Source: Thermoplasmata archaeon
GTDB taxonomy: Archaea > Thermoplasmatota > E2 > JACPAO01 > JAHFTW01
Direction: 5' to 3'
DNA: 28,098 nucleotides
Assembly: GCA_034667805.1 (NCBI GenBank)
Contig: JAXDQQ010000313.1
Coordinates: 1 to 28,098, forward strand
A model generated the notes under the pieces. It saw only the letters and a list, made by a program, of their open reading frames with translations, searched no databases and was not told the origin of the DNA. Made by a program: the position numbers and the translations under genes. Of this stretch, positions 1 to 28,098 are shown in pieces (position 1 is the stretch's first letter; every line of letters starts with the position of its first letter).

Positions 1-2
1 AC

Positions 3-950
3 CAGTACGTGCACAACGCCCTGGCCCTCGGGCTCAAGCCGGAGCGCGCGGAGTTCTACTTCCAGACCAAGCGGCACCGCGTCACCGACCTGGCGCACCG
101 CTTCTCGCAGAAGGTCAACTGGTCGACCTTGTCCTCCCTCTACGGCTTCACCGGCGAGACCTCCCTGGCGCACGCGATGGCGCCGATGATCCAGGCCGCC
201 GACATCCTGCACCCACAACTAGACTCGACCGGCCCTCGGCCCGTCCTTGTCCCCGTCGGCGTCGACCAGGACCCGCATGTCCGCTTGACGCGCGACATCG
301 CGCAGGATTCCCGCGCCTTCTCGCTGCAGGAGACCAAAGAGGGCGACCTCGGTGTCTTCGTCAAGGGCGACGAACGCGTCAAGGAACTCCTCGACCTGGC
401 GGAGCGCACCATCCGCGACCAGGGGTACGGGGAACTGAAGCGCAACGACCCGTACAAGGCGCTCTACGTCCGCAAGGCCGGCAAGACCGACGCGCGCCGC
501 ATCGACCTCGCCCTGGCCCGCGCCGAGGCGAAGGCCGGCGAGCCCGGCCTGCTGCGGCCGTCGGCGACGTTCCACCGCTTCCAGACCGGACTGACGGGCG
601 GCAAGATGTCCTCGTCCAAGCCCGAGACCAGCGTGTACCTCACCGAGTCCGTCGAGTCCGCCACCAAGAAGGTCAAGGCGAGCGTCACCGGCGGCCGCGC
701 GACGGCGGAGGAGCAGCGCCGCATCGGGGCGGAACCCGAAAAGTGCCCGGTGTACGAGTTGTACCTCTACCACCTGGCCAAGGACGACGCGCACCTGCAG
801 GAGGTCTACGACACCTGCCGCACCGGCAAGCGGCTGTGCGGCGGCTGCAAGAGCGAGGCCATCGGGTTGCTCGCCGAGTTCCTCAACGGCCACAAGGAGA
901 AGCGCGACGAAACGCAGCACCTCATCGCGACGGTCGTCTCGAAGGAATGA
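3..950 (+). CDS. trpS: Tryptophanyl-tRNA synthetase, archaeal type (5'-truncated by window edge)
   Basis: Frame is open from base 3 (QYVHNALALGL...). It contains the class I motifs HPQL, VPVGVDQDPHVRLTRD and KMSSS, a long insert before KMSSS, and C-terminal C-x23-C-x6-C-x2-C. Stop TGA at 948-950. Confidence 0.96.
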   Translation, partial: QYVHNALALGLKPERAEFYFQTKRHRVTDLAHRFSQKVNWSTLSSLYGFTGETSLAHAMAPMIQAADILHPQLDSTGPRPVLVPVGVDQDPHVRLTRDIAQDSRAFSLQETKEGDLGVFVKGDERVKELLDLAERTIRDQGYGELKRNDPYKALYVRKAGKTDARRIDLALARAEAKAGEPGLLRPSATFHRFQTGLTGGKMSSSKPETSVYLTESVESATKKVKASVTGGRATAEEQRRIGAEPEKCPVYELYLYHLAKDDAHLQEVYDTCRTGKRLCGGCKSEAIGLLAEFLNGHKEKRDETQHLIATVVSKE

Positions 951-1002
951 AGCGCTAGACGCAACGCATCCCGCTCCACGTTCCTGCTTCCCGACGAGGC
1001 CA

Positions 1003-1194
1003 CGTCTTCCGCCGTCGTCCGGCGTCGGGGGGCCGCGGATTGAACCGATTGCCCAGATTCAGCAGAACCTTGGTTCGCAATCGGTTCAATCTGCTCAATC
1101 CCAGGTCCCCCACACAAACTGCGCGGCGCCCGATCCCAAGAGGGCCAAGCCGATGAAACCGGCGCCACGCCCACGACGCCGACGGCGGAAGGCG
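1003..1194. repeat. Long-range inverted repeat (MITE-like or structured RNA) enclosing the 1037-1101 palindrome
   Basis: CTTCCGCCGTC (1006-1016) is the exact reverse complement of GACGGCGGAAG (1181-1191). GGCGTCG (1021-1027) pairs with CGACGCC (1174-1180). A 4-nt bulge (1017-1020) lies between the two helices. Confidence 0.55.
1037..1101. repeat. REP-like palindrome made of 9-bp-periodic GATT/AATC units
   Basis: GATT at 1038, 1047, 1056 and AATC at 1079, 1088, 1097. Perfect 15-bp inverted repeat GATTGAACCGATTGC (1038-1052) / GCAATCGGTTCAATC (1077-1091). Confidence 0.85.
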
Positions 1195-1282
1195 GTTGCA
1201 CGTCATCCGGGGAACCGAACGGGCGCCATCGTTCCACACCCTTGGCACAACGTGTATCAAGCAGCCCCCCCGTCGGCCTGCG

Positions 1283-2902
1283 ATGAGACCTTCGGCGCTC
1301 GCCATCCTTGGGCTCGTGGTCCTCCTGACCCCGGCCATGGGAGGCTGCCTGGAGAAGCTGGGCCTCGGCGGCCTGTCGCGCCCCGACTACCACGTCTCGC
1401 GGACGCCGCTCGCCGCCAACGACTGGAACACGGACGGCACGTTCACCGTGCAGGTCGACCAGGCGGAACCGGTCGAGGTCGTCATCGACGCCACGCCGCA
1501 GTACGGGGCCAAGATCCGGAAAGCCGGCCTTTCGGACATCGACACGCCCGTGACCGTCGACCTGCCCGACGGGACGTGGACCGTGACCTACTCCATCGGG
1601 GGCCACAAGTGGGAGACCTTCGAGGGCGTGCGCATCGACACCGTGCCCCCCGAGATCACGGGACTCCCGAACGTCGTACGCGCACCGACCGGCTCGGCCA
1701 CCGTGGGCACCGGCGCCAACGTCGAGGCCGACGCCGAGCTCGTCGTGCGCAAGCAGGATGGGACGTTCGTCGCGGACTCGCTGCCGTTCCAGGTCTCCGG
1801 GCTGGCCGACGGCGTGCACGTCTACCAGATGGTGGCCACCGATCCCGCCGGCAACGAGGCGTCCGCCACGGTGCAGGTGCTCAGCGGCTCCGCCCAGGAG
1901 CTGCCCGAGCCGAAGTACACTGCGGGCATCGTGGCGCGCTACACGACGGAGCTGCGGCTGTGGGACCTCACGCACATGGACGACTTCGTGTCGCCAGCCA
2001 CCGCGCGCGCCACGGCGCCAGACTATCTGGGCTCCGGCCAGGGCGTGACGCCCGACGACCCCGCGGTCAAGGACATCGTGGCGCAGGTCGTCCAGCCGGG
2101 GATGACGACCGGCGAGGCGGCGCTCGCCCTGTACCGATGGATGTACGACCACCTCGAGTACGACAAGGCCCGCCTCGAGGAGGACGACCTCTTGGACCCG
2201 GCGCAGACCATCCAGGCCGGCGGCGGCGTCTGCCGCGACCTGGCCGGGCTCTACGCCAGCCTGCTTCGCGCGGCCGGGATTCCTGCCCGCCTCGTGGCCG
2301 GCTACCTGGCGGGCGAGGTCAACGGCTTCCACGCGTGGGTCGAGTTCTACGGCGGCTTCGGCCCGTCGGCCTGGGTGCCGGTCGACGTCAGCGGCATCAA
2401 CGGGCCGTACAAGGTGTCGGGGATGCTGCAGTCCTTCGCCATCGCCTTGCCCGAGCACCTTGCCATGCGGGCCTTGACGCCGGAGGAGGAGCAGACCGAT
2501 TGGAGCACTGCGGCCCTCCTGTCGTTCCGCTTCCACGAGCCGAACGCGCCGTTCCTGAAGGACGTCTCCTTGCCCTTCCAGCCGACGACGCAGAACCTCT
2601 GCGTGAACCTCGACACCTTCGCCCGGGCCGCCCGCAGCAACTGCGGCCGCGAGCACAACGCGAAGATCGACAATTTCCCAGTGTTGGCGGTGCGCATCCT
2701 GGACTACGGCATCGACGTCAAGAGCGCCCCCGACGGAACGGAGCTCACCCTGTCCATCGTCTATCCGGATGCGGGGACGGTGAGCCCGGACGAGGTGACG
2801 TACCGCACCTACTTCGAGCCGAAGCCCGGCAGCGGCCTCAGCTCCGGCGGCTTCCACGAGGACACCAGCACCGGGCGCGCGGTCGCGACCATCAACGCGT
2901 AG
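1283..2902 (+). CDS. Lipoprotein with Ig-like domains and a transglutaminase-like (Cys-His-Asp) domain
   Basis: ATG 1283 gives signal peptide MRPSALAILGLVVLLTPAMGG-C (Cys22). Motifs GVCRDLAGLYASLLRAAGIPARLVAGY (Cys 2231), FHAWVEFY (His 2330) and WVPVD (Asp 2384). N-terminal part has Ig-like strands (RIDTVPP, VATDPAGN). Confidence 0.9.
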   Translation: MRPSALAILGLVVLLTPAMGGCLEKLGLGGLSRPDYHVSRTPLAANDWNTDGTFTVQVDQAEPVEVVIDATPQYGAKIRKAGLSDIDTPVTVDLPDGTWTVTYSIGGHKWETFEGVRIDTVPPEITGLPNVVRAPTGSATVGTGANVEADAELVVRKQDGTFVADSLPFQVSGLADGVHVYQMVATDPAGNEASATVQVLSGSAQELPEPKYTAGIVARYTTELRLWDLTHMDDFVSPATARATAPDYLGSGQGVTPDDPAVKDIVAQVVQPGMTTGEAALALYRWMYDHLEYDKARLEEDDLLDPAQTIQAGGGVCRDLAGLYASLLRAAGIPARLVAGYLAGEVNGFHAWVEFYGGFGPSAWVPVDVSGINGPYKVSGMLQSFAIALPEHLAMRALTPEEEQTDWSTAALLSFRFHEPNAPFLKDVSLPFQPTTQNLCVNLDTFARAARSNCGREHNAKIDNFPVLAVRILDYGIDVKSAPDGTELTLSIVYPDAGTVSPDEVTYRTYFEPKPGSGLSSGGFHEDTSTGRAVATINA

Positions 2903-2934
2903 GCCGGCGCCGACGATACCGACCGGCCGCGAGA

Positions 2935-2985
2935 CCGCGGAACGCGCGGAAACCCCCTTTTCGGCCCGTTCCGTGCGTTCCACGG
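2935..2985. repeat. REP-like palindrome with 9-bp-periodic CGCGGAA/TTCCRYG units
   Basis: CCGCGGAACGCGCGGAA (2935-2951) pairs with TTCCGTGCGTTCCACGG (2969-2985): 15 Watson-Crick pairs, 1 G-U and 1 mismatch, 17-nt loop. CGCGGAA occurs at 2936 and 2945. Lies 32 nt after the stop at 2902. Confidence 0.75.
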
Positions 2986-3219
2986 CTTCATTGGAAGGAC
3001 GGTCGCGGACGCGCAGCCAGGGGGTCGCGCGGACCCGCGCACGCCGATGATGCGCAGCGCCGCGATGGAGCCTCAACAGAGGCCGCGCGAGGCGCTGATT
3101 TCCACGCGCGGGTTCATTTCCTTTGGAACTGGGTTTCCTGATTTCTTCTGATTTTCTCTGCGCAGTCCGGTTGAATCCAGGATTTGCGATGAAAAAGCAG
3201 CACAAGACGCGCATGTGTA

Positions 3220-3236
3220 AAGCAAAACTTATAGCA
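3220..3236 (+). promoter_or_regulatory. Archaeal BRE-TATA promoter of AbrB cassette 1
   Basis: AAGCAAAAC-TTATAG (TTATAG 3229-3234) in an AT-rich island about 60 nt upstream of ATG 3294. Confidence 0.7.
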
Positions 3237-3293
3237 GGTGCATTCGTGGGGCGGCCTTACCTGGCTTCGGCCGGGTGGTCGGTCGGTCCACAA

Positions 3294-3479
3294 ATGCGAT
3301 TCGTGAAGCGTGTCAATGAGCGCGGTGTCGTGACATTGCCCACGGAGGTCCGCGAGGCCCTCGGCGTGGACGAAGGCGACATCGTCGAGTTCGAGATCCT
3401 CGGCATCGCCCGCAAGGCCTCCGACCGCAAGGGCGCTCCCTCCAAGGACGCCAAGCCCGCCACCGGAGGCAACGCATGA
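3294..3479 (+). CDS. AbrB/MazE/SpoVT-family DNA-binding protein (solo), copy 1, 61 aa
   Basis: MRFVKRVNERGVVTLPTEVREALGVDEGDIVEFEI matches the swapped-hairpin pattern (xxxRGxVTLPxEVRExLGxxEGDxVEF). Start follows the TATA box. Stop overlaps the next ATG (ATGA 3476-3479). Confidence 0.88.
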   Translation: MRFVKRVNERGVVTLPTEVREALGVDEGDIVEFEILGIARKASDRKGAPSKDAKPATGGNA

Positions 3480-6241
3480 GCCGCGCCTCCTCTCCTCAGT
3501 CCCTTTCCCAGAGTGCATCCCTTTCCCAATCCAAGACCCAGAGGAATCCCATGTCCGCCGTGCGCCCGCTGATGATCGCCACCCTGTTCGCCCTGGCTTC
3601 GCTCGCTGCGATGCCCATCGCGCAGGCGCAGACCCAAGTCGACTGTACCGGCCTCCCGGACAGCTTCGACGGATGCACCATCCAGAGCCCCGGCGGCGCC
3701 GTCGGCGGCACGGACGGCTGCTTGACCGATGGTGGCGGTGCCGGCACCACGGTCGAAGATCCCTGCTGGGGCGACCACGTCACCATCACCCTCGAGGACG
3801 GCGGCAAGACCATCCACGTCCACTTCAACAAGGCCGCGCCCGGCGTGAGCGTCTTCCCTGACGCTGACTCGGCCACTGAGGACCTCTATCTCAACGCCGC
3901 CGGCGACATCGACGGCGACGGCGACAGCGACCAGCGCGAGGCCTTCTCATGCGTCAGCAACCCGTTCAACCCGGCCTCCGACTGCGAGGACGTCGACGGC
4001 GACGGCCTCGAGTACTACACGGCGGACATGTCCCACGCGCAGTGCACCAACGCCGGCGGCTCCTACAACGACGGCGAATGCTTCGTCGACGAGGAGACCA
4101 ACTGCCCCAACCACGACACGGGCAAGACCTGCGACCCGAACGATCCCAACTCGGACAACGAGGGCGCGAACGACCGCCTTGACCCCCGGCCGACCGACCC
4201 GAACAACGGCCGGACCGACGGCGACGGCGACGGCGACTTCGACGACGCCGACAACTGTCCGACCGTCCCGAACGGCGACCAGGCCAACTTCGACGGCGAC
4301 GCCAACGGTGACGCCTGCGACGCCGACGACGACAACGACGGCCTCCCGGAGGACGGCTCCGACCCTTGCCCGAAGGACGCGACCCAGGAATGCCTGAACG
4401 ACGGCCCCAACGGCTGCTTCGACAGTGACGCCGAAGACTGCCTGGGTCTCGAGGGCTTCATCATCTGCGACACCGACATCGACATGGGCGGGACGTTCGG
4501 CTGCATCCCGCCGGCCTTCGCCCTGCCTCCCGAGTACCGCTTCATGAAGGACCAGTACCCGTGGTACTGCGACCCGACCGACGGCCACTCGCTGGACCCG
4601 GAAGCCCCCTATCTGGACTACGCCATCGCGGCCTTCTTTGAGGCTCTCGGCGACCCGCCCGCCGGACCAGCCCCCAACCCCGAGGACACCGTCGCCCAGT
4701 ACGGGGAGTGCGTTCCCGATGGGCTCCCGGTCGGTCCCCCCGACGGCGTCCCGGACGTGTGCGCCTCCTACCCGGTCCCCGTGTACTGTGTCCCCGCTGG
4801 CGGCGTGCCTGACGTGTGCGACGACGTGGCCGAAGTCCCCGGAGTCTGCACGAGCCCGTGCGTCATCAGCGTCCCGGTCGCTTGCGGCCCGTCCCCTGAG
4901 ACGCCGGCCGACCTGCAGGACCCCTGGGACATCGACGGCGACGGCAAGCGCAGCGAGTCCGACGGCCAGGCCGACTTCGTCGAGCAGCGCATCGGCTACG
5001 TCGACATCGACGAGTCGGCGGACAGCATCCGCGAGAAGAACAACGACCTCGAGGGCATCACTGGCGCCACCGTGGTCCTGTTCAAACCGCAGCCCCTCGA
5101 CAGCTCGCCCGCCGTCCTGGCCCGCATGCACATCGGTGACATCAGCGGCACCGGCGCCAACGAGCTCATCACCGTGGACGGCCGCGGATCGACCGGCTAC
5201 TACACCTGCGTGTACATGGCTGGCGGCGAGCTACGCTTCACAGTCGACGGCACCTCGTTCAACCCGGCCCTGCAGAACCCCTGCGGCCACGAGGACACGG
5301 TGCCCATCCTGGCGAACGAGCGCGTTTTCCTCGTCGACTTCGAGGACGCCAACCGCGACCACCTCCCGGAGAGCGTCGCCGTCCGCGACGTCATGTCGGA
5401 GGACTGCGGCACCCTGCCCGGCGGCGTGCCCGACCCGCGCGCCTGCCCCTTCGGCGAGCCCGCGGCCTTCGGTCTGCCGACGGACCCTTGCGAGGTGTCG
5501 GCCGACCTGTGCGCCGCGCTCGAAGACCCGTGCGTGATCGCGCCGGTGCCGGGCTACTGCGAGGACCTCCCGCTGGATTGCGATCCGACGGATGACCCGA
5601 CGCTCTGCGTGCCCGCCGACCCTGGCGGCCTGCCGTGCGACCCGACGGCTGAGGCCGACCCGACGGTCTGCCTTGACCCGTGTGCGCTTGACCCGGCCGG
5701 CGTCTTCGCCGACTTCTGCGGCCCCGCTTGCGAAGACGGCGACGAGGACATCGACGGCGTCTGCGACGCGGCCGACCAGTGCCATGGCACCGACACCGGC
5801 GTCCAGGTCAACGATGCCGGCTGCCGTGACGACGATGGCGACGGCGTCCCCAACGACGAGGCCCCTTACAACGGGGACGCCTGCCCGACGGTGGCCGCCA
5901 ACACGGCCAACGGCTGCCCTGTGGAGGAGCCGCCGGCGGAGTGCACGCTGGACGACCCGATGAGCTCGGACGAGTGGCCTGTCTGCGCGATGCCCTGCGA
6001 CCCGACGGTCGACCCCGAGTCGTGCGCTGACACCAGCGCGCTCGACGGCGTCGTCACGATGGTCACCGACCTTATCGGCGGCGGCATCGAAGACTGCGAC
6101 GGCGCGGACCACAACCCCACGGGCGCGGCGGACGGCTACTACGCCTGCAGCGGCACCGACGGCGGCGTCGGCAAGCTCCTGCTCGGCGACGCCTGGCCCG
6201 GCTTCTACTTCCACTTCGGTGGGACGAAGATCACCGTCTAG
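3476..6241 (+). CDS. Large secreted acidic Cys-rich protein with thrombospondin type-3-like/DxDxDG Ca-binding repeats (alternative start ATG 3551)
   Basis: Signal peptide MSAVRPLMIATLFALASLAAMPIAQA begins at 3551. TSP3-like DGDGDGDFDDADNCPTVPNGDQANFDGDANGDACD and DDDGDGVPND...DACP. 52 Cys by manual count. No C-terminal TM segment. GGAGG precedes 3476 and AGAGG precedes 3551. Confidence 0.88.
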   Translation: MSRASSPQSLSQSASLSQSKTQRNPMSAVRPLMIATLFALASLAAMPIAQAQTQVDCTGLPDSFDGCTIQSPGGAVGGTDGCLTDGGGAGTTVEDPCWGDHVTITLEDGGKTIHVHFNKAAPGVSVFPDADSATEDLYLNAAGDIDGDGDSDQREAFSCVSNPFNPASDCEDVDGDGLEYYTADMSHAQCTNAGGSYNDGECFVDEETNCPNHDTGKTCDPNDPNSDNEGANDRLDPRPTDPNNGRTDGDGDGDFDDADNCPTVPNGDQANFDGDANGDACDADDDNDGLPEDGSDPCPKDATQECLNDGPNGCFDSDAEDCLGLEGFIICDTDIDMGGTFGCIPPAFALPPEYRFMKDQYPWYCDPTDGHSLDPEAPYLDYAIAAFFEALGDPPAGPAPNPEDTVAQYGECVPDGLPVGPPDGVPDVCASYPVPVYCVPAGGVPDVCDDVAEVPGVCTSPCVISVPVACGPSPETPADLQDPWDIDGDGKRSESDGQADFVEQRIGYVDIDESADSIREKNNDLEGITGATVVLFKPQPLDSSPAVLARMHIGDISGTGANELITVDGRGSTGYYTCVYMAGGELRFTVDGTSFNPALQNPCGHEDTVPILANERVFLVDFEDANRDHLPESVAVRDVMSEDCGTLPGGVPDPRACPFGEPAAFGLPTDPCEVSADLCAALEDPCVIAPVPGYCEDLPLDCDPTDDPTLCVPADPGGLPCDPTAEADPTVCLDPCALDPAGVFADFCGPACEDGDEDIDGVCDAADQCHGTDTGVQVNDAGCRDDDGDGVPNDEAPYNGDACPTVAANTANGCPVEEPPAECTLDDPMSSDEWPVCAMPCDPTVDPESCADTSALDGVVTMVTDLIGGGIEDCDGADHNPTGAADGYYACSGTDGGVGKLLLGDAWPGFYFHFGGTKITV

Positions 6242-6244
6242 GCC

Positions 6245-6305
6245 CCGACAGCCCCGTCGGATTCCTTCCCCCCTTTTCCTCCCTTTTCTGGTTCTTTCAG
6301 TTTCT
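6245..6305 (+). terminator. Short hairpin plus long pyrimidine tract (archaeal-type terminator)
   Basis: CCGAC/GTCGG stem (6245-6260) followed by TTCCTTCCCCCCTTTTCCTCCCTTTTCT... directly after stop 6241. Confidence 0.65.
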
Positions 6306-6327
6306 ATCCACTAAATTCTGAGGATGT

Positions 6328-6364
6328 CTGAAAATTGCCGACAGTTTCAGGCAAATCTTATAAT
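6328..6364 (+). promoter_or_regulatory. Operator-like inverted repeat plus BRE-TATA of AbrB cassette 2
   Basis: CTGAAA...TTTCAG inverted repeat (6328-6333/6345-6350) directly upstream of GCAAATC-TTATAA (TTATAA 6358-6363), 34 nt before ATG 6398. Confidence 0.7.
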
Positions 6365-6397
6365 CCCCCCGAGGGTGGCCGTGCCCGGTCGTCGGTG

Positions 6398-6598
6398 ATG
6401 CGGTTCCTACGCAAGCTCGGACAGCGCGGCAGCTTGACTCTCCCCAGCGAGCTGCGCGAAGTGCTCTCCATCAGTGATGGCGACCTGGTCGAGTTCGAGG
6501 TCGTCGGCGTCGTGCGCCGCGGCTCGAAGACCTCCGCCGTCCCCGCGACGTCCCCCTCCTCCTCTCCCGCGAACGCCCCCGTCCCGATCGAATCCTAG
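6398..6598 (+). CDS. AbrB/MazE/SpoVT-family DNA-binding protein (solo), copy 2, 66 aa
   Basis: MRFLRKLGQRGSLTLPSELREVLSISDGDLVEFEV. 21/43 identical to copy 1 by manual alignment. The TTG start at 6335 in the ORF track would include the TATA box. Confidence 0.88.
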   Translation: MRFLRKLGQRGSLTLPSELREVLSISDGDLVEFEVVGVVRRGSKTSAVPATSPSSSPANAPVPIES

Positions 6599-6609
6599 AG
6601 GCCAAGACC

Positions 6610-15600: not shown

Positions 15601-16903
15601 CCTGGACGCCTTCCCGGCCTCGGGCCCCGCCCTCGGCGGCACCGACGTCGTGGTCCGCGGCACCGGCTTCGCCGAGCACGCGACGGTCACGTTCGGCGGC
15701 ATCGCGGTCCCCGCGGACGACGTCGTCGTGTCGGCGAACGGGCAGAGCATCAACGTGGTCGCGCCTAGCCACACGGCCGGTCCGGCCGTGATCGAGGTCG
15801 CCAACCCCGACGGCAAGAAGGTGACCCTCTCGAGCGGGTTCACCTACCTCGGCGCGGGCGGGGCGGTCTCCACCGTCCCGACGCTGTCCACGGTCTCGCC
15901 CAACCAGGGCGTCCTGGCGGGCAACACGGCAGTGACCCTCACCGGCACCAACTTCGCCGGCACGCCGACGGTCACCTTCGGCGGCGTCGCGGCCACCGAG
16001 GTCACGCTCGTGTCCTCCATGCAGATCACCGCGAAGACGCCGGCCCATGCGGCCGGCGTGGTGGACGTCGTCGTCACCATCGGCACGCAGACCGCCACCA
16101 AGACGGCCGGCTTCACTTACACCGACACGCCCTCGACGGGCGGCGGTGGCGGTGGCGGCTCCGGCGGAACGGGCGGCACCGGCGGGACTGGCGGTACCGG
16201 CGGCACGGGCGGCACCGGTGGGACCGGCGGCACGGGCGGGACGGGCGGACCCCTGGTCCTGACGGCCGCGGCCATCAAGAACGCCAACGACCGGATCAAG
16301 ATCACCGTCACCCGCGAGGGCAACGAGAACGTGATCTCCATCGACCTGCCCTCGAGCCGGCCCGCGACGGTGCTCGGCCTGCAGGTCTGGCGCTCCAACA
16401 GCCCGTACGACCTAGTGGACGAGATCCCGGCCACCGACACCGAGTTCCGCGACTCCGGCGCCAACGCCAAGGCGACGACGAAGTACCTCGTCACGATGTT
16501 CTACGGCAGCACCGCTGCGCTGGGCAAGTTCACCAGCAGCACGGCGCCGGACACCGACGACTACCCCGGCGTCGCCTCGACGGACGGGTCCAGCTCGGAC
16601 AGCGGCAACGGCTCCTTGCCGACGTGGGCCATCGTGCTCATCGCCCTGGGCATCCTCTTCCTCGTGGTCCTGGTCGCGGTGCTCATCGCCCGCGGCCGCA
16701 ACCGCGAAGGCAACCAGGCCGCCGCGCAGGGCTACGCCTGGCAGGAAGAGGGCGAGGCCAAGGCCGCCGAAGGCGAATGGCAGCCGCCGGCCGAGGTCCA
16801 CCAGGCCCGCTGCCCGGCGTGCGCCACGAGCTTCACGGCCACCGGCCAGAAGCCCATCGTGACGGTCTGCCCCGGCTGCGGCAAGAAAGGCATCCTCCGC
16901 TAG
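12677..16903 (+). CDS. IPT/TIG-repeat surface protein (12 domains) with (GGT)n linker, FN3-like domain, TM helix and cytoplasmic zinc ribbon (1408 aa)
   Basis: Signal peptide MQKPVALVFALLLALGALTVVPSAAA. Twelve repeats of APTITSVSPxSGxxxGGTxVTITGTNF...VxVxNPDG...FTY. TM at 16625-16690. CPAC-x15-CPGC at 16811-16879. Confidence 0.94.
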   Translation: MQKPVALVFALLLALGALTVVPSAAAAPSVTSVSPSSDDTNGGTDVTLTGTGFGTDFGTVTFGGNAAELISWTDTVIHTYSPPRNTTLTTPSPTGAVNIVVTDSDGAATTFGNGFTYTTSSAPTVTGSSPNFGTTNGGTAITIQGTNFAPGHFAPLVYLGGTPAEVTAHAATSITVTSPAHTPGSVSIVVRNPDNKAASLGTAFSFVTAQAPTITTVAPASGPSTGLAGVVITGTNFFTDPAVTFGGVLGTVTGSTGSTITVTAPPHTSGTVAVVVQNRDGGSVTKANGFTFNDGTPPALSTAPASVVTGSIAGGTLVCLPGTGIQPDAVVKLDGLLAYDVEVPADTSCTGPDNAISFRSPAHAALGTVGVEVTNPDGQSATRSNVFTYRNLLFLQSISPTTGSCNGGTTVTLTGFGFASGSKVFFGSKEATGVSGSGASLTAVTPGGTCTSLGSVPVAVLSPNGEKATLAGAYTYTGASAPTITSVSPTSGSTNGNYALTITGTNFFVPPTSGTKPTVTVGGIPAKVGAVTATTIAITVPTKAEGALNPAPIIVSNPGGQAVTSNLFQYVTATDPAISATAGSTNPVTNSATNGGATYTLTGTGFATGSSVPTPTSVPANGDILPKVCVGDTTADSLCTGGILATLSGTPTATSIAFIIPARTGWTATVADDVYVINPNGDLSNSPNLINYNADSAAPTIDSAAGDVSPVTGSSLGRTSVTIKGTGFSVTNKPTVTIGGAAATVTSVSTTSLTVSTGARASGTNLDILVTNPDGDSVIATQKFTYTQSAPPTILGSGGFSVTGSALSTALPITITGTNFAKELDATHPLMFGSLDATTVVVVSDTQITAVIPSSALEGVVTVVVKNKDGQSASLANSFRYFPAPPTITGLSDDTDSVNGGDSTNINGGGFEKAFSPFIGGQPVRDAKFNNAGQFTVETPSHAAGVVETAIVDEFGQTATLPASFTFVVALAPTILDAFPASGPALGGTDVVVRGTGFAEHATVTFGGIAVPADDVVVSANGQSINVVAPSHTAGPAVIEVANPDGKKVTLSSGFTYLGAGGAVSTVPTLSTVSPNQGVLAGNTAVTLTGTNFAGTPTVTFGGVAATEVTLVSSMQITAKTPAHAAGVVDVVVTIGTQTATKTAGFTYTDTPSTGGGGGGGSGGTGGTGGTGGTGGTGGTGGTGGTGGTGGPLVLTAAAIKNANDRIKITVTREGNENVISIDLPSSRPATVLGLQVWRSNSPYDLVDEIPATDTEFRDSGANAKATTKYLVTMFYGSTAALGKFTSSTAPDTDDYPGVASTDGSSSDSGNGSLPTWAIVLIALGILFLVVLVAVLIARGRNREGNQAAAQGYAWQEEGEAKAAEGEWQPPAEVHQARCPACATSFTATGQKPIVTVCPGCGKKGILR
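16139..16249 (+). repeat. Gly-rich coding repeat G7-S-(GGT)9-GG
   Basis: Nine GGT tripeptides (16163-16243) with varied synonymous codons. Confidence 0.9.
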
Positions 16904-16910
16904 GCGCCGG

Positions 16911-16960
16911 TCCCTGACCCTCCCCCTCTCCTTCCCTCCTTCTTCCCTTTTCCCCACCCT
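16911..16960 (+). terminator. Pyrimidine-tract terminator
   Basis: About 43 nt almost purely C/T (16918-16960) immediately after stop 16903. Confidence 0.65.
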
Positions 16961-16967
16961 ATTTTAG
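16960..16967 (+). promoter_or_regulatory. Probable TATA box of the rimK operon
   Basis: TATTTTAG ends 22 nt before GTG 16990, consistent with a leaderless start. Confidence 0.5.
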
Positions 16968-16989
16968 GCGCCCCGGCCTTTGTCTCGGC

Positions 16990-17883
16990 GTGCGGTTCCT
17001 GTTCCTGACGCGGGAGCCCCGTCTCTATTCCATGCGGCGGTTTCAGCAGGCCTGCCGCAAGGAAGGGCATGCGTTCGAGACGCTCGACGTCATGGCCTGC
17101 AACCTCGTGCTCCACCCCAAGGACCCGCAGCTGTGGTCCGCCGGCGACCCCGTCGAGCGCGGCGACGTGGACGTCGTGGTCCCCCGCATCGGCACCACCG
17201 TCACCGACGTCGGCTGCGCCGTCGTCAACCAGTTCGAGGTCATGGAGGTCCCGGTCATCAACACGTCGCGCGCCATCCAGCACGCCCGCGACAAGCTGCT
17301 GTCGCTGCAGCTCTTGACCCGCGCCAATGTCGACCTGCCGCGCACGGCCGTGATCCGCACCACGGAGGACCTCGACGAGGCCATCGAGCAGGTGGGCGGC
17401 ATCCCCTGCGTGCTCAAGCTCCTCAAAGGCACGCAGGGCATCGGCGTCATGCTGGCGGAGAGCCGCGAGGGGCTGGAGTCGATCCTGCAGGCGTTCTGGA
17501 GCCTCGACCACATCGTCCTGCTGCAGGAGTTCATCGCGGAGTCCAAGGGCAAGGACGTGCGCGCCTTCGTCGTCGGGGACAAGGTCGTGGGCGCCATGCG
17601 CCGCGAGGCGAAGATCGGCGACTTCCGCAGCAACATCCACCGCGGCGGCACCGGCCGCGCCGTGAAGCTCTCCAAGGAGGTCGAGGAGTCGGTCCTCGAG
17701 GCGACGCGCGCCCTCGGCCTGCAGGTCGCCGGCGTGGACTACCTCGAATCACGTGACGGGCCGAAGGTCATCGAGGTCAACGCCAGCCCGGGCTTCGAGG
17801 GACTCGAGCAGGCGACGGAGAAGGACATCGCCGGCGAGGTCGTGCGCTACGCCGCGCGCTTCGCGAAGGAGGCCCGGAAGTGA
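16990..17883 (+). CDS. rimK: RimK-family ATP-grasp alpha-L-glutamate ligase
   Basis: VVPRIGTTVT, ARDKLLSLQLL, LKLLKGTQGIGV, LLQEFI, DVRAFVVG, FRSNIHRGG, AGVD and IEVNASPGFEGLE motifs. Confidence 0.93.
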   Translation: MRFLFLTREPRLYSMRRFQQACRKEGHAFETLDVMACNLVLHPKDPQLWSAGDPVERGDVDVVVPRIGTTVTDVGCAVVNQFEVMEVPVINTSRAIQHARDKLLSLQLLTRANVDLPRTAVIRTTEDLDEAIEQVGGIPCVLKLLKGTQGIGVMLAESREGLESILQAFWSLDHIVLLQEFIAESKGKDVRAFVVGDKVVGAMRREAKIGDFRSNIHRGGTGRAVKLSKEVEESVLEATRALGLQVAGVDYLESRDGPKVIEVNASPGFEGLEQATEKDIAGEVVRYAARFAKEARK

Positions 17884-19055
17884 AGAAGGACCGCCTCAGC
17901 GAAGGCGGCGACATCGGCGAGGAGCGCACGGCCGGGACGAAGCTGCCACCAAAGCCGCCGCCGCCGAAGGTCCCCAAGGGCCTCAAGGACGACCGCTTCG
18001 GTGGCAAGCTCGTCAAGCCCGGGGACGTCGTCCAGGTGGACCTCAAGGTCTCGGAGACGGTGAGCCACCAGCCGGGCCGCATCCCGGTCATCATCATCCG
18101 GGGAGAGAAACCGGGGCCGACGATGTACGTCACGTCGGCCGTCCATGGCGACGAGATCAACGGCGTCGCCATCGTGCGCCACCTCATCGCCGGTCTCGCC
18201 GGGCGCCTCGACAAGGGGACGCTCATCGCCGTGCCCGTCGCCAACCGCTTCGGCTTCGACTCCAACGACCGCTACCTGCCCGACCGGCGCGACCTCAACC
18301 GGCACTTCCCCGGCGATGCCAAAGGGCACATGGCCGCGCGCATCGCCGACCACCTCTTCCGCAAGGTCGTGCAGATCTCCGACGCCGGCATCGACCTGCA
18401 CACCGCGGCCGCCGGCAACGCCAACCTGTGCCACATCCGCGGCAACGCTGACAACTCCCTTGTCAAGGACCTCATGCGGGCGACTGGGGTCCCCGTCCTC
18501 GTCCACAGCGACGGCCCGAAAGGCTCGCTGCGCCGCGCCGCCACGGAGGCGGGCGTCCCTAGCATCCTCTTCGAGGCCGGCGAGGCGGGGCGCTTCCACC
18601 GCCACGCCGTCGAGATCGGCCACCACGCCGTGCTGCAGCTGCTGGCGGCCGCCGAGATGGTGGAGGGCCGCTTCCGCCGCCCGGCGTTCCAGACGCTCGT
18701 GCGCCGATCCGAGTGGGTGCGGTCCGACCACGGCGGCATCGTCGACCTGCGCGTCGAGCCCGGCGACCTGCTTGCCAAGGGCCAGGAGATCGGCGCCATC
18801 TACGACCCTTACGGGCACCACGTCGACCACATCGTGGCCGACCGCTCGGGGGTCGTCCTCGGCATCGCCACCGACCCGCTGATCAACCCCGGGATGGCGC
18901 TCGTGCACGTCGGCGAGCTTGACAAGACCCTGCAGGCGGCGAAGGACTACGTCGCCACGGGTGGGGACCTCGGATACATCCGCTGGAAGCCGCCGCAGGA
19001 GAAGGCGTCGCGGGCGCGCAACGCGAAGCTGGGCGGCAAGGCGCCGGATTCGTAA
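17880..19055 (+). CDS. Succinylglutamate desuccinylase/aspartoacylase-family (M14-like) zinc hydrolase
   Basis: SAVHGDEINGV (His 18144, Glu 18153), DLNRHFPG, DLHT, LFEAGE and a C-terminal biotinyl-like barrel. GTGA overlap with the rimK stop. Confidence 0.92.
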   Translation: MKKDRLSEGGDIGEERTAGTKLPPKPPPPKVPKGLKDDRFGGKLVKPGDVVQVDLKVSETVSHQPGRIPVIIIRGEKPGPTMYVTSAVHGDEINGVAIVRHLIAGLAGRLDKGTLIAVPVANRFGFDSNDRYLPDRRDLNRHFPGDAKGHMAARIADHLFRKVVQISDAGIDLHTAAAGNANLCHIRGNADNSLVKDLMRATGVPVLVHSDGPKGSLRRAATEAGVPSILFEAGEAGRFHRHAVEIGHHAVLQLLAAAEMVEGRFRRPAFQTLVRRSEWVRSDHGGIVDLRVEPGDLLAKGQEIGAIYDPYGHHVDHIVADRSGVVLGIATDPLINPGMALVHVGELDKTLQAAKDYVATGGDLGYIRWKPPQEKASRARNAKLGGKAPDS

Positions 19056-19088
19056 ACGCTGGGCTGTTCTGGCCGCCGGCAGGTCAGC

Positions 19089-19141
19089 CGCAGAGGGCGC
19101 AGAGACCGCGGAGAACCTCTGCGACCTCTGCGCCGTCTGCG
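19089..19141. repeat. REP-like palindrome with 9-bp-periodic CGCAGAG/CTCTGCG units
   Basis: CGCAGAG at 19089 and 19098, CGCGGAG at 19107; CTCTGCG at 19117 and 19126, GTCTGCG at 19135. Starts 33 nt after stop 19055. Confidence 0.85.
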
Positions 19142-19220
19142 TCTGCCCCTGCCCCGGAGGCTACCCGCCCGGGCCAAGTCCCGAAACCGTCAAGTCCCCC
19201 AAGAGGTGGCCCAGGTGTCC

Positions 19221-20384
19221 ATGGACTTCCAGCACACCTCCGACCAGCAGCTCGTGCGCAAGACGATGCGCGAGTTCGCCGAGACGGAGGTGGCCGCCGT
19301 CGCCCGCCGCATGGACGAGGAGGACTGGTGGTGCGACACGCTCGTGCCGCGCATGGCCGAGCTCGGGCTCCTCGGGATGACGGTGAAGGCCGAGCACGGC
19401 GGCGCTGGGCTCGACACCGTGTCGTACAACATCGCCATCGAGGAGATCGCCCGCGTCTCCGGCTCCCTGGCCCTCTCGCTCGCCGCGCACAACGGCCTCG
19501 GCATCTCGCAGATCTACACGCAGGGCGACGACGCCCAGCGCGAGAAGTACGTCCGCCCGATGGCGCAGGGCTCGAAGATCGGCGCCTGGTGCCTGACCGA
19601 ACCCACGGCGGGGTCCGACGCGGCCGGCCTCGAGACGCGCGCCGTGCGCGACGGCGACGGCTGGCGCATCGACGGCGCGAAGCAGTTCATCACCAACGGC
19701 CACATCGCCTCCGTCTTCACCATCATGGCAAGGACGACGCCGGTCACGGCAGCGGCCTCCGCGAGCGAGAAGGCGAGGACCATCACGGCGTTCGTCGCGG
19801 AGAAAGGCGCGAAGGGCCTCCACCTCGGGAAGAAGGAGGACAAGCTCGGCATGCGCGGCAGCATCACGAGCGCCCTCTACTTCGAGGACCTCTGGGTGCC
19901 CGACGACGCCATGGTCGGCAAGCTCGGCGAGGGCTTCATCGGCACCATGCGCACCCTGGACGCCGGCCGCATCGCCATCGGCAGCCTCGCCCTTGGCCTG
20001 GCGCAAGGCGCGTTCGACGCGAGCCTGGCGTACGCGCAGGAGCGCAAGCAGTTCGGCAAGCCCATCGCCGCGAACCAGGCCATCCAGTGGAAGCTCGCCG
20101 ACATGGCGACGCAGATCGACGCCGCGCGCATGCTGCTGACGCGCGCTGCGACACTGAAGGACCAGGGGCAGCCGTTCACCCGCGAGGCCAGCATGGGCAA
20201 GCTGTACGCCTCCGAGGTCGGCATGTGGGTGACGACGCAGGCCATCCAGGTCCACGGCGGCAACGGCTACACCCGCGACTACCCGGTGGAGCGCATGTTC
20301 CGCGACGTCAAGCTGTGCGAGATCGGCGAGGGCTCGTCCGAAGTCCAAAGGATGGTCATCGCCAAATCTCTTGGCCTGCGTTAG
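19221..20384 (+). CDS. Acyl-CoA dehydrogenase (short-chain/butyryl-like family)
   Basis: [76 protein letters not shown] and [10 protein letters not shown] (catalytic Glu position). ATG 19221 (MDFQHT...) is preferred over GTG 19206. Confidence 0.96.
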
Positions 20385-20483
20385 CAGGATCCCAAGAGAG
20401 TTGGCGATGCCGAGGCGCCGAGCGCCGAGGGGACTCGGCAGGCCGAAGGCCCGTCGGGCCATCGCCAAATCTCTTGGCCTGCG
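20357..20483. repeat. Direct-inverted-direct triplet of the acyl-CoA dehydrogenase 3' end
   Basis: CATCGCCAAATCTCTTGGCCTGCG is identical at 20357-20380 and 20460-20483. The inverted copy CCAAGAGAGTTGGCGATG (20392-20409) has 1 mismatch over 18 nt. Confidence 0.9.
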
Positions 20484-20555
20484 ATAAAAACCAGGAACGC
20501 TGCGCAGGAGCCCGGACGCGGCAAGGCTCAAAGCAAGGGCCGGAGTCGCTCGCGC

Positions 20556-21440
20556 ATGGCCTGGGCCCAGTCCCTCCTGTTGGCAGCGTTGCTGCTGGCA
20601 GGCTGCGCGGCGGGCCCCGCCGAGGCGCCCCCGGCGCCGGACGTCGAGTTCGGGGCCATGTCGCTGGAGACCGTGCCCCTCGAACCGTTCGAGGCCCGCG
20701 GCGTGATCCGCGTCGCTTGGGCCGGTGACCTCTTCGCCGTCCACACCAAGGGCGAAGGCGGGATGCCCGCCATGGCGGTCCGGCAAGGATCCGTCCTTTA
20801 CACGACGGAGACCGGCATGGGATGGACGAGCCAGGACGTGACCGCCTTCGCGTCCTCCAGCGTGCGCGGCTTCCGCTACCTGGCTTGGGACGTTCCGGCG
20901 CTTCTTGAGGAGGGCCGGGTCACCTCGGTGTCGGAAGGCCGCTTCGAGGCAGAATCCGACTTCAACGACCGCAACGGACCGCAGACGGCGGGCATCGTCG
21001 TCCTGCACGACGGCCACACGGTGACCGAGGCCAGGGTGACGACTGCCGCCGACCCGGAAAGCCCCTACACGTTGCGGCCGGCGGCCGGCTTCCCCTTCCC
21101 CGTGGCCGTCCCATCCCCGTCCCGGCCGGTGGCCGAGGTCCTGCGGATGGACGCGACTGCCCGCGACGTCCATGCCGGGGTCCTCAAGCTGGTCGCCGAC
21201 TACAGCCGCAACCATGCCGGCTCCTTGCCTGACCGCCTCGACCCCGACGCCTTGCGCGTCGAGATGCTGGCCTCCGGGGCGAGCTGGCCGGAGGGCGCCT
21301 ACGACGGCCAGCCCCTGCACGAAGCCTCGGCCAGCGGACAGTTCCACTGGGTCCACTGCGCGTTGAACGACGGTGTCTACGAGGGGTACGGCTGGGACGG
21401 CGCGGCGGTCCGCTACGCGTTCGGCCGAGGCTGCGCCTAA
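20556..21440 (+). CDS. Hypothetical lipoprotein (294 aa)
   Basis: MAWAQSLLLAALLLAG-C lipobox, GC3-biased codons, stop TAA 21438-21440. No family recognised. Confidence 0.8.
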   Translation: MAWAQSLLLAALLLAGCAAGPAEAPPAPDVEFGAMSLETVPLEPFEARGVIRVAWAGDLFAVHTKGEGGMPAMAVRQGSVLYTTETGMGWTSQDVTAFASSSVRGFRYLAWDVPALLEEGRVTSVSEGRFEAESDFNDRNGPQTAGIVVLHDGHTVTEARVTTAADPESPYTLRPAAGFPFPVAVPSPSRPVAEVLRMDATARDVHAGVLKLVADYSRNHAGSLPDRLDPDALRVEMLASGASWPEGAYDGQPLHEASASGQFHWVHCALNDGVYEGYGWDGAAVRYAFGRGCA

Positions 21441-21459
21441 AAATTCTTGTCGCGGATAG

Positions 21460-21540
21460 TTCCCCGAGCGGGGACTTACGGGGAATTCTGTGCAAATCTG
21501 CACTTGAAACATGCCTCAAGTTTCTTGAAGGGAGGGTGGC
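21460..21540 (+). promoter_or_regulatory. AT-rich regulatory region with overlapping inverted repeats upstream of the giant protease gene
   Basis: TCCCCG/CGGGGA (21461-21484), GTGCA/TGCAC (21490-21503), ACTTGA/TCAAGT (21502-21521) and TCAAG/CTTGA (21516-21528). 21505-21524 matches 6329-6348 at 15/20 positions. Confidence 0.55.
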
Positions 21541-21621
21541 GTCGGCGCTCGTCCGGGTGGTGGTCATGGGCGAGGCGCAAGCCTGCCTAGGACAAACCTC
21601 GGTCCTGGTGGTTGACCCATT

Positions 21622-24600
21622 TTGTCCGTTCCGGCCATTGCCCGCGCCTCGCGTAGCCGTATCCTGCCCATCGCCCTGGCCTTCGTGCTTGGCCTGACGG
21701 TGATGCCCGGATTCAACCTGGTCCAACCGGTCGCCGCGGCGGCCCCCGCCCCATCGTCCCAGTTCGGCGCCGACGGGCTGGCCTCCTGGACCACGACCTC
21801 GAAGGCGAACACGTTCGCCGGCGAGCCATCGATCGGCATCAGCCACAAGGACGGCGTCGTCCACGACGCGCTCTACCAGTCCGGCATCGACACCTACCGC
21901 GTGTCTTGGGACGCCAACGGAGTCGGCACCTGGACCGACGTCACCGACCCCGTCGTAGGCCTCGTCACCGCCACCTCCGTCCTCACGGACCCCATCCTCT
22001 TCACCGACCACGAGACCGGCCGCACCTTCGCCGGCAACCTCCAGGACGCCGTCTGCGGCATGTTCTCCTACACCGACGACGACGGCGAGAACTGGAACCC
22101 GATGGTGGGTACCTGCGCCCTGCCCGCCTACGACCACGAGACGATCGCCTACGGCCCATGGCACGAGCCGAAGCCGGCGCAGGCCGTCCTGTCCGACAAG
22201 GCAGCCTACTACTGTGCCCAGGAGGCCGAGGACATCTGCTGGACCAGCTACGACGGCGGCATGACCTTCACGCCCCTGTCGCCGGCCTCCCCTCTCTTGG
22301 ACTGCGAGAGCACGTTCGGCCACGTCAAGATCGGGCCCGACGGCACCGTCTACATCCCGAACAGCATCTGCTTCGACGCCGGCGGCAACATCCGCAGCGG
22401 CTTCATGTTCAGCGAGGACAACGGCCTGTCGTGGGACTACGCGACCGTCCAATCCTCCGCCAGCGGCGCCCCGTTCGACCCGTCCCTCGACGTCACGCCG
22501 AGCGGCTGGGCCTACATCGGCAACGCGGAAGGCGCCGGCGCCGGCGGGGCTTACATCGGCCTCACCAAGGACAACGGCGCCACGTGGGAGGACGTCGGCC
22601 CCGGGACCTCCAAGTACTACAACGTGGCCACGGAATGGAACGCCGACCACCCGGCGAACGAGGACATCAACGCCGTGGAGTTCGCCGAGGTCGTCGCCGG
22701 TGACGACGACCGCGCTGCCTTCGCCTTCCTGGGCAGCAGCGGCAGCGGCGACAAGGGCGCCGACTGCGCCGCCTCCGACCACGTCTGGTACCTCTACGTC
22801 GCCATGACCTACGATGCCGGCAAGAGCTGGCAGGTCAGCAAGGCCGACCCCAACCCGGTCCAGCGCGGCAAGATCGCCAACGGTGGGACCCTCGCCGGCA
22901 ACTGCCGCAACCTCCTGGACTTCAACGGCATCGACCTGGACGCGGAAGGCCGCGTCTACGTCGCCTACGCCGACGGGTGCCTGGCCTGCTCCGCGCCCCA
23001 GACCAACGAGCAAGCGACGATCGCCCGCCAACTCACCGGCAAGGGCCTGTACGCTGCCTACGACTCCGGCTCCGGCCCCGTCGGAGGCGAACCGGCGATC
23101 TCCATCTCCTCGCCCTCCAGCGGGTCGTCGGTCGCGTCCCCGGTCACCATCTCGGGAAGCGTCGACCGCGACGCCGGCACGGGCTCCGGGCTGTCCGTCG
23201 ACGCGGGCGGGCCCTACTCGGGCGCCTCAAGCGCCGCCATCGCCATCGCGGCCACGGTCACCGGCGGCACGGCTCCCACCTGCGCCTGGACCGGCGCGGG
23301 CGCCACCTTCGGCGACGCGGCGCAATGCTCCACGACCGTCACCTATGCCTCCGCCTCCGGCTCGCCGTTCACCGTCACGGTGATGGCCAGCGACGGCTCC
23401 GACTCGGCATCGGACACGGCGACCGTCACCGTCGGCGGCGCCGGGACCCTCCTGGGGACCGACCCCTCGGGCGACACCGCCGCCACCTCGGCCGATGTGT
23501 GCCCAGCGCAGACGCCGCCCTGCAACGTCGCCAACGTGGCGGCTGCGCGCGACGGCCTCGACCTCACCTCCGCGTACGTCAAGTCGGATGGCAGCGACGT
23601 CGTCTTCACCTTCGGCGTCAAGGACGCCAACAAGTTCTTCGTCGAGCCCAGCGGCGACCCGGGCGCCATCCCGGCCAGCCCCAACGGCGGGCACATCCTG
23701 GAGTACCGCCTCAACGTCGGCTTCACCGGACCGACGGGCGACACCACGCCTGACGGCATGGCCCACGACGTGGCCGTCGTGCGCGCCCGTGGCTCTAGCG
23801 AACTCAGCGCCACCTACGACCGCAAGGTCCAGGTCGAAGGCGGCTCGCTTTCCGGCGGGCCTCTTTCCCTGGGGACCGAAATCGGCACCGCCACCTGGGA
23901 CGCGGCGAGCGACACGTTCACCGTGACGTTCCCGACGTCCAACCTCGACTACCTGCCGCCCCTGACGAACCTTGAGGTGACGTCGATGTACGTCATCGAG
24001 GGGACCGGCTCGAACAGCATCGTCACGATGGACGAACTGGACAACGTCGCGACCACGACCTGGACGCCATCGACCAACGGCGGCTCCGGCGGCGGCGACC
24101 CGACGGCCTGCGCCGCGTACTGGAGCACCGACGTCGACAGCGAGGAGGAGCACCAGGCCGCCGAGGACTGCGACAGCTTCCTGCAGGACACGACCGGCAC
24201 CGGCGAAGCCTGCGGCCTGTACTCGCAGGATGGCGACGCGAGCGACCCGGTATCGTGCACGCCGGCGGGCAGCGCCGACCTGAACGCGCCCATCCAGTGG
24301 CCCCCGGGTAGCAGCTCCGCGGCTCCCCGCCATGGCATCCTCTGGCACATCCTCGACCTGTTCGGGGCGGCGCCCGTGCGCGCGGCCCCCGTCCTGGGCC
24401 AGGGCTCCGCGCAGACGCTGTACTTCCACCAGGGCACCGTGCCCGTGGGCAACCTCGACACGCTGTACGCCAACGGCAACGGCATGGACCGCACGGCCCC
24501 GACGGCCAGCGAGCCCGCCGCCTTCGGCGCCCAGAACGAGCTGACCAACACGGCCTCGCCGCATACGCTCTCCGAGCCCTGCTGGATCTACGTCGGCGAC

Positions 24601-27600
24601 ATCGACCTGTCCGGCGCCCCGATGACGGTCGCCTGGTACGCCTCGTTCGCGGGAGCCGGCACCAGCCCGGGCACGGTCCCGTGGCAGGTGAAGGTCTACG
24701 TCGCCACGGGCGCCGCGAACCCTAACCCCGCCACGCCCACGGCCTCCAAGCAGGCCGCCTACGACCTCAGCGCGACGCCGACGCTGCTCACCATGACCAT
24801 CCCCAGCGTCACCGGCACCGGCGACCACCTATACGTCCAGGTCACCCCGGTCAACGCCGTGACGGGCCTGGCGACCGGCGGCGTCATCCTGTACGACAGC
24901 ACCGACTATCCCAGCGGCGTCCAGGTCGGCACCAGCACCGGGTCCTCGAGCACAAGCTCGAGCTCCTCCAGCTCCTCCAGCACCTCGACGACCGGCAGCC
25001 CGGCCGTCGAGCGCGTCGAGCTCTACGAGGCATCGGCGCTCCTCGGCCACCAGGACGTCACGACGTCGGGCGCCTCGCCCACCGCATCCTGGAGCGTCTC
25101 CGGCCTTGACCTCGGCGCCGGCGACCACACCTTGACGGCCAAGTGGTTCGACGCCGCGGTGCCCTCCAGCGGCACGCCGCTCGACACCGCCGACGTGACG
25201 TTCACCGTCTCGAACGGCGCCGACCCGTGCGACGCTGACACGACCGACCCCACGATCTCCGCCGCGACGGCGACGGCCACCGGGACCACGACCGCGACGG
25301 TCAGCTGGTCCACGGACGAAGCGTCGGATGGCGTCGTCCACTACGGCACCACGGCCGGCTACGGTTCCGATGCCACCGCCAGCGGCACGACGTCACACAG
25401 CGCCAGCCTCAGCGGCCTGGCCGCCGGGACGACCTACCACTACCAGGTCGAGTCGACGGACGGGTGCGGCAACACCGCCACGTCCGATGACCAGACGTTC
25501 GCCACGGACGCGGACGAGACGCCCCCCACCACGGAGGCCTTCGTCACCATCGACTCGCCGCTGGACGGCGCCTCGCTGGAAGACGCCGCCTTCACGGTGG
25601 ACGGCACGGCCGGCCACAAGGAAGCCGCCGTCGTGGGCGACAGCAACGGCGACGGCTTCGTCGTCATCGCGGTGCCCGACACGGGCATCAACCCGTACCA
25701 CCGCGACTTCTGGGAGGACACCTACCCGCGCAACACGGACAGCGACCCGGCCAACGACGTGGACTTCCGCGCCTACCCGGGCACGTACCTGGACGGATTC
25801 CCCGCCGCGGTGCCCTCGCTCGACCTGACCATCGACGGCGGCTTCCACCTCGGCGCCGACACCGCGAAGTTCAGCACCGTCCCCACGGGCAGCCTGCGCT
25901 GGATCCCCGGCACGAAGATCATCGGCGCGTACGACGCTGGCGATGCGACCACCGCCAACGGCGCCGCCGACACCCTGCCGCTCTTCGACGACGAAGGCAC
26001 CGGGCTCTTCGCAGGCGGCCACGGCACGGCCAGCTCGAGCGTCGCGGCCGGCAACCTGTTCGGCAGCTGCAAGGAATGCCTCCTGGTCGCCGTCGAGAGC
26101 TTCGGCGGCGACGAGTGGGCCTACTCGCAGGACTGGATCGACATCGTCACGGTCAGCGGCGGCCCCGTCGCCAACATCCCGGACGGTTCCGTCGGCATCT
26201 TCCCTGACACGGGCCGGTTCTTCGCGCCCGAAGGCCAGCAGGAGGCGGTCGAGCGCGGCGTGAGCCTGCTCTACGCCGGCGGCAACGGCAACGACGGCAA
26301 CTTCCTCACGCCCGGCCAGACCTACCTGAGCACGGGCGTCGGGCCGGGTTGGAACGTGCGCGTCGGGGCGGTCAACAACGAGCCGTTCCCCTTCCAGGAC
26401 GGCTCGTACTCGATCGTGCAGTCCAACAAGCCGGTGGACATCTCGTCCTACGGTGCCGGCACCATCCCGGCGGCCTGCAACACGGACTCGACGGGCGACT
26501 GCGGCCACAGCGGCACCAGCTCGGCCACGCCCATCACGGCCGGCCACCTCGGTGACCTGATCCTGCACGCCCGCCGGATGCTGGGCGACAATGGCCGCAC
26601 CGGCGCCTTCCGCGACACCGCCATCAACGCGGGCGTCGTCGCCAGCGGGACCCCCGTCGCCGGCAACCCGTACCTCGAGGACGGGAAGTTCACCCGCGCG
26701 GAGGCCTGGTACATCCTGAAGCAGGCCGCCAGCCCGCTCGCGCCCTCGCCCGTGGACTTCAACCACATCGTCACGGTCGGCGTGGGCGCCACGCCCGTCG
26801 ACTACGCGTACGCCGGCTACGGCGTCGTGGACGACGACGCAGAAGCGCGCGCCATCGCGATGCTCGACGACGGCACGGCCCTGCTGCGCGACACGGCGGA
26901 CGCGGACACGTTCTTCGCGCTGGACCAAGAGGTCCGCGGCGCGCTTTGGGGCGGATGGGACGACGACGCCGACACCCTGCCGGCGCCCGCGTTGTCCACG
27001 CCCATCAGCCTCGAAGCGCTCGGCCTCGAGCCGCTTGACGTGGCCGGCGACTCCGACCTGCTCGCCGATGCCCTCGCCAGCCTGCAGGCACCGGCCCGGG
27101 CCCCGGCCATGGCGGCCAGCGGCGCGCTCGGCCCGCCCTGCCTGGGCACCGGCGCGGCCAGCGTCTCGGTCTACCTCGACAGCGTCGCGCCCGCCAACCT
27201 GCTGGGCACCGACGCCCTGTCGGGAGCGGACGGAGCCTGCTCGGACGACTGGAGCGTCGACGTCGACCTCACGGGCGCCACGGCCGGCACCCACGCGCTG
27301 GTCGCCGTCTACGATGACGGCGCCGACGGCGAGGCCACCGCCCAGGTGGGCATCAGCCTCGACACGATCGGCGTCCTGCAGGACGGCCAGCCGGTGACGG
27401 TCACCCTGGCCGCCGCGACCGACCGGTACTACCGGGTCGACGTGCCAGCGGGGACCGACCTGCTGAGCGTCGCCATCGACGGCCCGGAGTGCGACCCTGA
27501 CCCAACGGTCGGCTGCACGTTCGACGCGGACCTCTTCGTCAAGGCCGGCGCGAAGCCGACCGGGGCCGAGGTCTGCAGCGCGCCGGCCGCGCCCCTCAAC

Positions 27601-28098
27601 GACGCGGACTGCGGGACCACGGTCTGCGCCCCCGCCGAAGGGGACAGCGACGAGGCCTGCGACATGCCTGAGCCGGTGGCCGGCATCTGGTACGTCATGC
27701 TCCACCCCTACGCAGGGTCCGGGACGCTCACCTTGGTGGCCGACCTCGACCCGGCGGACATGGACGGCGACGGCGTGCCCGACGCGCGCGACGACGATGC
27801 CAATGGCGACGGCGTCCCCGACGAAGTGGGTTCCGGCCTGCCGGACCCGTCCACGGTCGGCGACGGCATGGTGGCGTTCATCCAGCTGCCGACGGACCCG
27901 AGCAACACCGCCCCGGTCATCGTGGGCGGCGCGGACCTGACCATCCGGGTCAAGGTCTACACGGGCCCATCCTACGCCCTTGCCAACAGCGGCGCCTACC
28001 GCCTGGTGCTGCAGGTCGACTGCGGCGCCCTGCAGCCCACGGTGACCGCCCAGGCGCCGGGCGCCTGCGCCGGCGGCGCGGACACCACCACCCGGACC
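21622..28098 (+). CDS. Giant secreted multidomain S8 (subtilisin-like) peptidase, >2159 aa, 3'-truncated: Asp-box beta-propeller, PKD, Ig-like, FN3, S8, PPC, DxDGDG
   Basis: Manually translated; no in-frame stop from TTG 21622 (GGTGGT at 21607) to the window end, so it is absent from the ORF track. Signal peptide RSRILPIALAFVLGLTVMPGFNLVQPVAAA. Five Asp-boxes (22069, 22243, 22408, 22561, 22804). PKD-like VDAGGPYSG. FN3-like TVSWSTDE...LSGLAAGTTYHYQV. S8 triad VIAVPDTG (Asp 25678), GGHGT (His 26020), SGTSSATP (Ser 26518), oxyanion YAGGNG (Asn 26284). PPC-like YYRVDVPAG...DADLFVK...AGIWYVML. Confidence 0.92.
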   Translation, partial: MSVPAIARASRSRILPIALAFVLGLTVMPGFNLVQPVAAAAPAPSSQFGADGLASWTTTSKANTFAGEPSIGISHKDGVVHDALYQSGIDTYRVSWDANGVGTWTDVTDPVVGLVTATSVLTDPILFTDHETGRTFAGNLQDAVCGMFSYTDDDGENWNPMVGTCALPAYDHETIAYGPWHEPKPAQAVLSDKAAYYCAQEAEDICWTSYDGGMTFTPLSPASPLLDCESTFGHVKIGPDGTVYIPNSICFDAGGNIRSGFMFSEDNGLSWDYATVQSSASGAPFDPSLDVTPSGWAYIGNAEGAGAGGAYIGLTKDNGATWEDVGPGTSKYYNVATEWNADHPANEDINAVEFAEVVAGDDDRAAFAFLGSSGSGDKGADCAASDHVWYLYVAMTYDAGKSWQVSKADPNPVQRGKIANGGTLAGNCRNLLDFNGIDLDAEGRVYVAYADGCLACSAPQTNEQATIARQLTGKGLYAAYDSGSGPVGGEPAISISSPSSGSSVASPVTISGSVDRDAGTGSGLSVDAGGPYSGASSAAIAIAATVTGGTAPTCAWTGAGATFGDAAQCSTTVTYASASGSPFTVTVMASDGSDSASDTATVTVGGAGTLLGTDPSGDTAATSADVCPAQTPPCNVANVAAARDGLDLTSAYVKSDGSDVVFTFGVKDANKFFVEPSGDPGAIPASPNGGHILEYRLNVGFTGPTGDTTPDGMAHDVAVVRARGSSELSATYDRKVQVEGGSLSGGPLSLGTEIGTATWDAASDTFTVTFPTSNLDYLPPLTNLEVTSMYVIEGTGSNSIVTMDELDNVATTTWTPSTNGGSGGGDPTACAAYWSTDVDSEEEHQAAEDCDSFLQDTTGTGEACGLYSQDGDASDPVSCTPAGSADLNAPIQWPPGSSSAAPRHGILWHILDLFGAAPVRAAPVLGQGSAQTLYFHQGTVPVGNLDTLYANGNGMDRTAPTASEPAAFGAQNELTNTASPHTLSEPCWIYVGDIDLSGAPMTVAWYASFAGAGTSPGTVPWQVKVYVATGAANPNPATPTASKQAAYDLSATPTLLTMTIPSVTGTGDHLYVQVTPVNAVTGLATGGVILYDSTDYPSGVQVGTSTGSSSTSSSSSSSSSTSTTGSPAVERVELYEASALLGHQDVTTSGASPTASWSVSGLDLGAGDHTLTAKWFDAAVPSSGTPLDTADVTFTVSNGADPCDADTTDPTISAATATATGTTTATVSWSTDEASDGVVHYGTTAGYGSDATASGTTSHSASLSGLAAGTTYHYQVESTDGCGNTATSDDQTFATDADETPPTTEAFVTIDSPLDGASLEDAAFTVDGTAGHKEAAVVGDSNGDGFVVIAVPDTGINPYHRDFWEDTYPRNTDSDPANDVDFRAYPGTYLDGFPAAVPSLDLTIDGGFHLGADTAKFSTVPTGSLRWIPGTKIIGAYDAGDATTANGAADTLPLFDDEGTGLFAGGHGTASSSVAAGNLFGSCKECLLVAVESFGGDEWAYSQDWIDIVTVSGGPVANIPDGSVGIFPDTGRFFAPEGQQEAVERGVSLLYAGGNGNDGNFLTPGQTYLSTGVGPGWNVRVGAVNNEPFPFQDGSYSIVQSNKPVDISSYGAGTIPAACNTDSTGDCGHSGTSSATPITAGHLGDLILHARRMLGDNGRTGAFRDTAINAGVVASGTPVAGNPYLEDGKFTRAEAWYILKQAASPLAPSPVDFNHIVTVGVGATPVDYAYAGYGVVDDDAEARAIAMLDDGTALLRDTADADTFFALDQEVRGALWGGWDDDADTLPAPALSTPISLEALGLEPLDVAGDSDLLADALASLQAPARAPAMAASGALGPPCLGTGAASVSVYLDSVAPANLLGTDALSGADGACSDDWSVDVDLTGATAGTHALVAVYDDGADGEATAQVGISLDTIGVLQDGQPVTVTLAAATDRYYRVDVPAGTDLLSVAIDGPECDPDPTVGCTFDADLFVKAGAKPTGAEVCSAPAAPLNDADCGTTVCAPAEGDSDEACDMPEPVAGIWYVMLHPYAGSGTLTLVADLDPADMDGDGVPDARDDDANGDGVPDEVGSGLPDPSTVGDGMVAFIQLPTDPSNTAPVIVGGADLTIRVKVYTGPSYALANSGAYRLVLQVDCGALQPTVTAQAPGACAGGADTTTRT

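What the first reader, a model, noticed from the sequence alone, without database searches (positions are those of the whole stretch)
21622..28098. Hidden >2159-aa protein with Russian-doll architecture: whole domains, including a subtilisin, inserted inside split Ig-like folds
Seen twice. (1) The Ig-like start EPAISISSPSSGSSVASPVTISGSVD (23089-23166) resumes only about 610 aa later as PAVERVELYEASALLG...WSVSGLDLGAGDHTLTAKWFD (from 25000). The gap holds a PKD domain, two other domains and a Ser-rich linker. (2) AFVTIDSPLDGASLEDAAFTVDGTAG (25534-25614) resumes about 510 aa later as SVSVYLDSV...LLGTD...WSVDVDLTGATAGTHALVAVYD (from 27160), with the entire S8 protease in between. Known: bacterial Ig-like (Big) repeats read continuously as xISSPxxGxxVxxxVTIxGxAxD..VxxVExYxDgxLLG..W..L..GxHTLxAxxxD. 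Inference: the loop after strand B is used as a reusable insertion site for displaying enzymes and adhesins.
Basis: partly seen in the sequence, partly recalled or inferred. Interest (0 to 1): 0.72.

Follow-up and report, generated by a model that had tools for sequence, protein, structure and literature searches.

The report
Split Ig domains carrying nested protease
A giant secreted protein of an uncultured Thermoplasmatota archaeon has two small Ig-like domains that are each cut in two by inserted domains, one insert being a complete subtilisin-type protease. This "split domain" display trick is already known from bacterial adhesins, but here it appears in an archaeon, in a different Ig family and with an enzyme as the insert.

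Summary
ORF 21622-28098 (+) has no stop before the contig end and encodes at least 2159 aa. All four quoted peptides sit at the stated coordinates.

- **Half matches.** Residues 491-524 match Pfam Big_7 positions 1-35. Residues 1122-1173 match positions 25-70.
- **First split domain (Ig1).** In an AlphaFold2 model of residues 486-1205, only the two halves are confident (pLDDT 71-95). Together they superpose on whole solved beta-sandwich domains of about 90 residues (Z about 10).
- **Second split domain (Ig2).** It brackets a complete S8 protease (D1353, H1467, N1555, S1633; subtilase fold Z 26). The support is sequence profiles plus a weak two-chain prediction (0.44 against 0.01 for the best control).
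- **Relatives.** They keep the halves but change the cargo. Small membrane-anchored proteases in related archaea carry the same bracket around the S8 domain.

The principle is known: RTX adhesins have split Ig-like domains, and the pilin RrgA has nested domains. This scan also noted similar cases on other DNA. I class this as a new variant of a known kind and of moderate interest. Direct contacts for the second domain and all functions remain untested.

The parts
21622..28098 (+). Open reading frame of the giant secreted protein (P0001, at least 2159 aa). The 3' end is cut by the contig end.
   Evidence: Full-length relatives: P0003 (2299 aa, 52% identity), P0029 and P0177.
21622..21741 (+). 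N-terminal signal-peptide-like segment (residues 1 to about 40: a basic stretch, then a hydrophobic stretch, then AAAAP).
   Evidence: Read from the translation. Relatives start with similar hydrophobic leaders. No predictor was run.
21754..23076 (+). BNR/Asp-box (sialidase-like) beta-propeller region, residues about 45-485.
   Evidence: Pfam BNR scores 31.9 bits (cut-off 27) in 3 stretches. BNR_2 scores 24.1 bits, below its cut-off. The region is conserved in P0003, P0177, P0178 and P0021.
23089..23178 (+). Ig1 N-half (strands A, A' and B), residues 490-519.
   Evidence: Big_7 profile positions 1-35, E 0.018. Leave-out HMM hit at 491-515. AF2 pLDDT 71/91/92. Part of one sandwich in the model.
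23182..23436 (+). Cargo 1a: PKD-like domain, residues 521-605.
   Evidence: Pfam PKD scores 15.9 bits, below the 23.5 cut-off. Iterated profile links it to 126 PKD-like segments in 53 fetched proteins. AF2 confidence is low.
23437..24261 (+). Cargo 1b: beta-sandwich module X1 (Glucodextran_C-like), residues 606-880.
   Evidence: Atlas look-alikes carry PF09985, score 0.92. The model superposes on glucodextranase 1ulv_A residues 771-1020 (Z 8.7, 156 residues aligned). Homologues are in P0006, P0023 and P0177.
24304..24927 (+). Cargo 1c: module X2 of unknown family, residues 895-1102.
   Evidence: Among the fetched proteins, only P0089 645-846 is a relative, apart from the window's own P0002 (E 2e-91 after iteration, 40% identity). 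No Pfam hit. AF2 pLDDT is below 40.
24928..24993 (+). Ser/Thr-rich linker that returns the chain to Ig1, residues 1103-1124.
   Evidence: Read from the translation.
25000..25218 (+). Ig1 C-half (strands C to G), residues 1127-1199.
   Evidence: Big_7 profile positions 25-70, E 0.012. AF2 pLDDT 80-95 with five strands. Superposes together with the N-half on whole sandwich domains of about 90 residues.
25270..25506 (+). FN3-type domain (Pur_ac_phosph_N-like), residues 1217-1295, continuous.
   Evidence: PF16656 scores 34.2 bits against a cut-off of 30.
25534..25629 (+). Ig2 N-half, residues 1305-1336.
   Evidence: Leave-out HMM hit at 1306-1331, E 4e-6. The orthologous site in P0003 matches Big_7 positions 1-26. 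AF2 gives strands at pLDDT 72-85.
25648..26976 (+). Cargo 2: complete subtilisin-type (S8) protease domain with a helical C-terminal extension, residues about 1343-1785. Catalytic residues: D1353 (25678-25680), H1467 (26020-26022), oxyanion N1555 (26284-26286), S1633 (26518-26520).
   Evidence: PF00082 E 1e-10. Profile against PDB subtilases E 9e-15. AF2 pLDDT mostly above 90. VIA Z 26 to SBT3, Tk-SP and furin. Conserved columns. Residue positions.
26977..27153 (+). Low-confidence return linker, residues 1786-1844.
   Evidence: AF2 pLDDT 38-82, partly helical.
27154..27375 (+). Ig2 C-half, residues 1845-1918.
   Evidence: Leave-out HMM hit at 1846-1898, E 5e-6. Big_3_5 positions 37-73, E 0.05. 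Two-chain prediction with the N-half scored 0.44 against 0.01 for the best control.
27427..27702 (+). PPC (bacterial pre-peptidase C-terminal) domain, residues 1936-2027.
   Evidence: PF04151 scores 34.5 bits against a cut-off of 25.9.
27751..27831 (+). Asp-rich DxDGDG-type repeats (thrombospondin-type-3-like by eye), residues 2044-2070.
   Evidence: Read from the translation. No Pfam hit here. The aligned region of P0003 also reads DMDGDGVPDARDADRDGDG.
27859..28098 (+). First copy of a C-terminal unit of about 165 aa, cut by the contig end. A second copy and a stop codon lie at the end of contig C258.
   Evidence: The last 250 nt are 80% identical to C258:7647-7897 on the minus strand. The C258 open frame ends like the C-terminus of P0029.

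Best explanation
The gene encodes a giant, acidic (pI about 4), secreted multidomain protein of a Thermoplasmatota archaeon. It is probably tethered to the cell surface.

The domain order is: signal peptide, BNR propeller, Ig1, FN3, Ig2, PPC, Asp-rich repeats, C-terminal repeat units.

Ig1 and Ig2 are Big_7-type Ig-like beta-sandwiches that are discontinuous in sequence. The first 25-30 residues (strands A/A' and B) are laid down first. The chain then leaves through the B-C loop, folds the cargo, and returns to add strands C to G.
- Ig1 cargo is three modules in series: PKD-like, Glucodextran_C-like, and an unknown module.
- Ig2 cargo is a complete, apparently active S8 protease.

Shown here:
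- the half-domain matches;
- assembly of the two Ig1 halves into one sandwich in the model;
- the subtilase fold and catalytic residues;
- conservation of the halves with changing cargo in relatives.

Inferred:
- the two Ig domains stay in line as stalk elements while their cargo sticks out sideways, as proposed for split domains of RTX adhesins;
- the Ig bracket brings the passenger's two ends together, so the half-Ig/S8/half-Ig cassette can be placed anywhere in a chain of domains;
- the protein degrades or binds extracellular polymers at the cell surface.
For: **1. Complementary Pfam matches.** Residues 491-524 match Big_7 positions 1-35 (16.1 bits) and residues 1122-1173 match positions 25-70 (16.6 bits). 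The same pattern is seen in P0003 and P0021.

**2. Contiguous controls.** In relatives, the same N-half and C-half HMMs hit adjacent positions in bona fide Big_7 domains: P0057 1125-1218 (43 bits) and P0045 (26.5 bits). When the halves of this protein are joined, they align over the whole contiguous-domain HMM in one stretch, with roughly additive scores. Ig1 scores 15.7 bits against 8.1 and 6.1 for the halves alone. Ig2 scores 17.0 bits against 11.6 and 8.4. The reversed order breaks the alignment.

**3. Leave-out HMMs and reversed-sequence control**.

**4. AF2 model of residues 486-1205.** The overall model is poor (mean pLDDT 50), but the N-half scores 71/91/92 and the C-half 80-95. Whole single domains superpose on model range 7..715:
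- 3pe9_A: 87 of 90 residues, Z 10.1, rmsd 2.8;
- 3pdg_A: 89 of 91 residues, Z 10.0;
- 9kvu_A: 88 of 94 residues, Z 9.8.

This requires both halves to lie in one compact sandwich.

**5. Ig2 two-chain prediction.** N-half plus C-half gave ipSAE 0.44 (three runs: 0.43-0.50) against a best control of 0.01. The runs agree in at least 90% of contacts, and the partner's pLDDT is at least 66. The tool's verdict was "weak support". The mark was reached by 58 of 80 solved complexes and 2 of 110 mismatches. At 0.60 or under, only 7 of those 80 solved complexes reached it, as did both mismatches that passed. My own alignments were used.

**6. Relatives.**
- P0003, P0029, P0177, P0178, P0006, P0023 and P0089 keep both Ig1 halves but carry different cargo, 458-599 aa long.
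- The N-half/S8/C-half bracket recurs in P0003, P0029, P0050, P0058 and P0073, and in related archaeal genomes at L010, L011 and L013.
- Other N...C pairs enclose a recurrent unnamed module of about 180 aa.

**7. The S8 domain.** PF00082 scores 41.9 bits. Its profile hits PDB subtilases at E 9e-15. VIA gives Z 26. H1467 and N1555 are invariant and S1633 is conserved in at least 90% of 120 relatives.

**8. Surface tethering.** The small bracketed proteases P0050, P0058 and P0073 end in a transmembrane helix plus a basic tail.
Against: - No coordinates or contact maps were available. Contact between the Ig1 halves is deduced from superposition ranges, and only from a prediction built on an 8-sequence alignment.
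- For Ig2, the AF2 model gives the C-half only pLDDT 55-83 and three clear strands. The complex score is in the band the tool calls weak.
- Each Pfam half-match is individually below the Big_7 gathering score of 24.1 bits.
- The 3' end of the gene is missing, so any anchor in this protein is unknown. The candidate C-terminus on contig C258 shows no transmembrane helix.
- Sideways display and any protease or binding activity are inference.
Confidence: 0.75

Rival explanations
1. Only Ig1 is a true split domain. Around the protease, the N-terminal hairpin and the C-terminal beta segment are extensions specific to the protease. For example, the hairpin might dock on the catalytic domain as a folding aid or latency element in a clade that lacks the I9 propeptide. 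In this reading they do not form one Ig-like sandwich.
For: - The AF2 model of 1296-1925 gives the C-half only pLDDT 55-83 and three strands.
- No Ig-like match reached the top 50 of the structure search of that model.
- The complex score is in the weak band.
- In P0050, P0058 and P0073 the hairpin follows the signal peptide directly, where other subtilases carry a propeptide.
Against: - The hairpin matches the same Big_7 N-half profile as Ig1.
- The C-half aligns with the Ig1 C-half and with Big_3_5 positions 37-73.
- The joined halves align across a contiguous Big_7 HMM with additive score.
- The two chains are predicted to bind at 0.44, against 0.01 for the best control.
- Every protease with the N-hairpin also has a C-half somewhere downstream.
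Confidence: 0.15
2. The halves are independent, partial (atrophied) beta elements. Each packs on its sequence neighbours, so nothing is inserted and the protein is a plain string of domains.
For: Partial domains do exist (PMC4432964, found). Each Pfam half-match is below threshold on its own.
Against: - The Ig1 halves are the only confident parts of the model, and together they superpose on whole domains of about 90 residues.
- N and C halves occur in matched order across dozens of relatives with variable spacing.
- Contiguous versions of the domain exist.
Confidence: 0.07
3. The pattern is a chance resemblance of low-complexity Ser/Thr/Gly-rich sequence to Ig-like motifs, or an assembly chimera.
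For: The protein is rich in A, G, T, S and D. The source is a fragmented MAG, 66% complete.
Against: - Reversed-sequence controls gave 0 hits.
- The same layout is present in P0003, P0029 and P0177 from other samples.
- The reading frame is open for 6.5 kb.
Confidence: 0.02

Closest known systems
Split Ig-like domains of RTX adhesins (MpIBP, Vibrio cholerae FrhA, Aeromonas hydrophila AhLap; PMC12077191, PMC10865825; crystal structure 9CSE as cited in PMC12077191)
   Same: An Ig-like beta-sandwich that is discontinuous in sequence. A passenger domain buds out of it and the chain returns to finish the fold. Several such units occur in one giant surface protein. Homology tools miss them because each part is too short.
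   Different: - In RTX adhesins the split comes after a single first strand of about 12 residues. Here it comes after strands A/A' and B, about 27 residues.
- In RTX adhesins the passengers are single ligand-binding domains (PA14, CBM, peptide-binding, vWFA, RTX roll). Here they are an S8 protease and a string of three modules.
- RTX adhesins are Gram-negative type-1-secreted proteins with C-terminal RTX signals. This is an archaeal protein with an N-terminal signal peptide and a Big_7-type sandwich.
RrgA pilus adhesin of Streptococcus pneumoniae and related Gram-positive tip pilins
   Same: [quoted passage not shown]
   Different: RrgA uses isopeptide-bonded pilin domains with a vWA-type passenger and a sortase signal, and its nesting is two levels deep. 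Here there is one level, no evidence of isopeptide bonds, the host is an archaeon and the passenger is a protease.
Multidomain subtilases with accessory beta-sandwich domains (KP-43 1wmd, Tk-SP 3afg, furin/kexin P-domain, ScpA 7bj3, plant SBT3 3i6s)
   Same: S8 catalytic fold (Z 24-26), D-H-S triad with oxyanion Asn, and beta-sandwich domains next to the protease.
   Different: In those enzymes the sandwich follows the protease, or a PA domain is inserted into the protease. Here the protease itself is the insert, bracketed by two parts of one sandwich. No I9 propeptide was found.
Contiguous Big_7 (PF17957) domains, for example P0057 1125-1200 and P0018 548-617
   Same: Same sequence family as the joined halves.
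   Different: They are uninterrupted. This protein has a 607-aa insert and a 508-aa insert at the B-C loop.

Membership tests
Pfam Big_7 (PF17957) Ig-like domain: Ig1 | Match to the family HMM at or above the gathering score (24.1 bits) over the 70-position profile | tested here: inconclusive
   There are two separate matches: 16.1 bits (profile 1-35, residues 491-524) and 16.6 bits (profile 25-70, residues 1122-1173). Each is below the cut-off. They are complementary, and their rough sum of about 33 bits would pass. A local HMM of contiguous relatives aligned them end to end.
Pfam Big_7 (PF17957) Ig-like domain: Ig1 | Seven- to eight-stranded Ig-like beta-sandwich fold | tested here: met
   The AF2 model has strands 6-12, 18-20 and 23-31, then 645-651, 654-661, 669-677, 682-692 and 703-712. 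It superposes on whole sandwich domains at Z 9.8-10.2 and rmsd 2.6-3.2. This is a prediction only.
Pfam Big_7 / Ig-like domain: Ig2 | HMM match and sandwich fold formed by residues 1305-1336 plus 1845-1918 | tested here: inconclusive
   - Pfam gives only Big_3_5 positions 37-73, E 0.05, for the C-half, and Big_7 positions 1-26, E 0.12, for the P0003 orthologue of the N-half.
- Leave-out HMMs hit both halves at E about 5e-6.
- The two-chain prediction gave 0.44 against 0.01 for the best control, which the tool rates weak.
- The AF2 C-half has pLDDT 55-83.
Split Ig-like domains of RTX adhesins | An Ig-like fold discontinuous in sequence, with a passenger domain emerging from it and returning to it | tested here: met
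   Met for Ig1 in the model. Ig2 is supported by sequence and by the weak complex pass.
Split Ig-like domains of RTX adhesins | The split lies after the single first beta-strand (PMC10865825, PMC12077191) | tested here: not met
   The N-halves here hold two to three strands, about 27 residues, so the split is in the B-C loop.
Split Ig-like domains of RTX adhesins | Part of a Gram-negative RTX adhesin with a C-terminal RTX beta-roll and a type I secretion signal | tested here: not met
   The genome is archaeal: it has Ribosomal_S8e, 96% identical to that of a Thermoplasmatota MAG. The leader is N-terminal. No RTX match appears in Pfam. The 3' end of the gene is missing.
Peptidase S8 (subtilase), PF00082 | HMM match above the gathering score | tested here: met
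   41.9 bits against 21.8 when residues 1300-1850 are scanned. The domain is not listed when the whole 2159 aa is scanned.
Peptidase S8 (subtilase), PF00082 | Catalytic triad in the order Asp-His-Ser, plus the oxyanion-hole Asn | tested here: met
   D1353 (in DTG), H1467 (in HGT), N1555 and S1633 (in GTSxAxP). Across 120 relatives, H and N are invariant and S is conserved in at least 90%.
Peptidase S8 (subtilase), PF00082 | Subtilase alpha/beta fold | tested here: met
   AF2 mean pLDDT 83. VIA Z 26.2 to 3i6s_A and 25.7 to 3afg_B. Foldseek probability 1.00.
PKD domain (PF00801) | HMM match above 23.5 bits | tested here: inconclusive
   15.9 bits for residues 525-604. Iterated profile links it to many PKD-like segments. 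AF2 confidence is low.
Glucodextran_C (PF09985): module X1 | HMM match, or fold like glucodextranase residues 771-1020 | tested here: inconclusive
   No Pfam hit. Atlas look-alikes score 0.92. 1ulv_A gives Z 8.7 with 156 residues aligned.
BNR/sialidase-like propeller | Asp-box repeats above cut-off; sialidase catalytic residues | tested here: inconclusive
   BNR scores 31.9 bits against a cut-off of 27, in 3 stretches. BNR_2 scores 24.1 bits, below 31.4. Catalytic residues were not examined.
RrgA-type nested pilins | Isopeptide-bonded pilin domains and a sortase (LPXTG) signal | not tested
   The 3' end is missing and no isopeptide analysis was done. The host is an archaeon.

The most novel reading that the evidence does not exclude
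The half-Ig/S8/half-Ig unit is a self-contained, transposable "plug-in" cassette of Thermoplasmatota and other uncultured lineages. In this reading the Big_7 bracket does three things. It replaces the missing I9 propeptide as a folding scaffold. It ties the protease's two ends together. It lets evolution graft enzymes, or whole strings of domains, into any stalk at the B-C loop. In relatives such as P0041 and P0069 the order N N ... S8 ... C C would then be real two-level nesting. Grafting at this loop would be a general building rule for archaeal surface proteins.
Probability: 0.25. Interest if true: 0.6.

Novelty: new variant of a known kind. Interest (0 to 1): 0.42.

Why it matters
**Annotation.** Split domains defeat routine annotation. 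Each half scores below threshold, and here even the S8 protease is missed when the whole protein is scanned. Giant surface proteins of uncultured archaea are therefore systematically under-described. Recognising the bracket gives correct domain boundaries for expression constructs.

**Biology.** The bracket marks which modules are displayed "heads". It also shows that the split-domain display principle, so far described for bacterial RTX adhesins and pilins, is used in Archaea with an enzyme as the passenger.

**Engineering.** For protein engineers, a natural Ig loop that tolerates 180 to about 1000 inserted residues is a candidate display scaffold.

Tried and rejected
- **NCBIfam scan of the whole protein:** no family.
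- **Pfam scan of the whole protein:** did not list S8 or Big_7. Only sub-segments did.
- **Big_7 search of the MAG itself:** found only the Ig1 N-half and no contiguous domain. A six-frame scan of the MAG with the half-HMMs found no other carrier.
- **phmmer of 1296-1925 against PDB sequences:** nothing. The profile search worked.
- **Structure search of the 1296-1925 model:** all top rows were subtilases, so the Ig2 sandwich could not be tested that way. Its absence from the list says nothing.
- **The search for related loci in genome contigs:** failed with the alignment and found no relative with the single protein. The genome search on relatives worked instead.
- **Module X2:** no Pfam hit. 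The Atlas gave only unnamed viral look-alikes at 0.93, with recognition below the reliable level, so I treat this as a lead only. AF2 did not fold it.
- **The passengers of about 180 aa in relatives:** no Pfam family, and BLAST does not link them to X2.
- **Literature:** a search for split Ig-like domains in archaea, and another for nested subtilases, found nothing in the held library. The glucodextranase search was uninformative.
- **Sending the joined halves to Pfam or to a folding job:** The join was tested only locally.

Full report
**Observation.** The window is one whole contig (C313) of a 66%-complete MAG. ORF 21622-28098 (+) starts at TTG and runs off the contig end, giving 2159 aa (P0001). 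The gaps are 607 and 508 residues.

**Domain map.** The map comes from Pfam on sub-segments and from structure searches.

| Residues | Element |
|---|---|
| 1 to about 40 | signal-like leader |
| about 45-485 | BNR/Asp-box propeller |
| 490-519 | Ig1 N-half |
| 521-605 | PKD-like domain |
| 606-880 | module X1 (Glucodextran_C-like; 1ulv_A Z 8.7) |
| 895-1102 | module X2 (unknown family) |
| 1103-1124 | Ser-rich linker |
| 1127-1199 | Ig1 C-half |
| 1217-1295 | FN3 / Pur_ac_phosph_N |
| 1305-1336 | Ig2 N-half |
| about 1343-1785 | S8 protease |
| 1786-1844 | linker |
| 1845-1918 | Ig2 C-half |
| 1936-2027 | PPC |
| 2044-2070 | Asp-rich DxDGDG repeats |
| from 2080 | C-terminal unit, cut by the contig end |

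The whole-protein Pfam scan lists neither S8 nor Big_7, which explains why the protein looks "hidden".

**Are the halves two parts of one domain? Sequence evidence.**
- Residues 491-524 match Big_7 (PF17957) profile positions 1-35. Residues 1122-1173 match positions 25-70. Each scores about 16 bits, below the 24.1-bit cut-off, but the two are complementary. The orthologue P0003 and the more distant P0021 show the same half-matches.
- I built HMMs of the N-half and C-half from relatives. In P0057 and P0045 the two HMMs hit adjacent positions, and Pfam calls those segments complete Big_7 domains at 43 and 26.5 bits.
- Joined in silico, the halves of this protein align over the whole contiguous-domain HMM in one stretch, with roughly additive scores. 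The reversed order breaks into two pieces.
- HMMs rebuilt without P0001, P0003 and P0029 still pick exactly the four claimed sites as their best hits in the 2159 aa. Reversed sequences give no hits.

**Structural evidence.**
- *Ig1.* AF2 on residues 486-1205, with an 8-sequence alignment, gave a poor model overall (mean pLDDT 50). The N-half is at 71/91/92 and the C-half at 80-95, while nearly all the cargo is below 50. An exhaustive structural comparison then showed whole single beta-sandwich domains superposing on model range 7..715. These were 3pe9_A (87 of 90 residues, Z 10.1, rmsd 2.8), 3pdg_A (89 of 91, Z 10.0) and 9kvu_A (88 of 94, Z 9.8). The C-half alone has about 70 residues and the targets are compact. 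The first 30 and the last 75 residues of the segment must therefore form one sandwich in the model.
- *Ig2.* AF2 on residues 1296-1925, with 120 sequences, gave mean pLDDT 83 and pTM 0.77. The N-half strands are at pLDDT 72-85, but the C-half reaches only 55-83. Subtilases filled the structure-search lists.
- *Ig2, two-chain test.* A two-chain prediction of the Ig2 N-half with its C-half scored ipSAE 0.44 (runs 0.43-0.50) against 0.01 for the best of three controls. The runs agree in at least 90% of contacts and the partner's pLDDT is at least 66. The tool rates this as weak support. The mark was reached by 58 of 80 solved complexes and 2 of 110 mismatches. At 0.60 or under, only 7 of those 80 solved complexes reached it, as did both mismatches that passed. 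My own alignments were used. Given the sequence evidence the prior was high, so I take Ig2 as probable but not shown.

**Relatives and reuse of the site.**
- P0003 (2299 aa, 52% identity) aligns over residues 66-516 and 1131-2053, but not over the Ig1 cargo.
- In an alignment of eight proteins, the N-half and C-half columns are conserved, while the 458-607 residues between them are a shuffled set of modules.
- The protease domain has 237 relatives at E ≤ 1e-10 among 1.84 billion representatives. Many are stand-alone enzymes of about 450-500 aa, so the protease is a self-contained unit.
- A subset carries the bracket: P0003 and P0029; the small proteins P0050, P0058 and P0073 (signal peptide, N-half, S8, C-half, Asp-rich repeats, transmembrane helix and basic tail); and loci in related archaeal genomes (L010, L011, L013).
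- Other N...C pairs enclose a recurrent, unnamed module of about 180 aa (P0031, P0034, P0038, P0044, P0054, P0059, P0061).
- The protease family is found in 28 of 41 related genomes searched.

**The protease.** PF00082 scores 41.9 bits. The family profile hits PDB subtilases at E 9e-15. The fold matches at Z 26. D1353, H1467, N1555 and S1633 are in place. No I9 propeptide was detected, and in the small relatives there is no room for one between the signal peptide and the N-half.

**Context.** The genome is archaeal. It has Ribosomal_S8e, and its S8e protein is 96% identical to one from a Thermoplasmatota MAG. The window also encodes other giant surface proteins, one with nine TIG repeats and one with Calx-beta and TSP3. 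The last 250 nt of the window are 80% identical to the end of contig C258. There, an open frame continues with the tail of one C-terminal unit, then a second unit, then a stop. That frame ends like the C-terminus of P0029. The gene therefore probably continues on C258 and is roughly 2400-2450 aa long. This is an inference.

**Mechanism.**
- *Shown.* There are two Big_7-type sandwiches interrupted at the same loop. The passengers are complete domains. The halves are conserved with variable cargo.
- *Inferred.* The sandwiches remain in-line stalk elements while the cargo projects sideways, as proposed for RTX adhesin split domains (PMC12077191, PMC10865825). The bracket brings the passenger's termini together and so makes the cassette portable. 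The protein works at the cell surface on extracellular polymers.

**Comparison with what is known.**
- Split Ig-like domains are described in RTX adhesins. There the split comes after a single first strand, the passengers are single ligand-binding domains, and the proteins are Gram-negative type-1-secreted.
- RrgA shows two-level nesting: D3 in D2, and D2/D3 in D1 (PMC5333627).
- This case works like those but is not a member of either group. It is archaeal, uses the Big_7 family, splits in the B-C loop, and carries an enzyme and a three-module string as passengers.
- Earlier notes of this scan describe similar split-Ig or nested-S8 layouts in other genomes. I did not test them.
- Nothing on archaeal split Ig domains was found in the held literature.

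**Verdict.** It is overstated only in "hidden", in "Russian doll", and in the implied novelty of the principle. I class it as a new variant of a known kind, of moderate interest.

Noticed in passing
window 27849-28098 and L002 (G000:C258:6147-7953, minus strand): The contig ends inside a C-terminal unit of about 165 aa. The end of contig C258 carries the tail of one such unit, a second copy (80% DNA identity) and a stop. Its last residues resemble the C-terminus of P0029. The gene probably continues there, and the repeat probably broke the assembly.
   Followed up: partly
window 25648-26976: Pfam reports the S8 domain only when a sub-segment is scanned (41.9 bits), not when the whole 2159-aa protein is scanned. 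The precomputed Pfam list of the near-identical fragment P0002 also lacks PF00082. Automatic annotation would therefore miss the protease.
   Followed up: yes
P0041 (N826-857, N882-912, S8 938-1351, C1609-1637, C1673-1720) and P0069 (N899-916, N952-982, S8 998-1439, C1670-1709, C1730-1775): Two relatives show the order N N ... S8 ... C C. This would be true two-level nesting of split Ig domains around the protease.
   Followed up: no
P0031 740-922, P0034 2091-2360, P0038 876-1045, P0044 1057-1235, P0054 824-1010, P0059 1035-1234, P0061 865-1054: A recurrent passenger module of about 180 aa, mutually 27-46% identical, sits between N and C halves in many proteins of the protease family. It has no Pfam family.
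   Followed up: partly
P0050, P0058, P0073 (745-865 aa): These are small relatives made of signal peptide, N-half, S8, C-half, Asp-rich (thrombospondin-type-3-like, by eye) repeats and a C-terminal transmembrane helix with a basic tail. They look like minimal surface-anchored versions of the bracketed protease, with no room for an I9 propeptide.
   Followed up: partly
window 24304-24927 (module X2): The nearest ESM Atlas clusters of X2 are unnamed proteins of tailed phages (Uroviricota), score 0.93. The query's recognition value was below the reliable level, so this is a lead only.
   Followed up: no
window 6610-10989 and 12677-16903: Two further giant surface-protein genes lie in the same window. 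One is 1459 aa with Calx-beta and a bacterial TSP3 repeat. The other is 1408 aa with nine IPT/TIG domains. The contig looks like a surface-protein island.
   Followed up: no
G000:C153:2527-2892: The genome encodes archaeal ribosomal protein S8e, 96% identical to one from a Thermoplasmatota MAG. The window, at 70% GC and with very acidic proteins, therefore comes from an uncultured Thermoplasmatota archaeon.
   Followed up: yes
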